This document shows positions 1 to 64,000 of a stretch of 64,000 bases of DNA, in pieces. The DNA comes from an uncultured Eubacteriales bacterium. Its GTDB lineage: Bacteria > Bacillota > Clostridia > Oscillospirales > Acutalibacteraceae. The stretch covers positions 12,898-76,897 of the forward strand of contig CAKSGV010000006.1 in the NCBI GenBank assembly GCA_934454845.1, in the 5' to 3' direction. Below the pieces are notes generated by a model. The model was not told where the DNA came from and did no database searches. It saw nothing but the letters and a program-made list of their open reading frames with translations. The stretch's first letter is position 1, and every line of letters starts with the position of its first letter. Made by a program: the position numbers and the translations under genes.

Positions 1-798
1 GCCCTTGTTTCTGTAAGCTGTACCGCAGGTAACAGGAACCATTTCATTGGCTATTGTTGCCTTACGGATTATACGCTTGATTTCTTCAACAGAAGGCTCA
101 ACACCCTCAAAATATTTTTCCATAAGCTCGTCGTCCTGTTCAACAACAGCTTCGATCAGAGCAGTACGGTATTTTGCAGCAAGTTCTTTCATATCCTCGG
201 GAATTTCTTCGCGCCTTACATCTTTTCCGAGATCGTCATAATAAATCTCGGCGTCATTATTGATAAGGTCGACAATTCCTCTGAAAGTATCTTCAGCGCC
301 TATAGGGAGCTGAATCGGAACAGCGTTGCAGTTAAATCTGTCCTTGATCATATCAAGAACATGATAGAAATCCGCGCCCATAATATCCATTTTATTTACA
401 AATATCATACGCGGAACGTGGTATTCATTAGCCTGATGCCATACGGTTTCAGACTGTGGCTCAACACCGCCCTTAGCGCACAAAACGGTTACGGAACCGT
501 CAAGAACACGCAGTGAACGCTGAACTTCAACTGTGAAGTCAACGTGTCCGGGAGTGTCGATAATATTGATACGATGGTCTTTCCAAAAACAGGTGGTAGC
601 AGCGGAGGTAATTGTTATACCTCTTTCTTTCTCCTGCTCCATCCAGTCCATTGTGGAAGCGCCGTCATGAGTTTCACCCAATTTACGGTTAATACCGGTA
701 TAAAAAAGGATACGCTCTGTCGTTGTAGTTTTACCGGCATCAATATGAGCCATAATACCAATATTTCTTGTCATTTCAAGAGATACTTTTCTCGGCAT
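1..798 (-). CDS. fusA: Elongation factor G, N-terminal GTPase part (3' end runs off the window start)
   Basis: Reverse translation from ATG at 798 gives [35 protein letters not shown]...IIDTPGHV (EF-G G1/G3 motifs). The frame is open to position 1 and lies downstream of rpsL-rpsG as in str operons. Confidence 0.93.
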
Positions 799-841
799 AT
801 TATCCTCCATTTCGCATTAAGCGATTAAATAATCCGGTAAA

Positions 842-1312
842 TTACCATCTGTAATGAGCAAAAGCCTTATTAGCTTCTGCTGTTCTGTGCATTTCTTCAC
901 GCTTCTTAACAGCATTGCCAAGACCGTTCGTTGCATCCATTATTTCGGCTGCAAGACGTTCTTTCATTGTGCGTTCTGAACGCTGACGGCTGAATGCCGT
1001 GAGCCAGCGCAAAGCCAAAGTCTGTTTTCTTTCGGGACGGACTTCAAACGGAACCTGATAGGTAGCTCCGCCCTTACGGACAGCTTTGCATTCGAGCTGC
1101 GGCATAATGTTTTCCATTGCCGCGTCGAAAACCTCAAGCGGTTCCTTTCCCGTTTTTTCACTGATGATGTCGAAAGCACCATAAACTATCTTCTGTGCTA
1201 CGCCTTTCTTACCGTCAAGCATAATGTTGTTGATAAGACGGGTAACCTTTTTAGAATTATAGATAGGATCCGGCAGTACATCGCGTTTTGCAATAAAGCC
1301 TCTTCTTGGCAC
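842..1312 (-). CDS. rpsG: 30S ribosomal protein S7
   Basis: ORF 842..1381 contains (V)[27 protein letters not shown]...AHYRW, a typical S7. The likely start is GTG at 1312, 8 nt after a GGAGG, giving 156 aa. Confidence 0.95.
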
Positions 1313-1446
1313 TTTACTTCCCTCCTTCATAATGATGATATCATAGGTACTCGAGTGACAAATTCCCGTCGCACCAAGCAAGGCTGATATAAATAAATAT
1401 ATAAACCCGCTTGTTTTACAGCAGAGATTTCGTCTTAAAAATTAAA

Positions 1447-1872
1447 TTACTTCTTTGCACCTGCTTTAGGACGCTTAGCTCCGTATTTAGAACGGGACTG
1501 CATTCTGTTTGCTACACCCTGGGTGTCAAGAGTTCCTCTTACGATGTGATAACGCACACCGGGGAGATCCTTAACACGGCCGCCACGGATAAGAACAACA
1601 CTGTGTTCCTGAAGGTTGTGGCCTATGCCCGGAATGTATGATGAAACCTCGATTCCGTTAGAAAGGCGGACTCTCGCAATTTTACGAAGAGCGGAGTTCG
1701 GCTTTTTCGGGGTAGAAGTTTTAACGGCTGTGCAAACACCGCGCTTCTGAGGCGAATCATTATCTGTAAGCTGACGCTTCATAGAATTGTAGCCTTTAAG
1801 AAGAGCAGGAGCTTTAGCCTTCTTCTCCACGGTTTCACGACCGCTGCGAACTAACTGGTTAAAGGTTGGCAC
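1447..1872 (-). CDS. rpsL: 30S ribosomal protein S12
   Basis: [11 protein letters not shown]...[10 protein letters not shown]...[18 protein letters not shown] is canonical S12. The ATG at 1881 sits only 2 nt from the GGAG core of the SD, so GTG at 1872 is the more plausible start. Confidence 0.94.
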
Positions 1873-1946
1873 TTTTACCATCTCTCCTTTCTCAAATATT
1901 TATACGCGAAACCGGCACAATACGCCATAATTTCACATACTCTAAT

Positions 1947-1975
1947 ATAATAACACCTACTTTAAAATTTGTCAA
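1947..1975 (-). promoter_or_regulatory. Putative sigma-A promoter of the str operon (TTGACA-17-TATTAT)
   Basis: The reverse complement reads TTGACA (1975-1970), a 17 nt spacer, then TATTAT (1952-1947), about 70 nt upstream of rpsL. Confidence 0.5.
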
Positions 1976-1980
1976 CAAAA

Positions 1981-2012
1981 AAATAAAAAAAGACCGCTTA
2001 AAAAGCGGTCTT
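1981..2012 (-). terminator. Intrinsic terminator after groEL
   Basis: Hairpin AAGACCGC-ttaaaaa-GCGGTCTT (1990-2012), followed on the minus strand by TTTTTTATTT. Confidence 0.7.
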
Positions 2013-2035
2013 AAAAAATTATCGGAATTTTTTGA

Positions 2036-3679
<1,644 letters not shown>

Positions 3680-3693
3680 CTATTCCTCCCGAA

Positions 3694-3978
3694 TTATTCA
3701 ACTATTGCAAGAATATCCGCTATATGAAGAACGGAATACTCTTCATCATCAACTTTTATATCAGTACCGGCATATTTGGCAGCGATAACCTTATCTCCTA
3801 CCTTAACTGTCATTTTAACCTCTTTGCCGTCAACCGCACCGCCGGGGCCTACAGCTACAACTTCAGCTATCTGAGGCTTTTCCTTTGAAGCGGATGTGAG
3901 AACGATACCGCTTTTAGTGGTTTCTTCGGTTTTAGCGGCTTTTACAACGACATTATCCGCAAGTGGTTTAATAATCAT
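3694..3978 (-). CDS. groS: Co-chaperonin GroES
   Basis: MIIKPLADNVVVKAAKTEETTKSGIVL...VKVGDKVIAAKYAGTDIKVDDEEYSVL. The ATG at 3978 is 7 nt after GGAGG; the longer ORF to 4020 has no SD. Confidence 0.94.
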   Translation of the reverse strand: MIIKPLADNVVVKAAKTEETTKSGIVLTSASKEKPQIAEVVAVGPGGAVDGKEVKMTVKVGDKVIAAKYAGTDIKVDDEEYSVLHIADILAIVE

Positions 3979-4057
3979 TTTTATTCCTCCGTAAAATATG
4001 ATCGGTGCTTTTTTCATCACCGTACATTATGATATTATAGCACTATTTTCTAAAAAG

Positions 4058-4999
4058 TCAAGTAAAGTCAAACACATTTAATTTTTTATTAACATTTTCG
4101 ACTTCCACACCTTCAGGCAAAATAAAATTTACCGCTTTAGGGGCTATTTCAAATTTCATTTTTGAAATTTCCGATATCTCACCGTCAAGATTTACAGGTA
4201 CCGGTTTTTCCGAAGAAAATTCCATAGTCCTGCAGGTTTTTAAAACGCAGTAATCAAATTCCGCGTGTTTGCCTTTTTTATATTTGTTTAAAAAATTCGG
4301 TATTTTTAATTTAGATATTTTTTCAACAAGCGTAAAATCAAGCTGACCGTCAAAAGGATCGGCTTTGGGAGCTGCCATATATCCTCCGCCGTAAAAAGGA
4401 GCGTTAGCCGCAACGGCAAAAAGACAGTTTGAGAAAAACGATTTTTTACCGTCTAACGAAATCTTTGCCGAAATTCCTATCTTACCGAGAAATGTTTTAA
4501 CAATGGCAAGATTGTATGCAAGTGGACCCGTTACCAAAGGCAGGCGTTTATAGATCTGCATATCTCTCGCCACGACCGCATCCATTCCTATTGAGCATCC
4601 GTTAAGGCAATAAAAATCGTTTGCCTTTATCGCGTCTATTTTAACGCTTTTACCTTTTATTTGCGCGGCCAAATCCGAAAAGGGAGCCGAGGACTTGAAA
4701 AATTTCAGAAAATCGTTAGCCGAGCCACAGGGAATAACGCCGATCGATGCATTTTCAAAACCAATTATCCCGTTTAACACTTCAAATACAGTTCCCTCGC
4801 CGCCGCAGGCAAAGATTTTTATCTCTCCGCCTTTTTTTGCCTCGTTTTTTGCTATATTTACGGCTTCGCCCTTAAATTCGGTAAAATAAACCGCACTGTT
4901 TTCTTCCCTTTTCGGAAAGCAGGCTTTTATTTTATTATAGATATCTTTTTGAATTTTGCCTTTTCCTGCCGCGGGATTGATAATAAATATGTATCTCAT
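4058..4999 (-). CDS. Diacylglycerol/lipid kinase family protein (YegS/DagK-like)
   Basis: 313 aa with a DAGK catalytic-domain signature: IINPAAGKGK...FACGGEGTVFEVLNGI...IPCGSANDF. Confidence 0.85.
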   Translation of the reverse strand: MRYIFIINPAAGKGKIQKDIYNKIKACFPKREENSAVYFTEFKGEAVNIAKNEAKKGGEIKIFACGGEGTVFEVLNGIIGFENASIGVIPCGSANDFLKFFKSSAPFSDLAAQIKGKSVKIDAIKANDFYCLNGCSIGMDAVVARDMQIYKRLPLVTGPLAYNLAIVKTFLGKIGISAKISLDGKKSFFSNCLFAVAANAPFYGGGYMAAPKADPFDGQLDFTLVEKISKLKIPNFLNKYKKGKHAEFDYCVLKTCRTMEFSSEKPVPVNLDGEISEISKMKFEIAPKAVNFILPEGVEVENVNKKLNVFDFT

Positions 5000-6132
5000 C
5001 TTTTTTCTCCGTTATTCTTGAAATACATAAAATATTGGCATTTTATCATTCCGTTATAAAGTTTCCTTCTTTTATCGGCAGGTCTGCCGAAGATTTTCTC
5101 AAAATCATCGTGCGGACTTATTACAAAATACTTTTTGCCTTTTTCCATGATAAATCTTTTACCCATAACGGCGTAAAGTTCTTCTGCCGCTTTAACATCT
5201 AAAAGCCGCTCGCCGTAAGGCGGATTGGTGATGGTTATGCATCTGTCAAATTCAGGCTTAAAATCGCGGATATCGGCGATATGGGCTTTTACATATTTTT
5301 CTACTCCGGCTTTTTTAGCATTAGCCAAAGTCAGCTCTATGCAGGATTTATCGATATCCGATCCGATAGCTTCAAATTCGGCGTTATGGATTATAAGATC
5401 CTGCGCTCTTACCCTTTCTTCTCTAAAAGCCTCTCGGGGAAAGAAAGAGTATCTCTCGGCAGCAAAATATCTGTTTAGTCCGGGTGCTCTTTTGGTAGCC
5501 ATAAGTGCCGCTTCTATAAGTATAGTTCCGCTGCCGCAGAAAGGATCATAAATTTTAGTATCGGGATAAATCCTTGCAAGATCGCACATAGAGGCGGCAA
5601 GCGTCTCTTTTAAAGGAGCGTCATTTGAATTTTTTCTGTAACCCCTTTTATGCAAACCCTCGCCGGAAGTATCTATCATCAAAGAGAATTCATCTTTAAG
5701 AGCGGTGAATTTAATTCTTACTTCAGCCCCTGTTTCTTCAAACCATTTTATTTTATATTTAGAGCTTAACCTGTCAACAATAGCTTTTTTTATTATTTTT
5801 TGGCAATCCGGTATACTGTGTAGTGCAGAATCAATGCTTGAACCCGTAACCGGAAATGCGTCTGTCTTTCCGATAAATCTTTCCCACTCGAGAGCTTTAA
5901 CATTATCAAAAAGCTCCGTAAAGCTTTCCGCTTTAAAGTTCCCTACAACAATAAGTATTCTTTCTGCAAACCTTGAATTGATATTGGCTCTGGCAAGCAT
6001 TTCATATCCGCCGGAAAGTAAAACTCTTCCGTTTTGCACAGAAACATCCTCAAATCCCATTCTGCGGAATTCATCGGCGGCAATGCTTTCAGTTCCGAAA
6101 AGGCACGGCGCCGCCATTTTTAATTGTTCCAT
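4996..6132 (-). CDS. THUMP-domain class I SAM-dependent RNA methyltransferase (RlmL/YpsC-like)
   Basis: 378 aa, with DPFCGSGTILIEAA (SAM motif I) and ITNPPYGERL (the NPPY N-methylase motif). Confidence 0.85.
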   Translation of the reverse strand: MEQLKMAAPCLFGTESIAADEFRRMGFEDVSVQNGRVLLSGGYEMLARANINSRFAERILIVVGNFKAESFTELFDNVKALEWERFIGKTDAFPVTGSSIDSALHSIPDCQKIIKKAIVDRLSSKYKIKWFEETGAEVRIKFTALKDEFSLMIDTSGEGLHKRGYRKNSNDAPLKETLAASMCDLARIYPDTKIYDPFCGSGTILIEAALMATKRAPGLNRYFAAERYSFFPREAFREERVRAQDLIIHNAEFEAIGSDIDKSCIELTLANAKKAGVEKYVKAHIADIRDFKPEFDRCITITNPPYGERLLDVKAAEELYAVMGKRFIMEKGKKYFVISPHDDFEKIFGRPADKRRKLYNGMIKCQYFMYFKNNGEKR

Positions 6133-6154
6133 ATTTATCTCCCTTGTTCAAAAA

Positions 6155-6181
6155 ACAGCGCTTTTTTAAAAAAAGCGCTGT
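6155..6181 (-). terminator. Hairpin terminator downstream of the S1-domain gene
   Basis: ACAGCGCTTTTT / AAAAAGCGCTGT inverted repeat, immediately 3' of the stop at 6191. Confidence 0.55.
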
Positions 6182-6190
6182 CTGATTTCT

Positions 6191-6646
6191 CTATTGTCTT
6201 CCCCCGCGCTTGGTTCTGTGAGCGTCGGGATTTTTCCTTTTAAGGTCGGAAAACTTATCGTCGCTTGTAGCTTTAAATTTATTCATCATTTCTTCAAAGC
6301 TCGCAGGCTCTTCTTTTTTAGCACCCCAAACAAAAGATCCGTCAGGCTTAGGCGAAGAAAATTGCCTTTTAGGCGGTCTTTGCCTTCTTTCACCCTCTGC
6401 TTTTTGCTCGGGCTCTGCCGCTCTTTTGATACTGAGAGAAATTTTTCCGTCTTCCCCAATGGAAAGAACCTTCATTTTCACGACATCATTTTCTTTGACA
6501 AAATCGTGAATATCGTTAACATAAGCTTTTGCCACCTCGGAAATATGGACCATTCCCGATTTTCCGTCACCGATATCTGCGAAGAGACCGAAATTTGTGA
6601 TCCCGGTTATTTTCCCCTCGACGATATCTCCTACCTTAAGCTGCAT
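6191..6646 (-). CDS. S1 domain RNA-binding protein (YabR-like)
   Basis: LKVGDIVEGKITGITNFGLFADIGDGKSGMVHISEV...VKMKVLSIGEDGKISLSIK is a single S1 fold with a basic tail. Its position after divIC matches the Bacillus yabR context. Confidence 0.85.
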   Translation of the reverse strand: MQLKVGDIVEGKITGITNFGLFADIGDGKSGMVHISEVAKAYVNDIHDFVKENDVVKMKVLSIGEDGKISLSIKRAAEPEQKAEGERRQRPPKRQFSSPKPDGSFVWGAKKEEPASFEEMMNKFKATSDDKFSDLKRKNPDAHRTKRGGRQ

Positions 6647-6669
6647 AGAAATTTAAAATCCTCCCCAAA

Positions 6670-6960
6670 TCATTTACCGGAAATATCCTCATAAATTTCC
6701 TCATTTGAATAAATATACCCGAAATAATCACGGGCCGCTTTTTCTATGAGCTTATTATGAGCTTCATCCGAGTTTAATTCCTCAAGTGTTTTTATATCTT
6801 CGCTGAGCTGTGTTTTTGAAACCGCAAGCTGCTTTTCTTCTTTTTTAAGATCATAAAGTTTATTCCACAAAGTTGCCAGCGTGATAACCATATAACCCGA
6901 CACAAGCAAAACCAAAAGCCGCAACAAAACGCTTTTTCTGCGCCTTACCTTTTTTGCCAT
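6670..6960 (-). CDS. divIC: Septum formation initiator (FtsB/DivIC family)
   Basis: 96 aa with an N-terminal basic stretch plus TM helix, then a coiled coil (LYDLKKEEKQLAVSKTQLSEDIKTLEELN). It lies between yabQ and yabR homologues. Confidence 0.72.
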   Translation of the reverse strand: MAKKVRRRKSVLLRLLVLLVSGYMVITLATLWNKLYDLKKEEKQLAVSKTQLSEDIKTLEELNSDEAHNKLIEKAARDYFGYIYSNEEIYEDISGK

Positions 6961-7056
6961 TTCAGATTTCTCCGTTTCATAATTTAAAATTATATAGGAT
7001 AAAACGGCAGTCTTATCAACATTACAAATCTAATATATAACAATAGCACGGTTTTT

Positions 7057-7491
7057 TCAAGCTTTTTTTGTTTTTTTGGCAAAACTTTTAACCGATTTTT
7101 TCATCTTATCGGTTGAATTTGCGGCAAAGTTGCAAAACTTATCGGTTTTTTTGATTAAAAAAACAAAGGCTTTTCTTACCGCTTTAACTATCACAGAAAC
7201 AAGTTTAAACCACGGCTTTGAAAAAGTCACTCTGCAAAACAGCGCGCCGAGCAAAGCGAAGATAAGAATATAGCCTCTTATTTCACCGTTTGTTCTGACA
7301 AAGAAAAAAAGGAAATAAAAAAATGCCGATATCGCCCAAAAAAACATATCCTGAATAAAAATATCCAAACTTTTGCACCTGGCATTTTTTCTTATGCTTC
7401 TGAAAATATCATAAAAAAGGCAGGATAATATTCCTAAAACGAAAGAATATAAAACGGTAAGGATCTGATCGGTATTACTGATCTCCCACAT
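7057..7491 (-). CDS. yabQ: Spore cortex biosynthesis protein YabQ-like membrane protein
   Basis: 144 aa with multiple TM helices, immediately downstream of yabP (2 nt gap). The call rests on synteny plus topology. Confidence 0.68.
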   Translation of the reverse strand: MWEISNTDQILTVLYSFVLGILSCLFYDIFRSIRKNARCKSLDIFIQDMFFWAISAFFYFLFFFVRTNGEIRGYILIFALLGALFCRVTFSKPWFKLVSVIVKAVRKAFVFLIKKTDKFCNFAANSTDKMKKSVKSFAKKTKKA

Positions 7492-7492
7492 G

Positions 7493-7765
7493 TTATCTGA
7501 AAAATCTTGAAAGCAGTCCGCCGGAAGATTTTACTTCATTCATATAAACTGCGGCATAAATTTTTCCGCCGGCGGTGAGATCACCGGTGTCGTTATCAAA
7601 ACTTTCTATATGAAGATTCTCTCCCTTGACCGTAATTTTTCCCATAACCGTGTTAAAAAGCAAAGTTTCATCATCAAAAGAAATAACGTCTTTAACTCCG
7701 CTCACTCTGATTTTTTCGCGTTCATCAATAACAATACTGTGAGGTATATATGCGTTATCTTCCAA
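7493..7765 (-). CDS. yabP: Sporulation protein YabP
   Basis: HSIVIDEREKIRVSGVKDVISFDDETLLFNTVMGKITVKGENLHIESFD matches the YabP family pattern. Confidence 0.85.
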   Translation of the reverse strand: MEDNAYIPHSIVIDEREKIRVSGVKDVISFDDETLLFNTVMGKITVKGENLHIESFDNDTGDLTAGGKIYAAVYMNEVKSSGGLLSRFFR

Positions 7766-7809
7766 AAAAATCCCTCCCGATAAAAATTTATATTCGGGAG
7801 GAAAAAGTT

Positions 7810-8052
7810 TTATTCTATTATTCTGTAAAGGTTATCCGAGTCTTCTTTCTTAATTACCTCTTTAACCTCAGTTACTTCAATTTTAACATTTCTGTTTCCG
7901 AAAGCAATCTCTATTATATCCCCGGGTTTCACATCATAAGAGGCTCTGGCAATTTTTGAATTGACCGTTACTCTTCCTTTATCGCACGCCTCGTTTGCAA
8001 CGGTTCTGCGCTTGATAATTCTTGAAATTTTTAAAAATTTATCGAGTCTCAT
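7810..8052 (-). CDS. S4-domain RNA-binding protein (YabO/Hsp15-like)
   Basis: MRLDKFLKISRIIKRRTVANEACDKGRVTVNSKIARASYDVKPGDII is an S4 alpha-L motif. Confidence 0.85.
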   Translation of the reverse strand: MRLDKFLKISRIIKRRTVANEACDKGRVTVNSKIARASYDVKPGDIIEIAFGNRNVKIEVTEVKEVIKKEDSDNLYRIIE

Positions 8053-8059
8053 AAAAATA

Positions 8060-8105
8060 CCTTTAAAAAGCCGCCTTTATGATCTGATACCATAAAGGCG
8101 GCTTT
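8060..8105 (-). terminator. Intrinsic terminator after hup
   Basis: AAAGCCGCCTTTATG (8068-8082) pairs with CATAAAGGCGGCTTT (8091-8105), 13 nt beyond the hup stop. Confidence 0.7.
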
Positions 8106-8118
8106 AAAATTTAAAAAA

Positions 8119-8391
8119 TTATTTTATAGCATCCTTAAGAGCTTTGCCTGCTTTGAATACGGGATTCTTAGAAGCGGCAATGTTAATGGTCTGCTTTGTC
8201 TGCGGATTGATACCGGTTCTTGCAGCGCGCTCACGAACTTCAAAAGTTCCGAAGCCTACAAGCTGAACCTTTCCGTTTTCTTTAAGAGTTTCGGTTACAG
8301 CCTCAACAACAGCTGCAACAGCTTTTTCAGCATCTTTCTTAGAAAGATCTGCTTTTGCAGCAACGGCTGCAACTAATTCAGTCTTGTTCAT
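8119..8391 (-). CDS. hup: HU family DNA-binding protein
   Basis: [25 protein letters not shown]...[24 protein letters not shown]...[10 protein letters not shown] is canonical HU. Confidence 0.96.
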
Positions 8392-8589
8392 TGTTAGTCC
8401 TCCAAAAAATTAAGTATGTTTTAAAAAAGCCTAAAATCTGTTGGCTACATATATTATTAGCATATTTTAAAGTAAAAATCAACTGTTTTCCGCTACTTTT
8501 TATATTTTGTTCAAAAAAATTAAGATTTTTTAGTCAATTTAACCATAAGATTTCCCGATTTTCAACAAATTACAACTGATTTATACAAA

Positions 8590-10095
8590 TCATCGCTTTA
8601 TGCAGTTTTTAATTTCCTCTTTGGAAACAATTCCGAATGTTATTATTATAATCATATAAATTACTGCCGCAGCCGCAAAAGAAAGTGCCGAAAACAAAGA
8701 AGAATTTGTGTGTTTCTCAATAAAATATGCCGTCGATACGCTTGCAATCGCAGGTATTACAGGTTTCAAATAAATCAAAATATCTTTTAAATCTATTATA
8801 TTTCTGTTTTTTAAAATTACAATTAAATATAAAAGTATAAAAAGATAACAAAAAACAGTGGCTAAAACAGTCGCTTCAATTTCAAAAGAAGTAACAGCCA
8901 TAAGCATAATATTTAAAGCAAGCTTAAATCCCGCACCGATTGCCACCGCTTTAAAGGCAAATTTTTCAAGCTTATAGGCCTGCATCACCGATATAAGCGG
9001 AATTGCAAGACCTGCAAAAAGTGCCGCAGGTGCAAAAAGGGCTAAAACTCTTGCTCCGAAAGTTTCAGACATTTCTCCCGTAAAAAGGAGCCTCATTATA
9101 GGCTTAGCCATAGCGATCATCCCTAAAGCCGCGGGAACAGCTAAAACAGAGCTTAATTTCATTACGGAAAGCAAAGCTTTTTTTGATTTTTTTAAATCCT
9201 TATTTTCATTTGCTTTTATTATTATAGGGAAAGCGCTGATTCCTATAACCGAAACAAACGAAACCGTAAAATTAAATAGAGTGTAAGCCTTGCTTCTTAC
9301 GCCGTAAACCGCATTGATATCAAAAGATACGCTTTTAAGCGACAGCACCGTTTTAACAGTGACTGAATCAATAAGATTTGTCATAGTAGAGCAAAGTGCC
9401 GCGGTGGCTATCGGAAGAGTTATAAGTAATACTTTTTTTGCATTGATCAAGCTCTCTTCGGCATTTGGATCGGATGTTTTATTTTTTCGATAATCGCCTT
9501 TAATAAAAATCAGCGATACGATAACTCCGAGTGAAATTCCTAAAATTGCTCCTGCCGCTCCGAGATAAGATCTAGCGGTAAGTTTAAAAATGAAATATGC
9601 AAAACCATAGCCTGCCGCAAGCTTGAAAAGCGCCTGAATTATATCGGAAACGGCTGTGGGAATCATATTTCTTTTAAACTCAAAATATCCCCTGTAAGCG
9701 GAAACGCAAAAGCTTGCTATTATACCCGGCATAAGTGCAAGATAGCACAATGATCCCTTAAAATCTCTGCTTATCAGCATAACTAACGCGGCGACGCACA
9801 TCACCGCCAAAGTAAAGATGACTCCTATCCTAAAAAACGGCTTCTCGATATTGTTTATTCCTATTTTTCCTTTTCCCTCTGCAAAAATGCGCGCCGCCGC
9901 AACGGGGAGACCTACAGACGAAAGCGCGTAAACAGGAGAAAAAAGATCATAGGCAAGAGAAAAATATCCGAAACCTCTGTCGCTTAAAAGATTTGAGATA
10001 GGAATTTTAAATATTGCGCCTATTATCTTGACCAGCGCCGTGGAAAGAATGAGGATAAACGCTCCTTTTTCAAACGTTTGAGCCTTAGAATTCAT
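8590..10095 (-). CDS. MOP-superfamily polysaccharide/lipid II flippase (YabM/SpoVB/MurJ-like)
   Basis: 501 aa with about 14 predicted TM segments, in the position of yabM within the conserved yabM-yabR block. Confidence 0.78.
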   Translation of the reverse strand: MNSKAQTFEKGAFILILSTALVKIIGAIFKIPISNLLSDRGFGYFSLAYDLFSPVYALSSVGLPVAAARIFAEGKGKIGINNIEKPFFRIGVIFTLAVMCVAALVMLISRDFKGSLCYLALMPGIIASFCVSAYRGYFEFKRNMIPTAVSDIIQALFKLAAGYGFAYFIFKLTARSYLGAAGAILGISLGVIVSLIFIKGDYRKNKTSDPNAEESLINAKKVLLITLPIATAALCSTMTNLIDSVTVKTVLSLKSVSFDINAVYGVRSKAYTLFNFTVSFVSVIGISAFPIIIKANENKDLKKSKKALLSVMKLSSVLAVPAALGMIAMAKPIMRLLFTGEMSETFGARVLALFAPAALFAGLAIPLISVMQAYKLEKFAFKAVAIGAGFKLALNIMLMAVTSFEIEATVLATVFCYLFILLYLIVILKNRNIIDLKDILIYLKPVIPAIASVSTAYFIEKHTNSSLFSALSFAAAAVIYMIIIITFGIVSKEEIKNCIKR

Positions 10096-10783
10096 AATTT
10101 TTTATAACTTCTTTCAGATATGTTAAAAAAATATTAGGCAGGCTCATATTATCGAAAGAATTCATTTCGCGGTGGTTTTTTAAAGCGTCGTTTCCGCCGT
10201 TGTCAGATATTCTGCGAAGTGCACAAAAGGGTATATTTGCCGCATTGCATACAGCGGCGGCGGCGGCCGTTTCCATATCGCAGGAATCGGCACCTAATTC
10301 TTTAATCAGCTTATTTTTCAAATTATCATTGCAGATAAATCTATCTCCGCTGACAGCGAGCCTCGAAGTTTCAAATCCCGTGTTTTTGGCAATCGCGAGC
10401 AAAGACTTGTCCGCAAAGCAAGGAGTGATTTGTCCGGGCTTGAAATATGGTTTATATCCGATTTCGGAAAGATCAAAATCGTGTTCTAAAAAAAGCTCGG
10501 GAAAAGTGCAAGCTCCCCTTTTTATGCCGGAAAGCCCGCCTGACATTCCGAAATTAAGCACGATTTTGCAATCCGTATCTATCAGGTGCATTGCTCCTGC
10601 TGCGGCATTGACTTTCCCTACTCCGCAGAAAATTGACGTCACTTCCGTACAGCCGATATTAAATTTCACGCCCTCTTTATCAAGATAATCAATTTTTTTA
10701 TATCCGATATCCGAAAGCGAAGAAACAAAAGGGATATACTCGTCTTTATCGGCAATTAAAAGTCCTATTTTATTCATCATCAA
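10085..10783 (-). CDS. MTA/SAH nucleosidase-family protein (PNP_UDP_1 fold)
   Basis: IFCGVGKVNAAAGAMHLI...NFGMSGGL...SCDMETAAAAAVC resembles MtnN/Pfs motifs. Confidence 0.72.
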   Translation of the reverse strand: MMMNKIGLLIADKDEYIPFVSSLSDIGYKKIDYLDKEGVKFNIGCTEVTSIFCGVGKVNAAAGAMHLIDTDCKIVLNFGMSGGLSGIKRGACTFPELFLEHDFDLSEIGYKPYFKPGQITPCFADKSLLAIAKNTGFETSRLAVSGDRFICNDNLKNKLIKELGADSCDMETAAAAAVCNAANIPFCALRRISDNGGNDALKNHREMNSFDNMSLPNIFLTYLKEVIKNYEF

Positions 10784-11139
10784 TCAAGCTTCATTCCGCA
10801 GTTGCTGCAATATGTCGAGCCTTTTAAATTCTCTTTTTTGCAGTTTTTGCAGATAACTTTTTCCTTGCTGTTATACATTTCCTTTTCTAACTGCCCGATT
10901 TTTTCGGATTTGTTTTTTATAGCCGCAACTATGCTTTTTGCTTCATCATTGCAAGCTTCGCTTTCACCGAGAAAATCAAAGTAAGTTTTTCCGAGCTTTA
11001 AATAAAGCTTATCTCTCTCGTTTTTAACTGCGGCAATATTGAATTTTTTCTTTTCGGTGTTTACTATTTCGCCTGTTTTTTTGCAGGCAATATCCACAGC
11101 CTGCTTTGCTTTGTCAAAAACATCATTAAATTTTTCCAT
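10780..11139 (-). CDS. Zinc-ribbon domain protein, function unknown
   Basis: 119 aa, helical N-terminus and a C-terminal CKNC...CSNC zinc ribbon. Confidence 0.6.
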   Translation of the reverse strand: MEKFNDVFDKAKQAVDIACKKTGEIVNTEKKKFNIAAVKNERDKLYLKLGKTYFDFLGESEACNDEAKSIVAAIKNKSEKIGQLEKEMYNSKEKVICKNCKKENLKGSTYCSNCGMKLD

Positions 11140-11162
11140 ATATATATTTCCTCCTTTAATAA

Positions 11163-12077
11163 TTATCCTATAAATTCACGCAAAAGTGAATTTTCCGGGA
11201 CCAACGATCTATCCACGCTTTCAAACTCCGATATCTTATCTTCGAGATACTTTATCTCATCATAAAAAGGATAAGAAGGATCAGCAGACTTACAAAGCTT
11301 TAAAAATCTGTTTTTATAAAGACCTAATTCATAAGGGTGAAATGTGGTAAGATGCATATCCGCACTCGGCTTAAATTTAAAGAGATTTTGCTCTTCCCCT
11401 TTTGTTACGCCTTTCCACATTAAAAGCGTATCCAAAACCGAGGAATTTCTGAATATCTCATCTCTTAAAATTCTTCTTATAAGCCTTATTTGTCTGCTTG
11501 AAATCAATTTATTACCGAAGTCGTCATCAACAGATTTATTTACTGATATATAGACCTTATAAATATTCTTTCTGTCAACAAGGTCTGTTATAACGGGATT
11601 TAAAGCGTGAAGCCCCTCAACTATAACTATACCTTTTTGCCCGATATCGATCTTCTTAAATTTTTCTTTTCTGATTTTATTCATAAAATCAAATTCGGGA
11701 ACTTTCGCTTTGCCGCAGGAAATTATATCCTTAAAGCATTTTTCCAAAAGCTCGGTATCAAGCGACGCTACCGACTCAAAATCTTTTTCACCGTTTTCAA
11801 GGACAGGCAGCCTATCACCCGAAAGATAAAAATCATCCAATGAAACGACCTGAACCGTTTCGGACAGTTTGATAAGTTCCTTTTTAAGAAGATAAGCGGT
11901 CGTAGTCTTACCGGAAGAAGAGGGACCTGCGATAGACACTATTCTAATATCATCGTCTTTAGATACAAGCCGTGCAAGATCGGATACAATTTTCTGATAT
12001 TCTTCTTCGTTTTGCCTGACAAACGCTCTTGCGTCTTCTTTCAGATATTTATTTATTTCGCTTATAGTATTTATCAT
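11163..12077 (-). CDS. Uridine kinase/phosphoribulokinase-family nucleoside kinase
   Basis: P-loop VSIAGPSSSGKTTTA, and 304 aa like the long clostridial Udk-like proteins. Confidence 0.72.
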   Translation of the reverse strand: MINTISEINKYLKEDARAFVRQNEEEYQKIVSDLARLVSKDDDIRIVSIAGPSSSGKTTTAYLLKKELIKLSETVQVVSLDDFYLSGDRLPVLENGEKDFESVASLDTELLEKCFKDIISCGKAKVPEFDFMNKIRKEKFKKIDIGQKGIVIVEGLHALNPVITDLVDRKNIYKVYISVNKSVDDDFGNKLISSRQIRLIRRILRDEIFRNSSVLDTLLMWKGVTKGEEQNLFKFKPSADMHLTTFHPYELGLYKNRFLKLCKSADPSYPFYDEIKYLEDKISEFESVDRSLVPENSLLREFIG

Positions 12078-13530
12078 AAAACTCTGAAATCTTTTCCTTT
12101 CTTAAAATCTGCTCTTCAAAGCGATTAATATATTCATACGGATATTTAAAATTAAAAATTCGCTCAATAAGTCCGCCGCCCGGCTCTCTTAATTTTGAAA
12201 CCGCGCCTGCGCCCACGGCAAATATAGAATGTGTTTCATCCATAATGAAAACATTATAAAGACATTCAAAACCCGGCTTTGAATATCCCACATTTTCGAG
12301 ATTGCCGACTGTTTTACTCTGCCTGTACATATAATATGGCAAAATCCCGCTTTTTGTCAATTCATTTCGGGCATAATCTACCATTTCGCCTGCAATTATG
12401 CTTTCAGATGTGCCTGAAAACATTTTTTTCTTCGTAAGCTCGCTCGCACGCTTAAAAGCAAGTGAATGTACAGTCACGCTTTCCGGGGATAAAGCTATAA
12501 CTTTTTCAACTGTTTCATTAAAGCTTTCGGCAGTATCGCCCGGAAGACCTGCGATAAGATCCATATTGATATTATCAAATCCCATTTTTCTTGCTAAATT
12601 ATAAGCTTCGACAGTTTGCGCACATGTATGCTTTCTTCCTATTTTTTGTAAGACAGAGTCGTTCATCGACTGAGGATTTATGCTTATCCTTGTTACCCCG
12701 TTTTTCTTTAAAACAGAAAGCTTTTCGTCATCCACCGTATCAGGTCTTCCCGCTTCTACAGTAAATTCCCTTAAATTTGAAAAATCAAAGCTGTTCTTTA
12801 ATGCTTTGATAATCACCTCAAGCTGAACGGCCGAAAGCGAGGTTGGCGTGCCGCCGCCGATATACACCGATTCGAGAACAAGTCCTAAAGGAGTGATTAT
12901 TTCAGATGTTTTTTTAATTTCCTCGCATAGTTTTTCAACATACAAAGGAATTATTTTCGCCGCACTCTCAACAGAATGCGAAACAAAAGAGCAATAAGAA
13001 CACCTTGTGGGACAAAAAGGAATAGAAACGTAAAGGCTGAAAGATTCGGGTTTTGATAATTCTATTATCTTTTTTTCTCTTTGAGAACTTTCTTTGCAAA
13101 GGCTTATTTTGCTTGTCTTTACAAAATAGACTTCTTTTAAAATTCTTTCTGCCTCTTTTTCTCCGAACTGCTCGGAAAGCCTTAAAAAAAGTTTTGCAGG
13201 TCTTATCCCCGTAAGCATTCCCCAGGCCGGAGAATATCCGGTGATATCTTTTAAGCACTTAAAAAGCGCACCGCATAAAGCCTCTTCGCATTTTTTATCG
13301 GAAACCGCACACAAAGCAGTAGTGTTATACTCGGAAAATCCGTCTAAAAGGTCTGCTTTTACGCTGATATTTATAATTCCGCCCGAGTTTTCAACTTTAC
13401 ATTCTATTGACTGACCGCTGACATTTTCATTATCATTTAAAACTTTAAGCTTCTCATAAGGATAAAATATTCCTATAAGCTTTTGCACTTCATAGTCAAA
13501 AGAATGACCTATATTAAAAACAGTTATCAT
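12049..13530 (-). CDS. hemZ: Radical SAM coproporphyrinogen dehydrogenase-like protein (HemZ/HemN family)
   Basis: 493 aa, CPTRCSYCSF (CxxxCxxC) radical SAM cluster motif and a HemN-like C-terminal region. Confidence 0.82.
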   Translation of the reverse strand: MITVFNIGHSFDYEVQKLIGIFYPYEKLKVLNDNENVSGQSIECKVENSGGIINISVKADLLDGFSEYNTTALCAVSDKKCEEALCGALFKCLKDITGYSPAWGMLTGIRPAKLFLRLSEQFGEKEAERILKEVYFVKTSKISLCKESSQREKKIIELSKPESFSLYVSIPFCPTRCSYCSFVSHSVESAAKIIPLYVEKLCEEIKKTSEIITPLGLVLESVYIGGGTPTSLSAVQLEVIIKALKNSFDFSNLREFTVEAGRPDTVDDEKLSVLKKNGVTRISINPQSMNDSVLQKIGRKHTCAQTVEAYNLARKMGFDNINMDLIAGLPGDTAESFNETVEKVIALSPESVTVHSLAFKRASELTKKKMFSGTSESIIAGEMVDYARNELTKSGILPYYMYRQSKTVGNLENVGYSKPGFECLYNVFIMDETHSIFAVGAGAVSKLREPGGGLIERIFNFKYPYEYINRFEEQILRKEKISEFYDKYYKRNK

Positions 13531-14149
13531 AATTCAAAAACGGGTTATATTCCTTTTCGTGTTTTATTGTAGTCGCTCTTCCGTGACCGGGAAAGACCTC
13601 TGTATTATCGGGAAAACTTAAAACCAACTTTTTAACCGATCTTAAAAGCGCTTCCCTATCGCCGCCTAAAAATCCGTCGTTACCTATGCTCTCAAAAAAA
13701 AGCGTATCTCCCGAAAAAAGCTTACCTGATATAAAATATGACATTCCGCCTTTAGTATGCCCAGGGGTGAACACGGATCTTATTTCAATATCGCCTATTT
13801 TATAAATTTGTTCGTCTTCAAGCAGGATATCGGGAATAAAAGGCTCGGTTTTTACTCCGAACAGTGCGGATAAATTAACAGCACTGTTATTTATTCCATC
13901 GGCGTCATTTTTCCCCACGGCGACCTTTACATCAAATTTATTTTTAAGCTCATTTACAGCCGAAATATGATCAAAATGGCAATGAGTAAGCAAAATAAGT
14001 GAACTTTTATTGCTGCTTTTTGCCGAAAGCAAAAATTTCTTAACTTTTTCGCTTTTACCGCCCGGATCGATAACCACGGCGGCTGAATCCGAATTTAAAA
14101 GATAGCAGTTGGTCTGCATTTGCCCTAAAATCACAGTTTCAAGTTTCAT
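13514..14149 (-). CDS. MBL-fold metallo-hydrolase
   Basis: LLTHCHFDH (HxHxDH) and a later GHT motif, 211 aa. Confidence 0.86.
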   Translation of the reverse strand: MKLETVILGQMQTNCYLLNSDSAAVVIDPGGKSEKVKKFLLSAKSSNKSSLILLTHCHFDHISAVNELKNKFDVKVAVGKNDADGINNSAVNLSALFGVKTEPFIPDILLEDEQIYKIGDIEIRSVFTPGHTKGGMSYFISGKLFSGDTLFFESIGNDGFLGGDREALLRSVKKLVLSFPDNTEVFPGHGRATTIKHEKEYNPFLNYDNCF

Positions 14150-14603
14150 TTTTTCTCCAAGTTTCGGTATCGAGCATAATTGTTACGGGTCCGTTGTTTA
14201 TAAGCGATACTTTCATATCCGCCCCGAAAACGCCCTTTTCCACTCTTTTTATACCTGATTTTTTAAGTTCCTCACAGAATTTGTCATAGTATTCTTTTGC
14301 GGTTTTCGGCTCCTTAGCGTTTATAAATGACGGCCTGTTGCCTTTTTTGGTATCGGCGGCGAGAGTAAACTGCGAAACGCAGAGAACTTCCCCGCCGATA
14401 TCGAGGACAGACCTGTTCATTTTGCCGTTTTCATCTTCAAAAATTCTTAGCTTTGATATCTTATTTGAAAGTACCGAAATATCTTCCTCGGTATCATCAA
14501 AAACACTGCAAAATAAAATCAAAAATCCCTCTTTGCAGCTGCCTTTGAGCTCGCCGTCGACTTTGACCGAGGCTTCGCTCACCCTTTGAATCAGAGCTTT
14601 CAT
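14139..14603 (-). CDS. dtd: D-aminoacyl-tRNA deacylase
   Basis: MKALIQRVSEASVKVDG...VSQFTLAADTKKGNRPSF...GADMKVSLINNGPVTI is canonical Dtd. Confidence 0.93.
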   Translation of the reverse strand: MKALIQRVSEASVKVDGELKGSCKEGFLILFCSVFDDTEEDISVLSNKISKLRIFEDENGKMNRSVLDIGGEVLCVSQFTLAADTKKGNRPSFINAKEPKTAKEYYDKFCEELKKSGIKRVEKGVFGADMKVSLINNGPVTIMLDTETWRKNET

Positions 14604-16795
14604 TTTCCTATCCTTTCAACGCTGTAAATTCCCTTTATTTTTTCTATCCTTGCAATAATGCTCCTTAAATGCTCCACGCTTTCAGCACTGATAGAAAAGA
14701 GTATTACGCAGTTGCCGCCCTTTGTCTGTCTGGCGTTTACCGTGTGAGTTGCTACGCGCATATTATTGAGCGCTCCGATAACATCGCCCAAAAGACCGTC
14801 TCTGTCGATAGCGCCGATTTGCAGAGTGGTAACAAAGCTTTCGCTCACGCCCTTATTCCAATGTGCCGGTATCCACCGTTCGGGCTCAGAAGAAGAGGAA
14901 ATATCTACAGGCACATTAGAGCAATCCCTTTTATGGATTGAGACTCCGTGGCCTCTTGTGATAAATCCTATTATCTCATCACCCGGAAGCGGAGAACAGC
15001 ACTTAGAAAGCTTAATAAGGCAATTATCGATACCCTCTACTATTACGCCCTCGCCGCTGCCTTTTTTTACAGTTTGCGGAATTATTTCAGGAGGCTTAAC
15101 GGCATTTGTCCGCTTATTATAATCCTCTCTTATTCTCGGCATAAGTTTTGATAAGAGCAATCCGCCGTAACCCAAAGCGGCATAAAACTCATCCCTGTTA
15201 TTAAGGTGAAGTCTTTCTGCTATTTCATCGATAAACTTATTTTGTTCTTCCTCGCCCAGATTAATGGAATTGCGCCTGAATTCGCGCTCGACCATTTCCT
15301 TGCCCTCAGCGATATTTTCCGCTCTTCTTTCCTTTTTAAACCAGGATCTTATCTTTGATTTAGCCTGGTTTGTAACGGCGATATTCATCCAATCCCTGCT
15401 GGGGCCGTGGCCTGCCTGATTGGTGGTGATTATCTCGATAACTTCGCCTGTCTGAACAATATGGTTTATCGGAGCTATCTTTCCGTTAACCTTAGCGCCG
15501 ACCATTTTTATTCCCACGGCAGAATGAATGGCAAAAGCAAAATCCACCACCGTTGATCCTACGGGAAGATTTATAACATCGCCTTTAGGCGTAACTGCGA
15601 AAACATCCTCCTGCGAAAGATCGACTTTTATACTTCTTACGAGCTCCGAAGCATCGCCCGAGGAGTCTTGATCCTCTAGTATCTGTCTGATCCAGGCAAG
15701 CCTGTTTTCAAAGCCTTTATCGCCCGAATTTATACCCTCTTTGTACTTCCAGTGCGCGGCAATTCCGAATTCCGCGGTGTGGTGCATTTCAAAAGTGCGG
15801 ATCTGTATCTCGAAAGGAACTCCCTCGCGGCTTATGACCGTGGTGTGGAGCGACTGATACATATTCGGCTTAGGAGTAGATATATAATCCTTAAACCTGT
15901 TAGGAATAGGTCTGAACATATCGTGCATTATTCCGAGGATATTATAGCAGTCGGGCACAGTGTCGGTTATGATTCTTATAGCATAAATATCATATATCTC
16001 ATCAAAATCTTTTCCTTGAAGATACATTTTGCGGTAAATGCCGTAAATTGATTTTACCCTGCTTTGAAACGACATTTTAACGCCGGGCATTTCTTCGCTC
16101 AATCTCTCTTCGATTCTTGTCCTCAGATCGTCAAGAAGAGTTTCCCTGTCCTTGCTTCTTTCTTTAAGTAAAGCGGAAATTTCTTTATATGCCACGCTGT
16201 CAAGGTGCTTTATCGCAAGATCTTCAAGCTCTTCTTTAACGGCGCGGATACCGAGCCTGTGAGCTATAGGCGCATAGACTTCTAAGGTTTCAAGCGATTT
16301 ATCAAGCTGCTTTTGCTCGGACATTGCGTCAAGAGTACGCATATTATGCAGTCTGTCAGCAAGCTTGATAATAATTACTCTTATATCCTTGCCCATGGCA
16401 ATGAGCATTTTTCTTAAGCTTTCCGCCTGCTGCTGCTCCTTTGAATTAAAAGAAAGCTTTCCTATCTTCGTAACTCCGTCAACAAGGAGCGCTATCTCCG
16501 AGCCGAATTCTTTTCTTAAGTCCTCTAAAGTTACATCGGTGTCTTCCACAACATCGTGCAAAAGAGCGGCTGCTATCGAACAGCTGTCCATACCGAGCGT
16601 TACGATAATCTGAGCGACATAAAACGGATGAATATAATAGTCCTCATGGCTTAACCTTTTTTGACCGGCATGGTGTTTTACGCAAAATTCATAAGCCTTT
16701 TTAACCAATTCATAGTCATACTCTCCGCCCTGCTCTCGCATAAGCTTTTCAAGCTTGTTATAATTTTCGGTTTCAGCTTTGTTCAATCCGCTCAC
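14600..16795 (-). CDS. relA: Bifunctional (p)ppGpp synthetase/hydrolase RelA/SpoT (Rel)
   Basis: 731 aa with an HD domain (HPFYVAQI...LLHDVVEDT), synthetase domain (YQSLHTTV), and TGS and ACT regions. Confidence 0.97.
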   Translation of the reverse strand: MSGLNKAETENYNKLEKLMREQGGEYDYELVKKAYEFCVKHHAGQKRLSHEDYYIHPFYVAQIIVTLGMDSCSIAAALLHDVVEDTDVTLEDLRKEFGSEIALLVDGVTKIGKLSFNSKEQQQAESLRKMLIAMGKDIRVIIIKLADRLHNMRTLDAMSEQKQLDKSLETLEVYAPIAHRLGIRAVKEELEDLAIKHLDSVAYKEISALLKERSKDRETLLDDLRTRIEERLSEEMPGVKMSFQSRVKSIYGIYRKMYLQGKDFDEIYDIYAIRIITDTVPDCYNILGIMHDMFRPIPNRFKDYISTPKPNMYQSLHTTVISREGVPFEIQIRTFEMHHTAEFGIAAHWKYKEGINSGDKGFENRLAWIRQILEDQDSSGDASELVRSIKVDLSQEDVFAVTPKGDVINLPVGSTVVDFAFAIHSAVGIKMVGAKVNGKIAPINHIVQTGEVIEIITTNQAGHGPSRDWMNIAVTNQAKSKIRSWFKKERRAENIAEGKEMVEREFRRNSINLGEEEQNKFIDEIAERLHLNNRDEFYAALGYGGLLLSKLMPRIREDYNKRTNAVKPPEIIPQTVKKGSGEGVIVEGIDNCLIKLSKCCSPLPGDEIIGFITRGHGVSIHKRDCSNVPVDISSSSEPERWIPAHWNKGVSESFVTTLQIGAIDRDGLLGDVIGALNNMRVATHTVNARQTKGGNCVILFSISAESVEHLRSIIARIEKIKGIYSVERIGK

Positions 16796-18794
16796 CGCCC
16801 TTTAATTTTTTATATATTTCAGAGTTCTCAAGACTTGTTTTAACTCCTGTGTTTACAGCCGTGTACCTATTATTTTCGCATTTTGCAAGGCCTAATTCTT
16901 TAAGCACAGAAAGCGCCGCGCAGGTCTTTGCAATTCCGAGAGTACCGACAAAGCTGAATATAATTCGTTCCTTATTTATTTTTTTATTCAGAATATTTTT
17001 ATATATTATACCCACTTCATCCCTTGAGGGAACAATTAAAGCCGTATTTTTACTGTAGCCCGAAAGGTAATCGTCAAGTTCAAAAAGAGTCTTGAAATAA
17101 GAATCCTCATCAAAATCAGAAGGTCTTATATTTTTTATCTGAACGGTTAAATTATATTCGCCTTTATAATAATTAAGTCCCACGGTAACGGCGATATCTA
17201 CTTTATCCGAGCACTCAAAGCAAAAATCCTCCGCTTTTACTCCGAACATCACCGCTTGGAATACCGTTTCGTTTTTTCTGAGCATAAGCTTTAAATGCTT
17301 TCCGGAGCCTATAGAGATAATCCTGTCTATCACGCAATCGGTTATGGCAAACATAGGAACTGGGTTCCCCTGTCCGAACGGCTCCAAAGCTTTTAAAGCA
17401 TAAGCCATATCGACGCTGAGCGCCGCCGGGTTTAATTTAAGATCGATATTAAGTTTTTGCACCGCCATATCGCACTTACTCGCATATTCATTTATTTTTT
17501 TTCTGAATTTTTCGATATTATCGGAGCTTAGTGTCACGCCTGCGGCAAGCTCGTGACCTCCGAATTTCATAAGCAGATCGGAACAGCCTTCCAAAGACTT
17601 AAAAATATTAAAGCCTTTAAAGCTTCTCCCCGATCCGTGGCATATTCCGCCCTCTTCGGTTAAAATAATGCTCGGTCTGCCGTATTTTTCCGTCACTCTG
17701 GAGCTAACAATGCCCAGCACTCCGCTGTGCCAATTTTTACCGCTGACTATTATCACTCGGTTATGATCGAATCCGTTTTGCTCAATTATTTCAAAAACTT
17801 TTGAAGATATCCTTTTTTCGAGCTCCTGGCGGCGCGCGTTTTCAGCGTCTATTTCATTCGCAAGAGAAATGGAAAGCATATTATCCTTGCATAAAAGGAG
17901 CTTAAGCACCCTAGTTGCGTCACCCATTCTTCCTGCGGCATTTATTCTCGGCACAAGACCGAAAGAGAGCTTTAAAGAATCGATATCTTTTCTGTTTAGC
18001 CCTGCAACGCTTATAAGTGCGTTAAGTCCCGGGCGGGAATTATTTTTTATCATTTTCAAACCGTATTTTACCATACAGCGGTTTTCATCAACAAGCGGCA
18101 TCACATCGCCGACGGTTGCAAGCGCCAGCAGGTCGCCGTAAATTTTAAGCATTTGCTCGGGTTCCTTGTCGGCTGTAACGCAAATAAGTTTAAATACGAC
18201 CGCAGCGCCGCATATTTCTTTAAAACCGCTCGGATCGTCAGCCCTGTGCGGATCGACAACTGCCTCGGCTTCGGGGAGAATATCCTGTGGGATATGGTGA
18301 TCCGTAACGACCGTTTTTATCCCCAATTTATTCGCATACTCAATTTCATTTATTGCCGCAATTCCGTTATCAACGGTTATAATAAGCTCCACATTTTGTT
18401 CTTTAAGCTTATCTATTGCGGATTTATTCATCCCGTAGCCCTCGGAGATCCTCATGGGAATATAAGTAACTGCGTTTGCTCCTCTTGAGAGTAGATAATC
18501 ATAAAGCATAGCCGTAGATGTAACACCGTCACAGTCATAATCTCCGAACACGGCTATTTTCTTATTTTCCTCTATAGCCGAATTCACTGCGTTAGCTGCT
18601 TTCTCAATATCTGCAAGTATAAAGGGGTCTGCAAGAACAGGCTCGTCACTTAAAAAAAGATCGAATTCGGCAGGGTCGCTTATCCCTCTTGTGGAGGCTA
18701 TAAGGGCGGCAAAAGGATCCGCTTCGCAAGCGGCAGCAAGATTTTTTGCAAGTGTGCGGTCGGGCCGTGCGATATTCCACTTTTTCACAGCCAT
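16773..18794 (-). CDS. recJ: Single-stranded-DNA-specific exonuclease RecJ
   Basis: DHH motifs (FGDYDCDGVTS, VDNGI, TDHH) and a DHHA1 region (GGHELAAG). Confidence 0.95.
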   Translation of the reverse strand: MAVKKWNIARPDRTLAKNLAAACEADPFAALIASTRGISDPAEFDLFLSDEPVLADPFILADIEKAANAVNSAIEENKKIAVFGDYDCDGVTSTAMLYDYLLSRGANAVTYIPMRISEGYGMNKSAIDKLKEQNVELIITVDNGIAAINEIEYANKLGIKTVVTDHHIPQDILPEAEAVVDPHRADDPSGFKEICGAAVVFKLICVTADKEPEQMLKIYGDLLALATVGDVMPLVDENRCMVKYGLKMIKNNSRPGLNALISVAGLNRKDIDSLKLSFGLVPRINAAGRMGDATRVLKLLLCKDNMLSISLANEIDAENARRQELEKRISSKVFEIIEQNGFDHNRVIIVSGKNWHSGVLGIVSSRVTEKYGRPSIILTEEGGICHGSGRSFKGFNIFKSLEGCSDLLMKFGGHELAAGVTLSSDNIEKFRKKINEYASKCDMAVQKLNIDLKLNPAALSVDMAYALKALEPFGQGNPVPMFAITDCVIDRIISIGSGKHLKLMLRKNETVFQAVMFGVKAEDFCFECSDKVDIAVTVGLNYYKGEYNLTVQIKNIRPSDFDEDSYFKTLFELDDYLSGYSKNTALIVPSRDEVGIIYKNILNKKINKERIIFSFVGTLGIAKTCAALSVLKELGLAKCENNRYTAVNTGVKTSLENSEIYKKLKGGERIEQS

Positions 18795-18870
18795 TAAAAG
18801 CCCCCTTATTTTAGAGTTTTTCTTTATATTTTACCACTTTTCGACATTTTTTTCAATAGTGTTTTAAAGT

Positions 18871-18908
18871 GAAAAAACACGGTACGGAAAGTTTATTCCG
18901 TACCGTGT
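18871..18908 (-). terminator. Intrinsic terminator after the GT2 gene
   Basis: ACACGGTACGGAA / TCCGTACCGTGT hairpin, followed by a T-run on the minus strand. Confidence 0.7.
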
Positions 18909-18913
18909 ATCTT

Positions 18914-20956
18914 TTATTCCTTGCAGCTTTTAGCAAGCTCGTCAAAGTCTATCTGATAATTTGCGTCAAGCGAAAAATTAGGATTATAATAAGGATCGCC
19001 TTTTTCTATTGTCTTACCCCATAATTTTCTGAATTTTTCACGTTCCGCCTTAAATCTTTCTTTTTTCTCTTTTGAATCCTCAAAGCCGCGGCTTTTTGAT
19101 TCATAATGATAAAGCTCTGCATAAGGATTCCATACTATTAAGTATCCGAGATTCCTGAGTTTAAGGCAAAAGTCAATATCGTTATATGCGATTTTAAGCT
19201 CGGTATTAAGTCCTCCGACTTTAAAGAAAACTTCTTTTCTGACCATCAGGCAGGCGCCTGTTACGGCGCTTAAATTATGAGCATAAAAAAGCTTGCCCAT
19301 ATATCCGATATGCTCGCGCGGAAAAGTATAATGGCTATGACCTGCTATTCTATCGGAGCCCAAGCCTAAAACAATTCCGGCGTGCTGAATTGTATCGTCT
19401 TCATAATACAGCTTTGCGCCTACTGCTCCGACATCTTCTCTTTGCGCGAACATAAGCATTTCTTCAATAAAGTTTTCCGTTATGACCTCGGTGTCGTTAT
19501 TTAAAAGCAAGAGATAATCTCCCTTTGCATTTTCAGCTCCGAGATTATTGACAGCCGAATAATTGAATTCACCCTCAAAATTTATAACGCGGATATTTTT
19601 ATGCTCTTTAAGAGTTTTATAATAATCAAAAATATCCTTACTTTTTGAGTTGTTTTCAACGATTATTATTTCATAATTATCATAAGTCGCCTTAGAAATG
19701 ATAGAATCTATGCATTTTTTAAGATCGGATTTATGATCGCTGTTTGCAATAATGATTGAAACAAGCGGATCATTTTTAATAGGATAACTTATTCTGTAGA
19801 TAGTAGGAAATATTTTTGAACTTTCAACAGTGCAGCCTGTAAGACCGCTTACCTCAAGACTTGCTTTTACGGCTCTTATACCCGCGTCAATAGCATAGGT
19901 TTTTGAATTGATATCAGAAGCTACCGAATTCGGGTGCGATCTCCAAAAATAAAGGAGCTTTCTTATGTGCCATATCTTACTTGCATTAGAAGTAAGTCTT
20001 AAGATCATATCGTGATCCTGGCTGCCGTCAAACTCGTGGCGGAAATATCCGGTTTTTTGCTGGAGTTCTTTCGAAAATACGGAAAAGTGGCAGATATAGT
20101 TATTCGCCCTAAGATTATCAGGAGCAAAATCAGGTTTAAAATGAAAAGTGTGGATCTTTGTTATATCCTCGCCTAAAAAAGTCGCCTCGTCGGTATAAAG
20201 AAAATCTGCTCCGTGCTCGCAAATAGCTTTCATATTCTCAAAAAGCACCGAGGGGTGAAGATAATCGTCATGATCAAAAAGCGCAAGATAATCACCCGAA
20301 GCCATTTTTATACATGCGTTTGTGTTTTCTGAAATTCCCAAATTCTTTTCGAGCTTTTTATATTTTATTCTGTTATCTTTTGAAGAGTATTCCGATACTA
20401 TTTTTTCAACGTCGTTATGCTCGCTGTCGCTTCCGTCGGCAAGGCACAGCTCCCAATTTTTATAGGTCTGATTTACAACCGACTCTATCATTTCACGCAG
20501 GAATTTTTCGGGAGTATTGTAAAGAGGAACAAGCACGCTGAATTTTATTTCTTTATCGAATTTCGTGTTTTCTTCCCTTTGCCTTCTCTCGTTTGTGATT
20601 TGAGAATAATCGAAAGACCTCATCGATTTAAGCTTATGCTTTACCATAAGAAAAGTGCTTTTAAATCCGCTTTTGAATAAAAGCTTTATCGCTTTAAGCG
20701 GGAGTCTGATAAAAGCAAATTTAAGCACCGTTCTTCTTAAAAAAGCCGAAAGCTTTCTGAACGGAGCGGTGAATTTCCAGGAGGAAGAAGAAACAACGGA
20801 ATTATATTCGGCTCTTAATTCGCTCAATTCCTTATCTTTTTTTAAATTTTTATTTCTGAGTCTGTAGATCTCAGCATTGAGATTTTCTATTTCTTCGGAC
20901 TGCTTTTTATTGGCTTCAAGCAGCCATTTGCTGTCTTCAAAATTTTTTTCGCTCAC
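18914..20956 (-). CDS. Tandem glycosyltransferase family 2 protein with an N-terminal coiled coil
   Basis: 680 aa. It has two GT2 modules (FSVLVPLYNT...DHDD and VSIIIANSD...LLNNDTE...) after a coiled-coil leader (EEIENLNAEIYRLRNKNLKKDKELSELRAE). Confidence 0.85.
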   Translation of the reverse strand: MSEKNFEDSKWLLEANKKQSEEIENLNAEIYRLRNKNLKKDKELSELRAEYNSVVSSSSWKFTAPFRKLSAFLRRTVLKFAFIRLPLKAIKLLFKSGFKSTFLMVKHKLKSMRSFDYSQITNERRQREENTKFDKEIKFSVLVPLYNTPEKFLREMIESVVNQTYKNWELCLADGSDSEHNDVEKIVSEYSSKDNRIKYKKLEKNLGISENTNACIKMASGDYLALFDHDDYLHPSVLFENMKAICEHGADFLYTDEATFLGEDITKIHTFHFKPDFAPDNLRANNYICHFSVFSKELQQKTGYFRHEFDGSQDHDMILRLTSNASKIWHIRKLLYFWRSHPNSVASDINSKTYAIDAGIRAVKASLEVSGLTGCTVESSKIFPTIYRISYPIKNDPLVSIIIANSDHKSDLKKCIDSIISKATYDNYEIIIVENNSKSKDIFDYYKTLKEHKNIRVINFEGEFNYSAVNNLGAENAKGDYLLLLNNDTEVITENFIEEMLMFAQREDVGAVGAKLYYEDDTIQHAGIVLGLGSDRIAGHSHYTFPREHIGYMGKLFYAHNLSAVTGACLMVRKEVFFKVGGLNTELKIAYNDIDFCLKLRNLGYLIVWNPYAELYHYESKSRGFEDSKEKKERFKAEREKFRKLWGKTIEKGDPYYNPNFSLDANYQIDFDELAKSCKE

Positions 20957-20979
20957 TTTTTTAAAACTTCCTCTTGATA

Positions 20980-21720
20980 TTATTTCTCGCTGTTTTTATA
21001 AGCGTTGCAAACTTCCGCGGTTTCGCCTATCATTTTAACCTTACCCTTTTCAAGCCACATACAATGTTTGCAGAGCCTTTCGATCTGGTCGATAGAGTGG
21101 GAAACTATAATAACAGTCGTATCGTCATTCATCATTCTGTTTATTCTTTCCTCACATTTTTGCTGAAAAAGAAAATCGCCGACCGCAAGTATCTCGTCTA
21201 CGATCAGAATATCCGGCGTTGTAACCGTGGCGATAGCGAAACCTATTCTTGCCACCATACCGGAAGAATAGTTCTTCATCGGAACATCAAGGAAGTCCTG
21301 CATTTCGGAAAATTCGACGATCTCGTCAAATTTAGAGTCCATAAATTTTTTGGAATATCCGAGAACAGAACCGTTTAAATAGATATTCTCTCTCGCGGTC
21401 AGGTCCATGTCAAAGCCGGCGCCGAGCTCGATGAGAGGAGCTATAACACCGTCGACCTCGACTGTGCCTTTAGTGGGTTTTAAAATACCGGAAATTATCT
21501 TAAGGGTTGTGCTTTTTCCGCTTCCGTTAAGTCCGACAATACCGAAAACATCACCTTTTTTGATATTGCAGGATACATGGTCAAGCGCTACGAAATCTTC
21601 AAATAAAAGCTTTCTTTTTGCCAGCTTTAAAAAATATTCTTTTAAACTTTCGAGCTTTTCCTTGCTCATATTGAAATGCATTTCAATATCGTGCAATTCA
21701 ACCGCATTTTCTTTATTCAT
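20980..21720 (-). CDS. Polysaccharide/teichoic-acid export ABC transporter ATP-binding protein (TagH/Wzt-like)
   Basis: Walker A GLNGSGKST, signature YSSGMVARIGFA and Walker B ILIVDE. Confidence 0.9.
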   Translation of the reverse strand: MNKENAVELHDIEMHFNMSKEKLESLKEYFLKLAKRKLLFEDFVALDHVSCNIKKGDVFGIVGLNGSGKSTTLKIISGILKPTKGTVEVDGVIAPLIELGAGFDMDLTARENIYLNGSVLGYSKKFMDSKFDEIVEFSEMQDFLDVPMKNYSSGMVARIGFAIATVTTPDILIVDEILAVGDFLFQQKCEERINRMMNDDTTVIIVSHSIDQIERLCKHCMWLEKGKVKMIGETAEVCNAYKNSEK

Positions 21721-21735
21721 AAACTTCTCCTTGAG

Positions 21736-22524
21736 TTAGATATGAAGTATAAATCTTCTCTCTAATTTACTAAATACAAGACAGCCTATAGCAAACACAC
21801 CGACAGAAAAGCCAAGGCAAATAAGGTTAAAAGAGAGTCCCGGAATTCTGCCGTACATTATAACATCTCTGAAATAGGTCACATAATAATACATCGGGTT
21901 TAAGTGAACGACTGTTTTGATAAAATCATGTCCCTCTAAAAGCTCGTCGGAGTAAAGGATAGGAGTAAGATACATCCACATCGTTAAAAGCACGCTGTAA
22001 AGATGAGCAACATCTCTGAAATACACTGTAACGGAGCTTAATATCAGGCACATTCCGCAGCAGAAAATAAAGCAGTAAATAATAGGCAGCGGGAAAAGAA
22101 GCGCCGTGAAAGTGGGATAAATACCCTGAATAAGCATAACCGCCACAGCGGCAATAAGAGAAAACAGGAAATTTATAAGTGAAAAAATACACTTCTCTAT
22201 CGGGAAAATATATTTAGGAATATATACCTTTTTTATTAGCGAGGAAGCTCCTATTACCGCGGTGAGCGAATTGGTGGTAGCCTCCGCAAAAAAGTTCCAC
22301 ATAGCGGCGCCGATGATATAGTAAGTCGCAAAATTTTCCACGCTTATTCTAAGAAGCATACGGAAAACATTGGTAAGAACTATCATCATAAGAAGCGGAT
22401 TTAAAACGCTCCAGGCAACGCCTAAAACAGAACGGCGGTATTTAATTTTAAAATCTTTTGAAACGAGATTTTTCAAAAGCGGAAGATATCTTTTAAAGTC
22501 ATTTAAAAATTTAGAATTTCCCAA
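21736..22524 (-). CDS. ABC-2 type transporter permease (TagG/Wzm-like)
   Basis: 262 aa with 6 TM segments and the N-terminal KDFKIKYRRSVLGVAWSVLNPLL motif typical of ABC-2 polysaccharide exporters. Confidence 0.86.
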   Translation of the reverse strand: MGNSKFLNDFKRYLPLLKNLVSKDFKIKYRRSVLGVAWSVLNPLLMMIVLTNVFRMLLRISVENFATYYIIGAAMWNFFAEATTNSLTAVIGASSLIKKVYIPKYIFPIEKCIFSLINFLFSLIAAVAVMLIQGIYPTFTALLFPLPIIYCFIFCCGMCLILSSVTVYFRDVAHLYSVLLTMWMYLTPILYSDELLEGHDFIKTVVHLNPMYYYVTYFRDVIMYGRIPGLSFNLICLGFSVGVFAIGCLVFSKLERRFILHI

Positions 22525-22615
22525 ATTTCAAACCATCCTTTACAGGAAAAATATAGCATACTTATAAACTTAAAATATTATACACAAAAGCGAAAAAAAA
22601 GTCAATCGATTTTAA

Positions 22616-22644
22616 TTGACTTGAAAGCCGCAGAGGCTTATAAT
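22616..22644 (+). promoter_or_regulatory. Putative sigma-A promoter (TTGACT-17-TATAAT)
   Basis: TTGACT 22616-22621, a 17 nt spacer, TATAAT 22639-22644, 30 nt upstream of the DUF218 gene. Confidence 0.55.
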
Positions 22645-22675
22645 ATTCTTCGAAAAGAACCGAAAGGCATTTATA

Positions 22676-23290
22676 ATGATATTCTTAAAAAAAATCAAAA
22701 AGTTAATTATAATAATACTGACTCTTATTTTGCTGATTGTTTTACTGCCTAATTTTTATGTTAGACTTATAGGCTCCGCGAGGATAAAAAAAGACTTATC
22801 CTCGGTTAAAAGCGCCGATTATATCCTCGTTTTGGGAGCCGGACTTAAAAGCGGGAAACCCAGCGATATGCTTCGCGACAGACTTGACACCGCAATAGAG
22901 CTTTATAATTCAGGTGTTTGCAAAAAGCTGCTTATGAGCGGCGATCACACCGATAAGTATTATGACGAAGTGAGCGCGATGAAAACTTACGCTGTGGAAA
23001 ACGGAGTTAAAGAATCCGATATCTATATGGATCACGCAGGAATTTCTACTTATGACAGTATGTATAGAGCAAAAAATCTGTTCAGTGCTAAAAAAATAAT
23101 AGTGGTAACTCAAAGGTATCACATTTACAGGGCTCTTTATATCGCTGAAAATCTCGGAATAGAAGCTTACGGCTCAGTTCCCGCTCCAAGACTTTATAAA
23201 GGCGCTGTTTACAGGGAAATAAGAGAAATTTTAGCAAGGGATAAGGACCTTTTAAAATGTATATTTAAGCCGAAGTCAAAAATTACCTGA
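22676..23290 (+). CDS. SanA/YdcF (DUF218) family envelope protein
   Basis: N-terminal TM helix, then YILVLGAGLKSGKPSDMLRDRLDTAIELYNSGVCKKLLMSGDH, characteristic of DUF218. Confidence 0.8.
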   Translation: MIFLKKIKKLIIIILTLILLIVLLPNFYVRLIGSARIKKDLSSVKSADYILVLGAGLKSGKPSDMLRDRLDTAIELYNSGVCKKLLMSGDHTDKYYDEVSAMKTYAVENGVKESDIYMDHAGISTYDSMYRAKNLFSAKKIIVVTQRYHIYRALYIAENLGIEAYGSVPAPRLYKGAVYREIREILARDKDLLKCIFKPKSKIT

Positions 23291-24109
23291 CAGATCCCTG
23301 TAATAATAAAAAATATACTGCTGAACTATTCCGCCGTATTTTAAAGCAAATTTAGGAATTTCGCCCCCGTAAAGGTCATTAATTGCGCGCTTTATCCAAA
23401 CATCTTTCGGAAAGGCCTCAAAATGGGAAAGCCCGAAAAGCAATGTGCAATCGGCAACTTTCGGGCCCACGCCCTTTATTTTCATAAGTTGCTCTCTTGC
23501 AGAGTTGATATCCGTATTTTTAAGACTTAAAAGATCTATTTCTTTTGAGGCAACTTTTTTTGCCGCGTCTATAATATACCCTGCCCTGAATCCCGCTCTT
23601 AAAACGGATAAGTCTTCGGGATTTAGATCCGCTAATTTTGAAGCTGAGGGGAAAGTATATCCGTTTTCACATTTCTCGCCGAAATTTTCACAAAGTCTTG
23701 AAATTATTTTTTTTATCCTCGGAATATTATTATTTTGAGAAATGATAAAAGAGCAGAGCGTTTCCCACGGCTCCTGATTAAGAATTCTTATGCCGCTTCC
23801 GAAAGAAGCGGCTTTTTTTAATATCGGATCGGCGCTTATCTCCTCTATTATTGCCGAATAATCTCTGCTTAGATCAAAATAATCGCTGAAAAACGAAGAA
23901 AAAAGTTCCTCATTTACACCGTTTAATATTATGTCTTCGCCGGATTTTAAAACCTCAATATATTTATTATAAACAACCGCTCCCCAGGCATTTTTATCCT
24001 CAAGATATTCCCACCTGAAAGCCTGTCCGCAGTCAAAGGTCTGCTTTAAATCGAAATTTTTGACATTTTTAAGAATTGTTCTGTCTTTTTCAAATTTTGT
24101 TGAAATCAT
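23276..24109 (-). CDS. ogg: 8-oxoguanine DNA glycosylase / HhH-GPD base-excision glycosylase
   Basis: The OGG N-terminal pattern FDLKQTFDCGQAFRW, plus HhH-GPD (IKGVGPKVADCTLLFG...FPKDVW). Confidence 0.84.
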   Translation of the reverse strand: MISTKFEKDRTILKNVKNFDLKQTFDCGQAFRWEYLEDKNAWGAVVYNKYIEVLKSGEDIILNGVNEELFSSFFSDYFDLSRDYSAIIEEISADPILKKAASFGSGIRILNQEPWETLCSFIISQNNNIPRIKKIISRLCENFGEKCENGYTFPSASKLADLNPEDLSVLRAGFRAGYIIDAAKKVASKEIDLLSLKNTDINSAREQLMKIKGVGPKVADCTLLFGLSHFEAFPKDVWIKRAINDLYGGEIPKFALKYGGIVQQYIFYYYRDLSGNF

Positions 24110-24183
24110 ATTTCATTCTCCTTGATTTAAATTTTATCAAAGGATCATTTCTTTGTCAACAATTTACATAAATTCGACATTTA

Positions 24184-24262
24184 GTTAACGGTGGATAAAA
24201 AACAGCTTTAAAACAGGGAGTTTTTAAAGCTTTCCACCGAGTTATCCACATTTTTATGTTAA
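24184..24262. promoter_or_regulatory. Large imperfect palindrome carrying two inverted DnaA-box-like 9-mers
   Basis: GTTAAC-GGTGGATAA(24190-24198, the complement of TTATCCACC)...AGCTTTAAAA/TTTTAAAGCT...TTATCCACA(24242-24250, perfect consensus)...GTTAAC. It lies in the divergent ogg / 24320 intergenic region. Confidence 0.4.
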
Positions 24263-24319
24263 CCTGAATAAAAATTTACGATTTAGTACAAAATAGCATT
24301 AAATTACGGAGGTTTTCAG

Positions 24320-24595
24320 ATGGTAAAGGGAGTTAATAAAACAGTTATCGAGATCAATGATACCGGCAGTCCTTTTTTTGAAAAAGTAGTTTTTTATGTT
24401 TCTTCTCAGTTCGGAAATATGAGCGCAAAACAGCTTGAAAACGCTGCGTCAGCCTTTGCGCAAGGTCTTAGCGATAAAAATGCTAATAAAAGATCTCCGA
24501 GAAAAAGAGTAAGACTTAAAAAATGGGTCAAGGTTTTGCTTTTTGTAATGTGCGGAATTATTATTACGGCCGCGGGAGCGCTTATTTTCTTTTGA
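24320..24595 (+). CDS. Small membrane-anchored protein, unknown function
   Basis: 91 aa, SD GGAGG 8 nt upstream, a soluble N-terminus, a basic stretch, then a C-terminal TM helix. It has its own terminator. Confidence 0.55.
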   Translation: MVKGVNKTVIEINDTGSPFFEKVVFYVSSQFGNMSAKQLENAASAFAQGLSDKNANKRSPRKRVRLKKWVKVLLFVMCGIIITAAGALIFF

Positions 24596-24602
24596 TTTTC
24601 TT

Positions 24603-24646
24603 AAATGCAAGGTAATTTTTAAATTACCTTGCATTTTTCTTTTATT
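24603..24646 (+). terminator. Intrinsic terminator
   Basis: AAATGCAAGGTAATTT / AAATTACCTTGCATTT hairpin, followed by a T-rich tract. Confidence 0.75.
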
Positions 24647-24692
24647 TATGATAAAATTTTTTGTATATTATTAAGAAAAAACGGAGTTTTTT

Positions 24693-25430
24693 ATGAAACG
24701 GGATATTTTGGTTTCGGCAAAATTGTTTTTTAAGCTGCTGCTTGTTTCTGTATTCTGCATTTTCGCAGTTTTGGGAATAAGCCTTCTTTGCAATAATTTT
24801 TTCGTTGATAAAATAGGTTACACGGCTTACGGCGTTAAAAGCGAAGGCGAAAATACCATTAAGCTTTACGAATATAGGTATTCTGACGGTGAGGATACCC
24901 TTAAAAATGAATACGAAGATAAAGGCTACACCATCACAACTATGGCAAATAATAAGCTGACTAAAACAGGTTATGCTATTTTTTCAGTTGCTGTAGGAGC
25001 TATAAATATTGCGGTTATTTTCGGATTCGCCTACCCTAAGATCAAGCAGATAGGATTATCGGATCAGAATCTTTTTTCCTGCGGAAGAAAAAAGAAGGAT
25101 ATTTTAAAAGGCTTAAAGATAGGTCTTATGTCAAATGTGCCGAATTTTATTTTTCTGCTGCTTATTTTTGCTCTTAAAAATTCCGCTCTTAAGGATTTTA
25201 ATATGACCTTTTATAAATGGTCGGTTTGCTACCTTTACGCGCCTTTAGATCTGGTCTTAGGCTCCGGAAAAGTTACGGCGGCAAATGTTTCAGGCACTCA
25301 ATATTTTGTGCTTTTTCTGATACAGCTTATTATCCCTGTAATTTGCACTCTTGCTTATATTTCGGGATTTAAAAATTTCTCACTTTCGGAAAAACTCGTT
25401 TATGTTAATAAAAAAGGAGATAAAAAATAA
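24693..25430 (+). CDS. Polytopic membrane protein, unknown function
   Basis: 245 aa with 4-5 hydrophobic segments. Its stop overlaps the start of the next gene (TAATG). Confidence 0.6.
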   Translation: MKRDILVSAKLFFKLLLVSVFCIFAVLGISLLCNNFFVDKIGYTAYGVKSEGENTIKLYEYRYSDGEDTLKNEYEDKGYTITTMANNKLTKTGYAIFSVAVGAINIAVIFGFAYPKIKQIGLSDQNLFSCGRKKKDILKGLKIGLMSNVPNFIFLLLIFALKNSALKDFNMTFYKWSVCYLYAPLDLVLGSGKVTAANVSGTQYFVLFLIQLIIPVICTLAYISGFKNFSLSEKLVYVNKKGDKK

Positions 25431-26257
25431 TGGCTGGCTTTTTAGGCTTTGGAAATTACGAAAAAGAAGGTCCCGGAATCAGTAAAAACGCTCCTAAAAA
25501 AAAGCCGTTTTTCGCTTTTTTCGAAACATATTTCAGGAATGCCTGGAGATTTGTAACTTTAAATACAGTTTATATTCTGTGCTGTATTCCTGTTCTTTCC
25601 GTAGGTCTTGCTAATGCCGGAATAACAAATGTAACAAGAAATATAGCACGCGATAAACATTCCTTCGGGTTAAGCGATTACTTTGAAACCATTAAAAAGA
25701 ATTGGAAGCAAAGTTTGATAGTCGGAATTTTCAATCTGATTTTAACTGTGCTGATATCCTACGGATCTTACTATTATTATTTTCATCAGTCAAAAAACAA
25801 AGCGATAAATTTCACCGATTCGCTCGGATTCGGAATTTGCATTTTCGCGGCTTTTGTTTTTACCGTTATGCAGTATTATATGTGGACTATGCTTATAACA
25901 TTTAAGCTTTCGATAAAAAATATTTATAAAAACAGCTTTAAATTTGTTTTTATAAATCTTAAGAATAACTTTATCTGCTTTTTCTCAATGATATTGGTTT
26001 ATGCGCTTTTTGTAGGTGTTTTATTACTTATATCACTTGTAAATTTCCCGCTCGCCGTTGCGGTCACCGCAGTGCTTGCGATCTGCTTTTTGCCGGCGTT
26101 CAGATTTTTGCTTATTCAGTTCTGCACTTTCCCGGCAATCAAAAAATATATGATAGATCCATATTATGAGGAGCACCCGAACGACGATATCGAGCTTCGC
26201 AGAAACCTTGGCTTAGAAATTCCCGGCGATGAAGATGAGGAAGAGGATTCAGAATAA
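25430..26257 (+). CDS. YesL/DUF624 family membrane protein
   Basis: FFETYFRNAWRFVTLNTVYILCCIPVLSVGLANAG matches the DUF624 N-terminal pattern. The C-terminal tail is acidic. Confidence 0.68.
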   Translation: MAGFLGFGNYEKEGPGISKNAPKKKPFFAFFETYFRNAWRFVTLNTVYILCCIPVLSVGLANAGITNVTRNIARDKHSFGLSDYFETIKKNWKQSLIVGIFNLILTVLISYGSYYYYFHQSKNKAINFTDSLGFGICIFAAFVFTVMQYYMWTMLITFKLSIKNIYKNSFKFVFINLKNNFICFFSMILVYALFVGVLLLISLVNFPLAVAVTAVLAICFLPAFRFLLIQFCTFPAIKKYMIDPYYEEHPNDDIELRRNLGLEIPGDEDEEEDSE

Positions 26258-26266
26258 TAAAATAAT

Positions 26267-26305
26267 AAATACGGAGCATTTAAAATGCTCCGTATTTATT
26301 ATTTT
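26267..26305 (+). terminator. Intrinsic terminator
   Basis: AAATACGGAGCAT / ATGCTCCGTATTT hairpin followed by ATTATTTTAT. Confidence 0.75.
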
Positions 26306-26403
26306 ATGTAGCGTCTTTTTTTATTCCGAAAATCATTCTTAAAAAACCGCATAAAATTTTAGGACTTTTAATTAATACCACTTTCATAAAATTACCTCCC
26401 GGT

Positions 26404-26550
26404 TTATCTTTTTGAACACGAGCAACCGAGTATAATAACCCAGATTGCAAGTATTGCAATCAAGCACTTCGGCGGGCAAAAACAGCTTACAAGCAAACCG
26501 ACAGCAAAGGTTATCGCCACAATTCCTTTATTGCTTTTACCGCGTCGCAT
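26404..26550 (-). CDS. Candidate 48-aa Cys-rich two-helix membrane peptide (below the ORF-track cutoff)
   Basis: Hand translation gives MRRGKSNKGIVAITFAVGLLVSCFCPPKCLIAILAIWVIILGCSCSKR. A G-run SD-like element lies 5 nt upstream, and a TATAAT lies about 20 nt upstream on the same strand. Confidence 0.4.
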   Translation of the reverse strand: MRRGKSNKGIVAITFAVGLLVSCFCPPKCLIAILAIWVIILGCSCSKR

Positions 26551-26618
26551 TCACAGCCCCCCCGACTAATAACATTATAATCAAATTAAATAAAAATGTT
26601 ACAAATCGGCGTTTTAAC

Positions 26619-26647
26619 TTGACTTTTTAATTGTTTTAAAGTAAAAT
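26619..26647 (+). promoter_or_regulatory. Putative promoter of tRNA-Leu (TTGACT-17-TAAAAT)
   Basis: TTGACT 26619-26624, a 17 nt spacer, TAAAAT 26642-26647, 12 nt before the tRNA 5' end. Confidence 0.55.
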
Positions 26648-26659
26648 AATAAATATTCT

Positions 26660-26743
26660 GCGGATGTGGCGGAATTGGCAGACGCGCCAGACTTAGGATC
26701 TGGTGATTTCATCGTGGGGGTTCAAGTCCCTTCATCCGCACCA
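26660..26743 (+). tRNA. tRNA-Leu (anticodon UAG), CCA encoded
   Basis: Acceptor GCGGATG/CATCCGC, anticodon stem CCAGA/TCTGG with loop CTTAGGA, a long variable arm, T-loop TTCAAGT, and a terminal ACCA. Confidence 0.92.
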
Positions 26744-26750
26744 AACAAAA

Positions 26751-26780
26751 ATCCGTTCTCTTCTGAGAGCGGATTTTTTG
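26751..26780 (+). terminator. Intrinsic terminator after tRNA-Leu
   Basis: ATCCGTTCTC-ttct-GAGAGCGGAT followed by TTTTTGTTT. Confidence 0.72.
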
Positions 26781-26829
26781 TTTGTATTATTCAGTTTTAA
26801 ATTTTCATTTTTAAGTATTCATTAATTAA

Positions 26830-27486
26830 ATGAGGATTTTAAAAATGTCGGTGAATGTCGTATTTGAAACAGCTATAATTATATTGCCCGAACGAAAGAG
26901 AGGTGATATAATGGGAATGGATATTTTTGCTTATCTACTGTTACAAATAATTAACGGTTCAAATTGGAATCCGGAATTTGCCGAAAGTAGTAAATATAAA
27001 AATTGGATAGCCATTTTAGATTTAAAGACATGCTATGAATGCAGAAGTCGCCATGGAAAGATTTGGTTGATAAATGAAGAGACTGATAAAGAACCACCAT
27101 TGCATAATAGGTGCAGATGTAGTATACTTGTTATGAAAACAGTGAAATCCGGAACTGCTACAATTAATGGAAAAGATGGTGCAGACTGGACGCTCAAACA
27201 TGAATCAAAATTACCTGATTATTATATCGAATATAAGGAAGCTGAAAAATTAGGGTTTAAAAACTTTTTAGGTAATCTAAGTGTAGTGGTACCTGACCGC
27301 ATGATAACAAGAGGTGTATATAAGAATCGTAATGGTCATTTACCAAGTAAACAAGGTAGAATTTGGTATGAAGCTGATATCAATTATAAAGGCGGATTTC
27401 GAGACGGTCAAAGAATAATATATTCCAATGATGGATTAATATTTGTTTCGTATGACCATTATCAAACATTTTTTGAAATTGTATAG
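26830..27486 (+). CDS. Polymorphic-toxin-like protein: short phage MuF/SPP1-gp7 C-terminal motif fused to a barnase-family RNase
   Basis: WIAILDLKTCYECRSRHGKIW...EPPLHNRCRCSI is the MuF (Phage_Mu_F) signature. The C-terminal ~110 aa align to barnase (KLPDYYI..EAEKLGF...NRNGHLPSKQGRIWYEADINYKGGFRDGQRIIYSNDGLIFVSYDHYQTFFEI), with catalytic E, R, R and H retained. The true start may be ATG 26845 or 26911; both have SD-like sequences. Confidence 0.86.
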   Translation: MRILKMSVNVVFETAIIILPERKRGDIMGMDIFAYLLLQIINGSNWNPEFAESSKYKNWIAILDLKTCYECRSRHGKIWLINEETDKEPPLHNRCRCSILVMKTVKSGTATINGKDGADWTLKHESKLPDYYIEYKEAEKLGFKNFLGNLSVVVPDRMITRGVYKNRNGHLPSKQGRIWYEADINYKGGFRDGQRIIYSNDGLIFVSYDHYQTFFEIV

Positions 27487-27495
27487 GAGGAAAAA

Positions 27496-27816
27496 ATGAA
27501 CTACAATGATTATTATAAGTTTAAAGAAATAACAGAAAATCCCATTATATTGGATTTTTCCGAATGCAAATATTTAGGCGAAATTCACCTAATGCTTAAA
27601 GAAAAGTTTGGCTTGCCCGAATATTACGGGGAAAATTGGGATGCTCTTTGGGATTGTTTGGACGGTTTGTTTTATGAACGTGAAAATTTCTCTGCAGAAC
27701 TTCACGGATTTTATTCCATGAAAAAAGAATTACAAGATGAATGCAAATTGATGTTAGAAGTTTTTGATGATGTTCATAAAGAAACTCCGAATTTTGAGTA
27801 TAAAATTATATCATAA
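27496..27816 (+). CDS. Barstar-family RNase inhibitor (immunity protein)
   Basis: LPEYYGENWDALWDCL matches the barstar barnase-binding helix (LPEYYGENLDALWDCL in B. amyloliquefaciens barstar). GGAGG lies 4 nt upstream and the gene starts 9 nt after the toxin stop. Confidence 0.9.
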   Translation: MNYNDYYKFKEITENPIILDFSECKYLGEIHLMLKEKFGLPEYYGENWDALWDCLDGLFYERENFSAELHGFYSMKKELQDECKLMLEVFDDVHKETPNFEYKIIS

Positions 27817-27900
27817 ATTTTTTTATTAAATGTTGCAAGACTTCAAATATCTCGCTCTCCGCATAATCGGACAAAAATATCTTTTTTGTAGTTTCTTCAC

Positions 27901-27945
27901 AAAACCCGGCAAGTATCAAAAGATACTTGCCGGGTTTTTATTGAT
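27901..27945 (+). terminator. Strong intrinsic terminator after the toxin/immunity pair
   Basis: AAAACCCGGCAAGTATC-aaaa-GATACTTGCCGGGTTTTT. Confidence 0.82.
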
Positions 27946-28069
27946 AATTCATTTGTATTCCGCAAATATATACGGAACACGGATCAGTTATCATTATTTT
28001 TTTATATAGATCTGTACTGTCAAAGGCGGGAGAAATGGTCACTCCTCAGAACAGTCTGCCCGATAAGCA

Positions 28070-28110
28070 ATCGGTTACAGGTAAAAATTTACCTGTAACC
28101 GATATTTTTT
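28070..28110. terminator. Hairpin terminator at the 3' end of the secreted-protein gene
   Basis: ATCGGTTACAGGTAAA-aat-TTACCTGTAACCGAT with a T-run on the plus side. It directly abuts the stop at 28109. Confidence 0.55.
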
Positions 28111-28645
28111 AGTCGATCTTTACTGTTACTGTTCCGATTTCAGTATTGTCAGCAGTATCCTTTGAAAGCTTGCCCGAAAGAACTAACTGAGCAGATTCAG
28201 AAGGCGCATTATCATAATTTCCTAAAGCAAGCTCGGCCGCAGATCCGAGCGCAAACGAAGTTTTTTCAGTTCCGCTTATCATAAAAGAGCCGTTAACATC
28301 TTCAAAGCCTGAATTTTTATCATAGGTAAAGTTAGCGTTTATCGCGGCATTTGAGTGATTTTTAACGGTGATCTTATTGCCGGTTGAATTCCAGCTGCCG
28401 GCAGTTGCGCCTGTATAAGAATGAGTTTCCGGATTCCATTGACCTTCAGAGGCGTCTTTAAAAGTATAGCTTAATTCCTCCCAGGTGATGTCAACACTGT
28501 AAATAGTGTCGCTTGACGAACCAGCCTGATAGCTCGCCTTTACGCTGTGAGAATCACTTTCGCCTGCAGTGAGGGCCAATGCTGAAAAAGAGCTTACAGA
28601 GCAAGCGATCGCCACAGCTAAAACTAATGCTAAATATTTTTTCAT
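28109..28645 (-). CDS. Secreted protein, unknown function (Sec signal peptide, beta-rich)
   Basis: MKKYLALVLAVAIACSVSSFSALA signal peptide. The mature part is rich in S/T/N/G with alternating hydrophobic residues. I recognise no named domain. Confidence 0.6.
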   Translation of the reverse strand: MKKYLALVLAVAIACSVSSFSALALTAGESDSHSVKASYQAGSSSDTIYSVDITWEELSYTFKDASEGQWNPETHSYTGATAGSWNSTGNKITVKNHSNAAINANFTYDKNSGFEDVNGSFMISGTEKTSFALGSAAELALGNYDNAPSESAQLVLSGKLSKDTADNTEIGTVTVKID

Positions 28646-28738
28646 AATCTTTCTTCCTTTCTGAAAAAATCGGTTTTTTATATTAATCCGCCTTTAAAGC
28701 GCCGCCTTTGCCGGAGCCTTATGCGGTCAATATCTTAC

Positions 28739-29284
28739 TTAATCGGCAACAGTTACCGTCACGGGAATTTCGGTGTTTACTTTTGCCGCTTCCCCGCTTT
28801 GCCTGTCAAAATAAGATATAACGAATTTACTTTCATACTCCCCTGCCTGCAATAAATTTTCAGTCCCTTTTAAAAGGTCAAGCTTAGTTACTTTATTACC
28901 GGGAGAAAGAGTACCCGATTTCATAACAACGGTGTCTTTTATAACGAGCTGTAATACAACATCGTGCGTCGATTTAGAGGGGTTCGCAAACAATAAAGCT
29001 ACTTTTTTATCCGAAAGATCTATGCTGACGGCTTTTGAATATGTCAAAGATACCGCTCCTCCGCCATTAGGCGCCGATAATTTAGAAGAATTATCATCGC
29101 CTATAGGCTCTGCGCTGATTTCGGAAGATTTAGGAGCTTTATCGGGAGTAAGCTTAGATGATGACTTCCCTGATTTTTTAAAAAACATTGCAAAAACCGT
29201 TACACTGAATAAAAAAAGCAAAAGCAACAAGAGCAGTAAAAGCAAAATCCGGCGCTTTTTACTTTTCTTTTTCTCATTTTCCAT
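28739..29284 (-). CDS. N-terminally anchored extracytoplasmic protein, unknown function
   Basis: Basic N-terminus, a poly-Leu TM helix, an S/K-rich linker, and a ~100 aa beta-rich C-terminal domain. Confidence 0.6.
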   Translation of the reverse strand: MENEKKKSKKRRILLLLLLLLLLFLFSVTVFAMFFKKSGKSSSKLTPDKAPKSSEISAEPIGDDNSSKLSAPNGGGAVSLTYSKAVSIDLSDKKVALLFANPSKSTHDVVLQLVIKDTVVMKSGTLSPGNKVTKLDLLKGTENLLQAGEYESKFVISYFDRQSGEAAKVNTEIPVTVTVAD

Positions 29285-29319
29285 TATCAGCTGCCCTCCA
29301 AATTACCGCAGTTTTTAAC

Positions 29320-29377
29320 TTGACAACAGTATGTTATGTTCACTATAATAAGAGTATAACACGTTCACCCCTGAACG
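29320..29377 (+). promoter_or_regulatory. Putative promoter (TTGACA-18-TATAAT) plus a downstream CGTTCA-N4-TGAACG dyad
   Basis: TTGACA 29320-29325, TATAAT 29344-29349, and a perfect 6+6 inverted repeat at 29362-29377 between the promoter and the merR-family start. Confidence 0.4.
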
Positions 29378-29405
29378 AATCAAGAGCAAAAAGGAGAAAA
29401 TTTTA

Positions 29406-30203
29406 ATGAATACAAAAAATTTTTTTCAGATATCCGAGGCGGCTCAATCCTGCGGAGTTTCGCGCAGCACTATTATGCGAATGGAAGAAAAAGGATTGCT
29501 AAAACCTATCTACATTTCTCCCGAAAACGGAAGAAGATATTATGATAACCATAATATCGCACGGATATTGCAGATCGAAAAATTTAAAATAATGGGACTT
29601 AGCACCGCAGATATAATAGAATATTTTAATCGCGGAGGCGAGGCGGCTGATCTGCTTAAAATTCTTGAAAACAAACTTCACGATCTTACGCGCAGTGTGG
29701 AAGAATTGCGGATAAGAGCCGAAAAAAGCGGCAGCATATCAGTTCATATAATGAATTTACCCGAAGTGATATGTTGTATGAGAAAATGTGAGGGACACAC
29801 GATAAAAGAAAAATATGACGCTATGTATGATTTTTACAGCGAGTGTATTCGAAAAGGGTTTAAATTATCGAGTGAACCTATCTTTTCTATCTCAGAGCGC
29901 TGCGATTATCTTGACGGATATATCGGCGATACTCCATATCCTTTTTGGGTGGGCATTCCGATGATAAAAGAAAAAGCTCCTAAAGAAGCGGTAACCTTAC
30001 CTGCCTGCAAAGCACTTTCCGTGCTATATTGCGGCGGATACGAAGAAATCGACAATGCCTGGCTCACTTTAGGCAAAGAAGTTAAATCGAGAGGGTTAAA
30101 AGTAAAAGATTTTCCGCGTGTTTTAGGTATAGTCGCGCCATACACCGGCCGTGAGATAGAAACGCGCCGATACTGCCACCGCCTTGTCTTGCCGATAGAA
30201 TAA
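29406..30203 (+). CDS. MerR family transcriptional regulator with a GyrI-like effector-binding domain (BmrR-type)
   Basis: N-terminal FQISEAAQSCGVSRSTIMRMEEKGLLKP HTH, a coiled-coil linker, and a ~150 aa C-terminal GyrI-like region. Confidence 0.87.
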   Translation: MNTKNFFQISEAAQSCGVSRSTIMRMEEKGLLKPIYISPENGRRYYDNHNIARILQIEKFKIMGLSTADIIEYFNRGGEAADLLKILENKLHDLTRSVEELRIRAEKSGSISVHIMNLPEVICCMRKCEGHTIKEKYDAMYDFYSECIRKGFKLSSEPIFSISERCDYLDGYIGDTPYPFWVGIPMIKEKAPKEAVTLPACKALSVLYCGGYEEIDNAWLTLGKEVKSRGLKVKDFPRVLGIVAPYTGREIETRRYCHRLVLPIE

Positions 30204-30280
30204 ATTATTGCATATTTTATTGATTTTAAAGATAGATTAGACAATACAACCGAATAAATTTTTCCGCGCAGAATATTAAA

Positions 30281-30324
30281 AAAACCGTTGCGTGAACTGA
30301 AAAATCAGTTCACGCAACGGTTTT
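30281..30324. terminator. Bidirectional terminator between the merR-family gene and dut
   Basis: AAAACCGTTGCGTGAACTGA-aaaa-TCAGTTCACGCAACGGTTTT. Confidence 0.82.
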
Positions 30325-30334
30325 ATTTTTATAA

Positions 30335-30772
30335 TTATTTCCCTGTGCTTCCGAAACCTCCGGCACCCCTCTCGGTAGCGTCAAGCTCCTGTGCCTCTTC
30401 AAATTCAACGCTTAAATAAGGCATTATAACAAGCTGGGCAATTCTGTCGCCGTTTTCTATTATTTTAGGCTCGTCAGTATCGTTATGAACAGCGACGATA
30501 TACTCGCCTCTGTAATCCGAATCGGCAACTCCCACGCAGTTTGCAGGTCTTAGGCCTTGCTTTGCGGCAAGACCGCTTCTTGCAAAAATTGCACCAAAAT
30601 AACCGTCGGGCACTTCCACGGAAAGTCCTGTGCCTATCTTAACGGTTTTATGCGGCTCGATCTCAACCGATTCTGAATCAAGACAGGCATAAAGGTCATA
30701 TCCTGCCGCCTGCAAAGAGCCTCTGGTGGGAATTATCGCGTTGTTTTTTAGTTTTTTTATTCTTATCTTCAT
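30335..30772 (-). CDS. dut: dUTP diphosphatase
   Basis: AAGYDLYA...ARSGLA...DSDYRGE...RGAGGFGSTG, the trimeric dUTPase motifs. Confidence 0.93.
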   Translation of the reverse strand: MKIRIKKLKNNAIIPTRGSLQAAGYDLYACLDSESVEIEPHKTVKIGTGLSVEVPDGYFGAIFARSGLAAKQGLRPANCVGVADSDYRGEYIVAVHNDTDEPKIIENGDRIAQLVIMPYLSVEFEEAQELDATERGAGGFGSTGK

Positions 30773-30786
30773 CGATTTTTCTCCTT

Positions 30787-31308
30787 TTATAGCTCTAAAA
30801 GCATTATTTTACCCATAGACCTTGTCTTATTCATATCAATAAGTCTTTGATTTTCACTGCCACGAAATTTAAGGCGGATATTTTTTTTATCCTCTTCAAA
30901 TTTCCCGTCAACAAGAACATCGATATTATCAAGCAATTCTAAAGTGAACTGTGAATGGCAATAATCTTCTTCGCTTAAAAGCCGCTCTAAAGTAAATCCG
31001 GTGTAACACCAAATATTTTTTTTAGGGAGCTCGTTTTTTACCCTGTTTGTGAGTTTTAAAAGCTCTTCTTGATTTTTAGGTTCGAAGGGCTCGCCGCCCA
31101 GAAGAGTAAGTCCTGTTACAAAATCAGGCTTTAAAAGCTCTATTATCTTATCCTGCGTTTTTTGAGTGTAGAGCTCACCGAAATTGAAATCCCAGGTCTG
31201 TTTATTAAAGCAACCTTTACAGCGATTTGTGCATCCGGAAACAAATAGTGAAACCCGAACTCCTATACCGTTTGCTATATCCCTTTCTTTAATTTCACCG
31301 TAATGCAT
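30787..31308 (-). CDS. nrdG: Anaerobic ribonucleoside-triphosphate reductase activating protein
   Basis: GIGVRVSLFVSGCTNRCKGCFN radical-SAM activase motif, adjacent to nrdD. Confidence 0.93.
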   Translation of the reverse strand: MHYGEIKERDIANGIGVRVSLFVSGCTNRCKGCFNKQTWDFNFGELYTQKTQDKIIELLKPDFVTGLTLLGGEPFEPKNQEELLKLTNRVKNELPKKNIWCYTGFTLERLLSEEDYCHSQFTLELLDNIDVLVDGKFEEDKKNIRLKFRGSENQRLIDMNKTRSMGKIMLLEL

Positions 31309-31320
31309 AAAACTTTCCTT

Positions 31321-33495
31321 TTATAAGTGAAGAACTCTTTCCTTTATTTCCTGTGTTCTTCCCTGATTCCAGAACTGCGTGCCGATATAGCCGCAGGTTC
31401 TTCTTGCAACATTCATTTTATCCTGATCTGTATTTCCGCAGTCGGGGCAGACCCAAATAAGCTTACCGTCTTTATCCTCTTTGATCTGCATTTCGCCGTC
31501 ATATCCGCAAACCTGGCAGTAATCGCTCTTTGTGTTAAGCTCGGCATACATAATATGGTTATAAATAAATTTCATAACGCTTAAAACTGCCGGGATATTA
31601 TTCTGCATATCGGGAACTTCGACATACGAAATAGCTCCTCCGGGAGAAAGCGCCTGGAATTTCGATTCAAGCTCAAGCTTTTTAAATGCGTCTATTTGCT
31701 CCGTTACGTGGATATGATAGCTGTTTGTTATATAGTTTTTATCAGTAACGCCCTTGACGATACCGAATCTCTTTTGCAAGCATTTTGCAAATTTATAGGT
31801 CGTGCTTTCAAGAGGCGTGCCGTAAAGAGAATAGTCTATATTTTCTTCCGCTTTCCATTTGGCGGTGTATTCATTGAGCTTTTTCATTATTTCAAGACCT
31901 AATTCCTCGCCCTCTTTTTCGGTAAGCTTTTTGCCGATAAGAGAATACACACATTCCCAAAGGCCTGCATATCCGAGAGAAAGGGTTGAATATCCGCCGT
32001 GGAGATATTTATCAATGGTTTCGCCTTTTTTAAGTCTTAAAAGCGCGCCGTGCTGCCAAAGAATAGGTGCGGCGTCTGACAAAGTGCCGGTGAGCCTTTC
32101 GTGGCGGCATTTAAGAGCTGTGTGGCAAAGTTCCATTCTTTCATCGAAAATCTCCCAGAATTTCTTTATATCTTTCTGTGCGGAAAGACCGATATCAACG
32201 AGATTGACTGTGACAACGCCCTGATTAAATCTGCCGTAATACTTCGGCTTGCCGTTTTCATCGACATAAGGTGTCAAGAAGCTGCGGCAGCCCATACAGG
32301 TATAGCAGTGACCTTCGCCGTTTTTATCGATTTTATTTTCAAGCATAATTTTCTCGGAAATATAATCGGGCACCATTCTCTTAGCTGTGCATTTGGCGGC
32401 AAGTTCTGTCAAATACCAATAAGGGGAGTTCTCGGAAATATTATCTTCTTCAAGAACATAGATAAGCTTAGGAAATGCAGGCGTTATCCATACTCCCTTT
32501 TCATTTTTAACGCCTTGAATTCTCTGCTTGAGCGTTTCTTCTATGATCATAGCAAGGTCGGCTTTTTCCTGCGGATCCTTTGTTTCGTTAAGATACATAA
32601 ATACGGTTACAAAAGGAGCCTGTCCGTTAGTAGTAAGAAGGGTCACTACCTGATACTGGATCATCTGAATACCCTTGCGGACTTCCTCGCGCAAACGCTT
32701 TTCCACGATTTTTTCCAGCTTATCCTTATCCGTGCATCCTACCTCTTCAAGCTCTTCTTTGACAGACACAGTAATCTTTTCACGGCTGATCTGAACAAAA
32801 GGCGCAAGATGGGTTAAAGAAATGCTCTGTCCGCCGTACTGACTCGAAGCAACCTGCGCTATTATCTGAGTTGCTATATTGCAGGCAGTTGAAAAGCTAT
32901 GTGGCTTTTCGATTAAAGTTCCGCTTATAACGGTACCGTTTTGCAGCATATCCTCAAGATTTACAAGATCGCAGTTATGCATATGTTGAGCGAAATAATC
33001 CGCGTCGTGAAAATGGATAAGACCCTGCTCGTGAGCCTCCACAACATTTGAGGGAAGAAGGATTCTCTTTGTGATATCCTTACTTACCTCACCTGCCATA
33101 TAATCGCGCTGAACGCTGTTTACAGTAGGATTCTTATTAGAATTTTCCTGCTTTACTTCCTCATTGTTGCACTCGATAAGGGCAAGAATCTGCTCGTCAG
33201 TCGTGTTGGATTTTCGGATAAGCTGACGGTTATACCTATAAGTAATATATCTTCTTGCAACCGAGAAAGCCCTCTGATTCATTATCTGATTTTCGACAAT
33301 ATCCTGAATTTCCTCTACTCCAAGCGCTCTATTCACATTTCTTACCGCAAGCTCAACATCTTCGGCTATTCTTTTTATCTGGAGCTCGCTCATTCTTTCG
33401 CTCGGAACGACACTTTCATTTGCTTTTGTTACGGCAACAATGATTTTTGATGGGTCAAACTCGACCTCCGCGCCGCTTCTTTTAATGATTTTCAT
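31321..33495 (-). CDS. nrdD: Anaerobic ribonucleoside-triphosphate reductase (class III)
   Basis: 724 aa with an ATP-cone N-terminus, a C-terminal Zn ribbon CQVCGY...CPDCG, and the glycyl radical motif RRTCGYIG. Confidence 0.97.
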   Translation of the reverse strand: MKIIKRSGAEVEFDPSKIIVAVTKANESVVPSERMSELQIKRIAEDVELAVRNVNRALGVEEIQDIVENQIMNQRAFSVARRYITYRYNRQLIRKSNTTDEQILALIECNNEEVKQENSNKNPTVNSVQRDYMAGEVSKDITKRILLPSNVVEAHEQGLIHFHDADYFAQHMHNCDLVNLEDMLQNGTVISGTLIEKPHSFSTACNIATQIIAQVASSQYGGQSISLTHLAPFVQISREKITVSVKEELEEVGCTDKDKLEKIVEKRLREEVRKGIQMIQYQVVTLLTTNGQAPFVTVFMYLNETKDPQEKADLAMIIEETLKQRIQGVKNEKGVWITPAFPKLIYVLEEDNISENSPYWYLTELAAKCTAKRMVPDYISEKIMLENKIDKNGEGHCYTCMGCRSFLTPYVDENGKPKYYGRFNQGVVTVNLVDIGLSAQKDIKKFWEIFDERMELCHTALKCRHERLTGTLSDAAPILWQHGALLRLKKGETIDKYLHGGYSTLSLGYAGLWECVYSLIGKKLTEKEGEELGLEIMKKLNEYTAKWKAEENIDYSLYGTPLESTTYKFAKCLQKRFGIVKGVTDKNYITNSYHIHVTEQIDAFKKLELESKFQALSPGGAISYVEVPDMQNNIPAVLSVMKFIYNHIMYAELNTKSDYCQVCGYDGEMQIKEDKDGKLIWVCPDCGNTDQDKMNVARRTCGYIGTQFWNQGRTQEIKERVLHL

Positions 33496-33511
33496 CAGTT
33501 TCTCCTCCCGG

Positions 33512-33527
33512 ACACTAAATATTGTGG
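33512..33527 (-). promoter_or_regulatory. Candidate NrdR box in the nrdDG leader
   Basis: The minus strand reads CCACAATATTTAGTGT, close to the NrdR consensus acaCwAtATaTwGtgt. It lies between a TTGAAA-16-(TGg)TATAAT promoter and the SD. Confidence 0.4.
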
Positions 33528-33715
33528 TTTTAAAAACAGCATATCACTACTTATTGATTGTCAAGTGAATTTATTATACCACTTTTTATGAAATTTTCAA
33601 TAGTCAAAAAACATTTTTATTTATTTCATCATATATGACAAAACGTTTCATATTAAATTGTATATAATAACTACATATTGTATATGACAACTTGATAACA
33701 TAATATATATAGTAA

Positions 33716-33750
33716 CGCGGTTTGAAAAGATAACATCTTTTCAAACCGCG
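33716..33750. terminator. Hairpin terminator after the DUF2156-GNAT gene
   Basis: CGCGGTTTGAAAAGAT-aac-ATCTTTTCAAACCGCG. Confidence 0.65.
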
Positions 33751-33756
33751 TTTTAA

Positions 33757-35139
33757 TCATTCAAGCGTATCTTTAAAATACAATTCTTTTATTTCGCTTT
33801 GAAACTTTGCGAAATACATAAATCCTGATTTATCTTCCGGTTTTTTACAAAGCTTTTGCAGCTCTTTGTGCTTATCGGATATTTCTATATAAGCATTGCC
33901 TTTTAATTCCGCAGAATCAGCTGCTTTAAAGCCGCAGCTTTCATAGAATTTTTTTAAATCCTCATCTGCAGGCTTTAAAAAAACAAAAACAGCTTCATTT
34001 CGCATCGAGTCTTTAATAAGTTTTCGCATATATCCCTTGTTCCGCTCGGAGCTCTTTGTAACAGCACCGTAAATATAAACGGCTTTATATTCCTTATTAT
34101 TTAATATCAATTTGCAGTCTATCGCAAAAAGCATTGATACGGGCAAATTATTAATTTTTATCGATTTGATATTATCACCGAAATATTCAAAAAGCAATGG
34201 ATCATATTCCTTATCCCAGCCGAATGCGGAGCAATAAAGATCGATAAATTCATCGAATTTTGAATTTGTTTTCTTAAAACAATAATATTTTTTGATTTTT
34301 TTAACAGGATGATAAGAAAGCTTTGCTTTTCTAAGCCCCGGCAATCCCATATCATCTTCCCTGTTTAAAAACTTAAAATCCGATATTTCTCTCGCGGCAA
34401 ATTCACGGTTTATAACTGTATAGCCCGATTGATATTCACTGAGCGCTTTTTCAAAATGAACATCGGCTGTTTTTTCATTTAAAGCCGAGCCTATTGTAAA
34501 TGCAACAACTTCGCCTTTTACTCTTATAAGACCACCGAAAACGGGAAGCTTATCAAAATTATCAAGTATTTTTAAAATACCCTCACGCTCGCAGATAAGC
34601 TTTTCATCCGATTTATAATTATTCTGCTCAAACCATAAAATTGCGCATTTTTTCACATCTGGCGCATTAGAAGATGAAATGCTTTCATATTGATAGTTGT
34701 AATTTTTAGAAAAATTCGCAATATGGTTTCTTTTTGAGTGATATTTTTTACCATTTAAAAAAGCAAGATCGGAAGCGGCATAAAGATAATCGTCATTATC
34801 AGGTGTATAAGCGAAATGATAATGATCCTTATACTCTTTTTTGAATTTTTCAAAATTCTCTCCCTCTATCGCCCTAATATCGGGAAATTCTTCTTCTGCC
34901 GCGCTTTTAATAACATCAAAGCTTTCTGTGGAATAATGCGGAAGAAGATACAAATAATCTTCTTTTTTCTTTCCGTATCGGACTATTAAAACCCCGTCTT
35001 TCACGGCATATTTTATCCCGAAAAAATTTTGCCAGACAAAAAAGCTTATAAAAGAGGTTTCGCAGGAGTCCGAATTAAATGAGGATAAAAATCCGTTTAC
35101 TTTTTCACAGTCTTTTATTTGAAATTCCGAAAATTTCAA
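33757..35139 (-). CDS. DUF2156 (MprF C-terminal-like) domain protein fused to a GNAT acetyltransferase domain
   Basis: The N-terminal ~290 aa resemble standalone DUF2156 proteins (CETSFISFFVWQNFF...KRNHIANF...INREDDMGLPGLRKAKLSY). The C-terminal ~150 aa carry GNAT motif A (YIYGAVTKSSERNKGYMRKLI). Confidence 0.68.
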   Translation of the reverse strand: MKFSEFQIKDCEKVNGFLSSFNSDSCETSFISFFVWQNFFGIKYAVKDGVLIVRYGKKKEDYLYLLPHYSTESFDVIKSAAEEEFPDIRAIEGENFEKFKKEYKDHYHFAYTPDNDDYLYAASDLAFLNGKKYHSKRNHIANFSKNYNYQYESISSSNAPDVKKCAILWFEQNNYKSDEKLICEREGILKILDNFDKLPVFGGLIRVKGEVVAFTIGSALNEKTADVHFEKALSEYQSGYTVINREFAAREISDFKFLNREDDMGLPGLRKAKLSYHPVKKIKKYYCFKKTNSKFDEFIDLYCSAFGWDKEYDPLLFEYFGDNIKSIKINNLPVSMLFAIDCKLILNNKEYKAVYIYGAVTKSSERNKGYMRKLIKDSMRNEAVFVFLKPADEDLKKFYESCGFKAADSAELKGNAYIEISDKHKELQKLCKKPEDKSGFMYFAKFQSEIKELYFKDTLE

Positions 35140-35201
35140 GATCTCAATTCCTTTATAACATAAACTGAATATATTTTATCACAAAAAAATGTTAAATTCA
35201 A

Positions 35202-35873
35202 TCATATAACATAAAAGAAAATACAGAAAAACTGCAGTATACTTCCTATTACGACAAAAATATGAAATACAGAATGCATATATCTGTGCTTTGAGCCGAG
35301 ACCGTAAAGCACGGCACCGACGGTATAGGAAATTCCTCCGAGAAGCAGGAAAATAAGGCCGGGCAAAGCAACAGTTTTAATAACGGGTTTTGCAAAAAAG
35401 ACCACGCACCAGCCGGTGAGAATATAGCAGATCATAGAAAGCACGGAATACTTTTTAAGGTCGATCGCAGTAAAAACGCAGGCAGTGATCAAAAATCCCC
35501 AAACAAGCCCGAATAAAGTCCACCCTAAAGCCATGGAATATTTTCTTACGGCGCAAAGAGCGATAGGCGTATAAGTTCCGCCGATAAGAAAATATATCGT
35601 GCAGTGATCTATCACCTGCATAACCTTTTTAGGCATACCTTTTATAAGTCCGTGATAAACGCTTGACATTGTATATAATACCACCATACTCGCTCCGTAT
35701 ACACTGCAGGATACCACGGCATACGCGTCTGAAACGATCGCCGCTTTTATAACACAAAGCACCAATGCCGCTAAGCCGAAAGCTCCTCCGACAATATGCG
35801 ATACCATATTAAAGATTTCCTCACCCTTTGTGTAATCGGGCAGTTTTCTGTCCGAAAGCTTTGTTCTTGACAT
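35202..35873 (-). CDS. Hemolysin III / PAQR family membrane protein
   Basis: 7 TM segments, N-terminal EEIFNMVSH and C-terminal HSVFHIFV histidine motifs. Confidence 0.87.
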   Translation of the reverse strand: MSRTKLSDRKLPDYTKGEEIFNMVSHIVGGAFGLAALVLCVIKAAIVSDAYAVVSCSVYGASMVVLYTMSSVYHGLIKGMPKKVMQVIDHCTIYFLIGGTYTPIALCAVRKYSMALGWTLFGLVWGFLITACVFTAIDLKKYSVLSMICYILTGWCVVFFAKPVIKTVALPGLIFLLLGGISYTVGAVLYGLGSKHRYMHSVFHIFVVIGSILQFFCIFFYVI

Positions 35874-36009
35874 AACTTTCCTCCCTGATTTGTTTTTTTA
35901 TATTATAATCGCCTGTTTTATAAAAAGTAAACCTACAAAGAATTTATCTCCTATACTGAAAATTATTATTGAGTAGAATTGGCGGATTTACTTCTACCGA
36001 TAGTAGAAA

Positions 36010-36037
36010 AGCGCCTGAGAAAGTAATCTCAGGCGCT
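36010..36037 (-). terminator. Intrinsic terminator after the MMPL operon
   Basis: AGCGCCTGAGA-aagtaa-TCTCAGGCGCT hairpin, 15 nt past the stop. Confidence 0.7.
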
Positions 36038-36051
36038 AAAGAAATGAGAAA

Positions 36052-37878
36052 CTATTTATCTGCTTTAATGGAATCGGTTTTATAAACGAACTTAACGCTT
36101 CCATCCATTTCATCCGAAATACCGGAGAAAGATTTATAATTCTTTGAAACATCAACCGTGGCTTTCGCTCTTACAACAAGATTCCTTACATCGCCGTTTG
36201 CAAGATCGGTGATCTTTTTGATGCCTTGTTCGTTAAACTGCTTAAGTCCGTCGTTTAAACTTCCGGCACCGTCTTTAAGCTGACCGACACCGCTCTTTAA
36301 AGCGGGAAGCTTTGAAGAAAGCTCGTTTACTCCGCTCTGAACCTGACTTACGCCTGCGGTGTATTTATATATTCCTTCGTAAAGCTCTTTGTATCCGTCA
36401 AGCTTACTTAATGCCGCATCTATCTCGGGTTTTAAAGTGGATTTTGCAAGAGTAAGGCGAAGACCGTTTATTGCCATTTGTCCCTGAGCGCCGAGTGCAT
36501 TAAAAGTCTGTATTGCTTGATTGCGCAGCGTATCGTTTAGCATAACCGCTTTAACGGCTTCTATTGCTTCCGCCTGAGTTATCTGAGGATTTGAAGCATA
36601 TTGCTGATAGAGTACAAAAGTAGCTACATCATATAAGCTGTCAGGCACTCCCGCGTCTGCAAGAGCATTATTTAAAGATGTTTTTGCTATTCCTACAAGC
36701 TGTGAAGTCTGAGTGGCGTTAGGCGAAGCGACAAGATTATTTAAAACCGAATTGTAGTTTTCAATAGTAAGATTATCAATGGTGATACCCTTTGAGGTAA
36801 TAGTTTGATAAGCGTTATCAAGAAGACCGTTAAACACTTGGGTTGCACCGGAAGTAAGATTGCCGTTTTGCGAAGTAAGCTCGGATAAGCCTGAGGCTAA
36901 TTTATTTACGCCTGCAATAAGCTCGTCTGATTTGCCGAGAAGTGTAACAAGACCGGAGTAAAGCTGTGAGGAACCTTCGGTAAGCTGTGTCATAGCCGAG
37001 GTTACCTTTGAAAGCTGTTCTTCAAGCTCGGATACGGAATTCACCTTAGAAGTATCGATCTCATTAAAAAGATTGTTAGCCGCTATGGTTACGGTGTTAG
37101 ACATTTTAAAGTTCTTCACATCGGCTGTGATTTCAACATAATCGGGAATATTGAGTTTATCCTTTGAAATATTGAGGTTACTCTGAAGTCCGGGGAATGC
37201 AATACCTGCAACGGCGGAATGATCGCCGTCGTTTATGATCTTGCCGTTTGTAACTTCAATATTTGTGAAAACATCGTTGTCAAGAAGCATTCCTGTAAGC
37301 ATTGCAAAAGGAACATAGATTTTCTCATCCTTGCCGTCGATATTAACGGTTTCATATTGATTATTCGAATAATCGTACCTGACGGTTACTTTACCGCTCT
37401 TTCCTGCGAGCTTATCGGGAGAGATCTCCTTGCCGTCAAGCTTATAGGAAACCGAAAGCTTAACGGGAAGCTCTTTATCTATACTGCCCTTGTAATAAAT
37501 ATCGTTGCCCTGAGCATCCCATACTTTCATATTATCGGAGCTCATAGTATAAGTTTCATCGCCCTTGACATTTTCAGCGTCTTTAAGTTCGGATTTATCC
37601 GTAAGCTTTGCGGCATTCAAGGAATTTTTTATCCAATCGCTGACAATTATTTTCTCAACGCTGCCGTCTGCTCCTGCAATAACATAAACAGTTTCGTTTT
37701 TCTCGGCTTTTGAAGATAAGGTTTCAGCCTTTTCTTCCGTAGCGGCCGCAGTTTTTTCGGTATCATTTTTCTTTCCCGAAGTTACCGCTATTGCGGTGAC
37801 GGCACTGCTCAACACAACTGCCGCACCGAGCAAAGCGGAAATAGGTCTTATTAAACTTTTTTTATCAAGATGTTTCAT
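36052..37878 (-). CDS. N-terminally anchored surface protein with YhgE/Pip-like coiled-coil repeats
   Basis: 608 aa with a signal/anchor helix and repeated L-x-x-G/S heptad-like blocks (QLYSGLVTLLGKSDELIAGVNKLASGLSEL; VQSGVNELSSKLPALKSGVGQLKDGAGSLNDGLKQ). It has a 4 nt overlap with the MMPL gene. Confidence 0.6.
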   Translation of the reverse strand: MKHLDKKSLIRPISALLGAAVVLSSAVTAIAVTSGKKNDTEKTAAATEEKAETLSSKAEKNETVYVIAGADGSVEKIIVSDWIKNSLNAAKLTDKSELKDAENVKGDETYTMSSDNMKVWDAQGNDIYYKGSIDKELPVKLSVSYKLDGKEISPDKLAGKSGKVTVRYDYSNNQYETVNIDGKDEKIYVPFAMLTGMLLDNDVFTNIEVTNGKIINDGDHSAVAGIAFPGLQSNLNISKDKLNIPDYVEITADVKNFKMSNTVTIAANNLFNEIDTSKVNSVSELEEQLSKVTSAMTQLTEGSSQLYSGLVTLLGKSDELIAGVNKLASGLSELTSQNGNLTSGATQVFNGLLDNAYQTITSKGITIDNLTIENYNSVLNNLVASPNATQTSQLVGIAKTSLNNALADAGVPDSLYDVATFVLYQQYASNPQITQAEAIEAVKAVMLNDTLRNQAIQTFNALGAQGQMAINGLRLTLAKSTLKPEIDAALSKLDGYKELYEGIYKYTAGVSQVQSGVNELSSKLPALKSGVGQLKDGAGSLNDGLKQFNEQGIKKITDLANGDVRNLVVRAKATVDVSKNYKSFSGISDEMDGSVKFVYKTDSIKADK

Positions 37879-39977
37879 ACCATTGCCTCCGTTTTATTTT
37901 CTTTTGATTTGCCTACATTTCCCATACCAAGCGTTGTTTTGCAGATGATTTTGTCAAACAGCATAAGCAGTGCCGGCAAAAGAAGAATAACGCATATCAT
38001 ACTTACTATTGCGCCTCGCGCCATAAGCATACACATTGAACTTATAATATCGATATCGGAATAAACCGCAACTCCGAATGTTGCCGCGAAAAGTCCGAAA
38101 CCGCTGACAATAATTGACGGAATAGAAGTCGATAAAGCCTCTGTTACGCTGTCACGCTTGCTCTTTCCGCCTATGCGCTCTGTTTTATAACGAGTTGTCA
38201 TAAGTATCGCATAGTCGACAGTGGCGCCGAGCTGTATAGTGCTTATGCAGATAGGTGCTATAAAAGGCAGCGACTGACCGAGATAATGCGGAAGACCTAA
38301 GTTTATAAATATTGCGAACTCGATGATCGCTATAAGGATAAACGGAAGAGTGATACTCTTTTCAACAGCCGCAATTATTATGAATATCGCAACTATTGAA
38401 ACGGCGTTTACAACCTTGAAGTCGTGATCGGTGGTTTCGATCATATCTTTCATACAAGGCGCCTCACCTATGAGCATTCCTGTTTTATCGTAAGATTTAA
38501 GTATCTTATTAAGTGAATCTATCTGCGAGTTGACTTTATCGCTCGCTACCTTATATTCGGAATTTATAAGAAGAAGCTTCCAATTGTTGCTTTCTAAGGT
38601 TTCCTTAAGTTCATCGGGGATGATCTCTTCGGGAACGCTGCTTCCGATAACCGAGTCAAGACCGAGAACATATTTAACACCGTCTACCTTTTCCATTTCC
38701 TTTGACATTTGCTTAACGGTTTTTGAAGAAAGGTCGGCGTTTACTAAGAGCATATGCGTTGAAGCAACATCAAAATCATCTGAAAGCTTTGAGTTTGCTA
38801 TTACATAATCCATATCCTTTGGCAAGCACTCGCCGAGATCGTAATAAACCTCGCTGTTGGTTTTCGAGTAGCCATAATAAGCAGGGGCGATAAGCAAAAC
38901 AAAAGCAACTAAAAATGCGGGATAAACCTTGCAAATCTTTTTAGAAAGCTTTGTCATATCAGGTATCAGCGAGCGGTGGCGCGTGGCGTGGAGCGGTTTA
39001 TCAAGCACTAAGATAAGTGCCGGCAAAACCGTAACGCAACCTATAACTCCGAATATAACGCCCTTTGCCATAACAATTCCCAAGTCTTTACCTAATGTAA
39101 AGGACATAAAGCAAAGAGCGGCAAATCCGGCAACCGTCGTAATAGAGCTTCCTACTACAGAGGTAAGAGTTTTATGAATTGCGACCGCCATAGCTTCTTT
39201 ATGATCATCATAAAGCTCGCGCTGCTCGTTATAGCTGTGCCAGAGGAATATTGAATAGTCCATTGTGACTGCCAGCTGTAAAACAGCCGAAAGCGCTTTG
39301 GTTATATATGATATTTCTCCGAAGAAGTAGTTTGTTCCGAGATTTAAAAGAATCATCATTCCGATAGACGCCAGAAAAACAAACGGAACAAGCCAGCCGT
39401 CAAGCAGGATAAGCATTGCGACGCAAGCAAGAGCTACCGCTATTCCCACATATATCGGCTCTTCTTTTTCGCAAAGGTCTTTAAGGTCAGTAACAAGTGC
39501 CGACATTCCCGAAACAAAGCACTGTTTGCCTACGACCTTACGTATCTCCCTTATAGCGTCCATTGTGACATCGGCTGAAGTCGCGCTGTCAAAGAATACC
39601 GCCATCATTGTTGCGTCTTTAGTATTGAACGCTTCATAGATCTCATCCGGTAGCATTTCTTTCGGAATTGAAATATCGGCAAGCGAAGAATACCAAAGGA
39701 CTGTTTCAACGTGGTCGACCTTTTCAATTTTGTTTACAATTTTTTCGACATCTTTATCGGGCATATTTTCAACCACGATGAACGAAAATGCACCCTTGCC
39801 GAAATCTTTCATCAGCTCATCCTGACCGATGACAGTATCCATATCGTCGGGCAGGTAATTGAGCATATCGTAATTAATTCTTGTTGAGAGCATTCCGAAA
39901 AGCGACGGCACCATAAGAGCCACGGCTATTATCAAAATTGCCACTCTGTGTTTTACAACTGCTCTTGAAAAACGCAT
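37875..39977 (-). CDS. MMPL family (RND superfamily) transporter
   Basis: 700 aa with two 6-TM bundles separated by large extracytoplasmic loops, the typical MMPL/YdfJ architecture. Confidence 0.87.
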   Translation of the reverse strand: MRFSRAVVKHRVAILIIAVALMVPSLFGMLSTRINYDMLNYLPDDMDTVIGQDELMKDFGKGAFSFIVVENMPDKDVEKIVNKIEKVDHVETVLWYSSLADISIPKEMLPDEIYEAFNTKDATMMAVFFDSATSADVTMDAIREIRKVVGKQCFVSGMSALVTDLKDLCEKEEPIYVGIAVALACVAMLILLDGWLVPFVFLASIGMMILLNLGTNYFFGEISYITKALSAVLQLAVTMDYSIFLWHSYNEQRELYDDHKEAMAVAIHKTLTSVVGSSITTVAGFAALCFMSFTLGKDLGIVMAKGVIFGVIGCVTVLPALILVLDKPLHATRHRSLIPDMTKLSKKICKVYPAFLVAFVLLIAPAYYGYSKTNSEVYYDLGECLPKDMDYVIANSKLSDDFDVASTHMLLVNADLSSKTVKQMSKEMEKVDGVKYVLGLDSVIGSSVPEEIIPDELKETLESNNWKLLLINSEYKVASDKVNSQIDSLNKILKSYDKTGMLIGEAPCMKDMIETTDHDFKVVNAVSIVAIFIIIAAVEKSITLPFILIAIIEFAIFINLGLPHYLGQSLPFIAPICISTIQLGATVDYAILMTTRYKTERIGGKSKRDSVTEALSTSIPSIIVSGFGLFAATFGVAVYSDIDIISSMCMLMARGAIVSMICVILLLPALLMLFDKIICKTTLGMGNVGKSKENKTEAMV

Positions 39978-39995
39978 TTTATATTATTTCCTCCT

Positions 39996-40592
39996 TTAGT
40001 TATCGTCGGAATAATCCGCTTCATAATCAGCAGGCCTTTTTACCTCGGCAATTTTAACTGCCGCAAGGACCGTAAATAAATTTAAAATGCCCTCAAAGAA
40101 CATCGAAACGCCTAAAAGTATCATCAGAATTCTGCTGCCTGCATTCGGGTTTATAATCGCCGCAAGGCCGAAGCCCGCCGCTATAAGCGCAAGCACTAAG
40201 ATGATCCACCATTTCCCTATTCCGAATTTCTTTGAATCAAGCGAGATCTGAATTTTAAAAAGACCGTCTGTTAAAAATACCGCTCCGAGAATAAGACCTA
40301 TAAGCTTTGCAAATCTGTCGGGATTAGCAAGCATAAGCACTCCTAAAACCGCAAGCAGTATTCCGAAAGCGAGGTCATACTGAAAAGCGAGCCTGTAAAT
40401 ATCGTTAGAAAAGTATCCGATAATTTTAATCGCTCCGAAAAGCAACAAAAGAATTCCGCAAAGGATACCCAAAAGGCCAAGCGAAAAATCGGGCTTGAAC
40501 ACAACGAAAAGTCCCAGAACGCAAAGAAGAACAGATATTATTATATATCCTGCCTTTGCTGTGTACATCGGGCTTTTAGAACAGTTTTTCAT
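39996..40592 (-). CDS. DUF308/HdeD-like membrane protein
   Basis: 198 aa with six short TM helices carrying repeated G-rich motifs (GILLLLFGAIKIIG, GLILGAVFLTDGLFKI). Confidence 0.68.
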   Translation of the reverse strand: MKNCSKSPMYTAKAGYIIISVLLCVLGLFVVFKPDFSLGLLGILCGILLLLFGAIKIIGYFSNDIYRLAFQYDLAFGILLAVLGVLMLANPDRFAKLIGLILGAVFLTDGLFKIQISLDSKKFGIGKWWIILVLALIAAGFGLAAIINPNAGSRILMILLGVSMFFEGILNLFTVLAAVKIAEVKRPADYEADYSDDN

Positions 40593-40632
40593 TTATCTCT
40601 ACCTCCTTTATCCACGATACACAGTATATACA

Positions 40633-40665
40633 AAAAAACCTGCCCGATAAATAGGCAGGTTTTTT
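40633..40665 (-). terminator. Hairpin between tetR and the DUF308-MMPL genes
   Basis: AAAAAACCTGCC-cgataaata-GGCAGGTTTTTT. Confidence 0.6.
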
Positions 40666-40715
40666 AATTTTGATGAATTTTCAGACATTAGGCATAATTT
40701 GCCTAAAAACCGGAT

Positions 40716-41276
40716 TTATTTTTCATCTTTGATTCTTTCTATCAGTTCTGCGGACATTCCTTTGCAAAGAGATGTAAGCCTTAAAAGATCGTTTATCGCT
40801 TTATCTTCCATTCCCGACATAAGCCAATGAATAACAAGTCCGAAAAATTCGCATTTTATAAAGTTGATTATTACATTGCGATCCTCATCGTCTATCTCGT
40901 CGTCGGCGAATACGGTTTTAACATAAGTTTTTACCGCATAATCGCACATTTTCATAAGCTCTGTTTCGAAAAGCTCGCGATTGACCGAGTTATATATATG
41001 AAGTGCGGCTTTTTTATTTTCAAGCGCAAATGAAAATGCATAATTAAAGCATTCGTCAATAGAATTAATTGTGGGAAATTGCTCGATTATTCTTTGTGTT
41101 TCCTCTGTGATAATTTCTTCTATAAGAGAAGGAATATCCTGAAAGTGATAATAAAAAGAATTTCGGTTTATCCCGCAATCCTCCACTATATCTTTGACGC
41201 TTATTTTGGACAGCGGTTTTTCGTTTAAAAGTTTAATAAATGAAGCTTTAATAGCTTTTTTCGTAAAATTTGCCAT
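40716..41276 (-). CDS. TetR/AcrR family transcriptional regulator
   Basis: N-terminal HTH: ISVKDIVEDCGINRNSFYYHFQDI. Confidence 0.9.
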   Translation of the reverse strand: MANFTKKAIKASFIKLLNEKPLSKISVKDIVEDCGINRNSFYYHFQDIPSLIEEIITEETQRIIEQFPTINSIDECFNYAFSFALENKKAALHIYNSVNRELFETELMKMCDYAVKTYVKTVFADDEIDDEDRNVIINFIKCEFFGLVIHWLMSGMEDKAINDLLRLTSLCKGMSAELIERIKDEK

Positions 41277-41297
41277 TTCTCTCCCCTTATTTTGCTT

Positions 41298-42083
41298 TTA
41301 ATTTTTATAAAGCGAGCTTGACGGAATTTTTAGACCGTTTTCTGAGAAAACATCCTGAATTATTTCGTTTGCACTGCGCATAACAGGCTTCTTGTTTTCA
41401 GGTTTAGTGTAAATAAACAGCATATAGGAAATTCTTGTTTCCGATAATTCCTGGGTGCCCTCAAAAGTGCATTTTTTAACAGTTTTAAGCTTATTTACCC
41501 TATCTTTTATTTCTTCGCAGATATTTCGCATTTTATCGGCAGGCACTTCATAAGACGCCGGCACGCTAACGCACAAAAGCTCCGAAACCTTTGTTATCTC
41601 GGAAATATTTCTGTTGGACACGGTTAATATATCTCCGCTGTCAACATCCTGCATTTTAGTGACCTTAATATTAAATGAAATTATTTTTGCTTCTATTCCG
41701 CCGTATCTCACAACATCTCCGACGCTGAAAAAATTATCCATAATAATATTAGTGCCCATAATGATATCTTTCAAAATATCCTGGAGCGCAAAGCCTACCA
41801 CCACGCCTGCAACTCCGAGACCTGTGAGAAGCGAGGAAACATTCACCCCGTTTATTTGGAGCACAGTAAGAGCGCAAAAAATAAGAATGAGATATTTAAT
41901 AAGATTAGCAATGAATTTTGTGTGAGTTTTGGTTTTAGCATTGCGGTCCTTATTTTCAAGAAATTTTATGAAAAGCTTTTTTATCAGAAACCACAGCCCG
42001 ACCGCCACCGCAACAACGGCTATGCTTGCCCAAAGATTTTTTGAAAATACTATACTTTTTAATGTTTCTCTGAAATCTTCCAT
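41298..42083 (-). CDS. Small-conductance mechanosensitive channel (MscS family)
   Basis: 3 TM segments, then the pore-lining GVAGVVVGFALQDILKDIIMG and a beta domain (GDVVRYGGIEAKIISFNIKVT). Confidence 0.87.
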   Translation of the reverse strand: MEDFRETLKSIVFSKNLWASIAVVAVAVGLWFLIKKLFIKFLENKDRNAKTKTHTKFIANLIKYLILIFCALTVLQINGVNVSSLLTGLGVAGVVVGFALQDILKDIIMGTNIIMDNFFSVGDVVRYGGIEAKIISFNIKVTKMQDVDSGDILTVSNRNISEITKVSELLCVSVPASYEVPADKMRNICEEIKDRVNKLKTVKKCTFEGTQELSETRISYMLFIYTKPENKKPVMRSANEIIQDVFSENGLKIPSSSLYKN

Positions 42084-42177
42084 ATTTCCTCCGGGCTTTT
42101 ATTTTTAAATAATATATCATATTTCAGAAATTTTTTCAATATTAAAAAATCCCCGATTAAAAATCGTGGACTTAAAA

Positions 42178-42397
42178 TTATTTGAATACTTTATTTAAAA
42201 ATTTCGCTGCGTGATCAGACCAGCTTTCGGCATTGGTGCCTTCTGCAAGCCCCACGCCGTGGCCTACCTCTTTAAAGCTTTCCATTTCGCAGAAAACTCC
42301 TATATTTTTAAGCTTATTATAATAAGGAATACTGTTATCTTCAGGAATTACCGCATTATCCTCTTCGCCAAACCATATAAAAGTGGGAAGAGTGGAA
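42178..42397 (-). pseudogene. 3' fragment of an alpha/beta-hydrolase (esterase) gene, paralogous to 43318..44139
   Basis: Encodes ...PTFIWFGEEDNAVIPEDNSIPYYNKLKNIGVFCEMESFKEVGHGVGLAEGTNAESW..FLNKVFK, near-identical to the C-terminus of the intact gene. Everything N-terminal of this, including the nucleophile elbow, is missing. Confidence 0.72.
42215..42397. repeat. Direct repeat copy A (esterase 3' end)
   Basis: Aligns by eye at high identity with 43352..43534 (offset about 1137 nt). Confidence 0.8.
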
Positions 42398-42713
42398 ACC
42401 TTACTGCCCTTCTGAAATATCGCAAAAAGATATAGCACTGTGGGAGATATCTGAAACAATTTTTGACGATTTCACGGCTCATAAAGTCTATTTACAAGAC
42501 AAAAAAACTTTTGACGTGTTCAATTAAAAAAACTTGAAAAAAAAGAAAAAAGGAGTTATTATAATGAATAAAGAACAAGCGAAAGATTGTATTGTCTAGA
42601 CGAAGGTACTGCTATTTCTGTTTTATCAACTCTGATGTTAGACGCATCATTATTCCCTTATAGGCAGGTTGAAATTGATACAAATATAAATTTATAATTT
42701 TAGGAGGAAATTT

Positions 42714-43265
42714 ATGAAAAAGATAATATCCGTTGCGGCAGCCGTTTTATGCATTGGACTTCTCTTTTGCGGGTGTCAAACAAAAAATTCCGCCGTCAGT
42801 GAAAAAGAAGTAAAAAACCGTGTGATTTACAACAAGGTTACAAATGCTGCTCAAAAAGATTTTTTCAACTATGCTTTTGCAGAAGGATCCGAAGAAAAAG
42901 CAACTATTCTTTCCGAAAATGAGAAGGATGCAAAAAAAGACATTGAAACAGATCTTAAAATCTGCTCCGATTGCAAAGATAAAAAAATCCTGATTTCAAA
43001 ATCCGATGCCAAAAAAGCAGCGAAAAAAGAGTTCAAAAATCTTAAATCCGATTCTTCACAAAAAAAATATTATGATTTTCTTTCCAAAGCTATAAAAGAA
43101 AACGGATTATCCGAATCGGAATTTATCAATATAACCTGTGAAAATGCTTATTATTTTTATAACAGAGCTGCACTCAAGAGTTATTTTCAGTCTAATTTAT
43201 ATGATTCCGACAGCAATTTATCTCTTGATGAGCAATTTGAAAACTACACAGATAATCTTAAATAG
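42714..43265 (+). CDS. Lipoprotein, unknown function
   Basis: Lipobox LLFCGC after a signal peptide (MKKIISVAAAVLCIGLLFCGC), a K/E/D-rich mature part, and GGAGG 7 nt upstream. Confidence 0.75.
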   Translation: MKKIISVAAAVLCIGLLFCGCQTKNSAVSEKEVKNRVIYNKVTNAAQKDFFNYAFAEGSEEKATILSENEKDAKKDIETDLKICSDCKDKKILISKSDAKKAAKKEFKNLKSDSSQKKYYDFLSKAIKENGLSESEFINITCENAYYFYNRAALKSYFQSNLYDSDSNLSLDEQFENYTDNLK

Positions 43266-43280
43266 CCTCTAAAAAGCGAG

Positions 43281-43317
43281 ATTCCCAAAGCTTAATGCTG
43301 CTTTGGGAATCTTTTTA
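43281..43317. terminator. Bidirectional terminator between the lipoprotein and esterase genes
   Basis: ATTCCCAAAG...CTTTGGGAAT hairpin followed by CTTTTTATT. Confidence 0.7.
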
Positions 43318-44139
43318 TTAAAATACCTTATTGAGAAATTCAACTGCACGCTCAGACCATATTTCGGCATTGGTGCCTTCTGCAAGGCCTGCGCCGTGGC
43401 CTACCTCTTTAAAGCTTTCCATTTCGCAGAAAACTCCTATATTTTTAAGCTTATTATAATAAGGAATACTGTTTTCTTCAGGTATGACTGCACTATCCTC
43501 TTCGCCGAACCATATAAAAGTGGGCGGAGTGGATTTTTTTGCGGAATTTATGCCTGTGAATTCATTTCTTTTTTCATCATCAAAATCAAGGATCTCGGGC
43601 ATATTTCCGAAAGTGCCCGAAAGAAGAGTTGTAACAGGGTAACAAAGAACGCAGGCGTCGGGAAGAGAAGAAAGCCTGCCTATTTCATCATCGGCGCAAA
43701 ATCCGGGTCTGTCAAACAAAGAAAGCGACATAGCTAAATGCCCGCCTGCCGAAAATCCGCACACGGCGATTTTATCCGATTTATATCCGTACTCTTTAGC
43801 TTTATATCTTGCATACTGAACGGCTCTTATACCGTCTGCAAAAATAGCGTTTCCTCTGTAACCCTGCTCGGGGTTTTCCCTGTTTCCCACTCTATAGTGA
43901 GCAACAAATGCAAAATAATTTAAAGAATTAAACTTTTTTGCGACCCTGAAAGCCGCCGCGTCGCCCCTGGCAAAATATCCGCCTCCGGGGAATATCACCA
44001 CTGCGCCTTTAGGATTTTTAACAGGGAATTCGGAAATATAAGGATAATTTTTTATCATTGGCTCAAGCCCCGAATAAAGCACGGGTTCTTTAGAAAATTC
44101 CTCATTATAAAAAGGAACATTATTATACAGTTCTTTCAT
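43318..44139 (-). CDS. Alpha/beta hydrolase (esterase/lipase family)
   Basis: 273 aa, oxyanion region FPGGGYF, nucleophile elbow GFSAGGH, and a C-terminal GHG catalytic His region. Confidence 0.85.
   Translation of the reverse strand: MKELYNNVPFYNEEFSKEPVLYSGLEPMIKNYPYISEFPVKNPKGAVVIFPGGGYFARGDAAAFRVAKKFNSLNYFAFVAHYRVGNRENPEQGYRGNAIFADGIRAVQYARYKAKEYGYKSDKIAVCGFSAGGHLAMSLSLFDRPGFCADDEIGRLSSLPDACVLCYPVTTLLSGTFGNMPEILDFDDEKRNEFTGINSAKKSTPPTFIWFGEEDSAVIPEENSIPYYNKLKNIGVFCEMESFKEVGHGAGLAEGTNAEIWSERAVEFLNKVF
43352..43534. repeat. Direct repeat copy B (inside the intact esterase gene)
   Basis: See copy A. Confidence 0.8.
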
Positions 44140-44744
44140 TTTTTACTCCTGAAAATACTTAAATAATATTTTTCATCATTAAAATATAAAGGATAAGAAG
44201 TAACATTTTCGCTTATTTCTTTTTTAAAGGAATTTATGCTTTTGAGCTCGCTTATTCCCTTTCCGCTCGCTTTGCAAACACTTTCCTTAACAGTCCATAT
44301 CCTAATAAATTCATTTAAAAAATCCTTATCGGGCAAAGAAATAAGAAAATCGTTTTCCTCTTTAAAAAAATATTTTTCGGATATTTTTTTAAGGCTTTTT
44401 TCGTTTCCCAAAACCTCCTCGATATCAAGCCCTATCCTATCGCAGGTGACATCAAGTTTTATCAGATTTTTAAGTTCAGGCATAGATACAGGCTCAAAAT
44501 CAAAGCTTAATGCTGCGGCGGCAAAATGTTTTGAATGGGAAACCGAAAAATCCGCGGATTTAAAATCGATCTCGGGTCGGTTTTTTTCAGAAAAGTAAAT
44601 TTTATTTTCCATATCCTTTCCGAAAACCGACTTTAATAAAGCATTTCTTAAAGATACTCCCGTGTTGTGGCGGGAAATGGCGTTATCCTCACAGTTTTTA
44701 AAGGCAATAAGAATCATATTAAAGCGCCTTGAATTTTCTAACAC
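44136..44744 (-). CDS. 4'-phosphopantetheinyl transferase (Sfp-type)
   Basis: GLDIEEV (the Mg-binding D-x-E) and WTVKESVCKASGKG (the W/FxxKE(S/A)xxK motif). The start is possibly the internal Met at 44717. The stop overlaps the esterase start (ATGA). Confidence 0.74.
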   Translation of the reverse strand: MLENSRRFNMILIAFKNCEDNAISRHNTGVSLRNALLKSVFGKDMENKIYFSEKNRPEIDFKSADFSVSHSKHFAAAALSFDFEPVSMPELKNLIKLDVTCDRIGLDIEEVLGNEKSLKKISEKYFFKEENDFLISLPDKDFLNEFIRIWTVKESVCKASGKGISELKSINSFKKEISENVTSYPLYFNDEKYYLSIFRSKK

Positions 44745-46320
44745 CCGCGGTTTTTAAGCCTTTATAGCAAATGAGGCACAAAGCCGCCGTTACTATAGTG
44801 ACAATTCCGAGATAAACGGGCGCCGAAACAGATTTTCTAATAAAGAAATAAGGCAGGAACACTGCTATATCGTAAGCCCAGCCGCCGAGCATTGTAAACA
44901 TAACGCACATACTCTGCTTTACGGCTACAGTTTCATTCACCCAATCGAGATTAGGTTTAATACAGTTAAGATAAAGACCGAAAACCGCCGAAAGCAGCAT
45001 AAACACCTGCGGAACCGCAAGAATATAAACTGCGCTTAAAACATCGGGCTTAAACACGATTATTGCGCTGGTGCCGAAAAATATGAGCGGTACGGAAGTA
45101 AGGGCTAAATGAAGCTTTAATTTCGCGTTTAATATATCCGTTTCATTTATCGGCAGTGATCTTAATATCCAAATATTTTTGCCCTCCAAAGAAACAGAGG
45201 GTGCGGTGATATCATTCATAGAGGCTATCAGGCAGATTATCGCCACTATAGAAAAATATATGGTTTTTGCACCTATAAATTCGTCTAACCCGTCTAAAGC
45301 AGTCAATACAGCTTTGCCTTTAATAAGGAGTGCCGCTCCTCCGAGGATAAGGAATAGAGATGCCATTGAGCAATTAAGCATATAAGCAGGGCTTGACATA
45401 AATCTTGTGAATTCTTTTTTGAAAAGAGCTTTTTTGATAGAAATTTTTGCCGATATTCTTTCCTTTTTACCTGATCTTTTAACATTCGCCGTTGAAAAAG
45501 CAAGCTTTAAAAAGCTCTTTTTTATAACTAAATAGGTAAGAACAAGCGTAAGAGCGATAACTAAAATCATTATCAAAGCCTGAGTTATATCACCCTCGGC
45601 GGCTTTTCCGATAAAGTAAACAAAATAGAAATTATTTTTCAGATTATTGCCTATCGTTACGGCATTTTCAAGAATTTTGGTTATAACGGAGCTTGCTTTA
45701 AAATAGCAGAAATAATAAATTCCTATAAAAACAAGCGACGCTAAAACAGTGATGAGCGATTTATTTTTTAATTTTTTAGTTATTTTAGCGACAAGATAGC
45801 CTAATGCACAGGAAAGGATAAACACGAAAACGGATACGCAAACCGTAATGCATACAGCGCCGAAAAAGGCTTTAAGCGAAAATCCGCCTATGAACATATA
45901 CACTAATCCCGCAGGGATTACAACTATTCCAGAATAAAGAAATCCCATTAAATAAACGCCGAGAAGTCTAGATATAATAACATATTTTATATCTATCGGT
46001 AAGGAAAGCAAAAGATCATTATCCTTAGCGCAGTAAAGACTCTGAAAAGTATTAAAAACACTGCCGAAAATTCCGAGCAGTACCGCCACTCCGATAAGGA
46101 GGCTGTAATACATCCAGCCGAGTTTTGCCGGGATCAAAGCACTGCCGAGCAGGTAGGACACTCCTATAAACATTCCTCCGAGAACGACCAAAACAAGCAG
46201 CGCAAAAAGAGCGATAAACGCTATACTTGCGCCCTTTGATCTTGCTTTACCCTTTTTTCTGTCATAAAAAAAGGATTGATTTAATTCATAAAGCTGTTTT
46301 TTAAGAAGAATTTTAAGCAT
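44719..46320 (-). CDS. Multi-TM putative ABC exporter permease
   Basis: 533 aa with about 12 hydrophobic segments, 3 nt downstream of its ABC ATPase partner. Confidence 0.72.
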   Translation of the reverse strand: MLKILLKKQLYELNQSFFYDRKKGKARSKGASIAFIALFALLVLVVLGGMFIGVSYLLGSALIPAKLGWMYYSLLIGVAVLLGIFGSVFNTFQSLYCAKDNDLLLSLPIDIKYVIISRLLGVYLMGFLYSGIVVIPAGLVYMFIGGFSLKAFFGAVCITVCVSVFVFILSCALGYLVAKITKKLKNKSLITVLASLVFIGIYYFCYFKASSVITKILENAVTIGNNLKNNFYFVYFIGKAAEGDITQALIMILVIALTLVLTYLVIKKSFLKLAFSTANVKRSGKKERISAKISIKKALFKKEFTRFMSSPAYMLNCSMASLFLILGGAALLIKGKAVLTALDGLDEFIGAKTIYFSIVAIICLIASMNDITAPSVSLEGKNIWILRSLPINETDILNAKLKLHLALTSVPLIFFGTSAIIVFKPDVLSAVYILAVPQVFMLLSAVFGLYLNCIKPNLDWVNETVAVKQSMCVMFTMLGGWAYDIAVFLPYFFIRKSVSAPVYLGIVTIVTAALCLICYKGLKTAGVRKFKAL

Positions 46321-46323
46321 TAA

Positions 46324-47028
46324 TTATCCCTCCAGCTCTAAGAATACACTTTCAAGACTTAAATCGCCCTTGACCTCTTCCATAGTTCCCGATTTTATAA
46401 GGCTGCCCTCTTTAATTATTGCGACTTTATCGCAAAGCTTTTCGGCAACTTCAAGAACATGGGTGGAGAAGAATATTGCTCCGCCGTTATCGCAGAATTC
46501 TCTCATCATAGTTTTAAGCTGGTGCGAAGCTTTAGGATCAAGTCCTACAAAAGGCTCATCCATTATAATAAGCTTCGGGCTGTGTATCCAGGCGGATATC
46601 ACGGCAAGCTTTTGCTTCATTCCGTGAGAATATGAGGATATAGGTGAAGAAAGATCGGCCGTAAGTTCAAAAACATCGGCATATTTTTCAATTTTTTCTT
46701 TTCTTTCATCAGTTGAAACTCCGAAAATATCCGCTACAAAATTAAGGTATTTCATACCCGTCATATAATCATAAAGATCAGGGTTATCAGGGATATAGGC
46801 GATCCTTTTTTTGCATTCGAGCGGATCTTCTTTTACGGAAATACCGTCGATCAAAATCTCGCCGCTGTCAAAATCAAGAATTCCCGCAACAGATTTTAAA
46901 GTTGTGGTTTTTCCGGCACCGTTATGTCCGATAAAACCGTAGATCTCGCCGGGTAAAATGTGAAGTGTAAGGTCTTTTAAGACTTTTTTATCGCCATAAC
47001 TTTTAGAAAGTCCGTTAATTTTAAGCAT
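46324..47028 (-). CDS. ABC transporter ATP-binding protein
   Basis: Walker A GHNGAGKTT, signature YSHGMKQK and Walker B LIIMDEP. Confidence 0.92.
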   Translation of the reverse strand: MLKINGLSKSYGDKKVLKDLTLHILPGEIYGFIGHNGAGKTTTLKSVAGILDFDSGEILIDGISVKEDPLECKKRIAYIPDNPDLYDYMTGMKYLNFVADIFGVSTDERKEKIEKYADVFELTADLSSPISSYSHGMKQKLAVISAWIHSPKLIIMDEPFVGLDPKASHQLKTMMREFCDNGGAIFFSTHVLEVAEKLCDKVAIIKEGSLIKSGTMEEVKGDLSLESVFLELEG

Positions 47029-47054
47029 TCAAAGCACCACCGTTGAAAATATTT

Positions 47055-47081
47055 AAAGCAGTGTATAAAACACACTGCTTT
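47055..47081. terminator. Hairpin after the glutamate synthase operon
   Basis: AAAGCAGTGT-ataaaa-CACACTGCTTT. Confidence 0.55.
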
Positions 47082-47114
47082 AATTTTACCTTCTTTATAT
47101 TCCGTTGTCAACTG

Positions 47115-47831
47115 TCAATTGGCGACATAAAGCTGTTTATAAGGGTTTTTAGTGTCGGGTGTTATAACATAAAAATCCTCCGAGATAACTTCTTCAAAAT
47201 CGTACCCGAAAATCGAACAAAATCTTTCTAAAACAGGAAGAATATCATCCATATCTTTCTTATCTGCTTTTTTAACGGTCGTCTGCTTAGGAAACTCAAT
47301 ATTATCGATATTTCCTCTGATAATCATTTTTCCGCCGTGCATTCCCGTGCAGGGGAAATTGCCGACAGTCGGCTTGCTGCCATTTGTCAGACCCAATACT
47401 ATAATCAGTCCTCCCGCCTGGTACTCTCCGAGAAAGCTGCCTGCTTTTCCGCCTATCATTATAACAGGCTGTTTTTCCTCGTAAGCTTTCATATGTATTC
47501 CCGCACGGTAGCCGGCATTACCTTTTATAAAAATTTCTCCTCCGCGCATAGCGTAACCTACAGCGTCGCCCGCATTGCCGTAAATAATTATCTTGCCGTC
47601 GTTCATAGTATCTCCCACAGCGTCCTGTGCGTTTCCGAAAACCTTTATTTTGCCGCCTGTTAAATAAGCTCCCAAAGCATTCCCGGGAATTCCTTTGAGC
47701 GTTACGTTTCCGTCTTTCATTCCCGCGCATAAAAATCTTTGCCCCAAGCAGTTATCTATTTCTATATCCTTTTCATTTCTGATAGCTTCATTAAGCTCCG
47801 AAAAATTCTTATTTTCTGCACTTATCTTCAT
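47115..47831 (-). CDS. Glutamate synthase GXGXG-repeat (beta-helix) domain protein (GltB domain 3 equivalent)
   Basis: Repeated G-x-x-G-x-x-x-G turns: GIPGNALGAYLTGGKIKVFGNAQDAVGDTMNDGKIIIYGNAGDAVGYAMRGGEIFIKGNAGYRAG. Confidence 0.85.
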   Translation of the reverse strand: MKISAENKNFSELNEAIRNEKDIEIDNCLGQRFLCAGMKDGNVTLKGIPGNALGAYLTGGKIKVFGNAQDAVGDTMNDGKIIIYGNAGDAVGYAMRGGEIFIKGNAGYRAGIHMKAYEEKQPVIMIGGKAGSFLGEYQAGGLIIVLGLTNGSKPTVGNFPCTGMHGGKMIIRGNIDNIEFPKQTTVKKADKKDMDDILPVLERFCSIFGYDFEEVISEDFYVITPDTKNPYKQLYVAN

Positions 47832-47845
47832 TTTTTCACCTGCTT

Positions 47846-49351
47846 TTATTCTCCTGCGTGAGATATTCCGAGGATATCAAGTTCCTTTTGAGTCATATTT
47901 ATTCCTCTTAACATCAATCGGTTTCCTCTTAAGGCTTCTATAGAATTTATTCCCATTCCGCCGAGCATTTCCTTTATTTCATACTGCCACGCCGAAATCA
48001 CATTAATAAGCTTTTTGCAGCTCTTTTCGGAATCGAGCCTTTTAACAAGCTCGGGATTTTGAGTTGCAATTCCCCAGTTGCATTTTCCCGACTGGCAGTT
48101 TCTGCAAAGGTGGCAGCCCATAGCTATGAGCGCGGCAGTGGCAATATAGCAGGCGTCAGCTCCGAGAGCGATAGCTTTTATAACATCCGCCGAGCTTCTT
48201 ATACTTCCTCCCGCAATCAGCGAAACATTATCCCTTATTCCCTCGTCGCGCAGTCTTGTATCAACTGCGGCGATAGCAAGTTCTATAGGAATTCCCACAT
48301 TATCGCGAATTCTTGTAGGAGCGGCGCCCGTTCCTCCTCTTATGCCGTCTATCGCTATGATATCCGCTCCGCTTCTTGCAATTCCGCTCGCAATGGCTGC
48401 AATATTATGCACGGCCGCAACCTTTACTATAATAGGCTTTTTATATTCCGTGGCTTCTTTAAGCGAAAAGACAAGCTGTCTTAAATCCTCGATAGAATAA
48501 ATATCGTGGTGAGGAGCGGGAGAAATGGCATCGGACCCTTCGGGAATCATTCTTGTTTTTGAAACGTCACTTGTTATTTTCGATCCCGGCAAGTGGCCGC
48601 CTATTCCGGGCTTTGCCCCCTGACCCATTTTTATTTCTATTGCGGCTCCGGCATTAAGATAGGTTTCATAAACTCCGAATCTGCCCGATGCCACCTGCAC
48701 GATAGTATTATCCTTATATTTATAAAAATCCTTATGAAGTCCGCCCTCGCCGGTGTTATAAAGAATTCCTAAGGCCTCGGAGGCTTTAGCTAAACTTTCG
48801 TGCGCATTATAGCTAATTGAGCCGTAACTCATAGCGGAAAAAAGAACCGGCAGCGAAAGCTCAAGCTGCGGGGGCATTTTCTTTATTATTTTCCCATTTT
48901 CATCTCTTTTGATCTCGCTTGATTTTTTGCCTAAAAAAACTTTTGTTTCCATAGGCTCTCTAAGCGGATCGATAGGAGGATTTGTAACCTGAGAAGCATT
49001 TATAAGAATTCTGTCAAAGTATACCGGCAGTTCATTCGGGTTTCCCATTGATGATAATAATACTCCGCCGCTTTGAGCTTGTTTATATATCTCTTTTACC
49101 GTACTGCTGTTCCAATTCGCGTTTTCTTTGAAAGCACAGTCGGTCTTGACTATTTTAAGCGCGTGTTCAGGACACATACATACGCACCTTTGGCAGTCCA
49201 CACACTTTGTTTCATCGCTTTTAAGAGCTTTTGTTTTTTCATCGAAAAAATGAACTCCCATTGAGCACTGCTTAACGCAAATTCCGCAGAGAGTGCACCT
49301 TTCTTTATTTCTTACTATCTCAAAATCCGGAAAAATATAATCTTCAGCCAT
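47846..49351 (-). CDS. Glutamate synthase FMN/Fe-S catalytic domain protein with N-terminal 2x[4Fe-4S] ferredoxin
   Basis: CTLCGICVKQC and CVDCQRCVCMCP clusters, then a GltB domain-2 pattern (MSYGSIS...GEGG...KMGQGAKPGIGGHLPG...DGIRGGTGAAP). Confidence 0.88.
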   Translation of the reverse strand: MAEDYIFPDFEIVRNKERCTLCGICVKQCSMGVHFFDEKTKALKSDETKCVDCQRCVCMCPEHALKIVKTDCAFKENANWNSSTVKEIYKQAQSGGVLLSSMGNPNELPVYFDRILINASQVTNPPIDPLREPMETKVFLGKKSSEIKRDENGKIIKKMPPQLELSLPVLFSAMSYGSISYNAHESLAKASEALGILYNTGEGGLHKDFYKYKDNTIVQVASGRFGVYETYLNAGAAIEIKMGQGAKPGIGGHLPGSKITSDVSKTRMIPEGSDAISPAPHHDIYSIEDLRQLVFSLKEATEYKKPIIVKVAAVHNIAAIASGIARSGADIIAIDGIRGGTGAAPTRIRDNVGIPIELAIAAVDTRLRDEGIRDNVSLIAGGSIRSSADVIKAIALGADACYIATAALIAMGCHLCRNCQSGKCNWGIATQNPELVKRLDSEKSCKKLINVISAWQYEIKEMLGGMGINSIEALRGNRLMLRGINMTQKELDILGISHAGE

Positions 49352-50442
49352 CAGAATTTTCCCTCCCTGACCTTTATTATAACAGGCTCTCCGCCCGACG
49401 GTGCATAAATATTTTCAGCCTCCGGCTCCATAACCCTTATCGCCGCCTCTTCGCTTGCGACAAATACCTTATCTCCTTTTTCGGCTGTAACCATTGATCT
49501 CAATTTAAGCCTGTCGTTTAGAGCCATTATTCCGCCCGAAAAGCCCAAAATAATTGAAAAAGGCCCGGTGATAAGAAGACTCGGAAACATTTTTCTTAAA
49601 TAAAGATAGATTTCTTTTTTCTCATTATCCATTTTCTCAATAGTGCTCCAAAACGGAGCCGCAATAACAGCGGCGGTTTCTTTTAAAGTAAGTCCTTTTT
49701 TTCTTAAAAGGTAGTCGGCTATATAGGCAATTACTTCGGTATCGGTCTGAAGAGTGCATTTATAGCCGAACATTTCTATAAACCTGCGGTTGGCGTCATA
49801 AGAAGAAATTTCGCCGTTATGTACCACAGAATAATCAAGAAGTGAAAATGGGTGAGCTCCTCCCCACCAGCCGGGAGTGTTTGTGGGATATCTTCCGTGA
49901 GCTGTCCAGGAATAGCCCTCGTATTCGTCAAGCCTGTAAAATCTTCCGACATCTTCCGGAAATCCCACTGCCTTGAAAGCTCCCATATTTTTACCGCTGG
50001 AGAAAACATAAGCTCCGTTATATTTTATGTTAATATCCATAACTGTTCTTGCAACATATTCTTTTTCATCAAGCTGTAATCTTGATAAAATACTTGACAA
50101 AGGAGCGACGAAATATCGCCAAATAAGCGGAACGTCGGTTATTTCGGGAATTTTCTTTATCGGAATATTTTCCGCTTTCACTATTTCAAATCTATCCTTT
50201 AAAAGCCTTTCGCAGTTTACCCTGTCCTCATTATCATTATAAAAAATATGCAGGGCATAAAGCTCTTTATATTCGGGATAAATTCCATAAGCGGCAAAAC
50301 CGCCGCCGAGTCCGTTCGACCTATCGTGCATAGGGATCATACTTTTAATTATAGTTTCTCCGCTGAATCTTTCTCCCTCTTTAGAAATAACAGCGGAAAT
50401 AGCGCACCCTGAAGGAATACGGACTTCTCCCTCCAATTTCAT
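49351..50442 (-). CDS. Class II (Ntn) glutamine amidotransferase domain protein (GltB domain 1 equivalent)
   Basis: 363 aa with SGCAISAV near the N-terminus, HDRSNGLGGGFA and HGRYPTNTPGWWGGAHPF...VHNGEISS. The stop/start overlaps the next gene. Confidence 0.84.
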   Translation of the reverse strand: MKLEGEVRIPSGCAISAVISKEGERFSGETIIKSMIPMHDRSNGLGGGFAAYGIYPEYKELYALHIFYNDNEDRVNCERLLKDRFEIVKAENIPIKKIPEITDVPLIWRYFVAPLSSILSRLQLDEKEYVARTVMDINIKYNGAYVFSSGKNMGAFKAVGFPEDVGRFYRLDEYEGYSWTAHGRYPTNTPGWWGGAHPFSLLDYSVVHNGEISSYDANRRFIEMFGYKCTLQTDTEVIAYIADYLLRKKGLTLKETAAVIAAPFWSTIEKMDNEKKEIYLYLRKMFPSLLITGPFSIILGFSGGIMALNDRLKLRSMVTAEKGDKVFVASEEAAIRVMEPEAENIYAPSGGEPVIIKVREGKF

Positions 50443-50459
50443 AAGGCAAAACTCCTCTC

Positions 50460-50518
50460 AAAATAAAAAAGCGCTCATATTAATAAGGGTGAACCTTATA
50501 ATATGAACGCCTTTGTTC
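50460..50518 (-). promoter_or_regulatory. Leader attenuator module, copy 3: AAAGGC-hexaloop hairpin mutually exclusive with a long intrinsic terminator
   Basis: The minus strand reads GAAC-AAAGGC-GTTC (50518-50505). The GGCGTTCATATTATAAGG...CCTTATTAATATGAGCGC terminator stem (50511-50471) reuses the loop 3' half and the 3' arm, and is followed by TTTTTTATTTT. Confidence 0.6.
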
Positions 50519-50536
50519 AACATTTGATTTTTCCAC

Positions 50537-50565
50537 ATTATAGCACCGAAAAATCTTTTTGTCAA
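50537..50565 (-). promoter_or_regulatory. Consensus sigma-A promoter of the split glutamate synthase operon (TTGACA-17-TATAAT)
   Basis: The complement of 50565-50560 is TTGACA, the spacer is 17 nt, and the complement of 50542-50537 is TATAAT. Confidence 0.65.
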
Positions 50566-50662
50566 TAAAAGTTAAAAAATTTATCGGATTTTGTCGTATT
50601 GCTTTATTTTTTTAAGAAAAAATATCAGAAAAGATAAAAAAATTAATTTTTTTTAAAAACCA

Positions 50663-50691
50663 TTGACAAGTGATTTGCAAAGCGTTATAAT
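50663..50691 (+). promoter_or_regulatory. Consensus sigma-A promoter of the glnA-amt operon (TTGACA-17-TATAAT)
   Basis: TTGACA 50663-50668, a 17 nt spacer, TATAAT 50686-50691. Confidence 0.65.
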
Positions 50692-50702
50692 ATCACGCAT
50701 AG

Positions 50703-50757
50703 AAGACAAAGGCGTCTTAAGAGGAAAAATCTCTTAACGGCGTCTTTTATTTATTTT
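50703..50757 (+). promoter_or_regulatory. Leader attenuator module, copy 1
   Basis: AAGAC-AAAGGC-GTCTT hairpin (50703-50718). The terminator GGCGTC-TTAAGAG-gaaaaat-CTCTTAA-c-GGCGTC (50711-50744) is followed by TTTTATTTATTTT, and its 5' arm overlaps the hairpin. Confidence 0.6.
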
Positions 50758-50769
50758 ATATGTAATTTT

Positions 50770-50825
50770 GGGGCAACGGCGTCTCCTTTCCAATCAAAAA
50801 GGAAAGGAATCGCCGCCCTTTTTTA
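50770..50825 (+). promoter_or_regulatory. Leader attenuator module, copy 2
   Basis: GGGGC-AACGGC-GTCTC hairpin (50770-50785, with two G-U pairs). The terminator CGGCGTCTCCTTTCC...GGAAAGGAATCGCCG(CCC) (50777-50818) is followed by TTTTTTATTT. Confidence 0.55.
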
Positions 50826-50846
50826 TTTATAAAGGAGTTGTCAGTT

Positions 50847-52943
50847 ATGAAAACAGTACCGGAATACTTTGGAAGTCTTGTATTTGACGATCGTGTGATG
50901 AAATCCAAATTACCCAAGGATATTTACGATTCGCTCAAAAAAACTATAGATGAGGGCGCAAGCCTTAAAAATGATGTAGCAAACGCAGTTGCGGAAGCTA
51001 TGAAGGACTGGGCGGTCGAACACGGAGCCACACATTTCACGCATTGGTTTCAGCCGCTTACCGGAATTACCGCCGAAAAACACGACAGCTTTATAACCCC
51101 CTCCCCCGACGGCGGAGTTATAATGGAGTTTTCCGGAAAAGAGCTTATAAAGGGCGAGCCTGACGCTTCCTCTTTCCCCTCCGGCGGACTTCGCGCCACA
51201 TTTGAGGCAAGAGGCTATACCGCCTGGGATCCTACTTCTTATGCCTTTATTAAAGATAAAACGCTTTGCATTCCTACCGCGTTTTGTTCTTACGGCGGTG
51301 AGGCGCTCGATAAAAAGACTCCCCTATTGCGCTCTATGCAGGCATTAAATAAGCAGGCGCTAAGAATTTTAAAACTTTTCGGTAATGAAGATGTTAAATG
51401 CGTAAGAACATCTGTAGGTCCTGAGCAGGAATATTTTCTTATAACTAAAGAAATGTACGAAAAGAGAAAAGATCTGCAGTTTTGTTCCAGAACGCTTTTC
51501 GGAGCAAAGCCTCCTAAAGGACAAGAACTCGACGATCATTACTTCGGAGTGATCAAACCCAGAGTAGCGGCGTTTATGGCCGAACTTAACGAAGAGCTGT
51601 GGAAACTCGGAATTCTTGCTAAAACCGAGCATAACGAGGTTGCTCCCGCTCAGCACGAGCTTGCTCCTATATATGCGACAACTAACATCGCGACCGATCA
51701 CAACCAACTTACAATGGAAATTATGCAAAAGGTTGCGGCAAAGCACGGACTTGTTTGCCTGCTGCACGAAAAACCTTTTGCGGGAGTGAACGGCTCGGGC
51801 AAGCACAACAACTGGTCTATGGCGACCGACACGGGCGTAAATCTTCTTACTCCCGGCGAAACTCCTTATGAAAACGCACAGTTTTTACTTTTCCTTTGCG
51901 CCGTTATTAAAGCAGTAGACGATTATCAGGATCTTTTAAGACTTGCTGTTGCCACTGCAGGAAACGATCACAGACTCGGTGCAAACGAGGCTCCTCCGGC
52001 AGTTGTTTCTATGTTTTTGGGCGACGAGCTTTCAGCAGTGCTTGATGCTATTGAAAACGACAATCCCTATGCAGGTACGGAAAAGACCGTGATGAAGTTA
52101 GGCGTTCATACTCTTCCGAAATTTACAAGAGATAATACCGACCGCAACCGCACCTCGCCTTTCGCGTTTACGGGAAATAAATTCGAATTCCGTATGCTCG
52201 GCTCTTCAAACAGCATTGCCTGCACAAATATTATGCTCAATGCCGCGGTGGCAGAGTCATTAAAAATTTACGCAGACAGATTAGAGGGCGCAGAAGATTT
52301 TGAAACCGCTCTTCACGATATGATTAAGAAAACTATTAAAGATCATAAGCGCATTATATTTAACGGCAACGGTTACGACGATTCATGGATAAAGGAAGCA
52401 ACCGAAAAGCGCGGACTTTTAAATCTCCGCACCACGCCTGATGCGATTCCTAAAATCCTTGATAAAAAGAATGTGGAAATGCTTACTTCTCACAAGATAT
52501 TCACTGAAGCGGAAATAAAATCAAGGTATGAGATAACCCTTGAGAATTACTGCAAAACGGTAAATATCGAGGCTCTTACAATGATAGATATGGCGAAAAA
52601 GGAAATTTTGCCTGCAATAGAAAGCTATATTAAAGAGCTTTCTAAAACAATAAGTCTTAAACAGACGGCAGTTCCCGGTTCTGCTTCTTCATACGAAAAA
52701 GACACGGTCAAGAAATTATCCGTGCTGACAGATGAAATTTATTTTGCCGAATCGGATCTCGAAAGCGCTGTTTTGAAGCTTAAAGATATCGAAGATGTGG
52801 GAGAAGAATCAAAATTCATCCGCGATGATATTCTTGATAAAATGGCAAAACTCAGAGTTCCTTGCGATGAAGCGGAAACTCTCACCGCATCAAAATACTG
52901 GCCCTTCCCGACTTACGGAGAATTGCTTTTCGGAGTAAAATAA
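50847..52943 (+). CDS. glnA: Glutamine synthetase type III (GlnN-type)
   Basis: About 698 aa with GSIII-typical motifs (FHWFQPLTG-like [37 protein letters not shown]). The ATG at 50847 is 9 nt after AAAGGAG; the track's TTG at 50838 is less likely. Confidence 0.95.
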
Positions 52944-52956
52944 GGAGGAATTAAAA

Positions 52957-54669
52957 ATGACATACAGTGCGGTAAATACCATTTGGGTGCTGATTGGTGC
53001 CGCTTTGGTATTCTTTATGCAAGCAGGTTTTTCAATGTGCGAGGCAGGATTTACAAGAGCCAAAAACACGGGAAATATCCTTATGAAAAACCTTATGGAC
53101 TTCTGTATCGGAACGCCTTGCTTTTGGCTTGTAGGCTTCGGCATAATGTTCGGAGCCGGCACAGGACTTTTCGGTTGGATAGATCCTTTAATTACTAAAG
53201 ATTACAGTCACATTTTACCGGCAGGTGTTCCGCTTTGGGCATATGCAATATTCCAAACGGTTTTTTGTGCAACTTCCGCAACAATAGTTTCGGGAGCTAT
53301 GGCGGAAAGAACTAAATTCAGTGCATACTGCATTTATTCCGCCGCTATTTCGCTTTTTATCTATCCTGTTTCGGGACACTGGATTTGGGGCGGCGGCTGG
53401 CTTTCTAAACTCGGATTTCACGATTTTGCCGGTTCAACGGCAGTACATATGGTCGGCGGTATCTGTGCCCTTATAGGAGCTGCTATATTAGGCCCGAGAA
53501 TCGGAAAATATGATAAAAAAGGAAAACCGAAAGCAATTCTCGGTCACAACTTAACTTTTGCGGCTTTGGGAGTTTTCATCCTTTGGTTCTGCTGGTTCGG
53601 ATTTAACGGTGCTTCCACAGTCGGAATGGATACCGATGAGCTTATGATAAGCGCAGGAAGAATATTTTTCAACACAAACCTCGCAGCGGCTGTGGCTTGT
53701 TGTGTAACACTTATTTTCACTTGGATAAGATATAAAAAGCCTGATGTTTCTATGACTTATAACGCAGCTCTTGCAGGTCTTGTGGGCATTACAGCCGGAT
53801 GCGATGCCGTGGATCCTATAGGCGCCGCGATTATGGGAATAGTTTTCGGAATCGTAATTGTGCTGTCCGTAGAGTTCTTTGATAAAGTAGCAAAGATCGA
53901 CGACCCTGTCGGAGCTATATCCGTTCACTGCGTCTGCGGTGCTTTGGGAACGATACTTACAGGATTTTTTGCAACCGGAGTTTCAACCGAAAAAGGCGTA
54001 TTCTATGGCGGAGGTTTCCATTTCCTCGGAATTCAAACACTCGGAGTTTTATCTGTAGCGGCTTATGTTGCCGTAATAATCACTGTTGTGTTCCTTATTA
54101 TAAAACATACTATAGGATTAAGAGCTTCGGCAGAGGATGAAATTGCAGGTCTTGATGTTTCGGAGCACGGTTTGCTTACAGCTTATGCCGGATTTTCAAT
54201 GCTTCCGGATACTGTTTCGGAGGATGACGAAAATGTTACAGTCGTTTCCGGAGATGTTCCTCCGGCAGAAGCGATACCCGTTAAAAAAGTTCCATCATTC
54301 GATGAAACTTCGCCTAAATTCACAAAAGTTGAAATAATATGCAAGGAATCAAAATTTGAAGCGCTTAAAAAAGCACTTATGGATCTCGGAATCACCGGAA
54401 TGACAATGTCGCATGTTTTAGGTTGCGGAGCCCAAAAAGGTAAACCCGAATATTACAGAGGCATAGAAGTGGAAGCAAGTCTTCTTCCGAAAATCCAGCT
54501 TGATATTGTGGTCAGCAAAGTGCCTGTCAGAAGCGTTATAGAAACCGCTAAAAAGGTTCTTTATACCGGTCACATAGGCGACGGCAAAATATTTGTTTAC
54601 GATGTTGAAAATGTCGTAAAAGTAAGAACCGGCGAAGAGGGTTATGACGCTTTGCAGGATGTGGAATAA
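52957..54669 (+). CDS. amtB: Ammonium transporter (Amt) fused to a C-terminal PII (GlnB/GlnK) signal-transduction domain
   Basis: The N-terminal ~400 aa are Amt (FFMQAGFSMCEAGF, DFAGSTAVHMVGG, VHCVCGALG). After an acidic linker, the last ~115 aa read KVEIICKESKFEALKKALMDLGITGMTMSHVLGCGAQKGKPEYYRG...GDGKIFVYDVENVVKVRTGE, a full PII fold with T-loop. Confidence 0.92.
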   Translation: MTYSAVNTIWVLIGAALVFFMQAGFSMCEAGFTRAKNTGNILMKNLMDFCIGTPCFWLVGFGIMFGAGTGLFGWIDPLITKDYSHILPAGVPLWAYAIFQTVFCATSATIVSGAMAERTKFSAYCIYSAAISLFIYPVSGHWIWGGGWLSKLGFHDFAGSTAVHMVGGICALIGAAILGPRIGKYDKKGKPKAILGHNLTFAALGVFILWFCWFGFNGASTVGMDTDELMISAGRIFFNTNLAAAVACCVTLIFTWIRYKKPDVSMTYNAALAGLVGITAGCDAVDPIGAAIMGIVFGIVIVLSVEFFDKVAKIDDPVGAISVHCVCGALGTILTGFFATGVSTEKGVFYGGGFHFLGIQTLGVLSVAAYVAVIITVVFLIIKHTIGLRASAEDEIAGLDVSEHGLLTAYAGFSMLPDTVSEDDENVTVVSGDVPPAEAIPVKKVPSFDETSPKFTKVEIICKESKFEALKKALMDLGITGMTMSHVLGCGAQKGKPEYYRGIEVEASLLPKIQLDIVVSKVPVRSVIETAKKVLYTGHIGDGKIFVYDVENVVKVRTGEEGYDALQDVE

Positions 54670-54679
54670 ATAGTTTAAA

Positions 54680-54905
54680 AGCGATTGAGCCGGGACAGGT
54701 TTTAAAGGAAAACTCTTTACAGCGAGTATGGGATGGTGAGAGCCATGCAAGATAAATTCCTTTAAAATAACCCCCGGCGAGCTTTGATCCGAAATGAATA
54801 TTCAAAGTAGGTGATACGGGTTTCGCCCGTTACAGCGGAAATAATGAGAACAAAGATTGGTGGCACAGCGAGTTACAGCACTTGCCCAATTGAATGCTGA
54901 TAATT
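54680..54905 (+). promoter_or_regulatory. T-box leader, Asn specifier (AAU/AAC)
   Basis: Stem I base AGCGATTGAGCCGGG...CCCGGC, distal GGTGAGAG, specifier loop AAAAUAACC (54764-54772), AGTA-box region and a Stem III ACGGG-tttcg-CCCGT. The T-box sequence is AGATTGGTGGCACAGCG (54854-54870). It forms an antiterminator AGAUUGG/CCAAUU with the 7-nt bulge UGGCACA and helix GCGAG/CUUGC. Confidence 0.75.
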
Positions 54906-54923
54906 ATTTACGGAGGATTTATT

Positions 54924-56501
54924 ATGTGTTCAATTATGGGTTATTGTGATTCGGGTGCCTCCTTTTCTGCTTTTAAAAAAGGTTTTGATCTCACTGTTTC
55001 AAGAGGCCCCGACGATACAAGAATTGCAGATACAGGCTTTGGACTTTTAGGCTTTCACAGGCTCGCTATTATGGGACTTACGAGCGAGGGAATGCAGCCT
55101 TTTGAATTAAACGGAAGTTATGTGGTTTGCAACGGTGAAATTTACGGATTTGAAAAATTAAAAGCCGATCTTGCGGACTCTTATACCTTTAAAAGCGATT
55201 CCGACTGCGAGATAATTCTGCCGCTTTATGAGAAATATGACACCGAAATGTTTAAAATGCTTGACGCGGAATTTGCTATGATAATTTTTGACGGCAAGAA
55301 GAAAAAATATATTGCTGCCCGCGATCCGATAGGAATACGGCCGCTTTATTACGGAAAGGATTCTGAAGGTTCTTACATTTTTGCAAGCGAGCCTAAAAAC
55401 CTTATAGGTCTATGCAAAAAAATAATGCCTTTCCCGCCCGGCTGCTATTTTGAAGACGGAAAATTCACTTCCTACTGTGATATAACAGAGGTTAAAAAAG
55501 TAATAAAAGACGATATTGATACAGTCTGCAAAAACATAAAGGAAAAGCTAATTTCAGGAGTTGAAAAACGGCTCGTTTCAGACGCAAAGGTAGGATTTTT
55601 ATTATCCGGCGGACTTGATTCTTCGCTTGTTTGCTCTATCGCCGCAAAAAAATCCAAAGAAAAAATCAAAACCTTTGCAGTCGGAATGAGCGGCGACGCT
55701 ATCGATCTTAAATATGCAAAAGAAGTAGCCGATTATATCGGCAGCGATCACACCGAGGTTATAATGACTAAAGAAGAAGTCATTAAGTCTATAGACGAGG
55801 TTATAAAAATTCTCGGCACCTTTGATATCACCACCATAAGAGCAAGTATGGGAATGTATCTAATATGCAAATGGATTCACAAAAACACCGATATCAGAGT
55901 CTTACTTACAGGCGAAATTTCCGATGAGCTTTTCGGATATAAATATACTGATTTCGCTCCTAATGCAGAGGAATTCCAGAAAGAGTCCGTAAAGCGGGTA
56001 AAAGAGCTTCATATGTATGATGTTTTAAGAGCGGACCGCTGTATTTCGGTAAACTCGCTTGAAGCGAGAGTCCCTTTCGGAGATCTCGATTTTGTTAAGT
56101 ATGTTATGGCAATTAACCCCGAAATGAAAATGAACAAATACAACAAAGGCAAATATCTTTTAAGGCATGCCTTTGAGGGCGATTATCTGCCCCACGATAT
56201 TCTATACCGTGAAAAAGCGGCGTTTTCCGACGCGGTCGGTCATTCAATGGTAGACTATATGAAAGAATACGCAAACAGCTATTATTCCGATAAGGAATTT
56301 GAAGAAAAAAGAAAAAAATACACGCACGCCGCACCGTTTACAAAAGAATCGCTCTTATACAGAGAGATATTTGAAAAATATTATCCCGGTCAGGCTGAAA
56401 TGATAAAAGATTTCTGGATGCCGAACAAGTCATGGGAAGGCTGCGATGTCGACGATCCTTCGGCAAGGGTTCTTTCTAACTACGGTGACAGCGGAAAATA
56501 A
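54924..56501 (+). CDS. asnB: Asparagine synthase (glutamine-hydrolysing)
   Basis: Starts MCSIMGY (the N-terminal Cys nucleophile), 7 nt after GGAGGA. It has the PP-loop GFLLSGGLDSS. The track start at 54894 adds 10 unlikely residues. Confidence 0.93.
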   Translation: MCSIMGYCDSGASFSAFKKGFDLTVSRGPDDTRIADTGFGLLGFHRLAIMGLTSEGMQPFELNGSYVVCNGEIYGFEKLKADLADSYTFKSDSDCEIILPLYEKYDTEMFKMLDAEFAMIIFDGKKKKYIAARDPIGIRPLYYGKDSEGSYIFASEPKNLIGLCKKIMPFPPGCYFEDGKFTSYCDITEVKKVIKDDIDTVCKNIKEKLISGVEKRLVSDAKVGFLLSGGLDSSLVCSIAAKKSKEKIKTFAVGMSGDAIDLKYAKEVADYIGSDHTEVIMTKEEVIKSIDEVIKILGTFDITTIRASMGMYLICKWIHKNTDIRVLLTGEISDELFGYKYTDFAPNAEEFQKESVKRVKELHMYDVLRADRCISVNSLEARVPFGDLDFVKYVMAINPEMKMNKYNKGKYLLRHAFEGDYLPHDILYREKAAFSDAVGHSMVDYMKEYANSYYSDKEFEEKRKKYTHAAPFTKESLLYREIFEKYYPGQAEMIKDFWMPNKSWEGCDVDDPSARVLSNYGDSGK

Positions 56502-56519
56502 ATCTTAGAAGATGATACT

Positions 56520-57704
56520 ATGAAACCGAATGAAAACTATGATAAACTTAATGGCTCTTATTTATTTTACGATATTGAGCAGAAAGTGAAGGCATATTTG
56601 AAAAAATATCCCGATAAAAAACTGCTTAAATTAGGTGTGGGCGATGTTACCCTCCCTTTGTGCGGCGTGGTTATAAAAGCTATGCATAAAGCGGTAGACG
56701 AGCAGTCGCAAAAAGAAACCTTTCACGGATATATGCCCGAATGCGGCTGGGATAAGTTAAAGGGCGCAATTAAAGGATATTATAAAAAAAGAAATGTGTC
56801 CCTTAAAAAAAGCGAGATATTTATTTCCACGGGTGCTGGCGACGATCTCGGAAATATTCTTGATATGTTTTCTAAAAACAATACCGCTCTTGTGATAGAG
56901 CCGACTTATCCTGCCTATGTGGACTCAAATATTATCGCAGGCCATAAAATAATTCATCTCCCGGCTGACGATTCGACTCATTTTGCCCCTTATCCCGATG
57001 AGAGTATAAAAGCGGATATAATCTATATCTGCTCGCCGAACAATCCGACAGGAGCCGTTTTCGACCGCAAAAAACTTAAAGCCTGGGTTGATTACGCATT
57101 AAAGAATGACGCGGTTATAATTTTTGACGCCGCTTATGAGGCATTTATAACCGACAGTTCTATCCCTCACAGCATTTTCGAAATAGAGGGCAGTAAAAAA
57201 TGCGCGATAGAGATCTGTTCGCTGTCAAAAACAGCGGGATTTACAGGGGTTCGCTGCGGATACACGATAATTCCCGAGGCTTTAATAAGAAACGAAATGA
57301 ATTTTAATCAAATGTGGATAAGAAACAGGACCACAAAATCAAACGGTGTTTCATATGTCGTGCAGTGCGCGGCGTTAGCCGTGTTTTCCGAAGAGGGACA
57401 GAAAGAAATTCAAGAAAATCTTAATGTTTACCGATCAAATGCAAAAGTTTTAACAGACGCTCTCGACAGCTTAAATATTTGGTACTGCGGAGGGACCAAT
57501 GCTCCTTATATTTGGTTTAAATGCCCCGAAAATCTTTCAAGCTGGGAATGCTTTGATAAATTACTCGAAGAAAAGCAGATAATAGGCACGCCCGGCGTGG
57601 GATTCGGAAAATGCGCAGAGGGGTACTTCAGGCTTTCGTCATTCGGTGACTGCGAAGAAACTAAGGAAGCCGCCTTAAGGCTTACAGAGCTTTTTAAAAA
57701 ATAA
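56520..57704 (+). CDS. dapL: LL-diaminopimelate aminotransferase (DapL-type PLP aminotransferase)
   Basis: NENYDKLNGSYLFYDIEQKV...LKLGVGDVTLPL N-terminus typical of DapL, and a PLP lysine region (SLSKTAGFTGVRCGY). Confidence 0.85.
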   Translation: MKPNENYDKLNGSYLFYDIEQKVKAYLKKYPDKKLLKLGVGDVTLPLCGVVIKAMHKAVDEQSQKETFHGYMPECGWDKLKGAIKGYYKKRNVSLKKSEIFISTGAGDDLGNILDMFSKNNTALVIEPTYPAYVDSNIIAGHKIIHLPADDSTHFAPYPDESIKADIIYICSPNNPTGAVFDRKKLKAWVDYALKNDAVIIFDAAYEAFITDSSIPHSIFEIEGSKKCAIEICSLSKTAGFTGVRCGYTIIPEALIRNEMNFNQMWIRNRTTKSNGVSYVVQCAALAVFSEEGQKEIQENLNVYRSNAKVLTDALDSLNIWYCGGTNAPYIWFKCPENLSSWECFDKLLEEKQIIGTPGVGFGKCAEGYFRLSSFGDCEETKEAALRLTELFKK

Positions 57705-57713
57705 AATTATTTT

Positions 57714-57754
57714 GCGAATGTGTATGAATTCATCATCACATTCGCTTTTATTTT
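57714..57754 (+). terminator. Intrinsic terminator after dapL
   Basis: GCGAATGTG...CACATTCGC hairpin followed by TTTTATTTT. Confidence 0.78.
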
Positions 57755-57822
57755 AAATTACTTGTAAAAATATTAAATTTATTGTATTATATATATGTTA
57801 CTTTTTATTTGGAGGTAAAAAA

Positions 57823-59151
57823 ATGAAATTTTCCGAAAGTATTCTTTCGCCTAAAAAGCGCTTCCACGGCGGAGCCGAGATAGAGCATTTTAAGAATACA
57901 GAAGATTTTGAAACCGTTTTTATGCCTGCTAAAGGAACTTTGTGTATTCCTATGATTCAGCATATCGGCACACCCTGCGAACCGACAGTTAAAAAAGGAG
58001 ATAAGGTGTTTATCGGAACGCTTATAGGAAAAAGCGTTTCAAAAATCAGCGCTCCTATTTATTCAAGCTGTTCGGGAACTGTCAGTGATGTTAAAGAAAC
58101 CGATATTTCGGGAAGACAGGTTTTAAGTGTCTTTATTGAATCAGACGAAAAATCGGAATACGATCCCTCTCTTAAGCCGTTCCCCGTAAAAAGCCCCGAA
58201 GATCTTAAAAACGCGGCTTTTAACTGCGGTCTTGTGGGCTTAGGCGGCGCAGGATTTCCCACTTATATAAAGCTTGATTCAAATTCTGCGGATCTTGACA
58301 CTCTTATTATCAACGCCGCGGAATGCGAGCCTTATATCACTTCGGACTACAGAGAATCGCTTGAAAACTTCAACGATATTATCGAGGGCGTATATTTAAT
58401 CAAAGATATCCTCAAATTGCAGAAAGTTATTATCTGCGTAGAAAAAAATAAGCCAAAGGCTATAGATAAGCTTATGCTTGTTGCCGCAGATCACCGCGAT
58501 GCAGACGATTCGGTTAAAGTTATGCAGCTGCCGGATACTTATCCGCAGGGCGCGGAAAAGCTGCTCGTATATTCTGCAACGGGAAGAAAAATTTCACAGG
58601 GTATGCTCCCCTCGGATGTGGGATGCCTTGTTATGAATATCACGACCGTCGGAACATTATACAGATTTATAACTTCGGGGAAACCGCTCACCGCAAAAAG
58701 AATAACTCTTGACGGAACGGCGATAACCGAGCCTAAAAATATAATGGTTCCTATAGGCACTTCTGTAAAAGCGGTGCTTGATTTTTCCGATAATCCCGAT
58801 CCTGACGGTGAAAGCATTATAATAGGCGGTCCTATGATGGGAACTTCGGCTGCAAATCTCAACGCGGTCATAGAAAAAAGAACTAACGCCGTTCTTGTTA
58901 TGAAGCCGAAAGCTTCAAAACTAATGACTAATTGCATTCACTGCCAAAGGTGCGCGGGAGTATGTCCTATGAGCCTTTATCCGGCACAGGTTGAGGCTGC
59001 TTTAAGATCGGATCATAAAGAAATGCTCGATCAGCTTTATGTCGGTTACTGTATAGAATGCGGATGCTGCTCATATATCTGCCCCGCCGCAATACCTCTC
59101 ACACAATCGATGAGAACGGCAAAAGCAGAATTAAGGAGGAATAAAAAATGA
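57823..59151 (+). CDS. rnfC: Rnf electron transport complex subunit C
   Basis: GLVGLGGAGFPT nucleotide-binding motif and two C-terminal 4Fe-4S motifs (CIHCQRCAGVCP, CIECGCCSYICP). Confidence 0.95.
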   Translation: MKFSESILSPKKRFHGGAEIEHFKNTEDFETVFMPAKGTLCIPMIQHIGTPCEPTVKKGDKVFIGTLIGKSVSKISAPIYSSCSGTVSDVKETDISGRQVLSVFIESDEKSEYDPSLKPFPVKSPEDLKNAAFNCGLVGLGGAGFPTYIKLDSNSADLDTLIINAAECEPYITSDYRESLENFNDIIEGVYLIKDILKLQKVIICVEKNKPKAIDKLMLVAADHRDADDSVKVMQLPDTYPQGAEKLLVYSATGRKISQGMLPSDVGCLVMNITTVGTLYRFITSGKPLTAKRITLDGTAITEPKNIMVPIGTSVKAVLDFSDNPDPDGESIIIGGPMMGTSAANLNAVIEKRTNAVLVMKPKASKLMTNCIHCQRCAGVCPMSLYPAQVEAALRSDHKEMLDQLYVGYCIECGCCSYICPAAIPLTQSMRTAKAELRRNKK

Positions 59152-60092
59152 AAGAAATTTTAAAGGTTTCATCTTCTCCTCATATTAAACATCCCGAAAC
59201 GACAAGGGGAATTATGGCTGATGTTATTATAGCGCTTTTGCCAGCCGCTATCTTCGGATGTATCCTATTCGGTGTAAGGGCACTTTTGGTACTGCTTGTT
59301 TGCGTGGCAGCGGCAGTTGCTTCGGAATTTTTATGGAATCTTATTCTTAAAAAACCTAACACGATAGGCGATCTTTCCGCTGTGCTTACAGGTCTTTTGC
59401 TCGGAATGAACCTATCGCCCAAAATTCCGCTTTATATGGCGGCAATAGGCTCTGTTGCGGCTATTATAGTAGTTAAGCAGATGTTCGGAGGGTTAGGTCA
59501 TAATTTTGTGAATCCCGCTATAGCCGCCAGAATTATTCTTATGGTCTCTTTCCCATCTGCAATGAACAGATTTTCAGATCCTGTTTTTTCAGTGGGAGAA
59601 GCCGCAAAAGCAGTTACAAGCGCTACTCCTTTAAGCGACAGCTCGGCGGCTGTAAGCCTTAAATATGCCTTTTTCGGCTTTTACAGAGGCTGTATCGGCG
59701 AAACCTGCACATTCCTTTTAATCATAGGCGGTATTTATCTTATTGTAAGAAAGATCATCTCGCCTGCAATTCCTTTAAGTTTTCTTGCAACTGTGGCGGT
59801 TTTGAGCCTTGTCTCTCATCAGAATGTTGCTATGCAGCTTTGCACAGGCGGTCTTATGCTAGGCGCGATATTTATGGCCACGGATTATACTACCAGCCCG
59901 AAAAGCACTATAGGCAAAATTATTTACGGTATCGGCTGCGGTGCAATAACATTTATTATAAGAAAATTCGGATCTCTTCCCGAAGGCGTTTCATATTCGA
60001 TAATCCTTATGAATATTATAACTCCTCTTATTGACAGATTTACTTTAAGAAAGCCTTTTGGCTTTAAAAAGGCGGTGAAAGCTCATGAGTAA
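59148..60092 (+). CDS. rnfD: Rnf complex subunit D
   Basis: Polytopic NqrB/RnfD pattern with the FMN-attachment TSATPL motif. Confidence 0.94.
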   Translation: MKEILKVSSSPHIKHPETTRGIMADVIIALLPAAIFGCILFGVRALLVLLVCVAAAVASEFLWNLILKKPNTIGDLSAVLTGLLLGMNLSPKIPLYMAAIGSVAAIIVVKQMFGGLGHNFVNPAIAARIILMVSFPSAMNRFSDPVFSVGEAAKAVTSATPLSDSSAAVSLKYAFFGFYRGCIGETCTFLLIIGGIYLIVRKIISPAIPLSFLATVAVLSLVSHQNVAMQLCTGGLMLGAIFMATDYTTSPKSTIGKIIYGIGCGAITFIIRKFGSLPEGVSYSIILMNIITPLIDRFTLRKPFGFKKAVKAHE

Positions 60093-60687
60093 CGGAACAA
60101 ATAATTCTCAGGGCTTTAAAAAGGATCTTTTATACCCTACTCTAACGCTTGTAATAATCTGCTTTACAGTAACTCTGATGTTAAGCGGAACAAATCTTAT
60201 GACCTCTAAAAAAATCGAAAAGCTATCTAAAAAACAGCAAAACGATTCAATGAGCGAGGTTATGCCTGCGGATGAATATGTGGAATTCCCGTTTCAGGTA
60301 AAAGACGGATATGCCGACTGCTATAAGGCTGTTAAAGACGGAAATGAAATAGGTTATATTTTCATCACTTCCTCAAAGGGTTACGGCGGCGATATTTCCG
60401 TGATGACGGCGATAGACCAAGAAAAAACAATAAAAGCTGTAAAAATACTTTCCGCAGACGACGAAACCCCGGGGCTCGGACAAAATGTCAAACGAACTGA
60501 TTTTTTAAAGCAGTTTTCAAAACTTAAAGATAATATCACCGTAGTTAAAAACGGAGCGGACAGCGATAAAAACGAGATAAACGCCGTAACTGGAGCGACA
60601 AGAAGCTCCAGAGCCGTAATGACTGCGGTAAACAAAGCGCTTGAGTATATGAACGAGCTTACACAGGAGGAAACGGCGAATGAATAA
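60085..60687 (+). CDS. rnfG: Rnf complex subunit G
   Basis: N-terminal TM helix and an FMN-binding domain with AVTGATRSS. Confidence 0.92.
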   Translation: MSNGTNNSQGFKKDLLYPTLTLVIICFTVTLMLSGTNLMTSKKIEKLSKKQQNDSMSEVMPADEYVEFPFQVKDGYADCYKAVKDGNEIGYIFITSSKGYGGDISVMTAIDQEKTIKAVKILSADDETPGLGQNVKRTDFLKQFSKLKDNITVVKNGADSDKNEINAVTGATRSSRAVMTAVNKALEYMNELTQEETANE

Positions 60688-61363
60688 GAATATTAAATAT
60701 CTCACAAACGGTTTTATAAAAGAAAATCCTGTTTTAAGACTTGTTCTCGGTACCTGCCCGACGCTCGCCGTTACGACCTCCGCCAAAAACGGTATAGGAA
60801 TGGGTATAGCGGCAACAGCGGTGCTTATTTGCTCTAACCTTGTTATATCTCTTCTTAGAAAAGTAATTCCCGATAAGGTCAGAATTCCGGCATATATCAC
60901 TATTATCGCGGGCTTTGTAAGCATTGTTCAGTTACTTGTAAAAGCGTATGCTCCTTCAATCGACGAATCGCTCGGAATTTATCTTCCGCTGATAGTTGTA
61001 AACTGTATAATTTTAGCAAGAGCCGAGATGTTTGCTTCAAAAAATCCGGTGCTTCCAAGCGTGTTAGACGGTCTCGGAATGGGAATAGGATTTACGGCAA
61101 CGCTCACTCTTATGGGAATAATCAGAGAATTTTTTGGAGCCGGCACGTTTTTTGCACTGCCTGTAACTTCAAAAATTATCGATCCTATGATAATATTCCT
61201 TTTGCCTCCCGGCGGATTTTTCGTGTTCGGAATTTTAGTTGCAATATCTAATGCATTAGCTAAAAAATCCGGAAAAAAACCTGTAAGCGACCTTGACTGC
61301 AGGAACTGCCCTGCAAGTTCTGTTTGCTCTGAATATAAACAAAAGGAGGAAGAAAATAAATGA
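60680..61363 (+). CDS. rnfE: Rnf complex subunit E
   Basis: NPVLRLVLGTCPTLAVTTSA and YLPLIVVNCIILARAE, typical of RnfE/NqrD. Confidence 0.93.
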   Translation: MNKNIKYLTNGFIKENPVLRLVLGTCPTLAVTTSAKNGIGMGIAATAVLICSNLVISLLRKVIPDKVRIPAYITIIAGFVSIVQLLVKAYAPSIDESLGIYLPLIVVNCIILARAEMFASKNPVLPSVLDGLGMGIGFTATLTLMGIIREFFGAGTFFALPVTSKIIDPMIIFLLPPGGFFVFGILVAISNALAKKSGKKPVSDLDCRNCPASSVCSEYKQKEEENK

Positions 61364-61968
61364 ACACTTATGTGATGTTAGCCTCCATTCTGCTTGCGGG
61401 AATTCTCAGCAATAATATGGTCCTTTCGAAGTTTTTAGGGATCTGCTCTTTTTTAGGAGTATCAAAAAAGACCTCCACCTCTGTTTCTATGAGCCTTGCG
61501 GTAATACTTGTTATGCTTATTTCAACTGCTGTGACTTATCCTATTTATTATTTTGTTTTAAGAAACAAATTCGAATATCTTATCACGGTGGTATTCATTC
61601 TTGTTATCGCGGCAGTGGTCCAGCTGCTTGAAATTCTTATGAAGAAATTTATGAATTCTCTATACCATGCGCTCGGAATTTATCTTCCGCTTATCACGAC
61701 CAACTGTGCGGTGCTTGGTATTGCAATGCTCAATACCACTGATTTTGACGCGGCAAAGTACTCATTTTCAAAGCTCTATCTTTTCTCTCTTACAAACGCT
61801 TTGGCGGCAGGCGCGGGATTTTTGCTTGCAATGCTCCTTTTCTCGGGAGTAAGAGAGCGGCTCGAAACGGCTGATGTACCTGAATTTTTAAAAGGTCTTC
61901 CCATAACTTTAATTGCGGCGGCGCTTGTTTCCCTCTCATTTCTGGGATTTGCCGGAATCGGAGGTTAA
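61360..61968 (+). CDS. rnfA: Rnf complex subunit A
   Basis: NNMVLSKFLGICSFLGVS and YLPLITTNCAVLG, typical of RnfA/NqrE. Confidence 0.93.
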   Translation: MNTYVMLASILLAGILSNNMVLSKFLGICSFLGVSKKTSTSVSMSLAVILVMLISTAVTYPIYYFVLRNKFEYLITVVFILVIAAVVQLLEILMKKFMNSLYHALGIYLPLITTNCAVLGIAMLNTTDFDAAKYSFSKLYLFSLTNALAAGAGFLLAMLLFSGVRERLETADVPEFLKGLPITLIAAALVSLSFLGFAGIGG

Positions 61969-62753
61969 TGATTATGAGTTCAATTATTATACCGGTTGTT
62001 TTTGTTGTCGCTATAGGTATTATCGCAGGAGTGGGATTATCGCTTGCCTCAGTTTTCTTCGGTGTTAAAAATGATGAAAAGCAAGAAAAAATAAGAGGAT
62101 GTCTTCCCGGAGCCAACTGCGGCTCCTGCGGATATTCAGGGTGCGACGGTTATGCTGCCGCCATAGCCTCTGGCGAGGCTTCCCCGGATAAATGCGCTCC
62201 CGGCGGAGCCAAAACCGCTCAGATGCTTTCCGAGATTTTAGGCACTGAAATAAAAACCGATAAAAAAGCCGCCTTTATAGGCTGCTCAAGAACCGAGGAA
62301 AATTCAAAGCTCCTTTATTCTTATGAGGGGATCAAATCCTGTGAAGCGGCTTCTTTGGTACTTAAAGGTCCGCTTGCCTGTGAATACGGATGTATCGGAT
62401 TCGGCGACTGCGTTAAGGCGTGCAAATTTGAGGCTATTAAATTTGAAAATAATTTACCCATTGTATGCAAAGATCTCTGTACAGGATGCGGAGAATGCGC
62501 TAAAGTATGTCCTAAACAGCTTATAGATCTTTTACCCTTAAAATCGAAGGTAAGTGTCGGGTGCAAAAATAAGTCAAAAGGACCGTCTGTAGTAAAAAAC
62601 TGTGCGGTTTCGTGTATCGCGTGCGGAATGTGCGAAAAAGCCTGCAAGTTTGACGCAATTCATGTTAAAGACAATCTCGCTGTGATAGATTATGATAAAT
62701 GCAAAGGTTGCAAGGCCTGCGTTAAAGCCTGCAAGCGCGGAGTAATAAAATAA
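61968..62753 (+). CDS. rnfB: Rnf complex subunit B (polyferredoxin)
   Basis: N-terminal TM helix, a CxxCGxxGC cluster (CGSCGYSGCDGYA) and repeated CxxCxxCxxxCP ferredoxin motifs. Confidence 0.93.
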   Translation: MIMSSIIIPVVFVVAIGIIAGVGLSLASVFFGVKNDEKQEKIRGCLPGANCGSCGYSGCDGYAAAIASGEASPDKCAPGGAKTAQMLSEILGTEIKTDKKAAFIGCSRTEENSKLLYSYEGIKSCEAASLVLKGPLACEYGCIGFGDCVKACKFEAIKFENNLPIVCKDLCTGCGECAKVCPKQLIDLLPLKSKVSVGCKNKSKGPSVVKNCAVSCIACGMCEKACKFDAIHVKDNLAVIDYDKCKGCKACVKACKRGVIK

Positions 62754-62775
62754 ACATTGTATTGTCTAAAAAAAT

Positions 62776-62807
62776 AAGTGCATAACCGAAAACTCGGTTA
62801 TGCACTT
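62776..62807. terminator. Bidirectional terminator between rnfB and rpsA
   Basis: AAGTGCATAACCGA-aaac-TCGGTTATGCACTT, flanked by A-runs and T-runs. Confidence 0.82.
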
Positions 62808-62820
62808 TATTTTTTTATAA

Positions 62821-63999
62821 TTATTCAGCTGTTTCTTCCGAATCAGCAGTTTTTTCCTCTTCTTTAACTTCTTCCTCACTCGGAGCAATTAAAGCGCGGA
62901 TAGAAAGGCTTACTCTCTTTTTCTCCTGATCAACAGCAATTATCTTAGCCTGAACTTCCTGACCTACGGAAAGCTCATCCTGCGGCTTTTCAACATGCTT
63001 ATCAGCGATCTGAGAAATATGGATAAGACCGTCAACCCCAGGGAGAATTCTTGCAAATGCGCCGTAAGAAGTGAGGCTTACGATCTTAACATCGGCAACA
63101 TCTCCGACAGCGAACTTGTTATTGAAAACAGTCCACGGATTATCCTCTTCTTTTTTATATCCTAAAGAAATCTTCCTCTTTTCGGGATCTAGAGCTTTAA
63201 CATAAACCTCAACAGTATCGCCTACAGAAAGAATTTCAGACGGATTTTTAATGCGCTGCCACGAAAGCTCCGAAATATGTACCATTCCGTCAACTCCGCC
63301 GATATCTACAAACGCACTGTAAGAAGTGAGCGATTTAACAACGCCTGTAAATCTATCGCCTACAGCGATATCTGCCCAGATCTTATCTTCAGCTGCCTTG
63401 CGCTGTTCTTTGAGCACGCTGCGGATAGAACCTACGGCTCTTCTGCCGCGGCCGATCTCGATTATTCTGAACTGAACCTGTTTGCCTTTAAGGTCTTCAA
63501 GCGGTTCATTTCTTGAAGCTGTAGCCTGAGAAGCAGGGATAAAGATACGGATATTGCTTGAATAAACCTGAACTCCGCCCTTAATGATATCCTTAACAAC
63601 TCCGGTGAGAATTTCTCCCGAATCCTTAGCGGCAACTATATTGTCCCAACCGGCAATAGCATCATAACGACGCTTTGAAAGCATTGCGGTTCCTTCCTGA
63701 TCATTGACCTTCATAATAATAAGATCAAGCTTGTCGCCTATCTTAACTTCGTCTTCCAACTTAACATTGGGGTCAAGAGAAAATTCATCGACAGAAACAT
63801 AACCTGCAAGACCTCTTCCGATATCCACCTGAATTTCAGTGGGGCTAACGGCAAGAACGGTTCCCGTTACTTTCTGATCTCCTGTTAAGTTGCTGAGCGA
63901 AGCCTCAAACGCTTCCTCATCCGTCATTTCCTCGAAGCTTTTTTGAACAGTTGCATTTCCCTCCATCTGTTCGTCTACCGGTTGTAAAATTTCCGACAT
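62821..63999 (-). CDS. rpsA: 30S ribosomal protein S1 (four S1 domains); the N-terminus may extend beyond the window
   Basis: Four repeats of the S1 motif (G.V....P....VDIG....G.V..SE.S). The first Met is 1 nt from the window edge, so an upstream fusion cannot be excluded. Confidence 0.88.
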   Translation of the reverse strand: MSEILQPVDEQMEGNATVQKSFEEMTDEEAFEASLSNLTGDQKVTGTVLAVSPTEIQVDIGRGLAGYVSVDEFSLDPNVKLEDEVKIGDKLDLIIMKVNDQEGTAMLSKRRYDAIAGWDNIVAAKDSGEILTGVVKDIIKGGVQVYSSNIRIFIPASQATASRNEPLEDLKGKQVQFRIIEIGRGRRAVGSIRSVLKEQRKAAEDKIWADIAVGDRFTGVVKSLTSYSAFVDIGGVDGMVHISELSWQRIKNPSEILSVGDTVEVYVKALDPEKRKISLGYKKEEDNPWTVFNNKFAVGDVADVKIVSLTSYGAFARILPGVDGLIHISQIADKHVEKPQDELSVGQEVQAKIIAVDQEKKRVSLSIRALIAPSEEEVKEEEKTADSEETAE

Positions 64000-64000
64000 G

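Follow-up and report, generated by a model that had tools for sequence, protein, structure and literature searches.

What is a gene that joins the end of a phage head-morphogenesis protein to a bacterial ribonuclease doing among chromosomal genes, next to a tRNA? In the 64-kb stretch of DNA analysed here (hereafter the window), such a gene and the barstar gene that follows it lie directly downstream of tRNA-Leu(UAG). The combination of MuF, Tox-Barnase and Imm-Barstar was catalogued by Zhang et al. 2012 (PMC3482391). MuF toxins have been described as "exclusively" encoded by phages or prophages, with 96% of bacterial muf genes found in prophages or their remnants (Jamet et al. 2017, PMC5576092), and a capsid-targeting model has been put forward for them (PMC5576092, PMC6316719). 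Apk2 and Bxa are MuF polymorphic toxins of temperate phages (PMC10083569, PMC11699363). Against this description of MuF toxins as phage-borne, with a delivery that is still unproven, we asked what kind of genetic unit the pair in the window is, how it moves and what purpose it may serve.

Genomic setting of the locus

The tRNA-Leu gene (anticodon tag, UAG; 26660-26743, + strand) was identified by ARAGORN and by the Rfam tRNA model (57.6 bits), and it is the sole credible match in an Rfam scan of 26200-28300 at E ≤ 1. It is followed by its terminator T1 (26747-26778, + strand; terminator scan, inverted repeat I2), and the toxin gene starts 168 nt downstream of the tRNA in the same orientation. 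At the far side of the pair stands terminator T2 (27901-27938, + strand; terminator scan, inverted repeat I3), a perfect 17-bp stem with a T run after it. T2 is specific to this locus, a different hairpin being found at the same point in other loci (alignment A4). The cassette has a GC content of 31.8% compared with 39.5% for the window, which places it at the 0.6th percentile, and the GC3 of the toxin gene is 22.5% compared with 34-46% for the neighbouring genes. A sequence-only reading made beforehand had described the pair as A+T-rich, bracketed by terminators and adjacent to a tRNA, and the figures above agree with it on each point. Its statement that no phage structural, integrase or transposase gene is present also holds among the annotated genes of the window, which cover most of the 64 kb; no such family was found among them, and they are core genes. 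Neither another phage pseudogene nor an att repeat was seen in the window.

A short MuF-barnase toxin

The toxin gene occupies 26911-27486 on the + strand and encodes 191 aa from ATG 26911, which sits 5 nt after the ribosome-binding site GAGAGGTG, a spacing that is the same in relatives. The 218-aa frame originally reported (26830-27486) starts too early: taking 26830 as the start was rejected because the homologues are 188-191 aa long and 26830-26910 is a conserved promoter region.

Residues 1-83 (26911-27159, + strand) form an N-terminal module made up of a helix and a Cys2-His-Cys2 zinc knuckle; it is homologous to the final ~50 residues of the MuF/SPP1 gp7 domain. Phage_Mu_F (PF04233) is matched only at positions 61-111 of 112, with 29.1 bits, just under its cut-off of 29.6, and TIGR01641 (phageSPP1_gp7), run on the N-domain alone, gives 40.4 bits against a cut-off of 39.65 over model positions 53-106 of 109. 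PHROG head-morphogenesis families, including PHROG 241, match the module with a best E-value of 4e-12, Foldseek against BFVD places ~48 residues on phage minor capsid proteins (rmsd 1.4-2 Å, probability 1.0), and annotated phage MuF genes are matched by tblastn. On a canonical 314-aa MuF the module corresponds to the last ~60-100 residues, and of the at least 250 residues that make up a MuF module about 50 remain, short of a full MuF domain. Seven of its residues (D37, C41, C44, H65, C68, R69, and C70) are invariant among the aligned homologues.

The remainder of the protein, residues 84-191 (27160-27486 with the stop codon, + strand), is a barnase-type RNase domain according to phmmer, Foldseek and Pfam (Ribonuclease, PF00545; E = 8e-10 on the toxin ORF). 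A phmmer search against PDB aligns residues 84-190 with barnase residues 3-109 (E = 3e-27, ~49% identity), and the Foldseek comparison gives a TM-score of 0.87-0.90 normalised to barnase, at 49% identity. Pfam, TIGR01641, PHROG, and Foldseek together corroborate the proposal that a MuF C-terminal signature is fused to a complete barnase. The proposal that the catalytic Glu, both Arg and the His are kept is likewise corroborated on alignment to PDB barnase, where Glu73, Arg83, Arg87, and His102 are retained (WYEAD, FRDGQR, and DHYQTF for WREAD, FRNSDR, and DHYQTF in barnase). Across 32 homologues R164, R168, and H183 are invariant and E154 is nearly so; Lys27 of barnase is shifted by one position in the toxin alignment. 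With 108 aa, the domain has the length of the C-terminal toxin domains of MuF toxins, which is at least about 100 aa.

In the AF2 model of the toxin (pLDDT 90.5, pTM 0.85) the N-module appears to be packed tightly on the barnase domain. The N-terminus, MGMDIFAYLLLQIING, shows no basic n-region by inspection. In the model it contributes helix 3-15 to the zinc module, and the mean pLDDT is 61 over residues 1-10 and 83 over residues 11-20. No signal peptide (by inspection), LXG/WXG or other known trafficking domain was recognised in the toxin. Both domains are under purifying selection, with dN/dS of 0.11-0.14 and a value of 0.11 for the N-module.

The barstar immunity gene

After a gap of 9 nt from the toxin stop codon follows a barstar-type immunity gene of the LPEYYGENWDALWDCL subtype (27496-27816, + strand; 106 aa; PF01337, E = 4e-20). 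Its binding segment LPEYYGENWDALWDCL aligns with LPEYYGENLDALWDCL of the solved barstar 1A19, with Tyr29, Asp35, Trp38, and Asp39 kept and an acidic residue at the position of Glu76. The Pfam match and this alignment confirm the earlier assignment of a cognate barstar with a barnase-binding helix, and with it the toxin-immunity nature of the pair. PF01337 is the only domain in the protein, and there is no DNA-binding domain. A barstar gene comes directly after the toxin gene in 79 of 80 related loci. PADLOC (PADLOC-DB 2.0) matched no defence-system model to the toxin or the barstar; when the neighbours were included, the sole match was a weak HTH, to a MerR gene.

Boundaries of the cassette

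Sequence comparison with non-syntenic genomes indicates that the transferable unit is 26836-27904, a discrete 1.08-kb stretch that is exchanged between genomes. Two non-syntenic loci, L030 and L031, match the window over 26836-27904/27914 alone, their flanks being random, and the toxin gene is 99-100% identical between the window and L030. The left end (26836-26910, + strand), at which homology with L030 and L031 begins, contains the promoter and 5′ untranslated region, with conserved blocks in alignment A3, where a -35-like GTGAAT (26851-26856, + strand), a -10 TATAAT (26874-26879, + strand) and the ribosome-binding site AGAGAGGTG (26897-26905, + strand) were read from the sequence. The right end is a conserved 3′ untranslated tail (27817-27904, + strand) closing with …CTTCACAAAA, the limit of homology in relatives: matches to L030, L031, and L032 stop at 27904-27914, and a strain contig (L019) diverges from the window exactly at 27904/27905, its 38-nt variant junction matching none of the sequences compared. 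The boundaries of the unit are identical in non-syntenic genomes. Between them lie the toxin and barstar genes alone, and no recombinase, integrase or relaxase gene.

Comparison of the closest loci also revealed an invariant 15-nt motif, ATGTCGGTGAATGTC (26845-26859, + strand), in which TGTCG occurs twice 10 nt apart and which overlaps the -35 element. It is present with 0-2 mismatches in 14 of the 18 toxin copies of these loci (L030-L045), at -51 to -66, the distances relative to the toxin start being estimated from partial tblastn matches. Coding identity among L030-L045 drops to ~56%. The motif is a candidate operator or activator site.

Distribution of the family

A search at E ≤ 1e-3 returned 1291 protein clusters; most of the best 120 are 188-191 aa long and most have both Pfam domains, and among 32 aligned members PF00545 and PF04233 match in every one. 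When the N-domain alone was searched with HMMER against 1.84 billion representatives, 257 proteins were found, nearly all of them short. Most of the 35 N-domain matches that were read run into barnase or into a truncated or frameshifted barnase, and canonical long MuF proteins first appear near an E-value of 1e-5. We looked in vain for the N-module joined to other toxin domains, that is, for a polymorphic C-terminus: it is found almost only in barnase fusions and fragments, and the polymorphism of the cassette family is allelic, inside barnase and barstar. In a collection with one genome per species, barnase motifs retrieved 555 stretches that were confirmed as matches, the N-module being checked in the best 80; these 80 loci all come from Clostridia of the gut or rumen, for the most part Oscillospiraceae, Acutalibacteraceae, and Ruminococcaceae. 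An isolate, Pseudoflavonifractor sp. MSJ-30, is among the carriers (locus L087). These comparisons indicate that the short 188-191-aa architecture is a conserved, self-standing family. The earlier description of the pair as orphan or stranded finds no support in a conserved family that has its own promoter and ribosome-binding site, is under purifying selection and is present at many loci.

The cassette lies almost always amid housekeeping genes, at many different loci (L008 and L011 being examples), and no phage or integrase family recurs among the 150 ORFs closest to the cassette in 38 loci. There is no full-length match in 50,697 phage genomes. Only two loci came from 2.9 million viral contigs, both with the cassette as cargo: in L112 it is an opposite-strand, moron-like insert within a siphophage tail module, L112 being the one phage that has a head module, and in L113 it follows an endolysin. 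An orphan module awaiting recombination onto a phage MuF gene was also considered and rejected, as the gene has its own start and ribosome-binding site and the N-module shares only 28-45% protein identity with phage MuFs, too low for DNA homology.

Insertion sites and flanking repeats

In 18 of 67 loci a tRNA gene in the same orientation lies upstream at a distance of no more than 700 nt, and 11 anticodons are represented (P ~3e-20). The tRNA link is a family-wide property, the favoured insertion sites being those immediately after tRNA genes and terminators. In 16 of 49 loci, compared with 1 of 196 shifted controls, the cassette is bracketed by direct repeats of 26 nt or more. They are derived from the target (tRNA ends, gene 3′ ends, terminators), range from 26 to 262 nt and have no att sequence in common. 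The repeat in L084 is a perfect 64-nt copy of the 3′ part of tRNA-Ala, that in L087 comprises 64 nt of the tRNA-Trp 3′ end and terminator, and those in L077 and L044 measure 262 nt and 74-105 nt, respectively; L063 is likewise flanked by a repeat. The repeats vary from locus to locus, with no single att site. An Rfam scan of eight related loci accounts for none of the repeats. At the window copy the flanks share no direct repeat of more than 8 nt, and a search downstream of the cassette for an att repeat of the tRNA-Leu 3′ end gave only a weak resemblance (CACCAAAC / CACAAAAC).

The sequence-only reading recommended comparing the tRNA-Leu locus in related strains. In one syntenic relative, L039, the same tRNA-Leu precedes a different allele of the cassette. 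No clean empty site was recovered, the contigs with the exact DUF624 protein all ending inside the tRNA. In a metagenome scan with DUF624 only the L039 contig was syntenic, remoter relatives being rearranged.

Alleles and immunity subtypes

The flanks of L039 are 96-100% identical to those of the window, and its toxin and barstar only 52-75% (66% for the allele). Between the two, the toxin has a dS of 2.3 and a dN/dS of 0.12 compared with a dS of 0.03-0.27 in the flanks, and a recombination breakpoint lies inside barstar. Rapid positive selection in situ was rejected as the cause of this divergence, because a saturated dS with a dN/dS of 0.12 points to replacement by an old allele. L039 also holds a toxin stump and an intact barstar of the window's type, and its cassette remnant occupies the space between the 3′ end of the tRNA and the T1 hairpin.

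More generally, alleles of the cassette are swapped through recombination. Barstars arranged in tandem are unlike one another in the segment that binds barnase, and subtypes of the toxin loop go together with subtypes of barstar, the cognate type here reading LPEYY…WDCL and a non-cognate one FHDYY…WDLM. Extra barstars of non-cognate subtype accumulate, as do dead toxin stumps. The presence of such orphan barstars argues for a toxin that is passed to other cells; they could also be mere leftovers of allele replacement.

Proposed function and alternative explanations

The reading that best accommodates these results is that of an integrase-less, mobile toxin-immunity mini-island of gut and rumen Clostridia that serves inter-strain competition, and we give it a probability of about 0.6. 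The barnase domain would cleave cellular RNA in cells without the matching barstar, and the barstar would protect its carrier one-to-one. The system would serve related strains for competition or kin discrimination, much as a bacteriocin or a polymorphic toxin does. The MuF motif may be the delivery handle, our most specific guess being that it docks on a phage portal, the toxin travelling in the capsids of a phage encoded elsewhere; alternatively, the N-module might bind RNA or have a regulatory role. No export signal or trafficking domain is recognised in the toxin, and neither secretion nor phage genes were found near the cassette; delivery between cells is a step that we infer. Spread without an enzyme of its own might proceed through a looped-out circle and a homologous single crossover, through an integrase acting in trans, or as phage cargo. 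A bolder version would make the ~50-residue MuF zinc motif a minimal capsid-entry tag with which a chromosomal barnase rides the capsids of an assembling phage, the cassette looping out between its flanking repeats and re-entering by RecA-mediated single crossover at conserved tRNA genes or terminators, or by a borrowed integrase. We regard this combination as unlikely; if true, the host's phages would be armed against cells lacking the right barstar, or the progeny of an invader would be spoiled. A literature search returned nothing relevant on what the MuF zinc motif does, on the portal-binding part of MuF or on barnase/barstar as a defence system.

Several of the same features could be expected of a selfish or defensive module that works inside the cell, by addiction or abortive infection, both of them options raised in the sequence-only reading, with barnase freed on loss of the cassette or on a phage trigger; the MuF-like motif could then serve as bait, sensing or binding the portal or head protein of a phage. 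The unit is small, mobile and two-gene, lacking a mobility gene and a recognisable export signal, toxin stumps persist with live inhibitors at insertion sites, the positions in L112 and L113 are typical of superinfection-exclusion genes, and purifying selection acts on the N-module, which comes from phage. What makes us consider this explanation clearly less probable than the first is that the toxin gene comes first and the barstar has no DNA-binding domain, that barnase-barstar binding is known as extremely tight with no labile-antitoxin feature evident, and that no PADLOC defence model matches. Intact barstars are, moreover, kept without a toxin of their own subtype, as expected if they guard against an incoming toxin, and not for a purely internal switch.

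The two remaining explanations would each leave the locus with a more ordinary history. According to one, the pair is the last piece of a prophage that decayed at tRNA-Leu, a 5′-truncated MuF-barnase with its immunity gene. The retained MuF part is indeed the exact C-terminal end of a canonical MuF, where toxins normally attach, tRNA genes are classical phage attachment sites, and rare copies do occur in phage genomes. A one-off relic is nevertheless hard to reconcile with the same short form, with its own ribosome-binding site, start codon and N-terminal helix, in hundreds of species and at unrelated loci, with unit boundaries that are identical in non-syntenic genomes, with an N-module that has a dN/dS of 0.11 and no more than a distant relationship to any full-length MuF (E ~1e-5), or with a window that holds no other phage pseudogene or att repeat. 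We consider it very improbable, and the decayed prophage suggested earlier is not supported for a short form that recurs at unrelated loci and is exchanged as a discrete 1.08-kb unit. According to the other, the protein is a housekeeping extracellular RNase for RNA scavenging, whose producer is protected by the barstar and whose MuF part is a folding or solubility appendage. Its ~49% identity to barnase, the full catalytic set and the classical barnase-barstar pairing would suit such a role. The N-terminus speaks against it, showing by inspection no signal peptide and no basic residue and being modelled as part of the zinc module, as do the swapping of ancient alleles between near-identical genomes, the co-variation of toxin and immunity subtypes and the retention of orphan immunity genes; horizontal transfer and an atypical base composition would be unexpected for a nutritional enzyme. 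We attach hardly any credence to this role.

Relation to known systems

As in the MuF polymorphic toxins, a MuF-family sequence precedes the toxin and a small immunity gene follows it, and extra immunity genes occur in both. Those toxins, however, have a whole MuF module of at least 250 aa and are encoded beside portal and terminase genes, whereas the cassette retains ~50 MuF residues in a protein of 191 aa, is almost never found in a phage and lies outside head-morphogenesis modules. They also combine one N-terminal domain with many alternative toxins, while the cassette N-module is joined almost only to barnase. Both proteins of the cassette align over their full length with the barnase-barstar pair of Bacillus amyloliquefaciens (PDB 1BRS, 1A2P, 1A19), with which they share the catalytic residues, the binding helix and the pairing of a nuclease with an intracellular inhibitor. 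Bacillus barnase, on the other hand, has a Sec signal and a propeptide, is secreted and is encoded at a fixed locus; in the cassette a phage-derived zinc module takes the place of the leader, and the unit moves between loci, varies in its alleles and often has orphan barstars beside it.

The arrangement in L039, a truncated toxin stump and intact immunity gene beside a full pair, recalls CDI/Rhs-type loci, as do breakpoints in conserved ends, co-varying toxin and immunity types and the keeping of non-cognate immunity genes. Unlike in those loci, there is no large upstream delivery gene, and each cassette is a complete gene with its own promoter and start codon. Type II toxin-antitoxin systems (RelE-like, BECR-fold RNase) are also two-gene operons of a protein inhibitor and an RNase toxin, whose fold belongs to the same broad class, and they are often mobile; the cassette differs in that its toxin comes first, its inhibitor is a barstar with no DNA-binding domain, and it shows subtype polymorphism and orphan inhibitors.

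Islands that are flanked by att sites and lack an integrase are catalogued as CIMEs in ICEberg 2.0 (PMC6323972). The cassette resembles them in having no recombinase and, in L084, L087, L077, and L044, tRNA 3′-end repeats like those at attL/attR, but its repeats differ from locus to locus and the window copy has none. At ~1.1-1.6 kb, the unit is apparently much smaller than known CIMEs. Phage morons are similar in being autonomous and AT-rich with their own promoter and terminator, and the copy in L112 is a moron-like insert.

The family shows that, in hundreds of gut and rumen Clostridia, a MuF signature with a toxin can exist on the chromosome as a very small, autonomous cassette. With the MuF part reduced to ~50 conserved residues, the toxin offers a minimal construct for the question of portal binding and capsid loading, and its co-varying alleles are a natural panel of barnase/barstar specificity types. 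The preference for tRNA genes and the target-derived repeats, with no recombinase, point to an under-described route of movement for very small islands. In databases the toxin genes of the cassette are currently mislabelled "minor capsid protein".

Toxin and barstar

At window 26836-27904 lies an intact barnase-barstar cassette that is conserved, mobile and diverse in its alleles; its toxin includes a minimal MuF zinc module. The sequence-only reading described the toxin as a 218-aa ORF; an ORF is indeed present at 26830-27486 (+), matching Pfam Ribonuclease (E 8e-10) and part of Phage_Mu_F, but its start was set too early. Translation almost certainly begins at ATG 26911 and yields 191 aa, because the ribosome-binding site GAGAGGTG ends 5 nt before this codon at a spacing equal to that in relatives, homologues are 188-191 aa long, and the non-coding stretch 26836-26910 is conserved as a promoter block.

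Toxin residues 84-190 align with barnase residues 3-109 (E 3e-27), and the AlphaFold2 model obtained with 32 homologues as input (pLDDT 90.5, pTM 0.85) superimposes on barnase structures with TM 0.87-0.90 at about 49% identity. The catalytic Glu73, Arg83, Arg87 and His102 (barnase numbering) are all kept; family-wide, both Arg and the His are invariant and the Glu nearly so. The barstar gene (27496-27816) lies 9 nt past the toxin stop, matches PF01337 (E 4e-20), and encodes a binding segment almost unchanged from that of the solved barstar in alignment. In the N-terminal 83 residues (the N-module), D37, C41, C44, H65, C68, R69 and C70 are invariant and make up the MuF signature. Phage_Mu_F covers this part with its C-terminal half only (model positions 61-111 of 112), at 29.1 bits, slightly under the curated 29.6. 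Four independent routes confirm the relationship to MuF: TIGR01641 phageSPP1_gp7 against the N-module alone (40.4 bits, cut-off 39.65), PHROG head-morphogenesis families (best E 4e-12), Foldseek against many phage minor capsid proteins (about 48 residues, rmsd 1.4-2 A, probability 1.0), and annotated MuF genes among the tblastn matches, including that of Sphingomonas phage Kimi (314 aa, after terminase and portal), of which the last 102 residues match. Therefore, of MuF, the terminal zinc motif alone is retained. The earlier claims of a MuF C-terminal signature, a complete barnase with catalytic Glu, both Arg and His, and a cognate barstar 9 nt downstream with its barnase-binding helix all stand, and the Pfam search suggested for both proteins returned the expected families, Phage_Mu_F falling marginally short.

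Genomic context and family

The window is ordinary chromosome. Its annotated genes include GroES, RelA/SpoT, RecJ, glycosyltransferases, an ABC transporter, OGG, DUF624, MerR, dUTPase, NrdDG, glutamate and glutamine synthases, an ammonium transporter, Rnf and S1, and none of them matched a phage, integrase or transposase family, as had been noticed from the sequence. The same reading placed an A+T-rich cassette between terminators and beside a tRNA gene, which is borne out: tRNA-Leu (anticodon UAG; ARAGORN, Rfam) occupies 26660-26743, a terminator hairpin follows at 26747-26778, a perfect 17-bp terminator hairpin lies at 27901-27938, and the cassette is compositionally foreign (GC 31.8% vs 39.5% for the window, 0.6th percentile; toxin GC3 22.5%).

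Toxin relatives form 1291 clusters (90% identity) at E<=1e-3; the best 120 are mostly 188-191 aa, most with both Pfam domains, and both Ribonuclease and Phage_Mu_F match 32/32 aligned members. Searching 1.84 billion representatives with the N-module only gave 257 proteins, nearly all short with the module N-terminal, canonical long MuF proteins appearing only at around E 1e-5; most of the 35 sequences read run on into barnase, or into frameshifted or truncated barnase. In a one-genome-per-species collection, 555 stretches fetched by barnase motifs were confirmed as relatives, with the N-module verified in the best 80 only. These 80 loci are all from Clostridia, largely Acutalibacteraceae, Ruminococcaceae and Oscillospiraceae, some being labelled Monoglobus, Lachnospiraceae or unclassified, and include an isolate, Pseudoflavonifractor sp. 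MSJ-30. Barstar directly follows the toxin in 79, and several carry tandem cassettes or extra barstars.

On long contigs, homologues occupy unrelated loci, surrounded by housekeeping genes. For 38 loci, the 150 ORFs closest to the cassettes hold 184 Pfam families, including HTH_3 (eight times) and rve (twice), and no recurrent phage structural or integrase family. No full-length toxin homologue was found in 50,697 phage genomes, and 2.9 million viral contigs gave two cassette loci only. One, an IMG/VR contig (L112) of an HK97-type siphophage with terminase, HK97-type portal, ClpP-capsid fusion, tape measure and Dit genes, carries the cassette at 8542-9464 on the opposite strand within the tail-gene block, placed like a moron, with no MuF among its annotated ORFs; in the other (L113) it follows an endolysin at the contig end. 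The MuF + Tox-Barnase + Imm-Barstar combination appears already in the catalogue of Zhang et al. 2012 (PMC3482391). According to Jamet et al. (PMC5576092), MuF toxins are exclusively phage or prophage encoded and 96% of bacterial muf genes lie in prophages or remnants, whereas the present cassette occurs amid housekeeping genes, with two viral loci only.

Mobility and allelic exchange

Two non-syntenic loci (L030, L031) have 26836-27904/27914 alone in common with the window; compared with L030 in 100-nt windows, the toxin gene shows 99-100% identity and the flanks are at random level. The left edge of the unit is that of the promoter block and the right edge is '…CTTCACAAAA', immediately 5' of a locus-specific hairpin. 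Among the 80 loci, a co-oriented tRNA lies <=700 nt upstream in 18/67 eligible ones, with eleven anticodons (background about 1%, binomial P about 3e-20). In 16/49 loci the cassette lies between direct repeats >=26 nt long, compared with 1/196 controls of the same geometry moved by 4.5 or 7 kb; the repeats are target-derived. At L084 a perfect 64-nt repeat (6742-6805 and 7955-8018) is the 3' part of tRNA-Ala; at L087, from Pseudoflavonifractor sp. MSJ-30, 64 nt (9849-9912 and 11034-11097) comprise the tRNA-Trp 3' end and terminator. These repeats, perfect or 97% identical, enclose a 1.2-kb unit of toxin and barstar only and look like attL/attR of an integrase-less element. Elsewhere the repeat reaches 262 nt (L077), or duplicates gene 3' ends (L063, L092, L102) or terminator hairpins (L079, L088, L060, L094, L075). 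No recombinase gene lies within the cassette, and no target-derived flanking repeat was found at the window copy. The pattern fits single crossover of a circle consisting of the cassette and one flank copy, a CIME-like route with the integrase provided in trans, or template switching, any of which might operate.

Comparing the tRNA-Leu locus among relatives, as had been proposed, answers in part whether the cassette varies. In a strain contig (L019) the right flank is 99.96% identical and departs from the window exactly at 27904/27905, where an unrelated 38-nt sequence begins (L019 4075-4113) that had no match among the sequences searched; the site is therefore occupied differently, or empty, in some strains. 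In the syntenic relative L039 (UMGS949), flanks near the cassette are 96-100% identical, and identity is 52-75% from the toxin start through two-thirds of barstar. Toxin dS is saturated (2.3, vs 0.03-0.27 in flanking genes), dN/dS is 0.12 (N-module 0.11, barnase 0.14), and dS is 0 in the final 36 barstar codons, marking a recombination breakpoint; an old, functional allele was thus swapped in. L039 also holds a second, decayed cassette (7932-8558), joined at the near-repeat CACCAAA / CACAAA, between the tRNA-Leu 3' end and the terminator after it; this cassette has a window-type toxin stump (aa 163-191, last 29 codons) and an intact barstar of the window's type (93% identity). Between the tandem barstars at homologue loci L008 and L011 (70-79% identity), the differences fall exactly around the barnase-binding helix, LPEYYGENWDALWDCL vs FHDFYGENWDALWDLM; across loci, barstar subtype pairs consistently with toxin loop subtype, and where there is a second barstar it belongs to the other subtype.

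Interpretation

The observation made from the sequence is confirmed and its interpretation supported in part only. A decayed-prophage remnant, as suggested there, is unlikely given the 1291 relative clusters, the 188-191 aa typical of the best 120 and the housekeeping contexts; judged by its homologues, the short toxin form is a family, not a relic. The cassette is a MuF-type barnase/barstar pair pared down to a mini-island that lacks an integrase and is independent of prophages. A nutritional RNase is likewise unlikely.

The RNase presumably kills or arrests cells lacking the matching barstar. Delivery of the toxin to other cells is the favoured reading because non-cognate barstars are kept, toxin precedes immunity, and old alleles are swapped between near-identical genomes, features that resemble bacteriocin and polymorphic-toxin systems; the chief alternative is an intracellular role in addiction or abortive infection. 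By homology, the MuF motif suggests that the toxin could be loaded into the capsids of some phage whose genes lie elsewhere. Only about 50 MuF residues are left, however, and they appear to be packed on barnase (pTM 0.85), which makes an RNA-binding or regulatory part equally conceivable. The main value of the cassette is its minimal, testable MuF motif and unexplained insertion mode.

Additional observations

A 15-nt box, ATGTCGGTGAATGTC (26845-26859), contains two TGTCG copies spaced 10 nt apart and overlaps the toxin promoter -35. It recurs with 0-2 mismatches ~52 nt 5' of the start in 14/18 toxin copies from the closest loci, at coding identities down to about 56%, and looks like a candidate operator or activator site. 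XRE-type HTH_3 regulators are the commonest cassette neighbours (L030-L097; 8/150 nearest ORFs). The large terminase of L112 is split into ATPase and nuclease ORFs, and at L092 a Gut-1 RNA (11147-11222; RF01706, 78 bits) lies directly past the right-hand 180-nt flanking repeat.

Short-read contigs of the source species repeatedly break inside tRNA-Leu (ends of L001-L003, window 26688) and two others (L023, L026) begin at the toxin start (26901, 26917); 26688-26900 therefore assembles poorly, either through the tRNA as a repeat or through strain variation. A predicted 48-aa ORF (26404-26550, -), flanked by the DUF624 terminator and the tRNA, is very hydrophobic and Cys-rich, with no family match found. 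Adjacent genes at 28109-28645 (-) and 28739-29284 (-), whose products match no Pfam family, each encode an N-terminal signal or transmembrane segment; they adjoin a MerR regulator (29406-30203) with a weak PADLOC 'mad1' HTH match and are 98-99% conserved in L039.

Follow-up and report, generated by a model that had tools for sequence, protein, structure and literature searches.

Probable ANTAR-type transcription attenuators of a single-hairpin form in the leaders of divergent nitrogen-assimilation operons of an uncultured Eubacteriales bacterium

A spacer of about 400 bp separates an operon for a type III glutamine synthetase (GSIII) and an Amt-PII fusion from a divergent operon for a split glutamate synthase (GOGAT). 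It carries three hexaloop hairpins, each of which overlaps an intrinsic terminator, and we conclude that these three elements are probably protein-dependent transcription attenuators of the ANTAR type. The basis is in silico and comprises the promoters, mutually exclusive folds, covariation, the position of the elements in nitrogen-gene leaders, ANTAR genes adjacent to the corresponding loci of relatives and a match to the binding site of GnfR. Because there are precedents in GnfR, in the regulons predicted in 2012 and in NitR, neither the mechanism nor the kind of binder is new: this is a single-hairpin variant of a known mechanism, whose sole departure from the canonical model is the one-hairpin architecture.

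Results

Divergent promoters and hexaloop hairpins

The features of the region are listed in Table 1; the window is the whole 64-kb stretch of DNA analysed. The two sigma-70 promoters point divergently and each matches the consensus at 12 of 12 positions, exactly as and where the original prediction had read them, and a TG precedes the -10 box of the GOGAT promoter. The flanking genes had been named correctly as GSIII-Amt and glutamate synthase, as Pfam confirmed. The GSIII protein has an exact copy on three metagenome contigs, with identical gene order.

Table 1. Genes, promoters, hairpins and terminators in and around the spacer (positions in the window)
Feature	Position	Strand	Details
Archaeal-type split glutamate synthase (GOGAT) operon	47115..50442	-	Pfam
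GOGAT GXGXG subunit	47115-47831	-	Pfam
GOGAT Glu_synthase+Fer4 subunit	47846-49351	-	Pfam
GOGAT GATase_2 subunit	49351-50442	-	Pfam
GOGAT-leader terminator	50460..50514	-	Stem-loop 50514-50467, U tract 50470-50460; MFE -23.9 kcal/mol, z -6.7
GOGAT-leader hexaloop hairpin, (u)gaac-AAAGGC-guuc(a)	50519-50504	-	-4.0 kcal/mol alone; 18.8 bits, window rank 2
Split GOGAT operon promoter	50537..50565	-	TTGACA 50565-50560, 17 nt, TATAAT 50542-50537
GSIII-Amt/PII operon promoter	50663..50691	+	TTGACA 50663-50668, 17 nt, TATAAT 50686-50691
Hexaloop hairpin H1, aagac-AAAGGC-gtctt	50703..50718	+	-4.3 kcal/mol alone; 21.2 bits, window rank 1
Terminator T1	50708..50757	+	Stem-loop 50708-50747, U tract 50745-50757; MFE -18.0 kcal/mol, z -4.2
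Hexaloop hairpin H2, ggggc-AACGGC-gtctc	50770..50785	+	14.4 bits (E 0.2), window rank 3
Terminator T2	50770..50828	+	Stem-loop 50770-50819, U tract 50819-50828; MFE ~-28 kcal/mol, z -5.2
GSIII start signals	RBS 50831-50837, ATG 50847	+	RBS AAAGGAG
Type III glutamine synthetase (GSIII) gene	50847..52943	+	Pfam GSIII_N, Gln-synt_C, Gln-synt_C-ter
Amt-PII fusion, 3' of GSIII	52957-54669	+	Pfam Ammonium_transp + P-II

Three hairpins lie where they had been predicted, and their loops (AAAGGC, AACGGC and AAAGGC) do carry the signature of ANTAR targets, A at position 1 and G at position 4, on the short stems (5 bp) expected of such RNAs. H1 begins about 12 nt past the -10 box. The string AAMGGCGTY occurs six times on the two strands of the window, and four of these occurrences fall inside the spacer. 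The fourth copy of this kind, AACGGCGTCTT at 50736-50746, is the 3' arm of T1; we considered it as an extra binding site and rejected it, since it has no 5' partner and is accounted for by AAGGCG(Y)CTT being almost its own complement. A covariance model trained on relatives only, with the window sequences excluded, placed the three hairpins at ranks 1, 2 and 3 within the window, H2 alone being weak in it.

Competing folds

Folding with RNAfold gave terminator energies of -18, -28 and -24 kcal/mol against -4.0 to -4.5 kcal/mol for the hairpins, which fold only in isolation, and the shuffle z-scores of the three terminators range from -4.2 to -6.7. The 5' arm of T1 consists of the loop and 3' arm of H1, and the 5' arm of the GOGAT terminator is likewise the loop and 3' arm of its hairpin. 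T2 draws on the 5' arm GGGGC of H2 and on GGCG, and is included in the MFE fold computed for the entire leader (-52 kcal/mol, z -6.9). Thus the 3' half of the hairpin loop and the 3' arm are paired within the terminator MFE folds, which is the overlap expected of an ANTAR target.

Forcing a hairpin to form costs 10-17 kcal/mol. With H1 enforced, the residual terminator stem has 6 bp and ends 9-10 nt short of the U tract; with the GOGAT hairpin enforced, it ends 6 nt (GAGCGC) short. Because hairpin and terminator have bases in common, the anatomy is that of an antitermination switch, and the predicted mutual exclusion is borne out by folding, with detachment from the U tract in the first GSIII unit and in GOGAT. 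The arrangement of two switches in series on the GSIII operon and one on the GOGAT operon also held, and it recurs in relatives. If the modelled energies are taken at face value, the gap of 10-17 kcal/mol would mean that the switch must work kinetically, during transcription. A simple terminator scanner run on the region detected none of the three terminators, all of which RNAfold recovered; the misses are probably due to its criteria, which cap the stem at 20 pairs and confine loops to 3-8.

Conservation and covariation in related Clostridia

We compared the window with 80 related Clostridia loci (0.99 Mb), defining a strict module by a closing C-G pair, a loop A-[A/T]-N-G-[G/A]-N, a stem of at least 4 bp and a U run downstream. 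Related loci and window together contain 109 strict modules, 80 of which precede recognisable nitrogen genes. A module lies upstream of GSIII in 37 of the 80 related loci, and upstream of the gene for the GATase subunit of GOGAT in 21, as in the window in both cases; the GOGAT form of the hairpin, tgaRc-AAAGGC-gttca, also recurs in 21 related loci. Other genes led by a module in relatives encode Amt-PII (in 5), GS-I (in 4) and AsnB, and modules that were initially unannotated sit before the genes for AsnA, GDH, GuaA, CarA, PyrG and PurA. The one-hairpin form is common to many gut and rumen Clostridia.

The layout is conserved as well. A promoter followed by the hairpin is found in 52 of the 80 nitrogen-gene modules, the hairpin starting a median of 9.5 nt (mostly 5-17 nt) after the -10 box. 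A second module follows the first at 65-94 nt in five loci (L008, L021, L039, L053, L080) and at 179 nt in L005. A lone module is seen in the GOGAT leaders and in 31 of 38 GSIII leaders. In modules ahead of nitrogen genes, the closing C-G and the loop residues A1, A2 and G4 show little or no variation, the invariance of A1 and G4 in the alignment and the module list being by construction, as both were required by the searches used. Loop positions 5 (G/A) and 6 (C/U) are also constrained, and the family consensus is aaaGGC-AAAGGC-GUCuuu. Among relatives the loop and 3' arm systematically overlap the base of the terminator, and the related loci show no conservation of leader sequence beyond the hairpin and the terminator base.

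For covariation we used 50 sites picked solely by CAANGGCG and their position in a leader. With G.U pairs allowed, 76.9% of stem cells were paired, compared with 63.6% in shuffles, and slid registers gave 39-53% pairing. Double-sided stem changes numbered 65, compared with 29.5 in shuffles (0 of 500 shuffles). The pair adjoining the closing pair is G.U in 30 of the 50 sites, and it is therefore the RNA, and not a DNA palindrome, that is under constraint. Conservation and covariation of the hexaloop hairpin in related leaders had been set as a check of the original prediction, which accordingly passes it.

One hairpin instead of two

Canonical ANTAR targets are dual hairpins: EutV requires both hexaloop hairpins, which are 5-12 nt apart in eut leaders, and a lone hairpin binds NasR only weakly, at ~12 uM (PMC3369931, PMC7496416). 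Within 20 nt of the three window units there is no second A..G.. hexaloop hairpin (stem of at least 3 bp), so that the tandem P1/P2 arrangement is not found in them. Across 56 modules, a second hairpin was present downstream in 6 (4.0 expected from shuffled flanks) and upstream in 2 (3.75 expected). The prediction of one hexaloop hairpin per unit was therefore right, a second hairpin occurring at chance level; inspection by eye of all folded modules, together with these statistics, gave no sign of enrichment for a hidden P1/P2 hairpin. Most modules start 5-17 nt past the -10 box and have no room for an upstream P1. We also rejected, as a general mechanism, the pairing of H1 and H2 as a long-range P1/P2: GOGAT leaders and most GSIII leaders have one module only, and T1 must be passed before H2 exists. 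In one relative (L014), an AACGGA loop caps the terminator apex, an isolated case.

Comparison with known leaders

[quoted passage not shown] The GnfR site, CAGGCAANGGCGCC, overlaps terminators in the nif/glnK/amtB leaders (PMC2995071). The window and its relatives likewise have the element, its location upstream of an intrinsic terminator that it overlaps and its place in nitrogen-gene leaders. The closing C-G and the AANGGC loop are the same, the hairpin in common being GGC-AANGGC-GYC, and in the window hairpins (AGAC-AAAGGC-GUCU, GGGC-AACGGC-GUCU and GAAC-AAAGGC-GUUC) the letters of the stem differ while pairing is kept. There are also three differences: (i), the Geobacter promoters are of the RpoN (sigma-54) type, whereas those studied here follow the sigma-70 consensus; (ii), GnfR can be phosphorylated, by the kinase GnfK, whereas Asn takes the place of the phospho-acceptor Asp in the regulators found next to related loci; and (iii), the targets are here GSIII, the split GOGAT and Amt-PII, GSIII having two serial modules.

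The canonical EutV/NasR/AmiR RNAs (PMC3369931) share with our elements the short stem, the A1/G4 hexaloop, a sequence-specific closing pair, an antiterminator hairpin that overlaps the 5' arm of an intrinsic terminator, and a strong link to nitrogen metabolism. A1 and G4 are critical for NasR and EutV (PMC3369931, PMC3369936). Unlike these RNAs, the window family has one hairpin per terminator, and its loop is also constrained at positions 2, 5 and 6. Ramesh et al. (2012) predicted ANTAR regulons for GS, GOGAT, P-II and Amt in Firmicutes, and their Table S2 lists ANTAR RNA matches ahead of GS/ANTAR operons, GOGAT and P-II in Firmicutes (PMC3369931).

According to PMC6316151, antitermination by NitR turns on GS and GOGAT genes of Clostridium saccharobutylicum when nitrogen is limiting, and the species has a glnA-nitR-gltAB cluster (Stutz et al. 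2007, as cited there). An ANTAR gene adjoins a glutamine synthetase gene in that system, and the order GS-I then ANTAR, absent from the window, is found in 12 of its relatives. The GS and GOGAT leaders of the window contain terminators. The systems differ in that the window has no nitR, its GS is of type III and its GOGAT is of the split archaeal type.

In an Rfam scan of the region no family reached its gathering score, and at E up to 10 the scan yielded no ANTAR, glutamine-riboswitch or other relevant family, so that the search for the first two, set as a check of the original prediction, came back empty even at E = 10. Weak matches to trpB, rli56, PyrR and L20 leaders were discarded as generic terminators aligned with one another. 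The sole alignment touching H1 was to RF03032 (narK RNA), whose consensus 3' end, CGAC-AAAGAC-GUCG, is a hexaloop hairpin of the same kind; at 15.2 bits, compared with a gathering score of 43.2, and with the rest unaligned, this is a match and not membership. The start of the narK consensus, GGCaCAgcucUUGCU, resembles a sigma-54 -24/-12 promoter.

ANTAR genes in relatives

No ANTAR gene was found in the 64-kb window with two consensus queries, an HMM built from the proteins of 16 relatives and Pfam on 48 of its long ORFs, and Pfam on the same ORFs found no PRD/CAT, HutP, PyrR or TRAP protein. The genes for regulators or RNA-binding proteins in the window are limited to a generic S1 protein, a MerR and a TetR, and the predicted absence of an ANTAR or other dedicated RNA-binding antiterminator gene is thereby upheld.

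Relatives do have such a gene. It lies within about 5.5 kb of GSIII in 17 of the 80 related loci, the remaining 63 being without one within about 6 kb, and it encodes a pseudo-receiver+ANTAR protein of about 200 aa; all ten proteins checked against Pfam PF03861 matched (E 1e-12 to 1e-17). In these proteins Asn replaces the phospho-acceptor Asp, and control by phosphorylation appears unlikely in this lineage. In 12 loci the ANTAR gene sits directly 3' of a GS-I-sized ORF and the pair is divergent from GSIII; Pfam confirmed GS-I in four of the twelve (L039, L041, L018, L024), and three of these four operons run on into PyrG. Under the strict criteria only 5 of the 12 adjacent GS-I/ANTAR operons (L016, L039, L041, L053, L083) carry the module in their own leader. 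We noticed no other conserved regulator gene in the related loci. Judging from these sequences, the binder is most likely a NitR-like pseudo-receiver+ANTAR protein, which would be encoded elsewhere in the genome.

Discussion

The following sequence of events may be proposed. RNA polymerase would initiate at a strong sigma-70 promoter, and the first ~25 nt of the transcript could form a short hairpin with a closing C-G and the loop A-A-N-G-G-C. With no protein bound, the 3' arm and the loop half next to it (GGCGUC) would pass into the far stabler terminator stem beside the U tract, and transcription would end ahead of the gene, the default state being OFF. When nitrogen is needed, an ANTAR-domain protein would lock the hexaloop hairpin as it emerges; the locked hairpin would withhold the G+C-rich base of the terminator and allow read-through into GSIII-Amt/PII or GOGAT. 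Here we infer both the binding of a protein and the direction of the nitrogen signal. The two serial checkpoints of GSIII would be expected to lower leakage and sharpen the response, GOGAT having one checkpoint.

The original prediction had drawn from the single hairpin and from the lack of a local ANTAR gene that the leaders might form an undescribed class or have a non-ANTAR binder. This part is not supported: 17 of 80 relatives have an ANTAR gene near GSIII, the hairpin is essentially the Geobacter GnfR site and stands before five GS-I/ANTAR operons, ANTAR regulons for GS, GOGAT, P-II and Amt in Firmicutes had already been predicted in 2012 (PMC3369931), and NitR antitermination of GS and GOGAT in C. 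saccharobutylicum is already cited in PMC6316151. We nevertheless asked how well other readings account for the data. That the same switch obeys another trans-acting factor, be it an RNA-binding protein not yet described, a small RNA or the P-II domain of the Amt fusion, is unlikely. It would fit the lack of an ANTAR gene in the window and, within about 6 kb, in 63 of 80 related loci, the departure from the dual-hairpin form and a loop that is constrained beyond the canonical A1/G4 (A1, A2, G4, G/A at 5, C/U at 6 and the closing C-G). However, the hairpin is of the same type as the RNA bound by the ANTAR protein GnfR (PMC2995071), ANTAR genes adjoin the loci in 17 relatives, where five operons carry the module, and nothing in the data indicates another RNA-binding regulator, no other conserved regulator gene having been noticed in the loci.

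The leaders might also be unregulated, the hairpins shielding the mRNA from 5'-end-dependent RNases and the terminators acting as constitutive partial attenuators that damp strong promoters. The hairpins do lie right at the start of the transcript, a position in which stem-loops are able to protect mRNAs. Yet a stabiliser needs only a stem, whereas loop positions 1, 2 and 4 and the closing pair are conserved from Clostridia to Geobacter; moreover, loop and 3' arm systematically overlap the base of the terminator and the modules are confined to genes of nitrogen metabolism, both of which indicate regulation. We regard this explanation as very improbable.

Even less credit is due to the idea that the inverted repeats act in DNA, as operators of a dimeric factor such as a GlnR/TnrA-like MerR protein, and form no RNA structure. 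Spanning about +3 to +25, the repeats would be well placed for a classic roadblock, the window has a MerR-family gene at 29406-30203, and weak matches to TGTNAN7TNACA overlap both -35 boxes. This GlnR/TnrA box, however, has 39 one-mismatch matches in the window, and those in the spacer are the TTGACA -35 hexamers themselves; we therefore discarded it. G.U pairs, frequent next to the closing pair (30 of 50 sites) and necessary to reach 76.9% pairing, would be meaningless in DNA, the conserved loop is asymmetric and an operator would leave the terminator behind each copy without a function. Finally, small-molecule riboswitches, for example glutamine-sensing ones, would suit terminator-controlled leaders of glutamine-metabolism genes but are the least credible of all, as the conserved part is a hairpin of 16-22 nt, too small for a ligand pocket, sequence beyond the hairpin and terminator base is unconserved and no glnA/glutamine or other riboswitch family matched even at E = 10.

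ANTAR-dependent attenuation thus remains our preferred reading, and a more specific form of it can be put forward tentatively, on balance with more doubt than confidence. A NitR-type protein may recognise a single hairpin through the closing C-G and the AANGGC loop at the 5' end of the transcript; its pseudo-receiver, with Asn, may respond not to phosphorylation but to a sensor, the GS-I of the same operon, and serial modules may tune the gain. The sensor role of GS-I recalls that of AmiC over AmiR, or of feedback-inhibited GS over GlnR/TnrA. If true, this reading would call for a revision of the dual-hairpin rule for ANTAR substrates.

Control of nitrogen genes by ANTAR antitermination is not new: Geobacter, Klebsiella and Clostridium provide described cases, and predictions of it are widespread. 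What the present elements provide is a compact, searchable RNA signature that is not in Rfam, namely a C-AANGGC-G hairpin close to the promoter with a terminator overlapping it. This signature marks a broad regulon for nitrogen assimilation in uncultured Clostridia of the gut and rumen and should help to annotate how they control ammonium assimilation; if the more specific reading is true, a large uncatalogued nitrogen regulon of gut and rumen Clostridia would take in GSIII, split GOGAT, Amt-PII, AsnA/B, GDH, GuaA, CarA, PyrG and PurA. With one hairpin per terminator and a pseudo-receiver protein encoded beside a GS-I paralogue, the architecture makes it testable how an ANTAR dimer may act on a single hairpin, and it opens the nitrogen signal of NitR-type proteins to direct test.

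A shared control region with three predicted antitermination switches

The 404-bp spacer (50442 to 50847) sets apart two divergent operons, one encoding an archaeal-type split glutamate synthase (GOGAT) and the other a type III glutamine synthetase (GSIII) and an ammonium transporter-P-II fusion (Amt-PII); three metagenome contigs carry an identical GSIII protein and the same gene order. As the original prediction had it, the two TTGACA-17-TATAAT promoters are perfect and point away from each other, and the positions proposed for the three hexaloop hairpins, two in the GSIII (glnA) leader (H1 and H2) and one in the GOGAT leader, proved exact. At minimum free energy the leaders fold into long hairpins, each with a U run on its 3' side (z -4.2 to -6.9); the hexaloop hairpins fold in isolation only, at -4.0 to -4.5 kcal/mol, against the far stronger terminators (see table). 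The loop 3' half and 3' arm of each hexaloop hairpin, and in H2 also the 5' arm, are common to its terminator, and when the hairpin was enforced in the first glnA copy and in the GOGAT leader, the residual short apical stem stopped 6-10 nt ahead of the U tract, which bears out the proposed antitermination switch. Since the terminator folds are stable and enforcing the hexaloop hairpin costs 10-17 kcal/mol, we infer that termination would be the default state and that read-through would require the small hairpin to be held during transcription.

Features of the window and modules in related loci (relatives' positions, marked by locus handle, are 0-based loop starts counted on the module's own strand)
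Feature	Position	Strand	Detail
H1	50703-50718	+	aagac-AAAGGC-gtctt
H2	50770-50785	+	ggggc-AACGGC-gtctc
GOGAT leader hairpin	50519-50504	-	u-gaac-AAAGGC-guuc-a
Terminator T1 (overlaps H1)	stem-loop 50708-50747, U tract 50745-50757	+	-18.0 kcal/mol
Terminator T2 (overlaps H2)	stem-loop 50770-50819, U tract 50819-50828	+	about -28 kcal/mol
GOGAT terminator	stem-loop 50514-50467, U tract 50470-50460	-	about -24 kcal/mol
GSIII-side promoter	50663-50691	+	TTGACA-17-TATAAT, 12/12
GOGAT-side promoter	50565-50537	-	TTGACA-17-TATAAT, 12/12
GOGAT GATase_2 subunit	49351-50442	-	Pfam
GOGAT Glu_synthase+Fer4 subunit	47846-49351	-	Pfam
GOGAT GXGXG subunit	47115-47831	-	Pfam
GSIII	50847-52943	+	Pfam; ATG 50847
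Amt-PII	52957-54669	+	Pfam
Module before GDH	L006 3027	+	
Module before GuaA	L021 11696	+	
Module before CarA	L023 10076	+	
Module before PyrG	L029 3952; L036 12754	+	
Module before AsnA	L057 4870	+	similar-sized ORFs after L062 +4835, L065 +4836
Module before PurA	L083 8368	-	

The AAMGGCGTY string occurs six times in the window (both strands), four times inside the spacer. A fourth AACGGCGTCTT copy (50736-50746, +) was rejected as an additional motif: it is the 3' arm of T1, and such a motif-pairing arm resembles the motif because AAGGCG(Y)CTT is nearly self-complementary with G.U pairs allowed. Terminator 3' arms mimicking the binding motif are frequent in these modules, likewise in the related loci L005, L018, L035 and L045. 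A lone AACGGCGTT string at 58893 (- strand), within the rnfC ORF (57823-59151), forms a small hairpin and then a T run antisense to rnfC (AGAAC-GGCGTTA-GTTCT TTTTT), lacks the hexaloop geometry of the modules and is probably due to chance.

At the far end of the GOGAT operon, a 12-14-bp perfect inverted repeat (TTAAAGCAGTGT...ACACTGCTTTAA, 47053-47083), terminator-like read on either strand, separates the last gene from a downstream ABC-transporter gene and is abutted at 47083 by an 11/12 promoter match (- strand, 47111-47083); the operon therefore probably ends there, the ABC/12TM genes having their own promoter.

Recurrence in related Clostridia

A protein-guided scan gave 80 clostridial GSIII loci (Oscillospiraceae, Ruminococcaceae, Lachnospiraceae and others; 65-81% identity), among which the hexaloop hairpin was found again in front of GSIII and in front of its divergent neighbour; in all folded cases its loop and 3' arm build the base of a strong terminator that ends in a U tract. 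A strict rule (closing C-G, loop A-[A/T]-N-G-[G/A]-N, stem of at least 4 bp, U run downstream) returned 109 such modules in 0.99 Mb, both strands, of which 80 lie upstream of recognisable nitrogen genes: GSIII (37 loci and the window), the GOGAT GATase-subunit gene (21 loci and the window, each with a single module), Amt-PII (five loci), type I glutamine synthetase (GS-I, four loci) and AsnB (e.g. relative L022). Modules unannotated in the first scan stand ahead of genes for aspartate-ammonia ligase (AsnA), glutamate dehydrogenase (GDH), GMP synthase (GuaA), CarA, CTP synthase (PyrG) and adenylosuccinate synthetase (PurA); the AsnA-type ORFs are three, of ~335-350 aa, one Pfam-confirmed. The predicted regulon is far wider than GS, GOGAT and Amt and takes in many ammonia- or glutamine-consuming enzymes. 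Seven GSIII leaders, including that of the window, carry two modules, spaced 65-94 nt apart in six and 179 nt in one.

Between Amt-PII and the window's own asparagine synthase gene (asnB, called start 54924) lies a T-box leader (RF00230, 54675-54892, +), a full-length match of 62.4 bits (E 2e-13) absent from the default Rfam scan because the gathering score is 93; its T-box sequence GGUGGCACAGCG is ~50 nt upstream of the start codon. No obvious terminator was seen in this leader, which may act on translation. The window asnB is thus predicted to be under tRNA-charging control, whereas the AsnB gene of L022 carries the hexaloop/terminator module.

A probable single-hairpin ANTAR substrate and its candidate binder

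Loop A1/G4, a sequence-specific closing pair and terminator overlap are hallmarks of ANTAR substrates (PMC3369931, PMC3369936), and the window hairpins show all three. In canonical substrates the hexaloop hairpins come as a pair with 5-12 nt between them. EutV needs both hairpins and their spacing (PMC3369931), and the affinity of NasR for a lone hairpin was low (about 12 uM; PMC7496416). The window departs from this arrangement, having, as first noted, one hairpin per terminator in all three units. A second hairpin of this type (A..G.. hexaloop, stem of at least 3 bp, within 20 nt) occurs six times downstream and twice upstream in a set of 56 modules, against 4.0 and 3.75 with shuffled flanks. 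Promoters matching at least 9 of 12 positions accompany 52 of the 80 nitrogen-gene modules (at least 11 of 12 in 35) and in 51 of these 52 end 5-17 nt (median 9.5) ahead of the hairpin, which therefore starts in the first few transcribed bases, without room for P1, the upstream hairpin of the canonical pair. Terminator apex loops of folded modules vary in size and sequence. The hexaloop, whose A1 and G4 are set by the scan rule, is more constrained than the canonical A1/G4 rule, with A at position 2 in 76 of the 80 nitrogen-gene modules, G or A at position 5 and mostly C at position 6; in such a single-hairpin variant, additional contacts to the sequence may make up for the absent second site.

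This kind of system is already known from precedents: the Geobacter sulfurreducens ANTAR response regulator GnfR binds RNA with CAGGCAAGGGCGCC (PMC2995071), an element (GGC-AANGGC-GCC) of the same hairpin type as the window copies; Ramesh et al. predicted Firmicutes ANTAR regulons of GS/ANTAR operons, GOGAT, P-II and Amt (PMC3369931); and NitR, as cited in PMC6316151, is an ANTAR antiterminator that induces the genes of GS and GOGAT in nitrogen-limited Clostridium saccharobutylicum. The 64-kb window, as predicted, holds no ANTAR gene detectable by consensus and family-HMM searches or by Pfam on 48 long ORFs. A ~200-aa ANTAR protein is encoded within about 5.5 kb of GSIII in 17 of the 80 relatives, and all ten checked match PF03861 (E 1e-12 to 1e-17). 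These genes and the GnfR site overturn the doubt originally cast on an ANTAR connection; that a non-ANTAR factor is the binder in this genome is unlikely. Less likely still are unregulated attenuators or 5' stabilisers, which would leave the cross-phyla loop conservation and the limitation to nitrogen genes unexplained.

The ANTAR gene lies directly 3' of a GS-I-sized ORF, divergent from GSIII, in 12 loci; four of these ORFs are Pfam-confirmed GS type I (L039, L041, L018, L024), with pyrG after the ANTAR gene in three of the four. The GS-I/ANTAR operon has a module in its own leader in L016, L039, L041, L053 and L083. The relatives' ANTAR proteins align best, among solved structures, with Rv1626. 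In most of the regulators compared (L039:3680-4267(-), L014:3864-4463(-) and those of 14 further loci), Asn replaces the phospho-acceptor Asp (motif ...DLVIIN...), and they have no N-terminal acidic pair; they are therefore pseudo-receivers, as AmiR, and would be controlled by a protein partner, not a kinase. Their operon structure suggests the co-operonic GS-I paralogue as candidate partner and possible sensor.

Constraint on the RNA

At 50 sites picked by the string CAANGGCG and leader position only, stems pair in 76.9% of cells against 63.6% in shuffles (slid registers, 39-53%), and double-sided changes number 65 against 29.5, a count reached by 0 of 500 shuffles. A covariance model from 47 sites, window sites left out, gave the three window hairpins the top three scores of the whole window (21.2, 18.8 and 14.4 bits; E 0.002, 0.01 and 0.2), the next match (12.6 bits) falling within a coding region; the hairpin is indeed conserved, with covariation, in orthologous leaders. 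At 30 of the 50 sites the pair adjoining the closing C-G is G.U, which places the constraint on the RNA rather than on a palindrome in the DNA. We give very little credence to the repeats as a DNA operator, which G.U pairing and the asymmetry of the loop contradict; the GlnR/TnrA pattern is unspecific in the window, and no specific box for these proteins was found in the spacer. GlnR and TnrA are MerR-family proteins, much shorter than the 265-aa MerR-family regulator encoded at 29406-30203 (+).

No Rfam model for the hexaloop/terminator element emerged when the region was scanned at gathering score and at E up to 10, nor did the suggested check for ANTAR-target and glutamine-riboswitch families give a match; with no Rfam match and a conserved element of just 16-22 nt, a riboswitch is implausible. 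The consensus of Rfam narK (RF03032), aligned to 50665-50718, ends in CGAC-AAAGAC-GUCG, an ANTAR-type hexaloop hairpin as in the window, and its start, GGCaCAgcucUUGCU, resembles a sigma-54 -24/-12 promoter; what this family represents may be a promoter followed by an ANTAR site and not a single structured RNA.

Judged from sequence comparison, the element probably represents the known ANTAR (GnfR/NitR-type) nitrogen attenuator in a series-wired form with one hairpin per terminator and a predicted binder; it is uncatalogued in Rfam and widespread in gut and rumen Clostridia.
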